Source: Paracoccaceae bacterium
GTDB taxonomy: Bacteria > Pseudomonadota > Alphaproteobacteria > Rhodobacterales > Rhodobacteraceae
NCBI GenBank assembly: GCA_025458985.1
Contig: JALORM010000001.1
Span: forward strand, 1 to 42,821
Direction of reading: 5' to 3'
Length of the DNA stretch: 42,821 bases
Within the stretch, counting starts at the first letter, position 1; every line of letters begins with the position of its first letter. This document shows, piece after piece, positions 1 through 42,821 of this stretch. Both the position numbers and the translations under genes were made by a program. The notes under the pieces are model-generated. The model saw only the letters and a program-made list of their open reading frames with translations. It was not told the origin of the DNA and ran no database searches.

Positions 1-81
1 CCCTGCGGGGCCGGCATCCCGAACGCCAGAGAGGAAATCAAATGAGAACGACTGCAGAATACCAGGCGATGATCGTGGACG
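1..81. repeat. terminal direct repeat, copy 1 (identical to 42741..42821)
   Basis: Base-by-base comparison of the first and last 81 nt shows identity. Confidence 0.95.
18..35 (+). repeat. 18-bp leader repeat CCCGAACGCCAGAGAGGA (copy upstream of the LRR gene)
   Basis: A perfect second copy lies at 792..809. Both supply the AGAGAGGA Shine-Dalgarno for the next ATG. Confidence 0.9.
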
Positions 82-758
82 GCTCGCTCGACCTCTGGGG
101 CAACCAGATCAGCGACGTGTCGCCGCTCGCCGGGCTGACCGGGCTGACGGAGCTCTACCTCGGAGGCAACCAGATCAGCGACGTGTCGCCGCTCGCCGGG
201 CTGACCGGGCTGACGGTGCTCCACCTCGGGGGCAACCAGATCAGCGACGTGTCGCCGCTCGCCGGGCTGACCGGGCTGACGGAGCTCTACCTCGGGGGCA
301 ACCAGATCAGCGACGTGTCGCCGCTCGCCGGGCTGACCGGACTGACGGCGCTCCACCTCGGGGGCAACCAGATCGGCGACGTGTCGCCGCTCGCCGGACT
401 GACCGGGCTGACGACGCTCGACCTCGGGGGCAACCAGATCAGCAACGTGTCGCCGCTCGTCGGGCTGACTGGGCTGACGAAGCTCCAGCTCGGGCGCAAC
501 CAGATCAGCGACGTGTCGCCGCTCGCCGGGCTGACCGGGCTGACGGTGCTCTACCTCTGGGGCAACCAGATCAGCGACGTGTCGCCGCTCGCCGGGCTGA
601 CCGGGCTGACGGAGCTCGACCTCTGGGGCAACCAGATCAGCGACGTGTCGCCGCTCGCCGGACTGACCGGGCTGACGGAGCTCTACCTCGGGGACAACCA
701 GATCAGCGACGTGTCGCCGCTGCGGCTAGCGCTGCCGAATGCGCAAATCTTTCCGTGA
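42..758 (+). CDS. leucine-rich repeat (LRR) protein with 9 full and 1 partial 22-aa internalin-type repeats
   Basis: The RBS AGAGAGGA lies 6 nt before the ATG. The repeat GNQISDVSPLAGLTGLTxLxLx fits the LxxLxLxxNxIxDIxxL consensus. No signal peptide is visible. Confidence 0.9.
   Translation: MRTTAEYQAMIVDGSLDLWGNQISDVSPLAGLTGLTELYLGGNQISDVSPLAGLTGLTVLHLGGNQISDVSPLAGLTGLTELYLGGNQISDVSPLAGLTGLTALHLGGNQIGDVSPLAGLTGLTTLDLGGNQISNVSPLVGLTGLTKLQLGRNQISDVSPLAGLTGLTVLYLWGNQISDVSPLAGLTGLTELDLWGNQISDVSPLAGLTGLTELYLGDNQISDVSPLRLALPNAQIFP
87..728 (+). repeat. tandem array of near-identical 66-bp units (the LRR coding repeats)
   Basis: The unit ggcaaccagatcagcgacgtgtcgccgctcgccgggctgaccgggctgacg recurs with few substitutions. 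Confidence 0.9.
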
Positions 759-791
759 CGCTACGACTGTGGGGCGATACGCCGCCCCATT

Positions 792-809
792 CCCGAACGC
801 CAGAGAGGA
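792..809 (+). repeat. 18-bp leader repeat CCCGAACGCCAGAGAGGA (copy upstream of dnaN)
   Basis: Perfect match to 18..35. Confidence 0.9.
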
Positions 810-816
810 TACGAAG

Positions 817-1932
817 ATGACCGTCACCATTCACTCGACCGACCTCGCCCCCGTCCTGCGCACGGCCGCCGCCGCGATCGAGCGGCGCAACCCTATTCCG
901 ATCCTCGGGATGCTGCGCCTGACTGCCGCCGCTGGCGCAGACGTGGCGACAGTGACCGCCACCGATCTTGACATCGAGATCGCAACCGAGGTTCCGGCCT
1001 CGGCCGAGGCCGACCTAGACATCGCCGTTGCCCCCAGCCGCCTCGCAATGGCCTGCGCGGGCTACAGGGGGGATGTCCGGCTGTCGCTGTCGCGCGAGGG
1101 GCAAGCAGAAATCCTTACCATTGCCGCCGCCGATATGACGCAGCGGGTGCGCTCGATCCTTCCGTCCACCGAATTCCCGGTGATGCGGCGCGCAGAGGGT
1201 GACGGCTTCGATCTGGCCGAGGCCGACCTTTGGGCGGCTCTGCACAACACCCTGCCATGCGTCTCGACCGAGGAAACCCGCTACTACCTGAATGGCGTGT
1301 ATCTCGACGCCATGAAGGGCTGCGCGGTCGCGACCGACGGGTGGCGTCTTGCCAGATACGACCTGATTGGCATCGCGCCGATGCAGGCCGGTGCGATCCT
1401 GCCCACCAAGGCCGCCAAGCTTCTGCTTGGCCTTCTGCGGCGCGACGGCAATCGCCTAGTGTGCGCTCAGTTCGCCATGAGCGAGCGTCGCAAAGACAAG
1501 TCATCCGACCCGGAGCCGTGGCCAGACCGGATGACATTCACGGTCGGAGACGCGCAGATCACGACCAAGATAATCGACGGCACCTATCCCGACTGGACTC
1601 GCGTCATCCCTGCGCCCAGCGACGCGATCTCGGTCGCGGTGTCGCGCGCGGCGGTACAGCAGGTCACGGCGCTCTGCGATCTTGATGAACCCATCGCCAT
1701 CAGCCCGGAAACCGGAAAGCTGACCGTCAAGACCGCCGACGGCGACCTGACAGAGGTCTCCGGCCAGCCCGGGCAAGGCGAACGGTTCAGCCTGAAAGCC
1801 CGCTACCTCCGCGACATCCTTGGCCGCCACGATCCGGCTCGCTTGAGCGGCAAGGACGCAAATCACCCGCTCATGGTCGCAACGGAAGACCCTCGGCTTC
1901 TGCACGTGTTCATGCCCATGCTGCTGGACTGA
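817..1932 (+). CDS. dnaN: DNA polymerase III beta sliding clamp homologue
   Basis: Uses the internal ATG at 817 after AGAGAGGA. Motifs IPILGMLRL, TATDLDIEI, STEETRYYLNGVY, ATDGWRLA and KIIDGTYPDWTRVIP, plus a C-terminal PMLL, match the DnaN pattern (recalled, not searched). Confidence 0.85.
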   Translation: MTVTIHSTDLAPVLRTAAAAIERRNPIPILGMLRLTAAAGADVATVTATDLDIEIATEVPASAEADLDIAVAPSRLAMACAGYRGDVRLSLSREGQAEILTIAAADMTQRVRSILPSTEFPVMRRAEGDGFDLAEADLWAALHNTLPCVSTEETRYYLNGVYLDAMKGCAVATDGWRLARYDLIGIAPMQAGAILPTKAAKLLLGLLRRDGNRLVCAQFAMSERRKDKSSDPEPWPDRMTFTVGDAQITTKIIDGTYPDWTRVIPAPSDAISVAVSRAAVQQVTALCDLDEPIAISPETGKLTVKTADGDLTEVSGQPGQGERFSLKARYLRDILGRHDPARLSGKDANHPLMVATEDPRLLHVFMPMLLD

Positions 1933-2073
1933 CGAGACCCCCGCCGACGTGGGCAGATTGCCCGGTGACGCGGCGGGGTAGCAGGGGCTGCGGGGTGCCG
2001 GAGCTACCGCGCTTGCAACACCGGAGCCGGGGTCGGTGCCTGCGAAACCCCGGCGCAGATAGGAGACTGACAG

Positions 2074-2238
2074 ATGAACCCGAATGCATGGAAAGAATAC
2101 GCGGCCGATTTCATCGCCATTTCGGATGCCGAAATCGAGCGGGAAAAAGATCGGGCCGCAGAACTGATCGCCGAGCAAGAGCAATGGCTCGAAGCCATCG
2201 CCTCGTGGGAAGCAGCCGGAAAGCCTAGGAGAGAATGA
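2074..2238 (+). CDS. small hypothetical protein (54 aa, below the ORF-track cutoff)
   Basis: The 12-mer AGGAGACTGACA lies 1 nt upstream of the ATG. The translation MNPNAWKEYAADFIAISDAEIEREKDRAAELIAEQEQWLEAIASWEAAGKPRRE is protein-like, unlike the Arg-rich ORF 1965..2228. Confidence 0.45.
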   Translation: MNPNAWKEYAADFIAISDAEIEREKDRAAELIAEQEQWLEAIASWEAAGKPRRE

Positions 2239-2239
2239 C

Positions 2240-2587
2240 ATGGCCGACCCGACCGTAGAAGAACTGCGTCGCGAACTCGATGAGGCGTTCCGAGACGTCA
2301 TCAGAGCTCAGGGGCGCGAGACCAAGGCCCGCAACCGGCTCGACGCGCGCCTCATCGCGGACGCCGAGGCCGAGTTTGCCTCCCGGGGGATCACGCCCGG
2401 AAAGCGCGTGATCGGCAAGCACCGTTGGTCCCATGGGCCGGTCGAGGGTATCTACAAGGGCTTTGAGAGCCCTACGTATCACTGGGCAGACCCAGAGCCC
2501 GTCGTCATGGACATCAAGAAGGCCGGCAGCGCTCACGCGACCCGCCGGGTCTACGGCACGGACTGGCGACTGGCGGAGGGGGAGTGA
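2240..2587 (+). CDS. hypothetical protein
   Basis: ORF preceded by AGGAGAG, with balanced amino-acid composition. Confidence 0.65.
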   Translation: MADPTVEELRRELDEAFRDVIRAQGRETKARNRLDARLIADAEAEFASRGITPGKRVIGKHRWSHGPVEGIYKGFESPTYHWADPEPVVMDIKKAGSAHATRRVYGTDWRLAEGE

Positions 2588-2769
2588 TGCTCACGCTCAT
2601 TGCCACGCTCGCGGCTCTTGGCGCCACCACGTCCGGAGCGTTCTTCTGCTACGTCTCCTGGTCGGTCTGGCGCCAGGACGACATGCCGTCCGCGATCCTT
2701 GCCGCCGGCACGGCCGCCGGGTGCTTCGCCATCGCATTCGGATGCCTCTGGCTCGGGTGGGCGCTGTGA
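2584..2769 (+). CDS. small membrane protein (2 predicted TM segments)
   Basis: The GTG/ATG start overlaps the upstream stop. Two hydrophobic stretches are present. Confidence 0.6.
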   Translation: MMLTLIATLAALGATTSGAFFCYVSWSVWRQDDMPSAILAAGTAAGCFAIAFGCLWLGWAL

Positions 2770-2957
2770 TGACTCCCTCCGAAGCTGCCATCCACGCCCA
2801 GATCCTGCGCCAGGTCGTCCGCGGCGTCGGGCTGTCCGCCGTGCTCGACGAAATCGCGAAGATGATTGAGGAATACAAAGCCACAGACCACGATGAGGTT
2901 CTGCGGTTCGCGGCAAGAATGAAGAAGCTGGCCGATGAATTGGAGGGCCGGGAATGA
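2769..2957 (+). CDS. hypothetical protein (62 aa)
   Basis: Internal ATG in a TGATG junction with the upstream stop. The N-terminal part of ORF 2433..2957 is Arg-rich and overlaps other genes. Confidence 0.55.
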   Translation: MTPSEAAIHAQILRQVVRGVGLSAVLDEIAKMIEEYKATDHDEVLRFAARMKKLADELEGRE

Positions 2958-3181
2958 AAATTGACTTGCGCGTCACAATCCCGTTCGTTCTCCCCTTCGT
3001 TATACTGGCAACATTCCGGCTCCTATGGCTGTTTGGGGGCGCAGATTGGAACGGCAACGCAATCGTAGTGATATGTGCAATCAGCGGCTTTATCGCCGGA
3101 TGCGTAATAGCGTTCATTCTCTTTGTAGCAGGCGTATCCATCGGAACAATCACCATTAGCCGCAACGGTGGCAAGAAATGA
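2954..3181 (+). CDS. small membrane protein encoded by a visibly lower-GC segment
   Basis: ATGA overlap with the upstream gene. Hydrophobic segments include FVLPFVILATFRLLWLF and GFIAGCVIAFILFVAGV. Confidence 0.65.
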   Translation: MKIDLRVTIPFVLPFVILATFRLLWLFGGADWNGNAIVVICAISGFIAGCVIAFILFVAGVSIGTITISRNGGKK

Positions 3182-3435
3182 CCGAAGAACTCGAACTGCT
3201 GATTGCCCGAGCCCGCCGCGAATGGGAAGCCAAATCCCCAGCCGACCGCGAAGCCATGATCGCCGCGCAGAAAGTCAACTACGCCGTTTCGGAAGCCGCG
3301 TGGGGCAGCGATGCCGACGAGGCCGCCTATCGCGCTGCGTACGAAGCGGGCGACGAAGCCGAAATGGCACGGCTTGAGGCCGAGTCGCAGGCCCGAATGG
3401 ACGCGTCCAGAAAGCGGATGGAGGGGCGGGAATGA
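3178..3435 (+). CDS. hypothetical acidic protein
   Basis: ATGA overlaps at both ends. Confidence 0.6.
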   Translation: MTEELELLIARARREWEAKSPADREAMIAAQKVNYAVSEAAWGSDADEAAYRAAYEAGDEAEMARLEAESQARMDASRKRMEGRE

Positions 3436-4103
3436 ACACCGAATGGGGCGAAATCAATATCGACGTGGACGCATCCGATCCTTCGGATGTTGTTCTGTGG
3501 GCTAATGGTGAGTTCGTCGGCAACGTGGGCCACCGAGTTCAGGCGGTCGGACAGGTGTTCGACGTCGACAGGGCCTTTGCCGACGAGATTGCGAGGCGCT
3601 GGGCGTTGGCTAATGCCGCAGAGGCCGAGCGAGACGCCTACCGGGCCGAACTTTCAGCCGTCATGCCGGCCGACTTCGCGGACTGGCACGAGAACAACTC
3701 GCAGGAATGGCCTCAGGTGGCAGCGGGAGTGATCCGCAGCCTGCGGGAGAGGGAGCAATTGGGCTGGGCGGCGGCCGAAGAGGCTAATGCCGAGATCGCG
3801 CGCCTACGTGCGGCGCTCGCCCACAGTGACCAACCCTGCGCCTATTGCACACTCCCAGCAAACGAGTGGGGGAAATGCAAGAGTGGTTTTCCGGGATGCG
3901 CCCGATCTGACGATGCAATGGGCTGCCCTGAGCTGGGGGCGGCGCTGCAATGTGTGCATCTCGAAGAAGAAATCGAGAGACTGCGGGCGGCACTGGAACG
4001 CCTGCGCGATTGCGATTGGGTGATCCCCCCGCACGATCGGATGGACGCGGTGCGCGAGATCGCCCGCGCCGCCCTCACCCCCAAGGAGCCGACCGATGGC
4101 TGA
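3432..4103 (+). CDS. hypothetical protein with a Cys-rich central segment
   Basis: ORF with an ATGA overlap upstream and an 8-nt ATGGCTGA overlap downstream. Confidence 0.65.
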   Translation: MNTEWGEINIDVDASDPSDVVLWANGEFVGNVGHRVQAVGQVFDVDRAFADEIARRWALANAAEAERDAYRAELSAVMPADFADWHENNSQEWPQVAAGVIRSLREREQLGWAAAEEANAEIARLRAALAHSDQPCAYCTLPANEWGKCKSGFPGCARSDDAMGCPELGAALQCVHLEEEIERLRAALERLRDCDWVIPPHDRMDAVREIARAALTPKEPTDG

Positions 4104-4104
4104 T
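4084..4104 (+). repeat. 21-bp direct repeat AGGAGCCGACCGATGGCTGAT (copy 1)
   Basis: A perfect second copy lies at 4406..4426. It contains the RBS, the ATG and the upstream TGA. Confidence 0.9.
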
Positions 4105-4425
4105 GTCATTCGCACCGATACCGAACATATGCGCGTCTCTGGTAAGTGGTTTCGGACCGCTGATTTGGCTGACGCCGCCTTTGACTTGGTTCGACGTGCC
4201 GGAAGCGAAAACCCGGCCTTCGACATGCCGCCTTTCTTCTACACAGGCAGTCCCTACGGCGAGGCCCTTCTAGCGCTTGGCGTGGCGCCTTGTGATCCGC
4301 CACCGTCATACCGCGTCATGTTCACGCCTCATTTCGGGAAGTCGCCATGGTGGCGCCGTGCGCCAATTTGGCCGAGTGTTTTTGGCGTCGATCCAGCGCT
4401 GAACGAGGAGCCGACCGATGGCTGA
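4096..4425 (+). CDS. hypothetical protein exactly bracketed by the 21-bp direct repeats
   Basis: The ORF starts in repeat copy 1 and stops in repeat copy 2. Confidence 0.6.
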   Translation: MADVIRTDTEHMRVSGKWFRTADLADAAFDLVRRAGSENPAFDMPPFFYTGSPYGEALLALGVAPCDPPPSYRVMFTPHFGKSPWWRRAPIWPSVFGVDPALNEEPTDG

Positions 4426-4426
4426 T
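4406..4426 (+). repeat. 21-bp direct repeat AGGAGCCGACCGATGGCTGAT (copy 2)
   Basis: Perfect match to 4084..4104. Confidence 0.9.
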
Positions 4427-4909
4427 TTCTGCAAAGACTGCTCGATTGCCATCTTTGGAGAAGACTTCGGGGACCTAGCGAACCTTGGAAACGGCGAGGT
4501 ACTTCAACCGGGCTACGGCTACCCTGTCGTATGCGAGGTCTGCGGCCCTATCCTTGTAGACGATGAAGGCAAGCGCCTCCCCCGGAGCCGACCGATGCCA
4601 CCTGACCGCGTCCGCCTCGACCCCGACCACGCCGGCTGGAACGACCAGGTTGTCGGCTGGGCGTCGGAAGCCCGCGACGATCAGGGCCGCTCGATAGCCC
4701 CGGCCGACTGGCCGGAATACGTCACGCTTGCCGCCGCCGAGGCCTTCGGCCTCGCGGTGGCCAAGGCGGCGCTGGAACGGGCGGTGCAGGTGGCCGACCG
4801 CCTTTTCTATCCTGACGAAACGAAGATCAGCGCCAGCATTCGCGAGGCCATCCGCGCCATCGACCCCGCCGAAATCATCGCGGAAGTGAAGGAGGGGAGA
4901 GGGGAATGA
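4418..4909 (+). CDS. hypothetical protein with an N-terminal zinc-ribbon-like CxxC...CxxC
   Basis: The N-terminus MADFCKDCSIA...VVCEVCGP contains the two CxxC pairs. Confidence 0.65.
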   Translation: MADFCKDCSIAIFGEDFGDLANLGNGEVLQPGYGYPVVCEVCGPILVDDEGKRLPRSRPMPPDRVRLDPDHAGWNDQVVGWASEARDDQGRSIAPADWPEYVTLAAAEAFGLAVAKAALERAVQVADRLFYPDETKISASIREAIRAIDPAEIIAEVKEGRGE

Positions 4910-5091
4910 GCTACGCAGTCGTCGGCGAAACGATTGAACTGCGCCGGGGTCCGAGGCGGGGCGAGCGGGTTGTAGTTCTCGAAGTCTGCTGGTCTGGCGG
5001 CGATGAATACTACGTCGGAAAATCCCCCACGATGGGGCGTGTGAGGTGGAACTGGAAGGCTGTTCTCAACGTATCGAGGGGCGAAGTATGA
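4906..5091 (+). CDS. hypothetical protein (61 aa)
   Basis: ATGA overlaps at both ends. Confidence 0.5.
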   Translation: MSYAVVGETIELRRGPRRGERVVVLEVCWSGGDEYYVGKSPTMGRVRWNWKAVLNVSRGEV

Positions 5092-5192
5092 CCGCCCTCG
5101 CCGATCTTCTCGCCGCCGCGGCCCTGTGGATCGCGCTCACCGCCGGGACGGTGCTGGTAGCCGTCCAGGCCGCTGCGTGGTGGTGGGGATGA
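5088..5192 (+). CDS. 34-aa single-TM peptide (below the ORF-track cutoff)
   Basis: Translation is MTALADLLAAAALWIALTAGTVLVAVQAAAWWWG. ATGA overlaps on both sides link 4906..5091 to 5189..5827. Confidence 0.4.
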   Translation: MTALADLLAAAALWIALTAGTVLVAVQAAAWWWG

Positions 5193-5827
5193 TCGCCGCG
5201 CTCTTTGTCGAGACCGGGGGTTCGTACTGGAACCTCGACGGCGTTGACCCGTGGGACGAAGCCCGCGACGCCCGGCGGTACGCTGGCCCGTGGCCAGTCG
5301 TGGCGCATCCGCCGTGCCAGCGGTGGGGCAAGTTCTGGGCTGGCCAGCCGCTGCACATCGCGCGGACGGGCGAGCGGAAGCGCAAGGGCGACGACGGCGG
5401 GTGCTTTGCAGCGGCGCTGGCGTCAGTCCGGGAGTGGGGCGGCGTGCTGGAACACCCGTGGGGCAGCCATGCATGGCCACACTTCGGCCTCGCGGTGCCA
5501 CCAAGAGCCGGCGGGTGGATCATCGCCGACGACTACGGATGGACCTGTTGTGTCGAACAAGGCCAGTACGGACACTATGCCCGGAAGCCCACGCTGCTTT
5601 ACGCCGTCGGCGTTCGGCTTCCCGATCTGCGATGGGGCAAGACCGAACCGACGTTCCCCAAATGGGCGCTTGATCGCTACGGGCTGGCCAAATGCAAGCG
5701 CGCCGGGGAACTGGCCTTCAAGGGCGGCGGCAAGGATAACAAGCACCGGATCGGCACGCCGCCGGAGTTCCGCGACCTGCTGATCGGCATGGCCCGGTCG
5801 GTTGCCATGCAGGAGCCCGCCCAGTGA
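5189..5827 (+). CDS. short C5-cytosine-methyltransferase-like protein (212 aa)
   Basis: ATG at 5189 after GGGG. LFVETGG resembles motif I, HPPCQ motif IV (PCQ), VLEHP motif VI (ENV) and IGTPPEF motif X. The space between them is too short for a normal target-recognition domain. Confidence 0.5.
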   Translation: MIAALFVETGGSYWNLDGVDPWDEARDARRYAGPWPVVAHPPCQRWGKFWAGQPLHIARTGERKRKGDDGGCFAAALASVREWGGVLEHPWGSHAWPHFGLAVPPRAGGWIIADDYGWTCCVEQGQYGHYARKPTLLYAVGVRLPDLRWGKTEPTFPKWALDRYGLAKCKRAGELAFKGGGKDNKHRIGTPPEFRDLLIGMARSVAMQEPAQ

Positions 5828-6150
5828 CCTGCCTCGCCGCCCTCTGCCTCGTCGGCGCGCTCGCGGTTGACGGCGACACGCTGCGCCTGGACGGCCAGCG
5901 CTACCGGCTCTGGGGGATCGACGCCCCCGAAATGCGCGAGCCCGCCGGCCCGGGCGCCAAGCGCGCGCTGGCCGGCCTGATCGCCGGTCAGCCGCTCGCC
6001 TGCGATTGGATCGACACCGACCGCTACGGTCGCCCCGTGGTCCGCTGCGACCTGCCGGACGGCCGCGACCTGTCCTGCGCGATGGCGGCGACGGGCCGGG
6101 CGACAGACTGGCCGAGGTATTCGGCCGGGAGATACGAGGGGTGCGGATGA
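5824..6150 (+). CDS. staphylococcal-nuclease-like (SNase/thermonuclease family) nuclease with a hydrophobic N-terminus
   Basis: GTG start in a GTGA overlap. The motif DGDTLRLDGQRYRLWGIDAPE is present. Confidence 0.75.
   Translation: MTCLAALCLVGALAVDGDTLRLDGQRYRLWGIDAPEMREPAGPGAKRALAGLIAGQPLACDWIDTDRYGRPVVRCDLPDGRDLSCAMAATGRATDWPRYSAGRYEGCG
6126..6145 (+). repeat. 20-bp direct repeat CGGGAGATA(C/T)GAGGGGTGCG (copy 1)
   Basis: The second copy at 6938..6957 has 1 mismatch. It encodes the GRYEGC tail and contains the GAGGGG RBS. Confidence 0.85.
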
Positions 6151-6965
6151 TGCCGGCGATCCTACGTTATCACGGCGGCAAAGTCAGGTTGGCGTACCGG
6201 ATCGTGGCGGCCATGCCTCTGCACGAAACTTACGTCGAGCCCTACGGTGGCGGCGCGGCTGTTCTTCTGGCGAAATCGCGCGCGCGTCTAGAGGTTTACA
6301 ACGATCTCGACGGCGACATGGTGAACCTGTTCCGGGTCATCCGCGATGCGCCCGACGAACTCGCCGCAGCCATTGCCGCAACGCCGTTCGCGCGCGCCGA
6401 ACACGAACTGTCTTACCGCGACTGCACCGACGATCTGGAACGCGCGCGCAGGGTGCTGATTAGGTCGCACTTCGGACACGGCAGCTCTGGAATTCACCGC
6501 AAGACGGGGTTTCGCGCCGCGGGGCTCCGGGCTGGCGTCCTGCCCGTGCACACGTGGGCGTCGCTCCCTGCAGCGGTCAGAGAGACCGCTGAACGAATGC
6601 GCGGCGTTGTGATCGAGCGACGCCCTGCGGTTGATGTCATGCGCGCCCACGACAGCGCGGGTGCGCTTCACTACGTCGATCCTCCCTATCTGCCAGAGAC
6701 GCGGGACAGGGGGCGTGACTACGCCCACGAAATGACCCGTGCCGACCACATCGCAATGCTCGATGCGATCCTGCGGCTGCGTGGCAGCGTGATCCTCAGC
6801 GGATATGCCTCGCCGCTCTATGATGAGGCGCTGGCGGGGTGGAATCGGGTCGAGATCGCCTCGCGCGCCGACCGGGCCGCAGAACGCACGGAAGTCCTCT
6901 GGATGAGACTGCGCGAGGCGGGCGCGCTTTTCAGCGGCGGGAGATATGAGGGGTGCGAGAGATGA
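6147..6965 (+). CDS. dam: N6-adenine DNA methyltransferase, Dam-like (D12 class)
   Basis: Motifs YHGGK, EPYGGGAAV and DPPY are present. The start overlaps the upstream stop (ATGA). Confidence 0.9.
   Translation: MMPAILRYHGGKVRLAYRIVAAMPLHETYVEPYGGGAAVLLAKSRARLEVYNDLDGDMVNLFRVIRDAPDELAAAIAATPFARAEHELSYRDCTDDLERARRVLIRSHFGHGSSGIHRKTGFRAAGLRAGVLPVHTWASLPAAVRETAERMRGVVIERRPAVDVMRAHDSAGALHYVDPPYLPETRDRGRDYAHEMTRADHIAMLDAILRLRGSVILSGYASPLYDEALAGWNRVEIASRADRAAERTEVLWMRLREAGALFSGGRYEGCER
6938..6957 (+). repeat. 20-bp direct repeat (copy 2)
   Basis: Matches 6126..6145 at 19 of 20 positions. Confidence 0.85.
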
Positions 6966-7267
6966 GCGACCGACCGATGATTTTCAACGCGCCGATGGTG
7001 CGCGCCTTACTGGCCGGCAGGAAGACCCAGACGCGGCGGGTGCTCAGACCGCAGCCGCCCGTTGGGCTGATGCCGGGTTGCTACGCGGTACCGGGTGAAG
7101 CAATGCAGCGGATCAAGAATGAGATCGCCGGGCCCGGCTGCACCGCGGTTGAGGTGTATCCGCCGGCGGCAGAGGTCGTTGACGGCGCCAACATGTTCCA
7201 CATGTGGGTGCTGCCACTCGGGCTGCCGTTTGGCCTGCACGTTGGCGCCACCGGCGCGACCCCCTGA
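6962..7267 (+). CDS. conserved phage protein with the N-terminal PMVRALLAGRKTQTRR motif, possibly truncated
   Basis: ATGA overlap with dam. The N-terminus matches a widespread ASCH-like phage family, but the usual downstream GDRLWVRE-type motif is not seen. Confidence 0.55.
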   Translation: MSDRPMIFNAPMVRALLAGRKTQTRRVLRPQPPVGLMPGCYAVPGEAMQRIKNEIAGPGCTAVEVYPPAAEVVDGANMFHMWVLPLGLPFGLHVGATGATP

Positions 7268-7268
7268 C

Positions 7269-7499
7269 ATGCCCGCCGCGCGCCATGCCTTCGTCCCGCG
7301 CCTGCTGCCCGCTCCGGCGGCGGCGCACTATCTCGGCGTGAGCGAAACGACGCTGCGCGGCCTCGGCATTCCGCGGCGGCGACTGGAAGGCAAGCGGGTC
7401 TACGACATCGCAGACCTTGACCTGTACGCCGACAGCCTCCCCTATGAGGTCGAGGGGAGGCCCAGCACATGCGCCGGCAGATTCGGGCGGCCACGGTGA
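7269..7499 (+). CDS. xis: excisionase-like helix-turn-helix protein
   Basis: Internal ATG at 7269. LLPAPAAAHYLGVSETTLRGL...GKRVYDIADLD is an AlpA/Xis-type HTH. The gene lies immediately upstream of int and overlaps it. Confidence 0.6.
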   Translation: MPAARHAFVPRLLPAPAAAHYLGVSETTLRGLGIPRRRLEGKRVYDIADLDLYADSLPYEVEGRPSTCAGRFGRPR

Positions 7500-8554
7500 C
7501 TCTGCGTGTCAAGATCGTCCACGCGCGCGGGCGGCGTTACGTCTACACCGCCACGCCACCGCGGGTGCGACTTCCTGACCTGCCGTTCGACCACCCTGAG
7601 TTTCTGGCCGCCTACGCGCGCGCCACGAGCGGCGCAGTCATACCGCGGCGCATCGGGGCCGGCACCATAGCGGCGGCCGCTGCACTGGCCGCCGGCTCGG
7701 CAAGGTTCAAGATGCTGGCACCAGCCTACAGGCGCGCGATGCGGGCCGAGTTCGACGCGATCCTGGAACAAGCTGACGACGCGCTGATCGCAGACCTTCG
7801 CCCTGCCGACATCCGCGACGACCTGCGCCCGCTGGCGCCCCACGCTGCCCGGAAACGGCGCAAGGCGTGGCGGATGATCTGCGCGGCCGCGATCGAGGCG
7901 CAGTTGATCGCGGAAGACCCAAGCGCCACCGTCAAGCCGCCGGCCCCGCCCCGGACGGACGGGCACGAGCCGTGGTCGCCCGACGAGGTTGAACGGTTCC
8001 GCGCCCGCTGGCCTGTCGGGACGCAGCAGCGCGCGATGATGGAACTGATGCACTGGACCGGCGCGCGGATCAGCGACGCCGTCCGCCTCGGGCCGGGGAT
8101 GGTCGACGGCGACGGCGTGCTGACGTTCCGACAGGGGAAGACCGGCGGGCAGAGCTACGTGCCCTGGACATGCCCGCTGCCGCCCTACGCGGCAGGGATG
8201 GCGGCCGACCGGGCCGCGATGCACGCGGCGTTGGGGGCGATCCCGCGGCACATGACCTTCCTAAGCACAGCGCACGGCAAGTCCCGCTCGACGAAGGCCG
8301 CAGCGTCCTACCTGTCACAGGCAGCGCAGGCCGCCGGCCTGACGGACCGCACCGGCCACGGGCTCAGGAAGGCGCGGGCCATCGCGCTGGCCGAGTCGGG
8401 CGCGACGACGCACCAGATCGGCGCATGGACGGGCCACGCGACCCTGGCCGAGATCGAGCGGTATACGAGGAAGGCAAGCCGGCGCGCAGCGGTCATGGGA
8501 ACGGAACAAGACCGGAACACAGGAAAACGCCGGAAGGGTTCGGGAAAACAATGA
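7469..8554 (+). CDS. int: tyrosine recombinase / phage integrase
   Basis: Motifs TGARISDAVRL (Arg), HGLRKA (HxxR) and ERYTR (catalytic Tyr region) are present. Confidence 0.9.
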   Translation: MRRQIRAATVTLRVKIVHARGRRYVYTATPPRVRLPDLPFDHPEFLAAYARATSGAVIPRRIGAGTIAAAAALAAGSARFKMLAPAYRRAMRAEFDAILEQADDALIADLRPADIRDDLRPLAPHAARKRRKAWRMICAAAIEAQLIAEDPSATVKPPAPPRTDGHEPWSPDEVERFRARWPVGTQQRAMMELMHWTGARISDAVRLGPGMVDGDGVLTFRQGKTGGQSYVPWTCPLPPYAAGMAADRAAMHAALGAIPRHMTFLSTAHGKSRSTKAAASYLSQAAQAAGLTDRTGHGLRKARAIALAESGATTHQIGAWTGHATLAEIERYTRKASRRAAVMGTEQDRNTGKRRKGSGKQ

Positions 8555-8614
8555 CCCGAATCCAAATGAAAGCAGGACGTTACGGCGTCTACTGGCGGCC
8601 CCGTCAGGACTGCG

Positions 8615-8630
8615 CAAATCGTACGATTTG
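8615..8630. repeat. perfect 16-bp palindrome CAAATCGTACGATTTG
   Basis: Read directly from the sequence; it is self-complementary. Confidence 0.9.
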
Positions 8631-8643
8631 AACGGGTTGTACG

Positions 8644-8694
8644 AAAAACGCGCCGCCCGGGGCCGCTATGGCCGTCAATGGGTTGCGAGGCGCG
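8644..8694 (-). terminator. possible intrinsic terminator for gene 8707..9108
   Basis: On the minus strand, CGCGCC...GGCGCG arms with an inner GGCC-N5-GGCC stem are followed by TTTTT. Confidence 0.3.
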
Positions 8695-8706
8695 ATGGAA
8701 AACGTC

Positions 8707-9108
8707 TTACATCCCAACGCCTTCCAGCGGGTAGATCAGGAACACCTGCGTCGCGCCTTCGTGCACCTCGGCCTCGGGCGGCTCGACGATCAGGCCGTCT
8801 GGCACGGTGATTGTCACGCGGTCGGCGCGGCCCAGATCGCCGGGCGCGCCGGCGTCCACCTCGATCAGGTAGCCCGCTTGCACGTCGGCCCAGGTCACGT
8901 CGCCCTCGTGCCGCGTGGTGTGGCGATTCTGGTTCCAGAACGTCACCTGCGCCAGCGCGCCCGGCGCGTCCGTCGGGCCGATCTGCAGCGTTGACGGCGA
9001 GGATGCAGGCCCCCACTGCACGGCGTCCTGCGCGGCAGCGACCCAAGCAAAGTTGGAAGCGGCGAGGCAGATTATAGCAGACAGGCGGTTCGGTATAAGG
9101 TCGCGCAT
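8707..9108 (-). CDS. secreted hypothetical protein (moron next to the att region)
   Basis: N-terminal signal-peptide-like LSAIICLAASNFAWVAAAQD. It is separated from the lysis cassette by a 187-nt gap. Confidence 0.65.
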   Translation of the reverse strand: MRDLIPNRLSAIICLAASNFAWVAAAQDAVQWGPASSPSTLQIGPTDAPGALAQVTFWNQNRHTTRHEGDVTWADVQAGYLIEVDAGAPGDLGRADRVTITVPDGLIVEPPEAEVHEGATQVFLIYPLEGVGM

Positions 9109-9295
9109 GGGCTTCCCCTTTCGGCCAGTTGTGCTATGCTCCCCGCCGGGCGCTCCCGCCGGAGACCCAAGTGAGCGCGGCGGCGTGGAAAGCAGACACG
9201 CACAGCCAAGATGCCCCAGAGTGCGAGCCCAGGGGATGAGGAAGCAAGCGGGGCCGCCGCACGGCGCCCGAGCCGGAGTAGCGTCCGGCCCGCGC

Positions 9296-9532
9296 TCACC
9301 GCCGCCACCCCGGACAGTTCGCCGCGCCGTAGCGGTTCTGCGTGTCGATGGCTACCGCCTCCGCGCGCGCACCCTGCACCACCACCTCCGCCACCGGGCG
9401 CGGGAACTCGATAGGCCCCTGCACCACGTCGCAGAACAGCCCGGCCCCGATCTGCGGCGCACAGGCGCTAGTCGCGGCGAGTGAGACGATCAACCAGAGC
9501 CGGGTCATCCTGCGTGTCAGCGTCGCGCGCAT
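9296..9532 (-). CDS. putative o-spanin (small outer-membrane lipoprotein), overlapping the i-spanin gene out of frame
   Basis: Signal sequence plus the lipobox-like LAATSAC. The mature part is small and Pro-rich. The start (9532 or 9508) lies inside 9468..9698. Confidence 0.5.
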   Translation of the reverse strand: MRATLTRRMTRLWLIVSLAATSACAPQIGAGLFCDVVQGPIEFPRPVAEVVVQGARAEAVAIDTQNRYGAANCPGWRR

Positions 9533-9698
9533 GGCGGTTCCTTTCCTCGATGGTGCTCAGCCGCCCCTCGGCGGCCTTGGCGCGGGTGCTATGGTTGGCG
9601 TCGCGGCGGCCCTTCAGGTACAGCCCAAGCGCCGAGAAGACGGCGACGGCGCCGGCAGCGATGTAGGGCCAGAGCCCGCCGATCAGATCGCCGATCAT
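9468..9698 (-). CDS. putative i-spanin (N-terminal TM, charged periplasmic part)
   Basis: Internal ATG at 9698 in an ATGA overlap. The TM segment is LWPYIAAGAVAVFSALGLYL. It sits at the end of the lysis cassette. Confidence 0.5.
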   Translation of the reverse strand: MIGDLIGGLWPYIAAGAVAVFSALGLYLKGRRDANHSTRAKAAEGRLSTIEERNRHARDADTQDDPALVDRLTRRD

Positions 9699-9907
9699 CT
9701 GCGCAGCCCCTTGAGCGCGGCCCTGGCGCGAGAGCCCAGGTACCACAGCAGCGCACCGGCGCCGACGATCAGCGCGACGACGGTCTCGACCGCCTCCGGC
9801 GAGGTCAGGTGAGCATCGGCGCCGGGCGGCAACCACCCGCCGGCCGCAAGCCGGCCGGCCAGCACGTACAGCCCGATGCGGACCATGACGATCAGTTCGT
9901 CTTTCAT
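9695..9907 (-). CDS. putative holin (70 aa, two hydrophobic segments, basic C-terminus)
   Basis: Internal ATG at 9907. Translation is MKDELIVMVRIGLYVLAGRL...VVALIVGAGALLWYLGSRARAALKGLRR. It lies adjacent to the endolysin. Confidence 0.45.
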   Translation of the reverse strand: MKDELIVMVRIGLYVLAGRLAAGGWLPPGADAHLTSPEAVETVVALIVGAGALLWYLGSRARAALKGLRR

Positions 9908-9929
9908 GTCGGTTCCCTTCGGTTGAGGA

Positions 9930-10634
9930 TCAGAACGGCCACCACGAGGCGATCCACCCCGTGAACTCGGCCCATTTCGCCGCCAGCGCGGCGCCGCCCG
10001 CCAGCACCAGCGCGGCGATCCCGCCAGCGGCTGCGCCAGACCCCTGTTTTTTGCCCGCTGGCGGCGAAGTCGGGGCGGGCGTGGAGGGCTGCAGGACGAG
10101 AGGCGGCTCTGCGGGGCGCTGTGGGGCCACGGCGTCGCGCAGGGCATCGGCCCGCACGTCGGCCACCCGACGCGTCCATCCCTTGCCGAATGTCGGCCAC
10201 GTTTTGAGCCGGCGCAGGAATGCCATCCGCTCGTCGCAGAGTGCGTTGATCGCGCCGGCGACGGAAACCGCCCTAGCCGCGCTCAATGTGACCGGCCCGA
10301 TCTTGCCATCCACGGCAACCCCGAGCACCCGCTGCAGCGCCTTGACCGCTCGGCCGGGGCCGGAGTTCACGGCGTAGTCCGCCACGGCGTAGTCAAGGCC
10401 AGCCGGCAGTTCGTCGGCCCGCACGGCATCCCAATATTGCGCCTTGTAGACGCGCACGGCCTGATCAGTCGTCAGCGCCTTGAGGTCTGCCACCGTACCG
10501 TTGCGGCTGATGTATCGCCGGAACGTGGCGAGCGTGATTCCCTTGTTCGTCGGGCCGCCCGGGTCGCTGGGATGGTTCACGTACCCGCCCTCATGCTTGA
10601 GAATGCGGGGGATGCAGATTGCAGCCCGATCCAT
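9930..10634 (-). CDS. endolysin with a GH108-type N-terminal domain, a peptidoglycan-binding domain and a C-terminal hydrophobic anchor
   Basis: ILKHEGGYVNHPSDPGGPTNKGIT matches the GH108 signature. A Pro-rich linker is followed by GGIAALVLAGGAALAAKWAEFTGWIASWWPF. Confidence 0.85.
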   Translation of the reverse strand: MDRAAICIPRILKHEGGYVNHPSDPGGPTNKGITLATFRRYISRNGTVADLKALTTDQAVRVYKAQYWDAVRADELPAGLDYAVADYAVNSGPGRAVKALQRVLGVAVDGKIGPVTLSAARAVSVAGAINALCDERMAFLRRLKTWPTFGKGWTRRVADVRADALRDAVAPQRPAEPPLVLQPSTPAPTSPPAGKKQGSGAAAGGIAALVLAGGAALAAKWAEFTGWIASWWPF

Positions 10635-10655
10635 CGGGAATCCTTTCGGTTGGTG

Positions 10656-10889
10656 TCAATCCCTGCGCGGCAGGCGGTCCTTCAAGACCTGCAGCGTGGT
10701 GTTCGCCTCGCGCTGTTCCTCGATCAGGTCGTGCAGCAACTTGACCACCTCGGCGCGCCACGCCTCGTGCGCATCCGGCGGCGGCGGAGGCTTGGGCGCC
10801 CGCGTCGTCAACCACCACAGAAGGTAAATCACCCCGCCTGTCGGCCCGAGCGCCTTGACCAGATCAGGAAGAAGGGTGGTCGGGTCCAT
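10656..10889 (-). CDS. type II membrane protein (possible holin/antiholin or second spanin-like protein)
   Basis: TM segment GGVIYLLWWL, a PPPPP linker and a helical tail ending DRLPRRD, similar to the i-spanin tail DRLTRRD. Confidence 0.55.
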   Translation of the reverse strand: MDPTTLLPDLVKALGPTGGVIYLLWWLTTRAPKPPPPPDAHEAWRAEVVKLLHDLIEEQREANTTLQVLKDRLPRRD

Positions 10890-11289
10890 GAAGCGCCTTC
10901 CAGAGCGTAATCAGTGACAGGGGCGCAAGCATGGTACTGGCGTAGAGCCCGATGACGAGCTCGCCACCCGTATGAATCGCCGAGTACGCGAGCGCGAGAA
11001 ACTGGCCGAGGCTGATCGCGGACCCGAATGCGACCATGCCCCGGTTTGGCGGGTGAATGAGTCCGATGTAGGTCAAACCGCCGCCCGCCATCATGGACGC
11101 AGCCCATAGCTCGGCGCGGAACGATGTCGCGAACCTGCCGAACACGTCGGCCGAGAATGCATCCCCGCGCAGCGACGATTCGATCCAGAACGCCGCCCCG
11201 ATCAGGACGTACTGAATGGCAATCAGCCGCAACACGGGCTGGCCGAGCCATTCGTGCCAGACGTCGGAAACAATGGTCCGTACGTTCAC
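10864..11289 (-). CDS. polytopic membrane protein, paralogue of 11286..11729
   Basis: GTG start in a GTGA overlap. It shares the FWIE..L.G.AFSA.VFGRFATS...WAA.MMAGG block with its neighbour. Confidence 0.65.
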   Translation of the reverse strand: MNVRTIVSDVWHEWLGQPVLRLIAIQYVLIGAAFWIESSLRGDAFSADVFGRFATSFRAELWAASMMAGGGLTYIGLIHPPNRGMVAFGSAISLGQFLALAYSAIHTGGELVIGLYASTMLAPLSLITLWKALHGPDHPSS

Positions 11290-11729
11290 CTACCCCTCCA
11301 CCAGACATGCGCCGCCACCAGCGCCAGCCCGAGGATCGGCCACCACAGCGGGCCGGCGTAGGCCAGCCCGAAGGCGTAGAAGAACAGGTCGTTTCTGCTG
11401 TCCTTGCCGCGCCCGCCGATCATCAGATGCCACGCCTCCCAAAGCACGCCCAGAAGGGCCGACCCGACCGTGACCATTTCTCGCCTCGGGGGCCGCAGTA
11501 GCCCGACAAACAGCAGCACGCCGCCCGCCATCATGAAGGCGGCCCACATCTCTGCCGGATAGGACGTCGCGAAACGCCCGAACACCTCTGCGCTGAATGC
11601 CTCGCCCTGCAAGCCTGCCTCGATCCAGAAGAGCGAGCCGATCACGGCAAGCGCCAGCGCCGCCAGCTTCAAAAGCGGCTGTTCCAGCCATCCGTCGAGG
11701 ATCACGCACCCGATCCGAAGAACAGTCAA
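11286..11729 (-). CDS. polytopic membrane protein with an N-part like 10864..11289 and a C-terminus like 11726..12070
   Basis: Probable TTG start at 11729 (TTGA overlap). The upstream part of ORF 11286..11879 is Arg/Gly-rich. Confidence 0.55.
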   Translation of the reverse strand: MTVLRIGCVILDGWLEQPLLKLAALALAVIGSLFWIEAGLQGEAFSAEVFGRFATSYPAEMWAAFMMAGGVLLFVGLLRPPRREMVTVGSALLGVLWEAWHLMIGGRGKDSRNDLFFYAFGLAYAGPLWWPILGLALVAAHVWWRGR

Positions 11730-12070
11730 CGCCTTGCCTCCCGTGCCACCATGACCATCAGCCCCAGCGCCAGGACCGACGCCGGCCACCAGCCCGGCCC
11801 GTAGAGCGCGCCCCACAGGACGAAGCCCGCGTCCTGCGCGCCGTCCCGCCAAGCGCCGCCCCGGCGCAGGTCGCCCCACTCCTTCGCCGCCCAGTAGGCG
11901 GCCGCCATGGCCAGCGCGCCTGCGCCGCCCTGCCAGCCGAAGTGCTGAATCAGCGCGGCCCCCACCAGGGCGTGCGCCATGCCGACGACGCCGGCGATGT
12001 AGGGCGTCTGATCGCCTCCAGGCGTCAGCAGCTCGGCGATCACGCGACGAAGGACGGCGGGCCGGGACAT
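11726..12070 (-). CDS. membrane protein (114 aa)
   Basis: Internal ATG at 12070 in a TGATG junction. The C-terminal motif YGPGWWP..LALGL resembles YAGPLWWP.LGLAL of the neighbouring gene. Confidence 0.6.
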   Translation of the reverse strand: MSRPAVLRRVIAELLTPGGDQTPYIAGVVGMAHALVGAALIQHFGWQGGAGALAMAAAYWAAKEWGDLRRGGAWRDGAQDAGFVLWGALYGPGWWPASVLALGLMVMVAREARR

Positions 12071-12381
12071 CAGGCCGGCACCACGTTCTGCGCGACAGTC
12101 ACGTTGAAGACGGTCCCTTGGTGATCGTTCTCCGCGTAGCGCACCGCGACCTCGCCGACGCCGCGCCCGTGCGGAATGCGTTCCTCGTTCCAGGTGGCCT
12201 CGAACGACACGCCATCGCTTCCCGGCGCGACCACGTCCGCCGCCAGAAGACTGCCAGCGACGCGCAGGTAGGCGGCGCACGTCGCAGACGCCACCGATCG
12301 GGGCGTGACGCCATCGGCCTCGTAGACCGGGATCCGCAACTGCCAGGACTTCAAGGCCACCAGATCGAACTCGGCAGTCAT
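12070..12381 (-). CDS. hypothetical virion/fibre-associated protein
   Basis: The ATG at 12381 forms an ATGA overlap with the fibre gene stop. An alternative ATG lies at 12393. Confidence 0.6.
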   Translation of the reverse strand: MTAEFDLVALKSWQLRIPVYEADGVTPRSVASATCAAYLRVAGSLLAADVVAPGSDGVSFEATWNEERIPHGRGVGEVAVRYAENDHQGTVFNVTVAQNVVPA

Positions 12382-13880
12382 GCACCCCTCCATTTGAACG
12401 GCAGCGCGCCACGGGCGGCGGCAACCGGCACGATTCCGACCGCGCCGACCACCACAACAGCCGGCACCGCAAAGACGATGGCGATCTCGTCGTCGGCGGT
12501 AAATTCCCCGACGATCTCACGCTCCGCGCGGAACACGGCGGCCGCGGCGATCGCAGCCGACCGGCGCAAGGCTCGAACCGGCGAACCTGCGAACGCCGAA
12601 GATGCGACGATCCCCGCAGCGCGGCGGCGCGTCAGCCCTGGCAGCGCCAGAAAGGTCGATGCCGCCACGGCGCTCGCGGCACGGCTGAAGAGCGAAACAG
12701 CCTCGGCCGCCGCCGTGAACGTCGAGGTCGCGGCCGCGCTGGCCGACCTGCGAAGCGTGCGGGCCGCAGTCGCCGCGAGACTGCTTCCCGAGGCAACCGC
12801 CGCAGCGCGACGCCGGACAAGCGCATAGGCCGCGCCGAACGACGAGGCCGCCACGACCTGCGCAGCACGCGCAATCACCGCTGCGGTTTGCGCCTCGGCC
12901 ACGAACGTCGACAGCCCTACGACCCCCGCCGAGCGGCGCAAGGTTCTGATGGCGCGCGCGGCAAACCCGCCGACCGAGACAACTTGGGCCGACCTCGACC
13001 GCAACAGCCTGCCGAGCGCCGAGAAGGAAGACGATGCCCCTACGGCCGCCGGCCGACGCAAGGTTACTGCTGCGGATGCCGAAACGCCGCTGACCGCCCC
13101 CGCGGCCGCCGACCTTCGGAGCGTACGCACTGCCGCAGCACCAAACGTGCCGACACCGACAATTGCGGCGGCGCGGTTGAACGGCCCACCAGAGGCGCCA
13201 GCATCGAAGATCAGGCTGTCGAAGACAGCCGGATCGAATACCGCGTCGACGCCAGGTGGCAGCGTGAAAGTGATGGCGGTCAGCGCGTCGTTGAAGAAGT
13301 TCGTCGTGCGACCCATCGTCACAGCGATCGCGCGCGCCGTCTCTTCGCTCAGGCCCGTCGCGGACGCACCGTGCAAGTGCACGCTCGAACTGCTGGCGTC
13401 CTCGAAGTCCTCGGTCGCGCCGGTCCAGTCTGCGGTGGTCGTGTCGTACTGGTAGACGAGCACGGCCAGAAGCTCACCATCCTCCGGCACGTCGATGGTC
13501 AGCGAGTAGACGCCAGAGGCATGGGTATCGTCGATGGCGATGTCGCTGAAGGTCGGCTCGCCGACATAGCGCGCCACCGCAACAGCCGTGTCGTAGAGCG
13601 TGCCGTTCGCCGTCACCGCGACCGCGGCGGTGGTTCCGGTCGGCACGTTGGCCTTCCAGTACCCGATCCGCGTGAACCCCTCGCTCTGGATCGATCCCAT
13701 CTGCGTGGCGGTCTCGCCGCCGATGGTGACGCCCGAAAACCCGGTCGCGGAGTCCGGCAGGATTGCGACGGCCGCAATGATCCAGCGGTCGGCGTCAGCC
13801 GCGCCTACGTCCAGCCCAGATACGGTCTGGGTCGTTTCGTTTCCCGGGCCGCTGGCGACACCGCCGTCAAGCCACGCCAT
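12378..13880 (-). CDS. tail-fibre-like protein with about eleven degenerate 20-aa Arg/Ala/Ser repeats and a hydrophobic C-terminus
   Basis: It sits in the fibre cluster. The repeat unit is R-[SA]-A-x-x-V-x-x-S-x-F-x-A-x-x-x-R-T-L-R. The C-terminus is IAIVFAVPAVVVVGAVGIVPVAAA. Confidence 0.7.
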   Translation of the reverse strand: MAWLDGGVASGPGNETTQTVSGLDVGAADADRWIIAAVAILPDSATGFSGVTIGGETATQMGSIQSEGFTRIGYWKANVPTGTTAAVAVTANGTLYDTAVAVARYVGEPTFSDIAIDDTHASGVYSLTIDVPEDGELLAVLVYQYDTTTADWTGATEDFEDASSSSVHLHGASATGLSEETARAIAVTMGRTTNFFNDALTAITFTLPPGVDAVFDPAVFDSLIFDAGASGGPFNRAAAIVGVGTFGAAAVRTLRRSAAAGAVSGVSASAAVTLRRPAAVGASSSFSALGRLLRSRSAQVVSVGGFAARAIRTLRRSAGVVGLSTFVAEAQTAAVIARAAQVVAASSFGAAYALVRRRAAAVASGSSLAATAARTLRRSASAAATSTFTAAAEAVSLFSRAASAVAASTFLALPGLTRRRAAGIVASSAFAGSPVRALRRSAAIAAAAVFRAEREIVGEFTADDEIAIVFAVPAVVVVGAVGIVPVAAARGALPFKWRGA

Positions 13881-13883
13881 CGC

Positions 13884-14828
13884 TCAATAGTCCGTCTCGA
13901 TGTAGAAGGACGCGATGTCCAAGCCGACTGCCGAGGCCGTGGCATTGTTCGACACCCACGCGATCAGAGCGGCGAGAAGCACGCTGCTGTCGGGAACGAC
14001 AGCCGCCCCGCCCGACAGGGTTCCGGTCGCCACGTCGCCCGTGTTGAGGCGCGTAACCTCGTAGTGGATCGTCCCGGTAGAGGTCGGCGGGGAGAAGAGG
14101 GCCATCTCGTACACGTCCGTGTTCGCCGTCTTGGCCGGGAAGTTCGCGCCCAGAGCGATTGGCGTCTGTGCCGACGTGCCCCCATAGAAGATGGAGAGGT
14201 TGCTGTCCGCCGCGCCACAGCCCACGCCGACCGAGTTCACGAACCCCGAGGGCTCGGCGTTGGTCGGGGCGCTGGTGATCGGCCGCATTCCGACAAACAT
14301 CCGCATGTCCGAAGTGAAGGCCGCAACCCCGAACCGGACCACCATGAAGAAACCGCCGAGCCCCGCGCCATCGCCAGTGGTGTATTGAAGCGCCCCCTGC
14401 CGCGCCCCGCCCAGCGATCCGGCAGTCGCCGCGCTGACGTAGCCAAGCCGGCGCAGTCGCGCGAACAGGTTCGTCGTCGCGACGTTGCGGGCCGTGGCCG
14501 TGCCAACCGCCGACATCGCCGCCAGACCGAACACGCCGGGAACCGTGGTCGCGTTGCCAGGCGGAACCCAGATGCCGACCTTGTTACGGGCGATCAGCGC
14601 TTGTAGCGCACTGTCAAGACCAGAAGGCCCGACGAAAGCCGGCAGCATCCGGTTGGCGATGCGCCGCCCAAAGATCCCGACAGTATCGGCGGGCGGCGCG
14701 GTGGGCGCCGACACGAGCGGGAAATCTACCCGACCAGTGATGGCGTGCTCGTCGTTCCAGGCGTCGACAGAAACCTGCTTCGTTCCGTCGTTGGTGCCCG
14801 TGGCCGTGACGCTGTGCGTTATAGGCAT
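13884..14828 (-). CDS. tail fibre/virion protein (N-terminus MPITHS..., C-terminus YIETDY)
   Basis: Internal ATG at 14828. The sequence pattern is recalled from fibre-region proteins of proteobacterial phages. Confidence 0.65.
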   Translation of the reverse strand: MPITHSVTATGTNDGTKQVSVDAWNDEHAITGRVDFPLVSAPTAPPADTVGIFGRRIANRMLPAFVGPSGLDSALQALIARNKVGIWVPPGNATTVPGVFGLAAMSAVGTATARNVATTNLFARLRRLGYVSAATAGSLGGARQGALQYTTGDGAGLGGFFMVVRFGVAAFTSDMRMFVGMRPITSAPTNAEPSGFVNSVGVGCGAADSNLSIFYGGTSAQTPIALGANFPAKTANTDVYEMALFSPPTSTGTIHYEVTRLNTGDVATGTLSGGAAVVPDSSVLLAALIAWVSNNATASAVGLDIASFYIETDY

Positions 14829-14838
14829 CTGCGCCTCT

Positions 14839-15222
14839 TCAGCTAAGCGAAACGTCGAGATCGCCGATCGCGAACGTGATCGTATCGCCGTCACCCACCG
14901 TCGCCGCGTCGATGTCATCCCATGCCAGCAGGTTGCCGCCCGACGCAGCATCGAAGATGCCAACGGCAACCACGGTGCCGAAGCTGCCGCCAGACGCGGT
15001 GAAGCTGACCGCGCTGGTGTTCGAGATAGCGCCGCCGCTCGCGGCGCCGAACGTGATGGCCTGCCGGGCATATCCGGCGCCGCTGACCTGCGTACCGCCA
15101 CCGGCGTCGGTCGGGGCCGCGGTGTAGAGCGCCAGGTAGACCGCCGCCGGCGAAGAATAGGCCGAGTTTCGGAAAACGTGGTCCAGAAGTTCGTTTTCCA
15201 GGAAGTCGGAGAAGCTGCTCAT
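14839..15222 (-). CDS. conserved tail-fibre-region protein
   Basis: Internal ATG at 15222. The pattern FLENELLDHVFRN...GYARQAITF...GIFDAASGGNLL is a recurring phage structural family. Confidence 0.65.
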   Translation of the reverse strand: MSSFSDFLENELLDHVFRNSAYSSPAAVYLALYTAAPTDAGGGTQVSGAGYARQAITFGAASGGAISNTSAVSFTASGGSFGTVVAVGIFDAASGGNLLAWDDIDAATVGDGDTITFAIGDLDVSLS

Positions 15223-15323
15223 TGTCGCCTCGCTTGTTCGAAGTTGAAGTCCACCGACCGCTTGCCCCAAGGCAAAGACGGCCGGATTGATCGCCGCCGG
15301 GCGGACCCGGCATCACGCCGGCG

Positions 15324-16466
15324 TCATATCCAGATGCGCACCTCGCCGCGGGCGCCGTCGCCGCCATCAGCCGAATTGCCGCCACCGCCGCCGCCACCCG
15401 GCGCCGACCCTGGCGAACCGGCGGAACTGCTGCCGCCATCCCCGCCATTTCCGCCGTGCAGGCTCAGTCCGCCCGCCCTCAAAAGCGCGGTGGCGCCACC
15501 GACGCCGCCGCCGCCGCCGCCATGCACAGCCCAGCCACCACCACGCGAAGCGCCGGCGCCGCCGCCGCCGCCACCACCACCGCAGACAGTTCTCGCGTCA
15601 GGTCTCGCGTCTGCGCTTGGATAGAGATGCGACCCGCCGCCCGGCGCACCGGCAAGGCCCTCTGTCGCGCCCGCGCCGCTTCCTCCAGCACCCAACTCGC
15701 CGCCGCCACCGCCGCCCGCCGAAGTGCCAAGCGTATTGCCGTTTCCACCACCACCACCCCCATAGGCGGTCAGCAGCGCGCCGAACGTCGTGTTGCCACC
15801 CGCCGTGCCGTTGCCATTGCTGCCCGTCCTTCCTGCGCCGCCCGCGCCGACAGTGACGGAAACCGAACCAGGAAGGTCGCCCAGCCGAAAGCGGCGCAGC
15901 GCGTAGCCGCCGCCGCCGCCGCCGCCGCCCAATCCATTGCGCCCGCCGCCTCCACCGCCACCCCACGCCTCGACCGTGACCATGGCGTCGGGATCAAGGC
16001 CTACCGGCTTGTTCCAGGTGCCGGACGATGTGAAGGCCTGGTAGTAGCGGGTTGCGCTACTGCCGCCACCAGACAGCAGCGGCGACAGGATATGGAAGGC
16101 GCCACCGATCACTTCCAGAACGGAAACCAGCCCCACGTCAAGCGACCCCGCGGTCAGCGCGTTGCCGGAACTGTCGACGACAGCCGCCGCCGCCTCGCCG
16201 TTGACCGAAAGCGTGACGGCTCCGGTATTTGCATCGGCCCAGGCGATCGTGAACTTCATGCGCTCGGCGATGCCGCCGACGGGAAGCTCCGGATCCACAG
16301 TTGCCGTGACCGCATCGCCGGTTCCACCGATGCCCGTCAGCGGCAGGACCGCGTTGTCCATAAGAACGTCGCGCAGGCGGGCGTACTCGTTCCCGAAGCC
16401 CTCGGTCGCGCCATCATCAGGCCATGGAACGCCGGTCGACGCACCGGAATAAACGCCGCGGTTCAT
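15324..16466 (-). CDS. glycine-rich fibre/tip protein
   Basis: Internal ATG at 16466. The C-terminal half consists of poly-Gly blocks separated by short motifs and ends RGEVRIWI. Confidence 0.7.
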   Translation of the reverse strand: MNRGVYSGASTGVPWPDDGATEGFGNEYARLRDVLMDNAVLPLTGIGGTGDAVTATVDPELPVGGIAERMKFTIAWADANTGAVTLSVNGEAAAAVVDSSGNALTAGSLDVGLVSVLEVIGGAFHILSPLLSGGGSSATRYYQAFTSSGTWNKPVGLDPDAMVTVEAWGGGGGGGRNGLGGGGGGGGYALRRFRLGDLPGSVSVTVGAGGAGRTGSNGNGTAGGNTTFGALLTAYGGGGGGNGNTLGTSAGGGGGGELGAGGSGAGATEGLAGAPGGGSHLYPSADARPDARTVCGGGGGGGGAGASRGGGWAVHGGGGGGVGGATALLRAGGLSLHGGNGGDGGSSSAGSPGSAPGGGGGGGNSADGGDGARGEVRIWI

Positions 16467-16488
16467 GCAAAACTCCCCATATTCAAGA

Positions 16489-19161
16489 TCAGGCCGCCCA
16501 AAGCTCCGGCGCCTCGTCGACCAGCGTGAGGCTCGCCTCGAAGTTGGGGCGGGCCTGCACGTCGAAAACAATCAGGCGCAAGTACTCGCGCCCAGACCGT
16601 CCGACGGCGACGAGCACACCCTCGATCATCCCTGCGGCCGCGACCGGGGCGGCGAAGACGAGGACGGAATGCTCGCCCGTCGCGTTGCTCAGGGCGTGCA
16701 CCGTGACTCCGCCGACCGTTCGCCGTACGGCGGCCGAGCTGCTGACGCCGAGAAGTGAAAGATCCGGCACCACCGACAGGTCGGCCACTTCGTCCATGTA
16801 GGGCTCGTTCGTGATCGGCACCGGGCCGTCCAGCGTGACCGAAACCACATCGCCGGAACCGTCGCGATCGAGGTCGATGATCCGGCCATATCCGGCGTGC
16901 TGCGTCAGCATGTCGTGCTGCACGCCGACGAGGTCGCCCTTTCGGCAGACCAGCGCTTCGGCCGGCGCATCGAGGCTGTAGAACGTGCCGCGATAGACGG
17001 GTTGAAGCTGGTCATAGACGGCCTTGGCGCGCACCTCCGCCTCGGTGACAAGCCCCTCGTAGGTGACTTGCTCGGTATCCTCGCTCAGCGCGTCCGATCC
17101 GGTCCTAGCGACGGTGATCTGGCGCGCCTCATAGTCGCGGGATGCGTCGCGAAAGGTCACGCGGAATGCGTCCGGCACGATCGGGAAGGCGCGTTTCCAG
17201 CCGAAGTTTGCCGAGTTCCTCGGCGTGAATATCTGCACCGGCGCCTCTGCGCTGCGATCATAGTCGCGTGCCACGCCCCAGACCTCCGACATCATGGGCC
17301 TGGCGTATCCGCATGAGGCTGCGATCTGCGCGGCGTCCGCGACGGTCTGGCCCTCGAACAGCGCGTTGACCTCATAGCCCGCCGTCGCGCAGGCCGTGCG
17401 CCAGGCCACCAGGCCGTCGTCATCGATCAGGCTGACCGGGATCGGCCGCAGGTTCTGCGCGCCGGTCCAGATGTCGCGCAGGTGCGGCGCCGGGTTCGAC
17501 GTCACCGCCCAGTCCGCCCAGGCCGCGCCGTCCCAGTCGCGGACATAGCCGCCAACAACCGCGCTCACACGGTCAAGCGCGCGATTCCGGGCCCGGACGG
17601 CGATCAGCGCCAGATCCCGCGACGGAGCCGGATGCCGGTTCCAAACGCTGACCGACCGCAGAAGGTAAAGCGTATCCGCGATGCCGTCCTTTGTGATCGG
17701 AATGCGCTGCGGCGTACCCTGATAGAAGAACAGGTCCCAGACCGTTCCGGAGATCGTGTAGGCGGACGCCGACCAGGCGGACGCCAGGAACGGCGCCCCC
17801 CGACGGATCTCGATCTCGTACCGGCCACGCGGGAAGGTTGCCGTGTCCAGGTAGATCGCCGCCGTGAAGCGATCAAGGATGACATGATCGACGCCGGTCG
17901 TGCCCAGGTTGCTTGCGGTCAGGAAAACGTCGCCCGAGCCTGTCGAGAAGTAAGCGTCCGCCTCCCAATCCGCCTGCGCAGGCGCATTCGTCTGTCCGGG
18001 CGCAAAGCGCCGCGCCTCGACCCAGCCTTCCGTCGTCGCGGCGCCGGGTGTCGTCGATGCATCGTCCGCCCATATCAGGCGAATGGTGGCGCGCAGCTGG
18101 CGCAGGTTGGCAGCCTGAAAGTGCAGCTCGGGAAGCTCCGTCCATGTCGACGATCCGACCGGGCGAAGCCGCAGCCGGATCGGCACGCGCACACGGTCTG
18201 TCTCGCTGGCATTCTTGTGCAGCCCCTGCGGGAAAGTCAGGTGCAGAAGCTGTTCATCCGGGCCCTCGCGGGTCGCGAGGATCTGCGCCTGCGGCAGCGC
18301 GCTTGTGATGTCTCCGGTGGTCGAGTCCAGCGTCCGGCCGTCGCTGTCGCTGACCGTGTGGCCGCGAAGCTCGCTCTGCAGCGGCTCCGTCCGCCCGAAC
18401 CGGCTGACGATCGTCAGCAAGTCGCTACCCGGCCACCCCTCGCGCGTCTCGACCTCCACGTCGGTCATGTCGTCGGCCTTCGCCGCCCCGATCCGGACGT
18501 CGCTGATCATGTGCGGCCCGCTCAGGGCGTAGACCGCCTCGACAACCTCGTCCGGGCCATCGAAGTACGTCAGAGGCTCGGCCAGCAGCGGCGGGAACAC
18601 CTTTCGCACTCCGGCCACGCGCGGAATCGCCGCGTTCGGCTCAAGAAGGTTACCCTCGGCGCTCGCCGCACCTAGGTTCGTGATCCGCTTCGCGTCCGCG
18701 CCTCGTTGAAGCGCCGGCGGCGGGATCAGCGCCGAAACCAGCAAAGACCCGGCCAGGCCGACGCCAGCGGCAAGGACGGTCGCCCCAAGCGTACCGGCAG
18801 CGAACTTCGGGCCCAGCAGACCGGCAAGGCCACCGCCCGCCACGAAGCCTGAGGCCACGGTCAGCGCGATCGAGGCCACCAGCGCAAGGACCGACTTGCC
18901 GCCGTCCTCGCCGCCGCCCCTTGGCGCGCAGTGAAAGGTCACCTCCACCGGAATGCCGTTTGCCTGCGGCTTCGGCTTGATCAGGGACCAGGCTCGCCTT
19001 TCGACCTGCCTGCCGTTGATGCAGATCACGCCGCGCGCCGCGAAGTCAGGTGGCAAGGCCCTGACACGGGCAGCCATCTGCGCCAGCGTTTCACCCTCAG
19101 GCAGTCGGAACACCCGCGGGGCGAACCCGAACGGCTCCCGGTAGACCGCAAGGACGCTCAT
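16489..19161 (-). CDS. host-specificity / tail tip protein (lambda J-like)
   Basis: Internal ATG at 19161 (ATGA overlap). The 890-aa protein follows the K-like peptidase and has an N-terminal hydrophobic Gly/Ala segment typical of TipJ-type proteins. Confidence 0.8.
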   Translation of the reverse strand: MSVLAVYREPFGFAPRVFRLPEGETLAQMAARVRALPPDFAARGVICINGRQVERRAWSLIKPKPQANGIPVEVTFHCAPRGGGEDGGKSVLALVASIALTVASGFVAGGGLAGLLGPKFAAGTLGATVLAAGVGLAGSLLVSALIPPPALQRGADAKRITNLGAASAEGNLLEPNAAIPRVAGVRKVFPPLLAEPLTYFDGPDEVVEAVYALSGPHMISDVRIGAAKADDMTDVEVETREGWPGSDLLTIVSRFGRTEPLQSELRGHTVSDSDGRTLDSTTGDITSALPQAQILATREGPDEQLLHLTFPQGLHKNASETDRVRVPIRLRLRPVGSSTWTELPELHFQAANLRQLRATIRLIWADDASTTPGAATTEGWVEARRFAPGQTNAPAQADWEADAYFSTGSGDVFLTASNLGTTGVDHVILDRFTAAIYLDTATFPRGRYEIEIRRGAPFLASAWSASAYTISGTVWDLFFYQGTPQRIPITKDGIADTLYLLRSVSVWNRHPAPSRDLALIAVRARNRALDRVSAVVGGYVRDWDGAAWADWAVTSNPAPHLRDIWTGAQNLRPIPVSLIDDDGLVAWRTACATAGYEVNALFEGQTVADAAQIAASCGYARPMMSEVWGVARDYDRSAEAPVQIFTPRNSANFGWKRAFPIVPDAFRVTFRDASRDYEARQITVARTGSDALSEDTEQVTYEGLVTEAEVRAKAVYDQLQPVYRGTFYSLDAPAEALVCRKGDLVGVQHDMLTQHAGYGRIIDLDRDGSGDVVSVTLDGPVPITNEPYMDEVADLSVVPDLSLLGVSSSAAVRRTVGGVTVHALSNATGEHSVLVFAAPVAAAGMIEGVLVAVGRSGREYLRLIVFDVQARPNFEASLTLVDEAPELWAA

Positions 19162-19565
19162 GCGACATACCTCCGGAAGCCTGCGACGCGCCCCCTGACG
19201 TAGGTGTGCGCCACAGGAACGATCAGCGCGTCCGTCTTGGGCTCGACGTGCAGAAGCCGGCGCGGATCGATCATGACGCCGACATGAACCACAGATCGCC
19301 CGCCACGGCCGTCGCGCATCAGCACGACATCGAACGTCGCCGGAACCGTGACGGCCCGCCAGCAATCTTCGGCACTTCCATCGCGCATGGTCCGCGCGAT
19401 GCGAAGCAGATCCGAAGCGCCGATCTCGCCATAGGACGGCAGCGCTATGCCGATTTCCTGGGCGTAGACAAGCCGGACAAGACCCCAGCAGTCGGCACCA
19501 AGACGGTCACGACCGCCGTCCAGGAACGGGATGCCGACATAGGGCGCCCACCAAGCCGTTGTCAC
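19158..19565 (-). CDS. NlpC/P60-family tail protein (lambda K-like)
   Basis: A catalytic-Cys-type motif (GADCWGLVRLVY) and a downstream HVGVM His motif are present. Confidence 0.8.
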   Translation of the reverse strand: MTTAWWAPYVGIPFLDGGRDRLGADCWGLVRLVYAQEIGIALPSYGEIGASDLLRIARTMRDGSAEDCWRAVTVPATFDVVLMRDGRGGRSVVHVGVMIDPRRLLHVEPKTDALIVPVAHTYVRGRVAGFRRYVA

Positions 19566-20068
19566 GCGAACAGCCCCGGCGCTCGCGCCTCAGTGGCGGC
19601 AAAGCCGTAGATCTCTTGCGCGAGATCCCGCAGGAAGATGCGGCCGACAAGCTGCGTTGCGTCAGCATCGACGTCCACAAGCTCGAAATGCGCATAGCCA
19701 TAGATGACCGCAGCCGTCCCGACCTCGACTCGCGGATTGACCGACAGGTCGAAATCGGCACTGGACAGAAGGCTCAGCGCCAGCTGGGCGCGATCCGGCA
19801 TCGTGCGCAACGCCTCGCCGATGCGGCGGTCCGTGTTCTGCACCCTGACCCGGGCCTCAGGCGGCGCGTCGCCGTCTGTCAGCAGGTCGATCTCGAACGG
19901 AAGGCCCAGCCACGTATGACCGCGCCACACGTAGTCGAAGACATCGCTCACCACGCGGATCGGGCGGGTCAGCCCCGAATGCGTGATTTCGAGAAACGGC
20001 AACTGCGCGTGCGGGTTGGCCTCGGCCTCAAGCTCCGCGCGGCGGGCGACGGCACCGGCGCGACTCAT
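19562..20068 (-). CDS. minor tail protein (lambda L-like / DUF1833-like)
   Basis: Internal ATG at 20068 (ATGA overlap). The LPFLEITHSGLTRPIRVVSD pattern is present. It lies between the distal tail protein and the K-like gene. Confidence 0.6.
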   Translation of the reverse strand: MSRAGAVARRAELEAEANPHAQLPFLEITHSGLTRPIRVVSDVFDYVWRGHTWLGLPFEIDLLTDGDAPPEARVRVQNTDRRIGEALRTMPDRAQLALSLLSSADFDLSVNPRVEVGTAAVIYGYAHFELVDVDADATQLVGRIFLRDLAQEIYGFAATEARAPGLFA

Positions 20069-20691
20069 TCCGGCACGAACCCGACAATCTTGGTGACCGT
20101 TCCTGGCGCAGTCGCCGGAATGTCGCCTGCCGCGACGACATGGGCGAGCTCTGCAGTGGTCGCGCCATCGGTGGTGAACAGGTCGAACGTGCCTGCGACC
20201 AGCGCAACAGCCGCAGCGGCGGTACGCTGTCCGGCCACCCCGTAGACCCCGCCCTGGTAGTCGGCAACGACATAGGGCGCCCGGTTGTCCCCGGCGAGGC
20301 CATAGGGCGCCCACCATGGCACGCCGGGAAGCCGCAGAAGTGTCAGCGAAAGATCGTGCAGGGCCGCACCCTTGGACGTCATGCTATAGGGCGTGTCGCC
20401 ATCCCCACGAATGCGCCAGAGGGCCAGATCGCCATCGATGGGATCCCGCCACGCGAAGGCCAGCGTGCCGCCCGCCAGATCCTCATCGAAGAATCCGTCG
20501 AAGAGGGTACGCTGGACATTCGACAGGTTCTGAAAGACCGCCTGGTAAATTCTTGGCGTCCCGGTGATCCGGCGCCGCGTCATGTCTGGGCCGACTTCCG
20601 GCCGGAACGTCGCGCGCACTTCTTGCGGGCCGCCAGTCCACGACTGGCGGCGGGGCGCCTGCCTCATCGCGGTCGGCCAGTGCGGAATCAT
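20065..20691 (-). CDS. minor/distal tail protein
   Basis: It lies immediately after the tape measure gene, with ATGA overlaps on both sides. Confidence 0.55.
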   Translation of the reverse strand: MIPHWPTAMRQAPRRQSWTGGPQEVRATFRPEVGPDMTRRRITGTPRIYQAVFQNLSNVQRTLFDGFFDEDLAGGTLAFAWRDPIDGDLALWRIRGDGDTPYSMTSKGAALHDLSLTLLRLPGVPWWAPYGLAGDNRAPYVVADYQGGVYGVAGQRTAAAAVALVAGTFDLFTTDGATTAELAHVVAAGDIPATAPGTVTKIVGFVPE

Positions 20692-22679
20692 CGCGCCACC
20701 GCCTGCGGCCTCAGGCCGTACCGGCTCCGCTGCGCCCGATCGAATTGGCCACGCGCCATCTGTTCACCAACGATCACCTGCACCAGATCCTCGCCATTCG
20801 GACCCCGCTGGCGCTCCTCGCGCACAGGGGCCCCGGTGTAGTTGTTGATCTGCACCACGGTGCCGCCAGACCCCTGCGAGGCCACGCCAAGGCGCCCGCC
20901 GATGCGCGTCAGAGGAAGGATCGCCTCCGGGCCGGCCTCACCCATGAGGCCGGTGCCCCCCCGCATCGGGAACAGGGTGGGGCCGGTCACGACGCCGCCC
21001 ATGGCGAAGGGAACGATCCGGCCGCCATCGAAGGCATTCCCCATCGCGCTACCGATCAGCGGAATCGATCCGCCGGCGCCGAAGACCCGCGGGAACAGCC
21101 CGGCAAGGGCCTGAAACGCGTAGCTCTGCAGCGCCATGGTGGCCAGTTCCTGGGCAAGGTTCTTGACCACGTCGATCGCCTTGCCGCCGCCATCGAAGAT
21201 TGCCCCGAAGACGTCACCCAATGCGCCCTTGACCGTGCTTCCGACATCGCGCAGCAGGCTGCCTTGATCGGCGTACTCGTCGCCAAGCTTGGCCAGCGCG
21301 CGGTTGTAGGTGTCCGCATCCAGCGCGCCCGCGCGACGCAGCTCGCCAAGCCGCTCCTCCTCGATCGCCAGCTTCTCGGCCTCGGTCCGCGTATCGCGGT
21401 AGATGCGCTCGGCCTCCCGCATCATCTCGGCCATCGGGTCGCGGCCTCCGCCGGCGCCCCCGCCGCCCCCGCCGCCGCGGCGGCCGGTCCGGATGGGCGG
21501 TGCGGCCAGCAGCGACCCGAAGACGCGCGGCGCGAACACGCCCCCACCGAACTGCTGGCTGCGCACCGAATCCGGACCCGAGCTTTGCCCGGTACGGGCG
21601 AGCTCGGCGTTGTAAGCCCCGCCCGCGGCCGCCAGGTTCGACGCCAACCGCGCGGCCTCGTTTGCCGCCGTGCCGATCGGCGACGCGATGTCGGTCGCTG
21701 CGATGTTCGCCGCTTCAATCACCGCCTTGTTGAGGTTCGAGGCAAGGCCGTCCGTCGCCGCGTCGGCTTCTTCGATCGACCCGTAGGCTTCCAGAAGAAG
21801 GTCCCTGAGTTCGGTCGCCGCCGCGACCTGTTCGGCGGCCGTTCCGCTCGTCGCCTCTCGCACCCCCGCAATCGCGACGGCCAGAGCCTGCGACTGCTCT
21901 GCAGTGACGCCGTATTCCAACGAAACGTTTTGCAGGCCTTCCCGAATGTCCACGAGCGTTCGCAGTTGCGCGCGCAGCTGGCGTTCCTCATTGGCGAGCG
22001 CAATCTGCCTTTCTCGATCCCCTTGTGCCGAAGCGGCCGCATACTCAGCTTCGGCCTCTCGCAGTCGCTGCAGGATCCGCTCGCGCTCCGCCAGCTGTGA
22101 CGACAGCTGTGCCGAAGAAAACTCGTCCGTCGCAAAGCCGGTGGAGAGATTGTCGAGCGTATCCGTCACCGCGCGGAGTGCACGCGCCCGGGCGAGCTCT
22201 GCCTCGGCAACCTGCGCTGCGCGGACCTCGTCGGCCAGATCGCCGTATTTCTTGATCAGCTCGTCGATCGGCGACACGGCAAGCGCGGCCGCGCGGGAAT
22301 AGGCCTCCGTCGCCTCTCCCAAACTGTCGATCTGTTCCTTGGCACGTTCCGCCGCATCCTCGGTCTCGAAGAGACGGCCGGCCAGCGGTACCAGGACTGC
22401 GACGGCGGCGCCCACCACCGCGCCAAGCACGCCGAAGCCGCCCAGAAGCTGCGGCAGCTGCTGCGCAAGGGCTCGGGTGGCCGACGTGCCGCCGGCGACC
22501 TGCACCGCGAAGTCGCCGACCTGAAACGCAGCGTTCTGGATCTGCGGCGCCATGTTCCGCGCCGCCGTGCCGACCTGATTGAAGGCAGCAGGGCCCTGCC
22601 GGCCAAGGTCGGCGAACATCGCCTTGACCTGCCGGTCGCCCTCGGCCACCAGGCGGACGGAAACGCGCTTTTCAGTCAT
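20688..22679 (-). CDS. tail tape measure protein
   Basis: A 663-aa Ala/Gln/Glu-rich helical protein with hydrophobic Gly-rich segments, downstream of the chaperone pair. Confidence 0.85.
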   Translation of the reverse strand: MTEKRVSVRLVAEGDRQVKAMFADLGRQGPAAFNQVGTAARNMAPQIQNAAFQVGDFAVQVAGGTSATRALAQQLPQLLGGFGVLGAVVGAAVAVLVPLAGRLFETEDAAERAKEQIDSLGEATEAYSRAAALAVSPIDELIKKYGDLADEVRAAQVAEAELARARALRAVTDTLDNLSTGFATDEFSSAQLSSQLAERERILQRLREAEAEYAAASAQGDRERQIALANEERQLRAQLRTLVDIREGLQNVSLEYGVTAEQSQALAVAIAGVREATSGTAAEQVAAATELRDLLLEAYGSIEEADAATDGLASNLNKAVIEAANIAATDIASPIGTAANEAARLASNLAAAGGAYNAELARTGQSSGPDSVRSQQFGGGVFAPRVFGSLLAAPPIRTGRRGGGGGGGAGGGRDPMAEMMREAERIYRDTRTEAEKLAIEEERLGELRRAGALDADTYNRALAKLGDEYADQGSLLRDVGSTVKGALGDVFGAIFDGGGKAIDVVKNLAQELATMALQSYAFQALAGLFPRVFGAGGSIPLIGSAMGNAFDGGRIVPFAMGGVVTGPTLFPMRGGTGLMGEAGPEAILPLTRIGGRLGVASQGSGGTVVQINNYTGAPVREERQRGPNGEDLVQVIVGEQMARGQFDRAQRSRYGLRPQAVAR

Positions 22680-23366
22680 GCCGATCCGCCTCCTGTTGCT
22701 CGCGCAACTTGCTCACCATTGCCGCCTCGGCCGGCGGCAGGAACTCCGCCAGAACCCGCCCGTCGATCCCCATTGCCCGGCCCAAGGCCAGCGCGGCGGT
22801 CATGTCCCAGCCGATGACGTTGCCCATCGGACCCACACGCACCTGACCGTTTAGACTTTCGATCAGCGCCCAGACAGCCGCGCCTTCGCGGCTTTGCGGG
22901 GCATTTTCGACGTAGGGGCACGCCGCACAGGCTCCTTCGCAGCCCGCGCAGTAGCTCCGCCCGCCCCCGCCGAAGTGCCACTCGGCAAGGGCGACGATCC
23001 GTTTTTTTCCTGCACCACCTGCTGCCAGGCGAAGAGAACTTTCTCGTTAAAGGCCTCGAAGAAGCTCCGATGCAGGTCGAACAGCGCTGCGACCGCCTCT
23101 GGCGTCGGTGTCACGGCTGCCCCGTCCTCGCCCTCAACACCGCGCCAGTCGACGATCAGGCGCGAGGCAATGGCCCGGTTGAGTTCGAACAAGACCAGCA
23201 TGGCGTCCGGCGGCTCTGCGCGGCCGCCGTCCGCAGCCAGCGCCGCAAAGCGCGCGTCCGACCGCGCCGACAGCAGTACGGCCGTCGTCATCGGCTCGCA
23301 CAGCACCTCGACGCCATGGCCAAGGTCGTGCCACTCGGCCTCGCGGCCGATCTTCAGGCGGATCAT
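22672..23366 (-). CDS. tail assembly chaperone -1 frameshift product (lambda GT analogue)
   Basis: From the slippery A_AAA_AAC (23007..23001), the -1 frame is open for 110 codons down to the TGA at 22674..22672, which overlaps the tape measure start. I translated this frame by hand and found no stop. Confidence 0.55.
22863..23366 (-). CDS. tail assembly chaperone (lambda G analogue, zero-frame product)
   Basis: Internal ATG at 23366 (ATGA overlap with the tube gene). It lies between the tail tube and tape measure genes. Confidence 0.7.
   Translation of the reverse strand: MIRLKIGREAEWHDLGHGVEVLCEPMTTAVLLSARSDARFAALAADGGRAEPPDAMLVLFELNRAIASRLIVDWRGVEGEDGAAVTPTPEAVAALFDLHRSFFEAFNEKVLFAWQQVVQEKNGSSPLPSGTSAGAGGATARAAKEPVRRAPTSKMPRKAAKARLSGR
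23001..23007 (-). promoter_or_regulatory. candidate -1 programmed ribosomal frameshift heptamer A_AAA_AAC
   Basis: The zero-frame codons are GAA AAA AAC. On the plus strand this shows as a run of seven T at 23002..23008. Confidence 0.55.
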
Positions 23367-24307
23367 GCGTAGCTCGCGACGTCGTTGGTCAGGACGGCCG
23401 TGCACATGCGCGCCGGGCTCGTGTGCTTTGCCGCCTGCCAGGCGAACGTCGCGCGGATGCCGCCTGGCCCCTCGATCGGAATACGCGGCGTTGGAAGATA
23501 GACCGCATGGGCGGTGAAGACGAACTCCTCCCCGCCGGCAAGCGCATGGGTGAACACCAGTTCGCAAGGCTCGCCGTCGATGGCCTGATCGAGAAGCGTG
23601 GTGTTGGCGAACCGGACGGTGATTTCTCCGCTCAGCGCCGCCACGGTGGGATCCGCGCCGTCGATCCGGCCGTCCGACCGGATCGTCTCGATCCGGTCGA
23701 GGTTGTTGGAATAGGTGATGCTGGCCGACTCGACATTGCCAAGCGCCGACCCGTCGCGCGCGATCGACCCGTTGAAATGGCCGAAGCGAACCAGGTTGTA
23801 GGCGGAGGCAAGCGTCCCGCTCTGGGCGCTCGCGGATTTGGTTCTGCCTTGGGCCACCAGTCCGACCGTCATGGTCAGCAGGCCCGCCCGCTGCATCGTC
23901 CAGCTCAGCGTGTCGACGACACAGCCCGTGAACATCTCCGACATGGGAACGCCGGGCAGCCATTTCTCGATCGACAGGCTGGGCAGCGTTGCCGCGCCAG
24001 ACCGGAACTCGTGGTCATAGGGGCCGGCGCCGGTCGTGACGGGCGCACCGAACGCGCCCCGCAGCCAGACGCCAAGGTTCTCGGCATCGACCGGCACGAT
24101 CACGTTGCCGTCGGCGGTGATGGCATCGCGCGTCGGCGCGACCGGGTCGCGGCCGTTGCCAAGAAGATCGTTCGCCAGAAGCGGTTGCTCCTGCCCGAGC
24201 GTCGTCGACGCAAAGGGCATGGACCGGAACCCGCTGGCGGGCGCAGTTCCGTAGGTGGACTCGAACGCCACGGCCAGCCGGGCGTTGGCGCCTTGTTCGC
24301 GGGCCAT
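23363..24307 (-). CDS. major tail tube protein
   Basis: A 314-aa protein directly upstream of the chaperones and downstream of the neck genes. Confidence 0.65.
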   Translation of the reverse strand: MAREQGANARLAVAFESTYGTAPASGFRSMPFASTTLGQEQPLLANDLLGNGRDPVAPTRDAITADGNVIVPVDAENLGVWLRGAFGAPVTTGAGPYDHEFRSGAATLPSLSIEKWLPGVPMSEMFTGCVVDTLSWTMQRAGLLTMTVGLVAQGRTKSASAQSGTLASAYNLVRFGHFNGSIARDGSALGNVESASITYSNNLDRIETIRSDGRIDGADPTVAALSGEITVRFANTTLLDQAIDGEPCELVFTHALAGGEEFVFTAHAVYLPTPRIPIEGPGGIRATFAWQAAKHTSPARMCTAVLTNDVASYA

Positions 24308-24322
24308 CGCAAGATCCTTTCG

Positions 24323-24751
24323 TCAGGTAAGCGGGTTTGAAGTCTCGTAGGTCAGAAGGACGCCGATGGTGGCGGCCTTGATCTCTTCGCCACCATCGAC
24401 CGGCAGCTCGACGGGCGCTGGCGCCTCGGGCTCGACCCAGTCGCACAGGCCACCAAGCGTGCGGTCCGCCGCCAGCGCCGTCCCGATCGCCACTTTCAGG
24501 GCGTCGAACAGCTCGTCACGGCAAGAACCCTCGACGACAATGTCGACCTCGGCGCGATGCTCGTAGATGTAGGTCAGCGGCGACAGCAGAAACTCCGGCT
24601 CTCCGGGGTCACCATCGCGCAGGATCACCAGGCCGCCGCGTGGCAGCACGGCCGGAAGCACTCCGTTTCGCTCGTAGTCAGCGCCGGCGGGAAGCCCGGC
24701 CGCAATCGCCGCCCCAAGCGCGGCCAGGACGGATTCCGATTTGCTTGGCAT
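24323..24751 (-). CDS. tail terminator / tail completion protein
   Basis: Assigned by position and size between the neck genes and the tube gene. Confidence 0.5.
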   Translation of the reverse strand: MPSKSESVLAALGAAIAAGLPAGADYERNGVLPAVLPRGGLVILRDGDPGEPEFLLSPLTYIYEHRAEVDIVVEGSCRDELFDALKVAIGTALAADRTLGGLCDWVEPEAPAPVELPVDGGEEIKAATIGVLLTYETSNPLT

Positions 24752-24753
24752 TG

Positions 24754-25389
24754 CTATCCCTCGTCGCGCCAGCCGGCCACGATCAGGCCGGAAATTCCTG
24801 CCGCGCCGCGCGCGGTTGCAGCGTCCAGCGAAAGCTTCTTGGGTAAGCGCACCTGCCGCACCAGCACGAAGATCGGCACGGTTCGGTTGCGGAACGCGCG
24901 CGGCGCGCGGGGCCCGAACTGTCCGCGGCGCAGGCTGCCACCCTCGATCCGCCGGTTGCCATCGTCCACAAGCAGCGCGCTGCGCCCCTTGCGATAGACG
25001 AAGCGCAGGCGGCGGCCCGTCCTATTCTCCCATTGGCCAGGCGTGATCCGCCCGCGCCCTCCCCGGCCGGCCGCAGCGGTCGGTATGGCAAGCCAGAACC
25101 CGTTGCTGGACCGGATCAGCGCTCCCCTGTCGAATGCGCCGATGATCTTCGGCGCCTTGGTCCAGATCAGGGCGGCGGCTTTCATCGATGGCTCGCCGGC
25201 GGGATAGACACGCTGCCGCACGCTATTGGCAAGCCGCGCGCCAAGTCCAGCGCCACGGACCTGATCCCTCCAGGCCCGTTGCACAGCCCGGCCAGCGGAA
25301 GTCATGGCTCGGGTGACCGCGATCTCGCCGCGCAGCGTCTCCGCGGCCATGTCTGCCTTCAGGTTCTCCCGCACCTCAAGTCGAAACAT
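24754..25389 (-). CDS. neck protein (HK97 gp10-like)
   Basis: Internal ATG at 25389 (TGATG junction). Assigned by position. Confidence 0.5.
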   Translation of the reverse strand: MFRLEVRENLKADMAAETLRGEIAVTRAMTSAGRAVQRAWRDQVRGAGLGARLANSVRQRVYPAGEPSMKAAALIWTKAPKIIGAFDRGALIRSSNGFWLAIPTAAAGRGGRGRITPGQWENRTGRRLRFVYRKGRSALLVDDGNRRIEGGSLRRGQFGPRAPRAFRNRTVPIFVLVRQVRLPKKLSLDAATARGAAGISGLIVAGWRDEG

Positions 25390-25700
25390 CAGGCCCGCCG
25401 CGCCTCTGCCGCCCAGACCAGCCTTTCCCGATCTCGAACGGGCGCACCGGCGACGCGAAAGACCTCGGCGTCGATGACGAACTGATCGCCCTCGGCGAGA
25501 ATCGGCACATCGGAAACCCGGACGTCGATCAGAAGCGTCTCCGACCGGAAGCGTCCGGCATTGAACTCGCTCACGACATCGGGCCTTCGGAGGATGATCG
25601 ACACCTCCGCAGAAGAACCGTCGCCGCGATGCAGGGTCGCGGCGACGGCCAGATTCGGGTCTGCGAACAGCGCATTGATCGCCGCCGCAAATGCGGTCAT
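25389..25700 (-). CDS. head-tail joining / head closure protein
   Basis: Internal ATG at 25700 (TGATG junction). Assigned by position and size. Confidence 0.5.
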   Translation of the reverse strand: MTAFAAAINALFADPNLAVAATLHRGDGSSAEVSIILRRPDVVSEFNAGRFRSETLLIDVRVSDVPILAEGDQFVIDAEVFRVAGAPVRDRERLVWAAEARRA

Positions 25701-26041
25701 CAGTTGACCCCGGCACCGTTGAGACGCACCCGGCCGATCGTGTCGCCAGCACCGCCAGCGACGGCAGCGACCGCCAGGCCGATCAGCTTGTTGGTCGACG
25801 CCACGTTGGTCGCGCGGTTGTTGGCCGCGTCCCAGTAGATCAGGGCGCCGACAGTCCACGCCTGCGACGGCGCCTTGGTGATGTCGACCACGCCGGTAGT
25901 CTGGATCTCGACGCTGGCGCCGGAAAGCGCCGTGGTCAGCGCGACGCCGAACAGACTGCCGATCAGGACGCCGGCACCGGCATTCACGTTCGCGGGGGCA
26001 GCGACGGTGATCGCATCCCCGGGTTGTACGAAGTTCTTCAT
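25700..26041 (-). CDS. DUF2190-like small head protein (decoration or cement candidate)
   Basis: The MKNFVQPGDAITVAAP... pattern is characteristic of this family. It lies directly after the capsid gene. Confidence 0.65.
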   Translation of the reverse strand: MKNFVQPGDAITVAAPANVNAGAGVLIGSLFGVALTTALSGASVEIQTTGVVDITKAPSQAWTVGALIYWDAANNRATNVASTNKLIGLAVAAVAGGAGDTIGRVRLNGAGVN

Positions 26042-26072
26042 CGGTATCCCTCCTTCGGGAATCTGGGGGTTG

Positions 26073-26097
26073 GCTCCGGCGATCGCGCCGCCGGAGC
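26073..26097 (-). terminator. GC-rich 9-bp stem-loop after the capsid gene, without a U-tract
   Basis: GCTCCGGCG-N7-CGCCGGAGC on the minus strand, in the 76-nt gap after the capsid stop. Confidence 0.35.
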
Positions 26098-26117
26098 GTT
26101 AGCCTTGCGGGCCCGGG

Positions 26118-28157
26118 TCAGGCGCCGGCGTTCTTGTAGCCGCCGCGGTAGTCGACCGCAGCGACGCCAAAGTCGCGCTCGATGCTGTAGCGGATGCCCT
26201 GCGTCCCGAAGGGCTCTTCCATGCGCACACGCGGACCCTGATCACCCTGAAGGAAGCCGTGCACGAACAGCGACTGCACGTCCGGCGAAGGCAGAAGGTA
26301 CCAGGCGTTGCCGGTGATCTTCGGCGTCGAGATCGGCGTCAGGCGGCCCGAGAACGGGTTGACCTTCACCGTCTCGTTCGCGGTGATCGCGACGGTCAGC
26401 TGATCCGCTTCGAGCTCCTTGTCCGGGCCGGTAAGCAGGATCGCCGGCGCAAGGCCGAGGTCAGAGTTGTCGACGCTCTTGTGCTTGCGGATGGCGGCGC
26501 GCCCCAGACCCACCGCGGCGGTCGTGATCGCCGCGGCCGTGCCCGCCTTCGACCCGTCGGTGATGTTGAACACCTGACGCGTGGTCGAAGCCAGCGTGGG
26601 CCCGTCGGCGTTGGCGCCGGAAAGCATCATCGCGAAGAAGACCGCCTCCTCCGTCCGCGCGACGGCCATTCCGGCGTCGCGGATGACGTCCTCGATCGCG
26701 CCCAGGTCGTCGTTGATCATCATCTGGCGGGTGACCGCCAGCGCGATCGCGTAGGCCTTGAGGACGGCCGTCTCCTTCGACTCTCCGAACGTGCCGAACT
26801 GGATTTCCCCGGCCTCGTTGACCTCGCGCAGCAGCGGGAAGTCGCCGGCCCGGGTCATCGGGTGCGGGCGGAAGTCGGTGAAGTCGCGGCGGCGCGAGAT
26901 CTGCGGATAGACCACGGGGGCGTCCGCATAGCGGTCCAGAAGGCGCTTGTTGAGCGCGCTCTCGAAGATGGCCGGGAAGTCCGACGTCGTATGGAACGCC
27001 ATCGTGATGGCGTCAAGACGGTCAGCCGCCGTCCGAGTCGGGCCGCGGTAACCCGTGCAGGCAACCGCCATGTCGAGGATTGACGACTGCATGTATTGCC
27101 GCCCGGCCTCGTGGTCCGGATCCTTCCGCCCGAGCTGCGCGACCAGCGCGGACGTCATCCCGGCGCGCAGCGTCTCGCGCTCGTCGCGGGTGATCTTGGC
27201 GGTCTCGCGACCCGCCCGGGGCAGATCGTCCCCGGCAGCCGGCGACGCCTGCCACTTCGCCGTGATCTGATCCAGAACGGCGTCGAACGAAGACCCTCCG
27301 TCGATCAGCTTCGTCACCTCGGCGGACGGAATACCCGCCCTGTCCGCGATCGTGTGAAGGCGCGAAGCTTGCGCCGCGGTCATCAGGACGTCGCTGGAGG
27401 CAGCAGCCGCAGCGACTGCCGCGGGCTGTTCGGCGACAGGGGTTGCTGCGGGTTTCGCCTCCGCAGCCGGCGTGGACTTCTCAGCCATCGAAGGCTCCTT
27501 CCTCTGCTTGCCGGGCACTCCGGCGACCATGGCCAGAACGGCCTCCCTCCCCGGCACCCCGCCGGGACGATTCGATGCCGCGCGAAGGTTGCTCGGCGCG
27601 TTGGAATAGATGCGGTAGTCGAAGGATGCGGCGGCCTGCGACTCGGCTTCTTCGCGCTCATCCGCGAAGCCGAGTTCGATTGCCTTTTCCCCATCCATGA
27701 CGGTTTCCGCGCGCATGATCTCGCGGGCAAGCGCCCGGGTCATGCCGCTGCGGTCCGCGTAGATCTCGGCGTAGGCGTCGCCGACCACCGACAGGATTTC
27801 CGCGACCTTGAGGTGGTCGGCTTCCGTGCCGCGGCCGTCGATCAGCCATTGCGCGGGATCGTGAACCAGCATCCAGGCGCCAAGCCGCATCCGAATGGTG
27901 TCGCCCGCCATCGCGATCAGGCTCGCCGCGCTGGCCGCGACGCCATCCACCACGACCGTCACGCGCCCGGGATAGTCCTTCAGCATGGTGTAGATGGCCT
28001 GGCCCTCGGTCGCGATGCCGCCGCCGGAATTGATGCGGACCGTCAGGTCGCCGGTCATCGCCGCAAGCTGATCGCGGACTTGCTTGGCCGTGAAATAGTC
28101 CTCGTCCCAGAACGAGGCACCAACCGTGCCGTAGAGGTGGATCTCGTTATCGGCCAT
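26118..28157 (-). CDS. fused ClpP/S14-type prohead protease, scaffold-like linker and major capsid protein
   Basis: ATG at 28157. The N-terminus is protease-like (INSGGGIATEGQAIY, VDGVAASAASLIAMAG). An Ala/Pro/Glu linker follows, then a roughly 300-aa capsid-like C-terminal domain. Confidence 0.85.
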   Translation of the reverse strand: MADNEIHLYGTVGASFWDEDYFTAKQVRDQLAAMTGDLTVRINSGGGIATEGQAIYTMLKDYPGRVTVVVDGVAASAASLIAMAGDTIRMRLGAWMLVHDPAQWLIDGRGTEADHLKVAEILSVVGDAYAEIYADRSGMTRALAREIMRAETVMDGEKAIELGFADEREEAESQAAASFDYRIYSNAPSNLRAASNRPGGVPGREAVLAMVAGVPGKQRKEPSMAEKSTPAAEAKPAATPVAEQPAAVAAAAASSDVLMTAAQASRLHTIADRAGIPSAEVTKLIDGGSSFDAVLDQITAKWQASPAAGDDLPRAGRETAKITRDERETLRAGMTSALVAQLGRKDPDHEAGRQYMQSSILDMAVACTGYRGPTRTAADRLDAITMAFHTTSDFPAIFESALNKRLLDRYADAPVVYPQISRRRDFTDFRPHPMTRAGDFPLLREVNEAGEIQFGTFGESKETAVLKAYAIALAVTRQMMINDDLGAIEDVIRDAGMAVARTEEAVFFAMMLSGANADGPTLASTTRQVFNITDGSKAGTAAAITTAAVGLGRAAIRKHKSVDNSDLGLAPAILLTGPDKELEADQLTVAITANETVKVNPFSGRLTPISTPKITGNAWYLLPSPDVQSLFVHGFLQGDQGPRVRMEEPFGTQGIRYSIERDFGVAAVDYRGGYKNAGA

Positions 28158-29667
28158 CGTTCGGCCCTCCGCTCTGATCGTTTTCGTCGTTCTCGTCGAC
28201 ATCCGGCACCCGCCCTGGAACGCCGCCCGATTTGGGGACCACCGCGTCCGTGTCGAAGACAAGCCCTGCCTCCAAGGCCGCCGCGCGCTCCTCGGCAATC
28301 TCTGCCTCGATCTCTTCCGGATCGTAGCCAAGCGCGCGCACCTGCATTCGCCGGCTGGCAAAGCCAGCGCGCACGGCGTCCCGCATTGCGGCGACCTCTC
28401 TCGTCGGATCGACCATGATCACAGCCGGCGGCGTCCAGTCGATCGACGTCCCGGCGGGCAAGAGCCGTCCCATCTGCAGCTCGGCCGCTTCCAGGAACCA
28501 CTCCGCCAATGGCTGCAGCAGCTGCGGCACCACCATCAGCCATTGCCAGCTTGAGACATTGCGGTTCATTTCCATCCGGCCCATCCGGGCGGACGAGAAA
28601 TTGACCTGGCTCAGGTCCCCGACCAGGGCCTCGTAGGTGATTCCAAGGCCCGCGGCCACGCTGCGCAAGATGACGGCCGTGAACTGATCGAATCCATCGA
28701 CACCGGGCGGCGTAGGAAACTCGATGCTTTCACCAGGGCTCAGCCGCTGCAGCCGGCCCGGAACGATGGAACCCAGGGGATCCCTCTTCTCCGCATCGGC
28801 CGCCGTCTGCGGCATCCCGACCGAGTCGGTGTCCGTCACGAACCCCGCAAAGCACGCGGCGATCTTCTGGCGCATCAGATGGGCGTCTTGACCATCTGCC
28901 AGGTCCTGCAGGTTCATGGCCACAGGCGCGAACCAGGTGACGCCCCGCATCTGGCCCGGGCGATCCTGCCGATAGACGTGCAGCACTTCGGAAGCCGGAA
29001 CCCGGCGCGACATCAATCCCCGAAGCGGCCGGAAGGTCGAACCGGGATGCTCGTCGAACAGCCAGTACGCGGCGCGCCGACCGATCGCGTCGAATTCGAT
29101 TCCCTCGCGAATGTAGCCTCCGTTCGCCAGCGTTCCCTCGCGGCTGGTGTCGATGAAGTCGGCCTCGATCACCTGCACCTGAAACGGCAGCGGCAGCCCG
29201 TCGGTGCGGCGCCGCCGGCGGCGGCGCACCAGCACCTCGCCTGCGTCAACCACCGCATTCACGACAAGGCGCTGCAGCCCGTAGAGATTGGAACGCCCAT
29301 CCGCATCGATTGCGGTGGTGTCCAGATGCGCCAGGGCCAGCGCGCGCAGCTGCCTTTCGATCGTGACCTGCGGCGCCTTGACCTTCGGAATGATCCCGTC
29401 GCCGATCACGTTGTTGGCGATGACCATCTGCCCGCGCAGGGCAAGCGGCGTGTTTCGCACCATGTCGCGCGCAATGAAGCGCAGGCGGTCGCGCCTCTGG
29501 CTGGCGCCATCGGCATCGGCGCCAGAAGCGCGCCAGGAAGAGGCCCGCTGCGTTTTTGTGCCGGCCGCGTAGTGAGCCTCGACCACGCGAAGCGCCGCGC
29601 GGGCGCGGGCCCGCCGCAGTGCGGCCTCTGGCGCGGCGATCCCGATAAGGCGGTCCAGCACGTTCAT
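28147..29667 (-). CDS. portal protein (lambda family)
   Basis: A 506-aa protein between gpW and the protease. The pattern RDRLRFIARDMVRNTPLA...NNVIGDGI is recalled from lambda-type portals. Confidence 0.85.
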   Translation of the reverse strand: MNVLDRLIGIAAPEAALRRARARAALRVVEAHYAAGTKTQRASSWRASGADADGASQRRDRLRFIARDMVRNTPLALRGQMVIANNVIGDGIIPKVKAPQVTIERQLRALALAHLDTTAIDADGRSNLYGLQRLVVNAVVDAGEVLVRRRRRRRTDGLPLPFQVQVIEADFIDTSREGTLANGGYIREGIEFDAIGRRAAYWLFDEHPGSTFRPLRGLMSRRVPASEVLHVYRQDRPGQMRGVTWFAPVAMNLQDLADGQDAHLMRQKIAACFAGFVTDTDSVGMPQTAADAEKRDPLGSIVPGRLQRLSPGESIEFPTPPGVDGFDQFTAVILRSVAAGLGITYEALVGDLSQVNFSSARMGRMEMNRNVSSWQWLMVVPQLLQPLAEWFLEAAELQMGRLLPAGTSIDWTPPAVIMVDPTREVAAMRDAVRAGFASRRMQVRALGYDPEEIEAEIAEERAAALEAGLVFDTDAVVPKSGGVPGRVPDVDENDENDQSGGPNDGR

Positions 29668-29671
29668 GTGA

Positions 29672-29878
29672 TCAGACCCCGCGATCGAAGACCGGGTTGA
29701 CGTGCCGCGTCACGAGGCTACCAGCCTGGGCGGCAAGCCCCTTGGCCACCGTGTTCCGGGCCGAGATCAGCTCGGCCATGGAGCGATAGGTCAGGCGCTT
29801 GCCATCGTACTCGGCGGACAGGACGCCCGAGGCGATCGCGGCGTCGAGCGCATCGAGTTGCGCCTGCGTGTAGCTCAT
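29672..29878 (-). CDS. head-tail joining protein gpW-like
   Basis: Internal ATG at 29878 (ATGA overlap with terL). A 68-aa protein containing DGKRLTYRSMAELI, between terL and the portal as in lambda. Confidence 0.6.
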   Translation of the reverse strand: MSYTQAQLDALDAAIASGVLSAEYDGKRLTYRSMAELISARNTVAKGLAAQAGSLVTRHVNPVFDRGV

Positions 29879-31938
29879 ACCCAATCCTCGCGATCTGGCA
29901 CCCAACCGGCTGACCCGGGCGTTGCCTTCTTTGGTGCAGGCGCCTGACGGCCTGCCTCTGGCGGCCTAGTCGGCGCCACAGGCGCGACCGGAACAGCGAA
30001 AAGATCACCTTGCCGGCTGTTGTCGATGGCCGGGCACCGCTCGGCGCGCAGTGCGGCCCATTGGTCTGGCGTCAGCCGGTCGAGCCGCAGGTGATAGGCC
30101 ATCGCGCGCGCGTAGCAGGCGATGTCGAGCGCTTCGTTCGGGCGACCGGCCAGCTTCTCCCAGCGACGGGTAAGCACACCGGACCTCGTCTCGGCCTCGA
30201 CCAGATGCTCGGCGGTCAGCTGTTCGGTATAGGCAAGACTCACGTCACCCGGCAGGATCATCGCGCCGGACTCCCATTCGCCTTGCTCGTTTCTCCCGCG
30301 GATGGTTCTCCGGATCGCCGAATAGAGGTCCGACTTAAGCGCGAAGGTGCCTACTGGCCAGATCACTGCGCCACGCGGCACCCGCTTGCCGTTCCACTTG
30401 ACGTCGACCTTCTTGGCCGCGCCGATGAACGGGTCGGTGCGGCGCGTGTCGCGGCCGTCTACCGCGAACACCCGCGGGTTGCGACGGGCATAGTCATAGA
30501 CCGCCTGACTGACGTATCCGGAATCGACAGCCCAGGCCTCGACCTCGACGGTTCCGCTTCCTCCCGGTGCATACTTGGCAGCCTCCATCACGCGGTCGTG
30601 CGCAGCCCAGGTCGCCCGATCGTTCGGGTCGCCCTCGATCACACCCCAGTCGACGAGCCAGCGTGTCATCCCCTCCGACCAACCCCAGACCGCCCACTCA
30701 AGCCTGTTACCCTGTACGTCCGTCGCGCCGGTGAACACCACGGGACCGACCGGAGGTTCGCCCCGGCGGTACTCGATGACCCGGCGCGCCAGCAGCTGTT
30801 CCGCGTCGGGCGCATCGCCCTTGTCTTCCCATGGCTCTCCCAGAACCTGCTGCGTGAAGACCCGCATCCGTTCGTGTCCGGTGGACGCCTCGATGAATTC
30901 CGCCACGATCGAGTCCCATGACGAGAAAAGGCTGTAGGCCTTCCAGATGTGAAAGCCTCGCACCCGCGTCGGAACCTCGCGCGTCCGCCAGCGCTCTATC
31001 TCGCAAGGCTCGATCACGGGCGGCGGCCCATCCTCGCCTGCGGTCGGGATCCAGACACCGGCCGCCATCATGTCGGCCTTGGCGTCTGGCAGGATCACGC
31101 AACCCGAGGCTTGGCATTCGAACCACGCCCGGTGCGGCCATTCCTCGCTTTCCCACTTCAGCCCGTCGAAGGCGAGGATCTGGTAAGATCCGCAATGCGG
31201 GCATGGCACGTACCGCCGGCGCATGTCCGACCGCTCGTAGTCCGCGGTGATCCTGCACATGCCGACAATCGACGGTGTCGAAACCCAGAAGCGCTTCCGG
31301 TCCCGCTCGTACGTCTCGGTCCGTTTCTTGAGCTGGGCGACCGGGTCGCCGCGTTCGCCGGCGGTGGCAGGCCATTCGCTGACTTCGTCGGCGATGGTGT
31401 AGCGCGCCGACAGCATCTGCAGGCCCTTGGACGACCCGGCAAACGTGACCTGCGCGAAGCCGCCGCGGAAGCGCTTGTAACTCGCGGTACTTCCCCGCTC
31501 TGTCCTCGTGGTCAGTTCCAGCACCTGCCGCCGAAGGTTCGGCGTCACGTCGATCGACGGCTGCAGCTTCGTCCTGACGTACTTCGTCGCCTCTTCGTGA
31601 CTCGGCAGCACAAGGATCATCGGCCCAGGGTCCTGATCGACGACGAACCCGAAGAAGTTGATCCCGACCTCCGACTTCCCGACCTGTGCCGAGGCCACGA
31701 AGACCACGTCCTCGCATGGATCGTCTGGCCCCAGCGCATCCATGATCTCGACCAGGTGCGGGGCCCTGACGTTGCGCCATGGGCCTGGATAGCGCGATCC
31801 ACTCTCGGCTGACAGGACGCGATGACGATCTGCCCACGCTGCAACGGACAGATTCTCGCGCGGGCGCAGCGCATTCGCCAGTGCATCCATGACGACCGGG
31901 CCGGCTGGCGCACACCCGGCAAGAGCCTCAAGCTGCAC
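29875..31938 (-). CDS. terL: terminase large subunit (lambda GpA family)
   Basis: P-loop-like VASAQVGKSE. Size and gene order match the Nu1-A-W-B arrangement. The start is GTG at 31938 or ATG at 31890. Confidence 0.9.
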   Translation of the reverse strand: MQLEALAGCAPAGPVVMDALANALRPRENLSVAAWADRHRVLSAESGSRYPGPWRNVRAPHLVEIMDALGPDDPCEDVVFVASAQVGKSEVGINFFGFVVDQDPGPMILVLPSHEEATKYVRTKLQPSIDVTPNLRRQVLELTTRTERGSTASYKRFRGGFAQVTFAGSSKGLQMLSARYTIADEVSEWPATAGERGDPVAQLKKRTETYERDRKRFWVSTPSIVGMCRITADYERSDMRRRYVPCPHCGSYQILAFDGLKWESEEWPHRAWFECQASGCVILPDAKADMMAAGVWIPTAGEDGPPPVIEPCEIERWRTREVPTRVRGFHIWKAYSLFSSWDSIVAEFIEASTGHERMRVFTQQVLGEPWEDKGDAPDAEQLLARRVIEYRRGEPPVGPVVFTGATDVQGNRLEWAVWGWSEGMTRWLVDWGVIEGDPNDRATWAAHDRVMEAAKYAPGGSGTVEVEAWAVDSGYVSQAVYDYARRNPRVFAVDGRDTRRTDPFIGAAKKVDVKWNGKRVPRGAVIWPVGTFALKSDLYSAIRRTIRGRNEQGEWESGAMILPGDVSLAYTEQLTAEHLVEAETRSGVLTRRWEKLAGRPNEALDIACYARAMAYHLRLDRLTPDQWAALRAERCPAIDNSRQGDLFAVPVAPVAPTRPPEAGRQAPAPKKATPGSAGWVPDREDWV

Positions 31939-32473
31939 TGCGTTCCTCGACAGATTGCGCTGCGGCGGAAAGTGCTGCGGCGGCCTCCGACATCAGGTCG
32001 CGCATCAAATCGTCCAGCGCGCGCTCCATCGCTCTTGGATCGTCGATCCTAGCGAGGCGCTCGGCGCGGTCCCGGACGATCTGCGCGGCCTTCTGACGAA
32101 TCGTCTCGCCAGCTGATGCGACGGCCCTCTCCACATCATCGCGCCGAACCGTGAGGCCCAAGCGCTCGGCCAGATCGAGTTCCGCCTCGATCGCCTTCGC
32201 CGCTTCGGTCCGCGAGCGGTGGTCGTTGATGCTCGGCCTCTTGTCCGCCGTCTCCTGCCGTTGTGGCGCTGCGCCATCCTGCTCTTGCGCGCCAGTCGGG
32301 CCACGAGTCTGCAATTTCGGATTGATCATCGCGTCGCGATGCGCGCGAATCTCATCGACCAGCACCAGCCCGCGCTCGTCAGCGAGCGCCGGGTGCTTTG
32401 CCACCCAGCGCGTCACCGTCGACTTGTTGATTCCGAGCTGTCGCGCAGCTTCCGCGCGCGTGATCCTGGCCAT
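31928..32473 (-). CDS. terS: terminase small subunit with an N-terminal HTH
   Basis: Internal ATG at 32473 after GGAGAC. MARITRAEAARQLGINKSTVTRWV is HTH-like. The gene lies directly upstream of terL and overlaps it. Confidence 0.65.
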   Translation of the reverse strand: MARITRAEAARQLGINKSTVTRWVAKHPALADERGLVLVDEIRAHRDAMINPKLQTRGPTGAQEQDGAAPQRQETADKRPSINDHRSRTEAAKAIEAELDLAERLGLTVRRDDVERAVASAGETIRQKAAQIVRDRAERLARIDDPRAMERALDDLMRDLMSEAAAALSAAAQSVEERSAA

Positions 32474-32482
32474 GTCTCCGCC

Positions 32483-32529
32483 GTTGCAGGTTGCAGGCCA
32501 AAAGGCCGGAAAAGTTGCACGGGTTGCAC
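32483..32529. repeat. four GTTGCA(G/C) heptamers in two tandem pairs flanking a GGCC-N4-GGCC hairpin
   Basis: Copies at 32483-89, 32490-96, 32514-20 and 32523-29, 10-56 nt upstream of the terS ATG. Confidence 0.85.
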
Positions 32530-32624
32530 CCTCGCGAAACCCGGCAACGGAAAAACTTAAGCGCTCCGCCGCACCGTACACCGACCGGCCAGGAAGGACC
32601 CGAGCCCCCACCCCGGAACGCCAA

Positions 32625-32653
32625 GCGCCCGCGCGAGGGTTCCCGGCGGGCGC
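32625..32653 (-). terminator. 8-bp GC stem-loop between the early and late operons
   Basis: GCGCCCGC-N13-GCGGGCGC. On the minus strand it is followed by TTGGCGTT, a weak U-tract. Confidence 0.4.
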
Positions 32654-32685
32654 TATTCTGGATGATGGCTCTCAAGCTACATCCT

Positions 32686-32704
32686 GTTGACCGTAGTCGT
32701 CAAC
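32686..32704. promoter_or_regulatory. inverted repeat GTTGAC-N7-GTCAAC just after the stop of gene 32707..33483
   Basis: Read directly from the sequence. It contains TTGAC, which resembles a -35 element. Confidence 0.4.
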
Positions 32705-32706
32705 CC

Positions 32707-33483
32707 CTACCCGCTGTAGCCCTGCATCCGATCGAGTGCCAAGCAAAGAGCCTGGCGCAAGAGCTTGACGTGGTCGGCCTTTGGCCACCCCTTTGGGCCG
32801 ACCCACTTGTATCGCACGAGCACCTCCTTGATCGTGCGCCCCTCAAGGCAGACGTGGTTGACAAGCGCAAGGTCGCTGATGATCCCGCGTTGCTCTACGC
32901 CGCGATCCGAAGGCCGGACGCGCCGCACCGTCATCGCTGCCCGATCTCCGATCCTTGCCCGCATCCTGTTGAGCTCGGCACGATCGGCAGCAATCGCCTC
33001 GCTGAATCCGCCGCCGGTTCCGCCCGACCTGCCAGCCTCTAGCGACGCGCACTTGATGCCGCCCGCCTCACACCGCTCGACCAGCGCGAGGTAGCGCCGA
33101 CCCACCGCCACCTGCCCGGGGGTGAACGGCGGCACAAATGGCGGCCGGAATCTCTCCGGCAGAGACGACCATCGCGCGCGCACCCTTGCCTCCATCCGGT
33201 CGAACGCATCGGCCTGCCGCACGGCATCCCGCCCGTCGAACCCGGCATGACGGCTGCGCTCGGCCGAGCCCGGCACCATTTCGCGCGGCGAGAACACGGC
33301 GAACGCGCCGCGCGCCGGCGCCGGCACAATGGCCGGGCCGCACCGCGCAGGGATCGCGGCGGCCGCCTTCAACTCGGCTACGGCCGCACGCTCCATGGCG
33401 GCCGAAAAGACCGAAGCCGAAGCGGCCGCCCGCTTGCCAGTCGGGTGAAAGACCGCTGCCTCGATCTGCGATTTCCGGCTCAT
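32707..33483 (-). CDS. hypothetical protein, last early gene before the late operon (regulator candidate)
   Basis: ORF with an ATGA overlap upstream. The C-terminal segment GRTIKEVLVRY...LLRQALCLALDRM looks HTH-like. Confidence 0.55.
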   Translation of the reverse strand: MSRKSQIEAAVFHPTGKRAAASASVFSAAMERAAVAELKAAAAIPARCGPAIVPAPARGAFAVFSPREMVPGSAERSRHAGFDGRDAVRQADAFDRMEARVRARWSSLPERFRPPFVPPFTPGQVAVGRRYLALVERCEAGGIKCASLEAGRSGGTGGGFSEAIAADRAELNRMRARIGDRAAMTVRRVRPSDRGVEQRGIISDLALVNHVCLEGRTIKEVLVRYKWVGPKGWPKADHVKLLRQALCLALDRMQGYSG

Positions 33484-34088
33484 TCCCCAGCCCCCTCATC
33501 CTGACGCCGCATCGCCAGCGCGTCCTGAAGATCCCGATGCCAGGCGGCAAGCCATGCGCGGTCGTCACCTGACGCGCTGCCTTCCTCGATCTTCTGGCGC
33601 ACCCGCGCCCGGCGCCGCGCGCTTTCCTCGGCATCGCGCTGCATCTCGACCCGGCTGTAGCGGTTGGGCGGCGGCCCGAAGCGGCGCGCCGTTCGGTAAA
33701 GCTCGACCAGCCACCCTCCATCCTCGGCCTCGGCACCAAGAGCCGACCGGATCAGCGACTGCACATAGGCGTTGTCGCGCGGCGGCGGCGCCTCGATCGA
33801 CCACGCCCAGCCCAAGACCGACGCAATGGGAGGCCAGTACGGCACCTGGCCGCCCGCGGCGAGCCTGACACAGAACTCGCGCAGCCCGGCCAGACCGCGT
33901 TCGGTCATATAGCCAAGCCGGCCCTCGATCTTCGCCATCATCGCATCGTGGTCGGCCACCGTGGACCCCTTGCGCCGCTGGAAGCCCATCTCGGCCATCG
34001 GCTCGATCAGGCAGCGCCGCACCCGGGCACGTCCGCTTTCGACCTCGCCCGCCACGGGCGCTTCGGTTTCCGTCTCTGTCGCCGTCAT
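33480..34088 (-). CDS. hypothetical protein
   Basis: ORF preceded by GAGAGAGGGGCAAGAGG. Confidence 0.6.
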   Translation of the reverse strand: MTATETETEAPVAGEVESGRARVRRCLIEPMAEMGFQRRKGSTVADHDAMMAKIEGRLGYMTERGLAGLREFCVRLAAGGQVPYWPPIASVLGWAWSIEAPPPRDNAYVQSLIRSALGAEAEDGGWLVELYRTARRFGPPPNRYSRVEMQRDAEESARRRARVRQKIEEGSASGDDRAWLAAWHRDLQDALAMRRQDEGAGE

Positions 34089-34155
34089 CGCCTCTTGCCC
34101 CTCTCTCAGCCCGATGCCCGAGCCGCTGGCGCGCCCATTCGGGAATTTCGGAAGA

Positions 34156-34185
34156 CTTTCTTCTTATTTCTCTGTCTTTTCTTTT
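34156..34185. other. 30-nt polypyrimidine/polypurine AT-rich tract (possible DNA unwinding element)
   Basis: The sequence ctttcttcttatttctctgtcttttctttt stands out in an otherwise GC-rich genome. Confidence 0.5.
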
Positions 34186-34191
34186 AGACGG

Positions 34192-34263
34192 CACTGATTT
34201 CATCGGTGGAAATCGGTGGCAAATCAGTGGACTTTTCGTGAAAATCCGTGATTGCCACTAATT
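34192..34263. repeat. iteron-like cluster of six copies of AAATC(N)GTGG (four direct, flanked by two inverted)
   Basis: CACTGATTT 34192-200; ATCGGTGG 34202-09 and 34212-19; ATCAGTGG 34223-30; ATCCGTG 34244-50; CCACTAAT 34255-62. Confidence 0.7.
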
Positions 34264-34284
34264 TCGGCCAATGATTGCAACGCC

Positions 34285-34914
34285 TTACCGCATTACGCCC
34301 ACATCCTTGGTTGCATCGACTTCCATCGCGCGGCGCACCCACTCGACCGTCCAGTAGCGACCCTCGCAGTGCCGGTCGAGCCATGCCGCCAGCCGCCGCA
34401 ACAGGTCCTGATCGGAAGCCATGCCCCGGCTGCCGCCGGCCTTGACGACACGATCGGCCAGGTCGGACAGCCGCTTTTCGGCCGCCCTCTCGCCGCGCCG
34501 CATCTCGCGCCGAGCGCGCGAATCCATCGCTTCCTCGATCTTGCCCAGCACCTTGGGGTGCATCAGCCGGATCTCGCCATCCGAGGCGCGGCAGCGTTCC
34601 CATTTGAACAACGGCCCGAACTCGGCCCCGCGCAACTCGCGCCAGCGCTCGACCGACATGCCGGTCAGCTTGGCCAGCTGTTCGTCATCGTCCGGCAGCG
34701 TGCCGATCGGGTCCTGGTTCTGCGCGTGGCACCAGAGGTCCAGCGCCACGGCCCGCGACATCGCATCTGCGCGCAGCCGGAACCTGCTGTTCAGATAGGC
34801 GTTGAACTCGAACCCCAGATAGTAGTGCCCGGCCAGCCGCAGCCCCTTCGGCAGCGGATAGTCCGGCAGGTCGTCGGCATCGCCGATCAGCGTGAGGGAA
34901 GGCCGGCGGGTCAT
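34285..34914 (-). CDS. DUF1376 (YdaU)-like replication-associated protein
   Basis: Internal ATG at 34914 (TGATG junction). The pattern YYLGFEFNAYLNS...ALDLWCHAQNQDPIGTLPDDDEQLAKLTGMS matches the recalled family pattern. Confidence 0.55.
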   Translation of the reverse strand: MTRRPSLTLIGDADDLPDYPLPKGLRLAGHYYLGFEFNAYLNSRFRLRADAMSRAVALDLWCHAQNQDPIGTLPDDDEQLAKLTGMSVERWRELRGAEFGPLFKWERCRASDGEIRLMHPKVLGKIEEAMDSRARREMRRGERAAEKRLSDLADRVVKAGGSRGMASDQDLLRRLAAWLDRHCEGRYWTVEWVRRAMEVDATKDVGVMR

Positions 34915-35267
34915 CAGAGCCCCAGCGCGGCCTTGTACATCTCGACCACCGACTCGAATTCGGCGTGCGCGGCGCGGTCTGCGTCGATCCACTTGACCAC
35001 GTATTTCAGCGCCTTGGTGTCGTAGCCGCGCGACTTCGCCTCGGCGACCACGACCTTCAGGTCGTCCGCGATCTCGGACTTGCTCTGGTTCAGCCGGCGT
35101 ATCTTGTCGACGTACTGGCGCAGCTCGACCGCCGCGACGCCATAGGCCTTGTCGGCGGCGCCGTCGAAGTCAGGATCGGCCTTCATCCGCTTGCCAGGCC
35201 GGTCACCCTCGACCGCGGCCCGCAGCATCGCGCCATCGACCCTTCCGGCGTCCTTCGGCATCGTCAT
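34914..35267 (-). CDS. gapR: GapR-family (DUF2312) DNA-binding protein
   Basis: LRQYVDKIRRLNQSKSEIADDLKVVVAEAKSRGYDTKALKYVVKW...EMYKAALGL closely follows the GapR/UPF0335 consensus. Confidence 0.8.
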   Translation of the reverse strand: MTMPKDAGRVDGAMLRAAVEGDRPGKRMKADPDFDGAADKAYGVAAVELRQYVDKIRRLNQSKSEIADDLKVVVAEAKSRGYDTKALKYVVKWIDADRAAHAEFESVVEMYKAALGL

Positions 35268-35515
35268 CCCCTTTCGCAGAACCAGTCCAGGCGCCCGCCC
35301 TCACCGAAGCTCGGGAGGTACGCGCGGCGCCGCTTTGCCCAGACCTCTGGCGTAACCGCGACGCCGGCCGCGATCAGGTGGCGCTCGACCTCGATCGCCG
35401 AGGCCTGCGCCGTCGGCTGCGCGTCGAATTCCTCGCCCCGCTCGACCAGCGGCGCCCCGGCATCGCGCGGCCCCTGGCGCCCATAGCGGAACGAATAGGT
35501 TGCGATGAGGGTCAT
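35264..35515 (-). CDS. hypothetical protein (83 aa)
   Basis: Internal ATG at 35515, with ATGA overlaps on both sides. Confidence 0.55.
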   Translation of the reverse strand: MTLIATYSFRYGRQGPRDAGAPLVERGEEFDAQPTAQASAIEVERHLIAAGVAVTPEVWAKRRRAYLPSFGEGGRLDWFCERG

Positions 35516-36249
35516 TGCGGCACCGCCTCGAAAAGGTCGCCCTGCCTCGCGTCGGAACGGTTCATCCATCGGAAATCGGGCGCCGGCAGCAACCCGTCGG
35601 TGCCGCGCGGGTCGCGGCGGTCCCAAACGAACCAGGCATTGCGCTGCGGCGGGCTGCCCGCGCCGGTGAAATCCAACTTCCACCGCAGAAGGTAGCACCA
35701 GCTGAATGGCTCCGCGTCGAGCATCGCGCCGAGGCCGTTCGCCACCGCCGCAGGCCAGTCCCAAGACAGCAGCAGCGCGCAGTATTCCCACCCCGGCATA
35801 TTCAGGGTGTGCCGCAACCACCTGCCGCGCCCGTCTCTGGCGTTGATTTCGCAAAACGGCGGGTTCGTGACAATCGCCCGGGCGGGCGCCGCAGCGTACT
35901 CGTAGTAGCTCCGGACCTCGACTCCAGGCCAACCCCGATCGACCACGTCCGACCCCACGCATGGCAGCCCCATCGCCACGATCTCGCGGGCCAAGGCTCC
36001 GTCCCCAACCGCCGGTTCCCACACCGCGCCGCACTCCGCGATCCGCGCGCCGTCGCGCGCGAACAGAGCGCGGATCGCCTCAGGCTGCGCTGTCGGGTAG
36101 AAGTCGAGGGCGCGGCGCGCCGTGTCGCCGTCAGCAGAACGTGGCGCGGCTGCAGGCGGGGCATCGAGACCAGCCAAGCCGACCGGCTGCGCCGGCAGGG
36201 CAGGTCCGCTGATCGCACGGAACAGCGGCTTTGCGGACGGCGCGCTCAT
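35512..36249 (-). CDS. N6-adenine DNA methyltransferase (EPAVGDG ... TNPPF)
   Basis: A SAM-binding motif I-like EPAVGDGALA is followed by the catalytic NPPF. Confidence 0.75.
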   Translation of the reverse strand: MSAPSAKPLFRAISGPALPAQPVGLAGLDAPPAAAPRSADGDTARRALDFYPTAQPEAIRALFARDGARIAECGAVWEPAVGDGALAREIVAMGLPCVGSDVVDRGWPGVEVRSYYEYAAAPARAIVTNPPFCEINARDGRGRWLRHTLNMPGWEYCALLLSWDWPAAVANGLGAMLDAEPFSWCYLLRWKLDFTGAGSPPQRNAWFVWDRRDPRGTDGLLPAPDFRWMNRSDARQGDLFEAVPQ

Positions 36250-36617
36250 GCGCGCACCCTCGCCCGGGCGCCCAGCGCTGCCATAAGCGTCTCGCCCTCG
36301 CGGCGCAGGAACGCCCGGTCGCGCGGGCCGGCGATCTGCTGCCAGCGGCGCAGGACATGACCTCGCGGGATACCGATCGCCACCGCGGCCTCTGTCACGC
36401 TGCCCAGCGACATCCAGGCTTGGAACAGCGCGGCATCCTCAGCCGGCGACCAGTCGCGCCGCGCGGCGCGCCAGAACGTGAACCGCGGCAGCGCGGCCAC
36501 AAGCGCCAGCGCCGGCGCATCGACGACCGGGTCGAGCCCGGCGGCAATCGCCAGGCGCAGAACCGCGGCGCGCGGCACGCCGCTATTCCGGCAGAATGCC
36601 GCCCCGACGGAATTCAT
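36246..36617 (-). CDS. hypothetical protein with a Myb/SANT-like WSPAEDAALFQAW segment
   Basis: Internal ATG at 36617 (ATGA overlap). Confidence 0.55.
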   Translation of the reverse strand: MNSVGAAFCRNSGVPRAAVLRLAIAAGLDPVVDAPALALVAALPRFTFWRAARRDWSPAEDAALFQAWMSLGSVTEAAVAIGIPRGHVLRRWQQIAGPRDRAFLRREGETLMAALGARARVRA

Positions 36618-37096
36618 GGCGCCGCCTCCGCGTAGAGATACACGGGCTTGTTGCGGCCCAGGGCCGTCTTGACTTCGTGCAGCACGCCCGCACTGTCGGC
36701 CCAGCCCGGCAGGTCGGGCACGACGACGGCCTCCGACGCCGCCAGAACCGGCGCACACCAGCGCGTCCAGAACTCCGCGTCCAGCGGGTCCAGAGGCCGG
36801 GCGCCGTGGCGCGGGCGGTGCAGCGCAACCATGCCTGCGGCCTGAACGATCGGCGAAATCGCGGTCACGCCCAGCTGGGCCAGGCGCCGCGCCTCCCATG
36901 CCGCCTCGAACATAAGCGACAGGTTCAGGTCGGGGTCGTAGGCGCCGGCCACATCGACCACGCGGCGGGTGTAGGGCGTCGCCAGATAGACCTGGCCGCC
37001 GACCCGGCGGGCTACGTGCCCGGGGTCCGCGCCCAGGATCAGGTGCGACGGGCGCAGGGCCAGCAGTTTCCCCCAGTCGGAACGGATGCCGCCCAT
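36614..37096 (-). CDS. DUF1937-like (nucleoside deoxyribosyltransferase-fold) protein
   Basis: VYLATPYTRR...GVTAISPIVQ...EFWTRWCAPVL...GWADSAGVLHE matches the pattern recalled from this family. Confidence 0.5.
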   Translation of the reverse strand: MGGIRSDWGKLLALRPSHLILGADPGHVARRVGGQVYLATPYTRRVVDVAGAYDPDLNLSLMFEAAWEARRLAQLGVTAISPIVQAAGMVALHRPRHGARPLDPLDAEFWTRWCAPVLAASEAVVVPDLPGWADSAGVLHEVKTALGRNKPVYLYAEAAP

Positions 37097-38076
37097 CAGC
37101 CCGCCCTCAGCCGATGCCAGCGCTGCTGCACGCGCGGGAACGGCTGGCCCAGCAGTTCGGCCACGCTGCGCAGCCCGGCGTAGCTGCCGGCCGATTTCAG
37201 CACCAGCGCGTCGCGCTCGGCCGTCCAGAACGGGTGCGCGGGCCCTGCCTCCGGCGCGGCGGCCTCGCCCTGCGCGGCGCCCGCACCCGGCCGGCCGCGC
37301 AGAACGCTGCCCCGCCCGGCCCGGAGCTCCCGAAGGATCGCCTCACGCTGCCGAACCGGAATCCGCTCGATCCTGTTCCTGACCGACTCGTGGTGAACGC
37401 CCAATTGGCCCCCGATCGCACGCAGCGACAGGCCGGAATCCAGCAACCGCAGGATCTCGCGATCCGACACGTCGCAGAGCTTGCCCGGGCGCGCCAGCGT
37501 GACCTCGTGCCGCCGGACGGCCTGGCTGACCGAGGCGGGCGAGACGCACCGCTCGCGCGCCAGATCGGCCTGCGTCAGCCCCCGCGCCGCGGCGTCCAAC
37601 AGAACCTCGCGCGTCAGGCCGCCGCGCACCGCCAGGCGCATCTTGACAGAGTTCAGCGTCAGGCCGACGCGCCGGGCAATCTCGGCGTTCGGAACCCCCT
37701 CGGCGGCCAGTCGCAGGACCTCGGAGGTCTTCGCGCCGGCCGGCTCGGCGGCGGGGCGGCGCAAGCCCAGTTCGCGCCGCAGTCGCCCCACCGACTGCCG
37801 CGCCACGCCCTGATCGGCCGCAATCGCAACGTCGCTGGCACCCGCCTCGAACAACGCGCGCACGCGGTCCACGTCCATCGGGTCACGGCCGCCGCGCCGA
37901 CGCGCCAGCGTCACGCCAAACCGCACCTCGGCGTCGCGCACCGTCTGCACGTGCACCCCCCAGCCCCGGGCGGCGTCCGACAGGCTGCGTCCGGCCGCGG
38001 CGGCCTCGCGCAGCATCGCGCCGGTGACCCTCAGGTTGCGGGCCGCGCTGATGCCCGTCTCTGCGTCAAAGCTCAT
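37096..38076 (-). CDS. DNA-binding protein built from five or six tandem helix-turn-helix modules
   Basis: Internal ATG at 38076. Segments of about 35-40 aa recur, of the type xxEVLRLAAEGVPNAEIARRVGLTLNSVKMRL. Confidence 0.6.
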   Translation of the reverse strand: MSFDAETGISAARNLRVTGAMLREAAAAGRSLSDAARGWGVHVQTVRDAEVRFGVTLARRRGGRDPMDVDRVRALFEAGASDVAIAADQGVARQSVGRLRRELGLRRPAAEPAGAKTSEVLRLAAEGVPNAEIARRVGLTLNSVKMRLAVRGGLTREVLLDAAARGLTQADLARERCVSPASVSQAVRRHEVTLARPGKLCDVSDREILRLLDSGLSLRAIGGQLGVHHESVRNRIERIPVRQREAILRELRAGRGSVLRGRPGAGAAQGEAAAPEAGPAHPFWTAERDALVLKSAGSYAGLRSVAELLGQPFPRVQQRWHRLRAG

Positions 38077-38699
38077 GCCATGACCCCACGAAAACCCCGC
38101 CCGGGCGCCATGCGCGACCCGGGCGGGCAGTCCAACAGGGAGGATGTGCCGGGCATCCCGTGCGGGCGCGGCCCGGCGTCGCGCTGCCAGACCGGCCGGG
38201 AGGAGGTGGCCGATCCCCGCAGGGCATTCCGAAAGCCGCCCGTCCGCGCCACAGGCAGCGGACGGGCGAAGGTGCGGCGGCGCAGGACAGGACGCGCCGC
38301 CGAGGCAGAACCGATACCCTGCGGGGCGGCCCCCGCTCTCGCCCGGGCAGGGCGCAGGTTCCGGGCCTTTCGGGCGTTCCCATGGCAAGCGCCACCGGCG
38401 GCTCCCGACGTCAGGCCCGGCTTGGTTGCGGACAGGTCCTGCGCCCCGCCCGAGGTATAGCCGCCGGTCAACTCGTTGCGGCGGGCGGCGCGCTGCGCGC
38501 TGCCGCCCGCCGGGTGGCGCCGCCTGACCGCGCCACCGACCCGCAGCAGGCTCCGGCCCGATGCTGCGGGTATGGAATTCCCGAATTGAAACGATCCGCC
38601 GCCCAGCGCACCTTTGTCGCCAGGCAAGCCACATTCGCAGCGGTCCACCGGCAGAAGACCGGGGCAGCGAGGGACAAGCGATGCGCCACAACCGATCAC
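38073..38699 (-). CDS. Gly/Arg/Ala-rich hypothetical protein
   Basis: Only this frame shows the high GC3 expected of coding sequence: 17/20 and 19/20 G or C in two hand-checked 60-nt samples. It has GTGA and ATGA overlaps with both neighbours. Confidence 0.4.
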   Translation of the reverse strand: MIGCGASLVPRCPGLLPVDRCECGLPGDKGALGGGSFQFGNSIPAASGRSLLRVGGAVRRRHPAGGSAQRAARRNELTGGYTSGGAQDLSATKPGLTSGAAGGACHGNARKARNLRPARARAGAAPQGIGSASAARPVLRRRTFARPLPVARTGGFRNALRGSATSSRPVWQRDAGPRPHGMPGTSSLLDCPPGSRMAPGRGFRGVMA

Positions 38700-38971
38700 G
38701 CTGCGTCACCCTCGGCGGGCACCACGGTTTCATCCCCGACCAACGCCGGATCCGAGGGCGCAGGCGAAACGAATGCGAACAGTTCCCGCGGGCAACTCGC
38801 GCCCTTTGCAGCGCAAAGATCGGCAATCACAGCGTACCACTTCGCCGGAAAGCGACCCGCGACTGCGGCATTGGAGATCGCTGTCTTGCGCACACCGAGA
38901 GCTGCGGCCATCTCGCCGCGACCCAGGAGGTCGCAGATGCCCGACGCGGTTACTAGGGTTTCCGTGCTCAT
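38696..38971 (-). CDS. Cro-like / YdaS-type HTH protein, first gene of the leftward early operon
   Basis: LLGRGEMAAALGVRKTAISNAAVAGRFPAKW is HTH-like. It is divergent from the repressor, and its ATG lies 8 nt after the promoter -10. Confidence 0.65.
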   Translation of the reverse strand: MSTETLVTASGICDLLGRGEMAAALGVRKTAISNAAVAGRFPAKWYAVIADLCAAKGASCPRELFAFVSPAPSDPALVGDETVVPAEGDAA

Positions 38972-38979
38972 AGACGGAA

Positions 38980-39008
38980 GTCATAGTCCACGATTTGTGG
39001 ACTTGCAA
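38980..39008 (-). promoter_or_regulatory. leftward early promoter with a 19-bp palindromic operator filling the spacer
   Basis: The minus strand reads TTGCAA-GTCCACAAATCGTGGAC-TATGAC. The operator AGTCCAC-N5-GTGGACT spans 38985..39003. Confidence 0.65.
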
Positions 39009-39042
39009 GGTCCATGTGATAGGCAACCACGAAAAATGGACC
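39009..39042. promoter_or_regulatory. inverted repeat GGTCCAT-N20-ATGGACC with operator-like half-sites, spanning the repressor start
   Basis: Read directly from the sequence. The half-sites resemble GTCCA/TGGAC of the main operator. Confidence 0.35.
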
Positions 39043-39392
39043 TGCGCTATAACGCGGGCATGGACATCGACGCTCGCCACCACCTGGCTAGAACCGGCGA
39101 TATCAGCCTCAAGGCTTGCGCGATCCGCCTTAGCGCTGCGCGCATCGTGGCGGGGGCGTCGCAGAAGGACATAGCGGCGGCCGTCGGCATCAGGAAGACC
39201 GCATACTCCAACATGGAGGTCGGACGGTCTTTCCCGTCACGCGACGTGATGCGCTGGTTCTACAGGCTGCATCGGATTGACTTCAACTTCCTCATTCACG
39301 GGGACTTCGCGCAACTCCCTGGCGACGTTCAAGAGCGGCTTTTCTCTGCGCTCGCAGCCGCAAGCAGTGAATGGGATCGAAGACAAGGTTAA
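39036..39392 (+). CDS. CI-like XRE-family repressor
   Basis: ASQKDIAAAVGIRKTAYSNMEVGRSFPS is an XRE-type HTH. It is divergent from the Cro-like gene. An alternative ATG lies at 39060. No clear SD is present, so the mRNA may be leaderless. Confidence 0.8.
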   Translation: MDLRYNAGMDIDARHHLARTGDISLKACAIRLSAARIVAGASQKDIAAAVGIRKTAYSNMEVGRSFPSRDVMRWFYRLHRIDFNFLIHGDFAQLPGDVQERLFSALAAASSEWDRRQG

Positions 39393-39403
39393 GGTCAACG
39401 CCA

Positions 39404-39423
39404 GCGCGACGCAAAAGTCGCGC
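39404..39423 (+). terminator. 7-bp hairpin GCGCGAC-GCAAAA-GTCGCGC after the repressor, without a U-tract
   Basis: Read directly from the sequence. Confidence 0.3.
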
Positions 39424-39501
39424 GATCTGAAACATGAGGCGACGCATCCGTGACTCCCGTTACGACTCCCCATCCAGCACCACAAGAATAAGGAGAAGTC
39501 G

Positions 39502-39855
39502 ATGTGTGACAACAACCTTGTGGTATCCCGCGAAGACCGAAGGCGGCTTCGACGCCGGCGCATCGCGGCGACAGTTTTCACTTTGACTTGCATAGCGTCC
39601 TGCGACTCGTTCGAGACCGAGCCCAGTCAGACTGTCCGACTCGACGGCTACCTTGTGTCAGTCGAGAAGGTTGCAGGGAGGAACTCCTACTTCGCCCGCC
39701 ACCTCTCAGGCCAAGGCGTTGGGTCCACGGATGCGGCGGCGAGCGCCCGTCACATTCGCGCGATCGAACAGGTTGCGGGTTGCCCCGCAGATCCTCTATC
39801 GATCAGTCACAATCCCTACGGCTACAGCACGGCCGCCGTGAACTGCCCGGCCTGA
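39502..39855 (+). CDS. lipoprotein co-located with the repressor (superinfection-exclusion candidate)
   Basis: AGGAG lies 6 nt before the ATG. The signal sequence has a canonical lipobox (TLTCIASC, i.e. I-A-S-C). Confidence 0.7.
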   Translation: MCDNNLVVSREDRRRLRRRRIAATVFTLTCIASCDSFETEPSQTVRLDGYLVSVEKVAGRNSYFARHLSGQGVGSTDAAASARHIRAIEQVAGCPADPLSISHNPYGYSTAAVNCPA

Positions 39856-39881
39856 CCGCCGACATACCTGCCTTTTGACGC

Positions 39882-39911
39882 GGACCGCCATTGTGGCGGT
39901 CCATTTTTTTT
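39882..39911 (+). terminator. rho-independent terminator
   Basis: GGACCGCCA-TTG-TGGCGGTCC is followed by ATTTTTTTT. Confidence 0.85.
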
Positions 39912-39923
39912 GGACCACACCGC

Positions 39924-39952
39924 TTGACAGTCCACTTTTTGTGGACTATTGG
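39924..39952 (+). promoter_or_regulatory. rightward early promoter with the same 19-bp operator in the 17-nt spacer
   Basis: TTGACA-GTCCACTTTTTGTGGAC-TATTGG. The operator AGTCCAC-N5-GTGGACT spans 39929..39947. Confidence 0.7.
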
Positions 39953-39977
39953 TGCTTCATCGACGCAACCCCGATGG

Positions 39978-40361
39978 ATGACGCCAATGCCTCTTTCCCT
40001 CTACCATCGCACCCTGATCCGCATCTTCGGCCTTGATCGCGTCCCGGCGGCGCTGCGCGAGGAACACGAAGCGAACGAGCGGCGGGAACGCTTCGCACAG
40101 CGCCTTTCGGCACTTGCCGCGGCACGCCTGTCTCGCGACGCCGAGGAACAGCAGCATCGGGAAACGTTGGCCGGCCTGCGGGCCCAGATTGCCGACGCCC
40201 TCGGCGCCGCCCCGGTGATCTCGGGCCTGCGCTGGGTCGAGGATCTGATCGGCCCGCGGATTGCCGAGGAACCCGATGCCGTCCTGGCGTTCTGCGCCAA
40301 GCTTGAGCGCGCCGCCATGACCATCAAGGCCGAGCGTGCGGTGCGGGAGGGCCGGCAATGA
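39978..40361 (+). CDS. hypothetical helical protein, first gene of the rightward early operon
   Basis: Uses the in-frame ATG at 39978 (or 39987) downstream of the promoter. The upstream part of ORF 39891.. spans the terminator. Confidence 0.6.
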   Translation: MTPMPLSLYHRTLIRIFGLDRVPAALREEHEANERRERFAQRLSALAAARLSRDAEEQQHRETLAGLRAQIADALGAAPVISGLRWVEDLIGPRIAEEPDAVLAFCAKLERAAMTIKAERAVREGRQ

Positions 40362-40543
40362 CCCGCCCCGACGATCCGCCGCCCGGCCGCACCTACCACC
40401 AGTTCCCGCCGCTGCGCCCGCAGGACGAGATCGACAGGGGCCGGCGGCTCGACTTCCGGCTGCCCTGGCTTCTGACGGTCGGCGCCGGCTTCGCCGTCAC
40501 GCTCGCCCTCGCCGCGAGCTGCGCACTCCAAGGACCCTTCTGA
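40358..40543 (+). CDS. small protein with a C-terminal TM segment
   Basis: ATGA overlap upstream. The TM segment is LPWLLTVGAGFAVTLALAASCAL. Confidence 0.5.
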   Translation: MTRPDDPPPGRTYHQFPPLRPQDEIDRGRRLDFRLPWLLTVGAGFAVTLALAASCALQGPF

Positions 40544-40601
40544 CCACCGGGCGGGGGCGCCCACCACTCAACCCACCAACCAAACCCAAGGAGACTGAGA
40601 C
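40541..40601 (+). repeat. conserved cassette leader, copy 1
   Basis: TGACC..GGGCGGGGGCGCCCACCA...AGGAGACTGAGA-ATG. It shares an 18-nt core and the RBS block with copies 2 and 3. Confidence 0.8.
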
Positions 40602-40907
40602 ATGAAGACCCTGACGACTCTTGCCGCCCTGCTGATGGCCACGACCTCAGCGTTCGCCGCGGGCGACGCCACCGAGACGGTCCTGCTGCGCGACTGCCCG
40701 CTTACGCAGATCGACGGCAGCAACGCCTTCTTCCGGAGCGATGTGACCCTGCCGCAGTGCCAGTTCCTGAATGCGCACGCTGGCAACGGCCCGCGCCCGG
40801 TCGCCGAAGAGCCGGAGGATGAGGATGAGGGCGACGAAGAGGGCGGCGAGGAAGAAGACCACGGCGACGAGCCGCCGCCCTCGTGCAAGACCGCTCGCGG
40901 CTGCTGA
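40602..40907 (+). CDS. secreted protein (101 aa) with a signal peptide, a Cys-x20-Cys loop and a poly-acidic tail; paralogue A
   Basis: Signal peptide MKTLTTLAALLMATTSAFAAG; tail EEPEDEDEGDEEGGEEEDHGDE. Confidence 0.65.
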   Translation: MKTLTTLAALLMATTSAFAAGDATETVLLRDCPLTQIDGSNAFFRSDVTLPQCQFLNAHAGNGPRPVAEEPEDEDEGDEEGGEEEDHGDEPPPSCKTARGC

Positions 40908-40919
40908 GCCGCGGGGCAG

Positions 40920-40960
40920 GCATCGCGAGGCGCAAGGTGGAGGCCCCAAGCTCGCGATGC
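40920..40960 (+). other. perfect 10-bp inverted repeat GCATCGCGAG-N21-CTCGCGATGC
   Basis: Read directly from the sequence, in the 172-nt gap after paralogue A. Confidence 0.6.
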
Positions 40961-40987
40961 ACTGACGTTCCGGTGCCCGGCCCTGCG
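40960..40987 (+). repeat. 28-nt cassette trailer, copy 1
   Basis: CACTGACGTTCCGGTGCCCGGCCCTGCG matches 42720..42747 at 27 of 28 positions. Confidence 0.85.
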
Positions 40988-41079
40988 CCCTCATTATCGG
41001 CGCCGCTATGGGCTGACTGATGGGCGCCGTCCTGCTCGCCGCTCTGATTTTCTGACGATTCACAAAGGAGACTGACACC

Positions 41080-41364
41080 ATGATTGGCAAGAAATGTATC
41101 GTTCGCTGCTACGCGAGCGGGGTCCATTACGGGACGGTGACGGCGCACGACGGGCGCCAAGTCACGCTGGCGGACAGCCGTCGCCTGTGGCGCTGGCACA
41201 CTGGTGGCACGGACAGGGGCGTGAGCCTGAGCGCCGTGGCGCTGACCGGCATCGACGCGAAGCGCAGCGTGATCGAACCCGTCCTCCCTGAGATCGTCCT
41301 GCTGGACGCGCTTGAGATCATACCGGCTTCGGCTGCCGCAATTTCCAGCATCGAGGTCGCGTGA
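41080..41364 (+). CDS. conserved small phage protein (94 aa)
   Basis: AGGAGACTGACA lies 2 nt before the ATG. The pattern IVRCYASGVHYGTV...RRLWRWHTGG...SLSAVALTG is recalled as a recurrent phage family of unknown function. Confidence 0.65.
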   Translation: MIGKKCIVRCYASGVHYGTVTAHDGRQVTLADSRRLWRWHTGGTDRGVSLSAVALTGIDAKRSVIEPVLPEIVLLDALEIIPASAAAISSIEVA

Positions 41365-41639
41365 TGTTCGAGGGCTACGAAAGCGACGGCTCCGGCTCCG
41401 GCGACGGCTCCGGCTACGGCTACGGCTCCGGCTCCGGTCACGGCGACGGCTACGGCGATGGCTCCGGCGATGGCTCCGGCGACGGCTCCGGCTACGGCTC
41501 CGGCTCCGGCGACGGCTTCGGCGACGGCTCCGGCTACGGCTCCGGCTCCGGCGACGGCTTCGGCGACGGCTCCGGCTACGGCTCCGGCTATGGCTCCGGC
41601 GACGGCTCCGGCTACGGCTCCGGCGACGGCTATGGCTGA
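41364..41639 (+). CDS. (X-Gly)42 dipeptide-repeat protein, acidic and lacking Lys/Arg
   Basis: The start overlaps the upstream stop (GTGATG). This frame has G or C at essentially every third position. The stop is followed by leader copy 2. Confidence 0.6.
   Translation: MFEGYESDGSGSGDGSGYGYGSGSGHGDGYGDGSGDGSGDGSGYGSGSGDGFGDGSGYGSGSGDGFGDGSGYGSGYGSGDGSGYGSGDGYG
41385..41636 (+). repeat. 6-nt periodic ggc-(tcc/tac/gac/ttc) coding microsatellite-like region
   Basis: Read directly from the sequence. Confidence 0.9.
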
Positions 41640-41685
41640 CCCTGGGCGGGGGCTCCCATCAACCACCACTCACAGGAGACCACCG
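41637..41685 (+). repeat. conserved cassette leader, copy 2
   Basis: The 39-nt core at 41642..41680 differs from 42374..42412 at 2 positions. Confidence 0.9.
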
Positions 41686-42372
41686 ATGAAGCACCTGACC
41701 CTGACCGCCTGGCACTTCACCGGCAACACCCTGCGCGACGGCCGCCCGATCCCTCCCATCGGCGAAACGCTGGTGCACGATGGGAGGGTGGTGATCTGCA
41801 AGGCGGGTCTGCACGCGAGCATCCGACCGGCGGACGCCCTGGTTCACGCGCCGGGACCAATCCTGCACCGCGTCCGTTGCGAGGAAATCGTGGACGAGGA
41901 AGCCGACAAGCTCGTCTGCCGCCGCCGCACCATCCTGGCCAGCATCGACGCGACGCAATTGCTCCGCCGGTTCGCGGCCAGCCAGGCGCTTACCGTTGAA
42001 CACCTTTGGCAAGCGCCGATGCCGGACGTGGTGCGGGAGTACCTGACCACACTGGACGACGGCTTGCGGGACGCCGCGCGGGCCTCCGCGATGGACGCCA
42101 GCGTGATCGCCGCGATGGACGCCACGATGGACGCCGCGCGGGCCTCCGCGATGGACGCCGCGCGGGACGCCGCGAGGGCCGCCGCGAGGGCCGCCGCGAT
42201 GGACGCCACGTGGGCCGCGACGAGCGCCACGGGGGCCGCCACGTGGGCCGCCTCGCGGGCCTCCGCGAGGGCCGCGATGGACGCGGCGTGGGCCGCCACG
42301 ACGGCCGCCGCGTGGGCCGACTTCGACCGGCGCGTTGGGGAGGCGTTCGCGGACACCCCGACAAGTTACTGA
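41686..42372 (+). CDS. protein with a conserved N-terminal domain and a C-terminal degenerate Ala/Asp/Trp/Met repeat region
   Basis: Internal ATG at 41686 after GGAGAC. The N-terminal domain contains ICKAGLHASIRPADALVHAPGPILHRV. The repeats are of the types AARASAMDA, AARDAARAA and TWAA. Confidence 0.7.
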   Translation: MKHLTLTAWHFTGNTLRDGRPIPPIGETLVHDGRVVICKAGLHASIRPADALVHAPGPILHRVRCEEIVDEEADKLVCRRRTILASIDATQLLRRFAASQALTVEHLWQAPMPDVVREYLTTLDDGLRDAARASAMDASVIAAMDATMDAARASAMDAARDAARAAARAAAMDATWAATSATGAATWAASRASARAAMDAAWAATTAAAWADFDRRVGEAFADTPTSY

Positions 42373-42419
42373 CCTGGGCGGGGGCGCCCACCAACCACCA
42401 CTCACAGGAGACTGACAGA
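42370..42419 (+). repeat. conserved cassette leader, copy 3
   Basis: See copy 2. It ends with AGGAGACTGACA. Confidence 0.9.
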
Positions 42420-42725
42420 ATGAAACGCCTGACCCTGACCGCCGCGCTGTTGCTCGGCACCGCCAGCGCCGCGAGCGCCACCATGGAGACCGCCGTGATC
42501 GACGGCTGCGTCGTCATCCCCATCGCCGGAACGGCCGGCACTGCCTGGCAGAAGATCGACCCGAACTGCGGCCGGTGGATGCCCAGCAGTGGCCCCCGCG
42601 CCGCTCGCGAGGTGCCGGACGACGACGAAGACCCGGACGACGACGACGACGGCGAAGACCCTGGCGACGATCCGAAAGACTGCCCGCCGAAGGACGACGA
42701 GCCCGAGACGCCGAAGAGTCACTGA
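42420..42725 (+). CDS. secreted protein (101 aa) with a signal peptide, a Cys-x19-Cys loop and a poly-acidic tail; paralogue B
   Basis: Signal peptide MKRLTLTAALLLGTASAASA; tail DDDEDPDDDDDGEDPGDDPKD. It has the same length as paralogue A. Confidence 0.65.
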   Translation: MKRLTLTAALLLGTASAASATMETAVIDGCVVIPIAGTAGTAWQKIDPNCGRWMPSSGPRAAREVPDDDEDPDDDDDGEDPGDDPKDCPPKDDEPETPKSH

Positions 42726-42747
42726 CGCTCCGGTGCCCGGCCCTGCG
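42720..42747 (+). repeat. 28-nt cassette trailer, copy 2 (includes the stop codon of paralogue B)
   Basis: Matches 40960..40987 at 27 of 28 positions. Confidence 0.85.
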
Positions 42748-42754
42748 GGGCCGG
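42737..42754 (+). other. 7-bp GC hairpin CCGGCCC-TGCG-GGGCCGG at the circular junction, without a U-tract
   Basis: Read directly from the sequence. The right arm is missing from trailer copy 1. Confidence 0.5.
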
Positions 42755-42821
42755 CATCCCGAACGCCAGAGAGGAAATCAAATGAGAACGACTGCAGAAT
42801 ACCAGGCGATGATCGTGGACG
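42741..42821. repeat. terminal direct repeat, copy 2 (contains the duplicated 5' end of the LRR gene, ATG at 42782)
   Basis: Identical to 1..81. Confidence 0.95.

Follow-up and report, generated by a model that had tools for sequence, protein, structure and literature searches.

Stop-codon hairpins between small early genes of temperate phages: an apparently undescribed class of folded RNA spacers at points of gene exchange

A hairpin that embeds the stop codon of an early gene, present as a single intact copy (trailer B) in the 42,821-nt stretch of DNA analysed here (the window), belongs to a widespread and apparently undescribed family of folded RNA spacers. In temperate phages, its members separate small early genes and mark points at which these genes are swapped. 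The repeats at gene boundaries of the window, this one included, had been described in a first-pass annotation as the leaders and trailers of gene cassettes. Leaders and trailers are probably copies or derivatives of one composite intercistronic element, which would act in the early operons of this phage group as a post-transcriptional expression module and also serves as a recombination junction; they are alternative forms of one unit and not the two ends of a leader-gene-trailer cassette. The complete unit would run from a stop codon in the base of a hairpin, through a C/A-rich, G-poor spacer, to a strong Shine-Dalgarno (SD) sequence (AAGGAGA-like) and the next start codon. Among the copies in the window, trailer B would be the intact form, the copy that follows the LRR gene a variant, trailer A a truncated remnant, and leaders L1–L3 a genome-specific form.

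The stop-codon hairpin family

The hairpin is about 48 nt long, irregular and G+C-rich, with the UGA of the upstream gene in its base. Its lower helix and its 7-bp upper helix are separated by a bulged, conserved GGUG/CAUCC mid-section, and the loop is usually a UGCG tetraloop; the 19 pairs are interrupted by the bulges and an internal loop. Pairing is kept in 94.9% of the cells of the family alignment, and compensatory changes are found at 11 of the 19 pairs. None of 500 shuffles reached the observed values, slid controls paired at 33–47%, and RNAalifold predicted the same fold. The CTGA, GGTG, TGCG and CATCC columns were fixed by the first search pattern, and the search itself therefore accounts in part for their invariance in alignment A3. 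The lower helix, which lies outside this constraint, covaries at five of five pairs, and the GGUG/CAUCC pairing shows U-A and A-U compensations in matches that were not selected by the pattern. The asymmetry between strands favors the sense strand (18 G.U cells vs 4 C.A cells), and matches on the mirror strand scored ~22 bits vs ~75 bits on the sense strand. This sense-strand structure could, less probably, be one of single-stranded DNA rather than RNA. A shared RNA-level control element had been raised earlier as one possibility; the trailer is a structure that covaries on the sense strand, but the mini-hairpin of the leaders has no structural support (see below).

Members of the family are present in some 64 phage contigs of IMG/VR (49 + 15), in metagenome relatives (L009, L010, L040/L041 and L116–L118) and in two GenBank phages, Microcystis phages Mae-JY02 and Mel-JY03, with up to seven copies per contig on the same strand within 4.8 kb. 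Searches against Rfam 15 gave no gathering-score match for the whole window, chance-level matches only elsewhere in 39800–42821, and no match at E ≤ 1 for four multi-copy contigs. Copies and genes always share one orientation, and in 88 of 104 copies the embedded stop closes an ORF of 30 aa or more on the 5' side; in some copies the stop codon is placed elsewhere or is TAA. The next start codon follows the hairpin at a median distance of 21 nt (range about 12–38 nt), across a spacer composed of 38% A, 35% C and 13% G.

Trailer B (42716–42773, + strand; hairpin 42722–42769, loop UGCG) is a canonical member, scoring 70.4 bits (E = 1e-20) with R1, the covariance model of the element, for which members score ~35–78 bits. 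Its UGA (42723–42725) lies in the hairpin base at alignment columns 8–10, with U8 paired to A53 and G9 to C52. The 3' flank (CCAGAGAGGAAATCAAATG) holds the C/A-rich, G-poor spacer and the SD sequence GAGAGGAAAT, followed by the start of the LRR gene at 42782.

Boundary repeats in the early region of the window

The window is a circular contig, with positions 1–81 identical to 42741–42821. A canonical intrinsic terminator (39882–39910, + strand; 9-bp stem, then T8) ends the upstream HTH operon; the HTH regulator gene at 39060–39392 was confirmed. The terminator is followed by the early promoter (39924–39946, + strand), the -35 TTGACA of which is overlapped by the operator palindrome GTCCAC-N5-GTGGAC; a second, perfect copy of the palindrome is located at 38986–39002. 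The repressor-controlled early promoter proposed earlier, preceded by this terminator and overlapped by the palindromic operator, is plausible.

The genes that follow are all on the + strand. They encode acidic protein A (40602–40907), with a signal peptide recognized by eye; a DUF6948 protein (41080–41364; PF22253, E = 8e-24); a (Gly-X)n repeat protein (41364–41639), whose gene overlaps the DUF6948 stop (TGATG); a protein with DUF7666 (PF24703) at its N-terminus and additional Ala/Asp/Trp repeats (41686–42372); acidic protein B (42420–42725), also with a signal peptide by eye; an LRR protein (42–758, the same gene as the start at 42782, spanning the circular junction); and a sliding-clamp (DnaN-like) protein (817–1932), the start of which was corrected to the ATG at 817, 3' of the variant element and its SD. 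The nearest homologue of acidic protein A is found in relative L116, 5' of DUF6948, and the pair of DUF6948 and (Gly-X)n genes is kept in relatives. These annotations (DUF6948, DUF7666, LRR and unannotated ORFs) are neutral on the role in host takeover or anti-defence that had been suggested.

The repeats listed in the first-pass annotation are all present, all at gene boundaries and far above chance, and sequence conservation at the boundaries greatly exceeds that of the coding sequence. Units L1 (40541–40601), L2 (41637–41685) and L3 (42370–42419), all on the + strand, each begin at the upstream TGA and each contain GGGCGGGGGC(G/T)CCCA and AGGAGAC. In L1, the TGA stop is followed by the mini-hairpin GGGCG-GGGG-CGCCC, a 30-nt G-free C/A tract and the SD sequence AGGAGACTGAGA. 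L2 has the same layout with a 22-nt G-free tract. L3 repeats L2 directly over 40 nt at 95%, and the two flank the DUF7666 gene; the spacers of the leaders contain 0% G. The L2 and L3 cores (41643–41680 and 42375–42412) differ at two positions, where shuffles predict no match, and the likeness extends into the first 8 codons of the genes downstream, those of the DUF7666 gene being similar to those of acidic gene B. The mini-hairpin had been reported for all three leaders; in L2 it is interrupted by a C.U mismatch, and none of L1–L3 folds more stably than shuffled sequence (z +0.3 to +1.2).

The 12-mer AGGAGACTGA(C/G)A, which contains the SD, occurs four times in the window vs 0.16 expected, at 2061–2072, 40589–40600, 41066–41077 (+ strand; AGGAGACTGACA, 5' of the DUF6948 gene) and 42406–42417. 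The four copies noted earlier were recovered, each 1–2 nt ahead of an ATG and not 1–3 nt as first given.

Searches with the leader sequences gave no match outside this genome in any collection searched, and R1 did not detect L1–L3 in the window. Of the features of the hairpin family, the leaders have only the spacer, SD and start. They are a form seen so far only in this genome, in which the layout is kept and the defining helices of the family are absent; layout, position and composition, and only these, would link them to it.

Two further relatives of trailer B are present. Trailer A (40960–40987, + strand) is a truncated hairpin element, identical at 27 of 28 nt to trailer B (42720–42747; 0 expected) over the 5' arm and loop, with the 3' arm gone. 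Gene A and the TGA of trailer A are in different frames, and R1 does not detect trailer A in the window. In L116, the closest relative, the element at this junction is intact, and in relatives canonical elements occupy the junctions that hold trailer A and L2 in the window. The variant element (749–807, + strand) lies 3' of the LRR stop (TGA 756–758), such that the LRR gene is bounded by trailer B on its 5' side and by the variant on its 3' side. The lower-stem flanks of the variant are those of trailer B (TGACGCT 5' and TCCCGAACGCCAGAGAGGA 3', the latter being 19 identical bases common to both); its apical stem differs, and it scores only 13.3 bits with R1.

Gene exchange at the elements and explanations of the repeats

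A database search bore out the expectation that the trailer bounds different cargo genes in relatives. The cargo of the family comprises 131 proteins in 64 different families, mostly from small ORFan genes, and seven alternative gene orders are found 3' of family 1. Breakpoints of homology fall inside elements in 184 of 933 cases vs 46 expected, an excess that ordinary gene boundaries without elements might share. Recombination at the boundaries, one of the two possibilities raised earlier, is directly visible between L094 and L074, in which the indels consist of exactly one element-plus-gene unit with breakpoints within the elements. The breakpoints fall at equivalent positions of homologous elements, and the exchange therefore appears homologous. 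Thus, near-identical units positioned exactly at gene boundaries serve as junctions for homologous recombination, at which the arrays acquire, lose and rearrange small ORFan genes, each moving as one unit with an element. Recombination at the units also explains the direct repeats around the DUF7666 and LRR genes.

The hairpin would be a host-factor site on the polycistronic early mRNA. A host factor is the likely partner, since the only candidate partner proteins common to the carriers of the element are DUF6948 and DnaN. The hairpin might be processed by RNase III or RNase E, or might stabilize 3' ends; it might also act as a structural insulator, with the sequence 3' of the stop locked up and the G-poor spacer leaving the next ribosome site open. 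We infer these roles in RNase processing, stabilization and translational insulation from the anatomy of the element and from its resemblance to the RNase III sites of T7 and to REP elements. A broader proposal is more tentative: the hairpin, C/A spacer and SD could make up a mobile regulatory cassette of a new class, carried by temperate phages, an insulator processed by host RNase (or acting on the ribosome) that standardizes the expression of any gene placed behind it. Since the unit is shared between phages, the cassette would also be the physical substrate for plug-and-play exchange of early ORFan genes, possibly ones with host-takeover or anti-defence functions.

The strongest alternative, in our view unlikely, is that the repeats of the window are neutral scars, with no function of their own, left by recent duplication within the genome or by gene conversion. 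Such an origin would account for a leader unmatched in other genomes, for the broken hairpin of L2 and the unremarkable stability of leader folds, and for an L2/L3 identity that enters coding sequence. Trailer A, a non-functional half element, is still 27/28 identical to trailer B, which points to recent copying rather than long-term selection. Neutral scars do not account for the strong compensatory covariation of the trailer B family across dozens of phages or for the constant register of all copies to stop codon, SD and start. Moreover, the genes inside identical boundaries show little or no relationship to each other. The two acidic secreted proteins, described earlier as paralogues, cannot be demonstrated to be such (BLASTP E = 82, 30% identity over 70 aa). 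Acidic protein B is closer to the L028/L029 protein encoded 5' of DUF6948 (40–43% identity) than to acidic protein A, and duplication of a whole module therefore fails to explain the identical boundaries.

It is less probable still that the hairpins are terminators or attenuators of the early operon, read through by antitermination in the manner of lambda tR/tL or the terminator half of the T4 promoter-early stem-loops (PeSLs). Stable G+C-rich hairpins right after stop codons suit such a role, and the T4-type stem-loops do terminate transcription (PMC2839356). However, the intercistronic hairpins are followed by a C/A-rich flank instead of a U-tract, while relatives use U-tract terminators elsewhere in their genomes, which argues against termination. 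The terminator scan called the site at 39882–39910, which combines a G+C-rich hairpin with a U-tract, and none of the leader or trailer hairpins. In addition, the elements reach seven copies in 4.8 kb of a single operon, and no antiterminator was identified.

We consider it very unlikely that the elements act as DNA, either as integron attC-like or other recombination sites folded in single strands, or as sites for a DNA-binding protein. Each is an imperfect inverted repeat that contains extrahelical bases and lies 3' of a small, promoterless gene in an array, the genes are shuffled like cassettes, and the window encodes a tyrosine recombinase (7469–8554). This product, however, matches Phage_integrase and is of the ordinary phage type; no IntI model matched it, and Xer-type NCBIfam matches were weak and far below cut-offs. 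Trailer B (42716–42773) has no GTTRRRY (R') or RYYYAAC (R'') core and no GTT/AAC at either end, its base being CUGAC...GCCAG. The equivalent indel breakpoints are those predicted by homologous exchange, and the close link of the element with SD and start codon points to RNA, as does the G.U bias. Finally, a recoding signal for UGA read-through or Sec insertion that lengthens the upstream protein is scarcely credible: UGA-C is a leaky stop context in E. coli, the hairpin is immediately 3', and the read-through frame in the window is open for 19 codons to an ATGA overlap with the LRR start, but the stop-to-start frame is uniform (23/28/22), stem covariation alters the hypothetical peptide, the upstream genes are mutually unrelated, and some copies have the stop elsewhere or use TAA.

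Relation to known repeated elements and significance

One close precedent is the PeSL of T4-type phages, which combines a sigma-70-like early promoter with a terminator stem-loop and is repeated between non-essential ORFan genes in plastic regions, where copies recombine with one another and thereby add, remove and replace genes (Arbiol et al. 2010, PMC2839356; Comeau et al. 2014, PMC4122927). Both are small, repeated, composite regulatory cassettes among ORFan genes. The replacement of genes by inter-copy recombination is seen here in the unit-sized indels of L094 and L074, the reordered cargo and the enrichment of breakpoints. In contrast to PeSLs, the present element has no strong sigma-70-like early promoter: a promoter scan of 38500–42821 gave no + strand site at leaders or trailers, and the elements lack AT-rich hexamers. 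Its stem-loop has no U-tract and is not called as a terminator. The stop codon is part of the hairpin, which is coupled to a C/A-rich spacer and SD, and the element occurs in ~40-kb temperate phages, not in T4-like myoviruses.

The start-associated sequence (SAS) of Cluster K mycobacteriophages, a 13-bp motif (GGGATAGGAGCCC) with 17-bp inverted repeats, is asymmetric, contains an SD and lies immediately 5' of the starts of some non-structural genes; about half of the copies are preceded by imperfect inverted repeats (extended SAS), and the SAS are suspected to act in translation (Pope et al. 2011, PMC3203893). The window 12-mer with its upstream hairpin is similar in being SD-containing, in one orientation and at gene starts, with a translational role suspected in both. 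The sequences differ, the motif GGGATAGGAGCCC being absent from the window starts with only an AGGAG core in common, as do the hosts, which are actinobacterial for the SAS. In the passages of that article that describe the SAS, stop-codon embedding and base-pair covariation are not reported and a shuffling role is not proposed (PMC3203893).

Intercistronic hairpins are also known in other contexts. The RNase III sites of phage T7 are irregular hairpins of ~20 bp with internal loops between cistrons, with the next ribosome site 3'. The present hairpins are likewise irregular and intercistronic, with mutually related copies, and their 19 pairs, bulges and internal loop provide the structural prerequisite of such a site; a host enzyme is the likely partner here as well. 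They differ in having no sequence similarity to the T7 sites, which to our knowledge neither embed a stop codon nor act as gene-shuffling junctions. REP elements stabilize upstream mRNA and, when close to a stop codon, affect translation of the upstream gene; they are chromosomal, occur in hundreds of copies and are spread by RAYT transposases. Both they and the present elements are repeated, orientation-specific, G+C-rich imperfect palindromes after stops within operons, but the present element is phage-borne and linked to the ribosome site 3' of it, and a RAYT was not seen. Integron cassettes, finally, are arrays of small promoterless genes, each with a 3' imperfect inverted repeat containing extrahelical bases and conserved in structure beyond sequence, as here. 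Unlike these, the present element has no R'/R'' cores, attI or Pc, is linked to translation signals, and undergoes homologous-looking exchange.

Gene shuffling driven by repeated intergenic cassettes is thus already documented for T4-type phages, and a possibly translational repeat is already known from Cluster K mycobacteriophages. The present element would carry the shuffling-cassette principle to ~40-kb temperate phages, probably of Proteobacteria, with a different make-up in which a stop-embedding RNA hairpin is joined to an unstructured ribosome site. As a marker, its covariance model locates plastic accessory-gene arrays in metagenomic phage contigs and allows gene starts to be corrected, such as that of DnaN at 817. 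The unusually clean covariation offers a testable handle on how long strings of unrelated small early genes are expressed, and on how such genes are swapped.

A covarying hairpin between stop codon and ribosome site

Relatives of the DUF6948 gene (41080–41364) fetched from IMG/VR carry, ahead of DUF6948, sequences similar to the trailer at 42716–42773 (trailer B), with stems that are different yet complementary. An exact 26-nt trailer pattern had no matches in IMG/VR and did not reveal the family; the structural pattern CTGA-N6-GGTG-N8-TGCG-N7-CATCC gave 54 matches on 49 IMG/VR contigs. The unconstrained 7-nt arms are perfectly complementary in 50 of the 54 and comprise at least nine different stem sequences. 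A second pattern identified 15 further contigs. Rfam holds no matching family for the window or the multi-copy contigs, and no paper in the searchable literature matched the stem sequences, keyword searches yielding analogues only.

The fold was evaluated on an alignment of 31 distinct element copies. Standard pairs account for 94.9% of the proposed pairings, and in 11 of the 19 pairs both partners vary. None of 500 shuffled controls reached the observed values, pairing fell to 33–47% when the partners were slid against each other, and RNAalifold predicted the same fold. The invariance of CTGA, GGTG, TGCG and CATCC in the alignment is partly by construction, as these motifs were fixed by the search pattern; matches found with a covariance model (R1), outside the pattern selection, also retain GGUG/CAUC, and their first GGUG pair shows compensatory changes to U-A and A-U. 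The lower helix lies outside the search pattern, and all five of its pairs covary. G.U cells outnumber C.A cells (18 vs 4) and mirror-strand matches score about 50 bits lower; therefore, the folded strand is the sense strand.

At the base of the hairpin is a UGA stop codon, with U and G paired, followed by a 5-bp helix and an internal loop. In the mid-section, GG/UG and CA(U)CC form pairs that flank a bulged U, and a one-base bulge leads to a 7-bp helix closed by a UNCG-type loop, in most copies UGCG. Of 104 copies, 88 have an open reading frame of at least 30 residues that ends at the embedded stop. From the hairpin to the start codon of the next gene the median distance is 21 nt, across a spacer poor in G (A 38%, C 35%, G 13%) and a Shine-Dalgarno (SD) sequence, most commonly AAGGAGA. 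The element thus has a conserved structure on the sense strand, and its register to the stop codon and to the following ribosome site is constant.

Single contigs carry up to seven copies, all in the same orientation and within 4.8 kb. Four IMG/VR contigs (L094, at 1849–4775, L074, L098 and L091) have 4–7 copies each between ORFan genes. Within one contig the stems differ and compensate (CCAGCCC, CCGCCCC, CTGGCCC, GCCACCC, GGGGCGG), and some copies in this group have other loops (GGAU, UGAUG).

Gene gain and loss at element units

The first-pass annotation proposed cassettes bounded by a shared leader and trailer. A search of relatives for the trailer at gene boundaries bore this out in part, since the family flanks differing cargo genes, whose 131 distinct proteins fall into 64 families (median length, 94 residues). 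Representatives of the ten largest cargo families had no Pfam match above the curated cut-off. Seven alternative genes follow one shared anchor gene among the contigs. Where homology between related contigs breaks off, the breakpoint lies within an element in 184 of 933 cases against about 46 expected, an apparent enrichment. In a comparison of L094 with L074, each insertion amounts to exactly one unit of element plus gene, and the breakpoints are at matching sites within the elements. These data show cassette-like gain and loss of genes at element units.

The leader-gene-trailer unit itself needs re-parsing. The acidic proteins encoded at 40602–40907 (A) and 42420–42725 (B), taken previously for paralogues, have no significant mutual similarity, and protein B is 40–43% identical to the protein upstream of DUF6948 in other phages. 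The proteins of modules that lie between identical boundaries share only about 30% identity, and whole-module duplication therefore does not explain the pattern.

Copies and leaders in the window

All repeats listed in the first-pass annotation are present and are not due to chance. The 28-nt trailer occurs twice with 27/28 identity. Trailer B (hairpin 42722–42769) is the only full family member in the window, with an R1 score of 70.4 bits. Trailer A (40960–40987) consists of the 5' arm and loop only, its homology to trailer B ending at the hairpin apex; in L116, the closest relative when judged by DUF6948 (89% identity), the element at this junction is intact. A variant copy at 749–807, after the stop codon of the LRR gene, keeps the lower-helix sequences, including 19 bases identical to trailer B, with a different apical stem; a copy thus lies on each side of the LRR gene. 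The longest open reading frame of the adjacent DnaN (sliding-clamp) gene starts at 739, within the LRR gene and within the variant hairpin. The actual start is the ATG at 817, after the SD sequence GAGAGGA; from there, the match to the Pfam N-terminal domain begins at residue 1.

Gene A and DUF6948 are separated by a long spacer of 172 nt (40908–41079), in which a perfect inverted repeat of 10 bp (GCATCGCGAG ... CTCGCGATGC) immediately precedes the truncated element. The spacer also has a possible mini-ORF of 11 codons, hydrophobic in its product (ATGGGCGCC...TTCTGA).

The three leaders (L1, 40541–40601; L2, 41637–41685; L3, 42370–42419) share GGGCGGGGGC(G/T)CCCA and AGGAGAC, with 2 differences between L2 and L3 over 38–40 positions. 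The 12-mer AGGAGACTGA(C/G)A has four copies against 0.16 expected, each 1–2 nt ahead of an ATG. The layout of the leaders is that of the element, with a G-free C/A tract more extreme than the family spacer, and they lack the family's defining helices. The mini-hairpin once assigned to them found no support as a structure, being broken in L2, and L1–L3 fold no better than shuffled sequence. Nor did the leaders prove general, their sequence not being found in any collection searched outside this genome: the exact core in IMG/VR, the core with AGGAGAC in collections of metagenomes and genomes, and a relaxed pattern with any loop in IMG/VR matched only unrelated coding or intergenic sequence, and nhmmer with the three leaders found none in the fetched loci. 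The leaders are treated here as a variant specific to this genome. In L117, L118 and L040, the position after the Gly-X gene that L2 occupies in the window holds an element. Descent of the leaders from the 3' half of the canonical element, with which they align weakly, would be speculation.

L2 and L3 form 40-nt direct repeats on either side of the DUF7666 gene (41686–42372), with similarity running through the first eight codons. Recombination within or close to these units would be expected to produce such a pattern.

The first 81 nt of the window recur exactly as its last 81 nt (1–81 and 42741–42821), which makes the contig a circle of 42,740 bp, with a G+C content of 67.8%; the LRR genes at 42782 and at 42–758 are one gene across the junction. 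Within 19–846, the LRR gene has nine tandem 66-nt (22-residue) units of 81–94% identity, the ninth more divergent (66%), and its protein is unusually regular for a phage early operon. The large terminase (29875–31938, reverse strand) shares about 70% amino acid identity with those of two phages deposited as cyanophages. This terminase, a tyrosine integrase, an HTH regulator (39060–39392) and a GapR-like protein together indicate a temperate phage. The GapR-like DNA-binding domain (PF10073; 34914–35267, reverse strand) hints at an alphaproteobacterial host, and the host is probably an alphaproteobacterium. The closest cultured phages by terminase and the sole GenBank carriers of the element are all cyanophage deposits (PP438413, OP858991, PP395635 and PP395636; Nostoc, Synechococcus, Microcystis). 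Only two GenBank phages carry the element; the Mae-JY02 copy lies in the early operon, downstream of XRE and Cro genes.

The leader and trailer region is located at the head of a rightward early operon, whose start is preceded by a U-tract terminator (39882–39910). Its TTGACA promoter is overlapped by the palindrome GTCCAC-N5-GTGGAC (39930–39946), which has a second perfect copy ahead of the HTH gene (38986–39002) and a degenerate third (39899–39915); these are probably repressor operators. Megablast and blastn searches of GenBank phages with 39800–42821 found no homologous region, only repeat-driven matches to the Ala/Asp repeat gene. DUF6948 and the low-complexity (Gly-X)n protein form a conserved gene pair (41080–41639) with a TGATG stop/start overlap, also found in L009, L010, L011, L030, L033, L037, L040, L117 and L119, usually near the head of the early operon, in many phages that have little else in common. 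Many metagenome contigs terminate in the Gly-X repeat.

Related systems and possible function

Among described systems, the T4-type PeSLs come closest; they have the same evolutionary role and differ in their parts, a promoter and terminator (PMC2839356, PMC4122927). Also close are the SAS/ESAS of Cluster K mycobacteriophages, SD-containing repeats preceded by inverted repeats and of unknown function (PMC3203893). The element lacks defining features of PeSLs, of SAS/ESAS, of integrons and of intrinsic terminators.

Other readings are disfavoured. Translational read-through or fusion is rejected because the frame from stop to next start is uniformly distributed across the family. At gene B, the frame past the UGA (42723–42785) is open for 19 codons up to a TGA overlapping the LRR ATG (ATGA), and the peptide SGARPCGA recurs in the equivalent read-through in L040; the family-wide frame statistics argue that this is a by-product of nucleotide conservation. 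An integron attC site was dropped, as the integrase of the window matches no integron-integrase model, and the terminator reading is likewise disfavoured. A small antisense ORF in the hairpin would be altered by the covarying stems. Mimicry of a CRISPR repeat is opposed by reasoning, since a mimic would have to keep the repeat sequence and the stems covary freely.

We infer instead that the hairpin would be a host-factor site on polycistronic mRNA. DUF6948 and DnaN are the only proteins that the window has in common with the multi-copy contigs, suggesting that the factor comes from the host and not from the phage; Pfam and PHROGs identified no phage recombinase or RNA-binding partner in the early operon of the window. 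By analogy with T7 RNase III sites or REP elements, the hairpin may serve mRNA processing or 3' stabilization. It may also act as an insulator: in a transcript rich in G+C, hairpin and G-poor spacer together would leave the following ribosome site free of base pairing.
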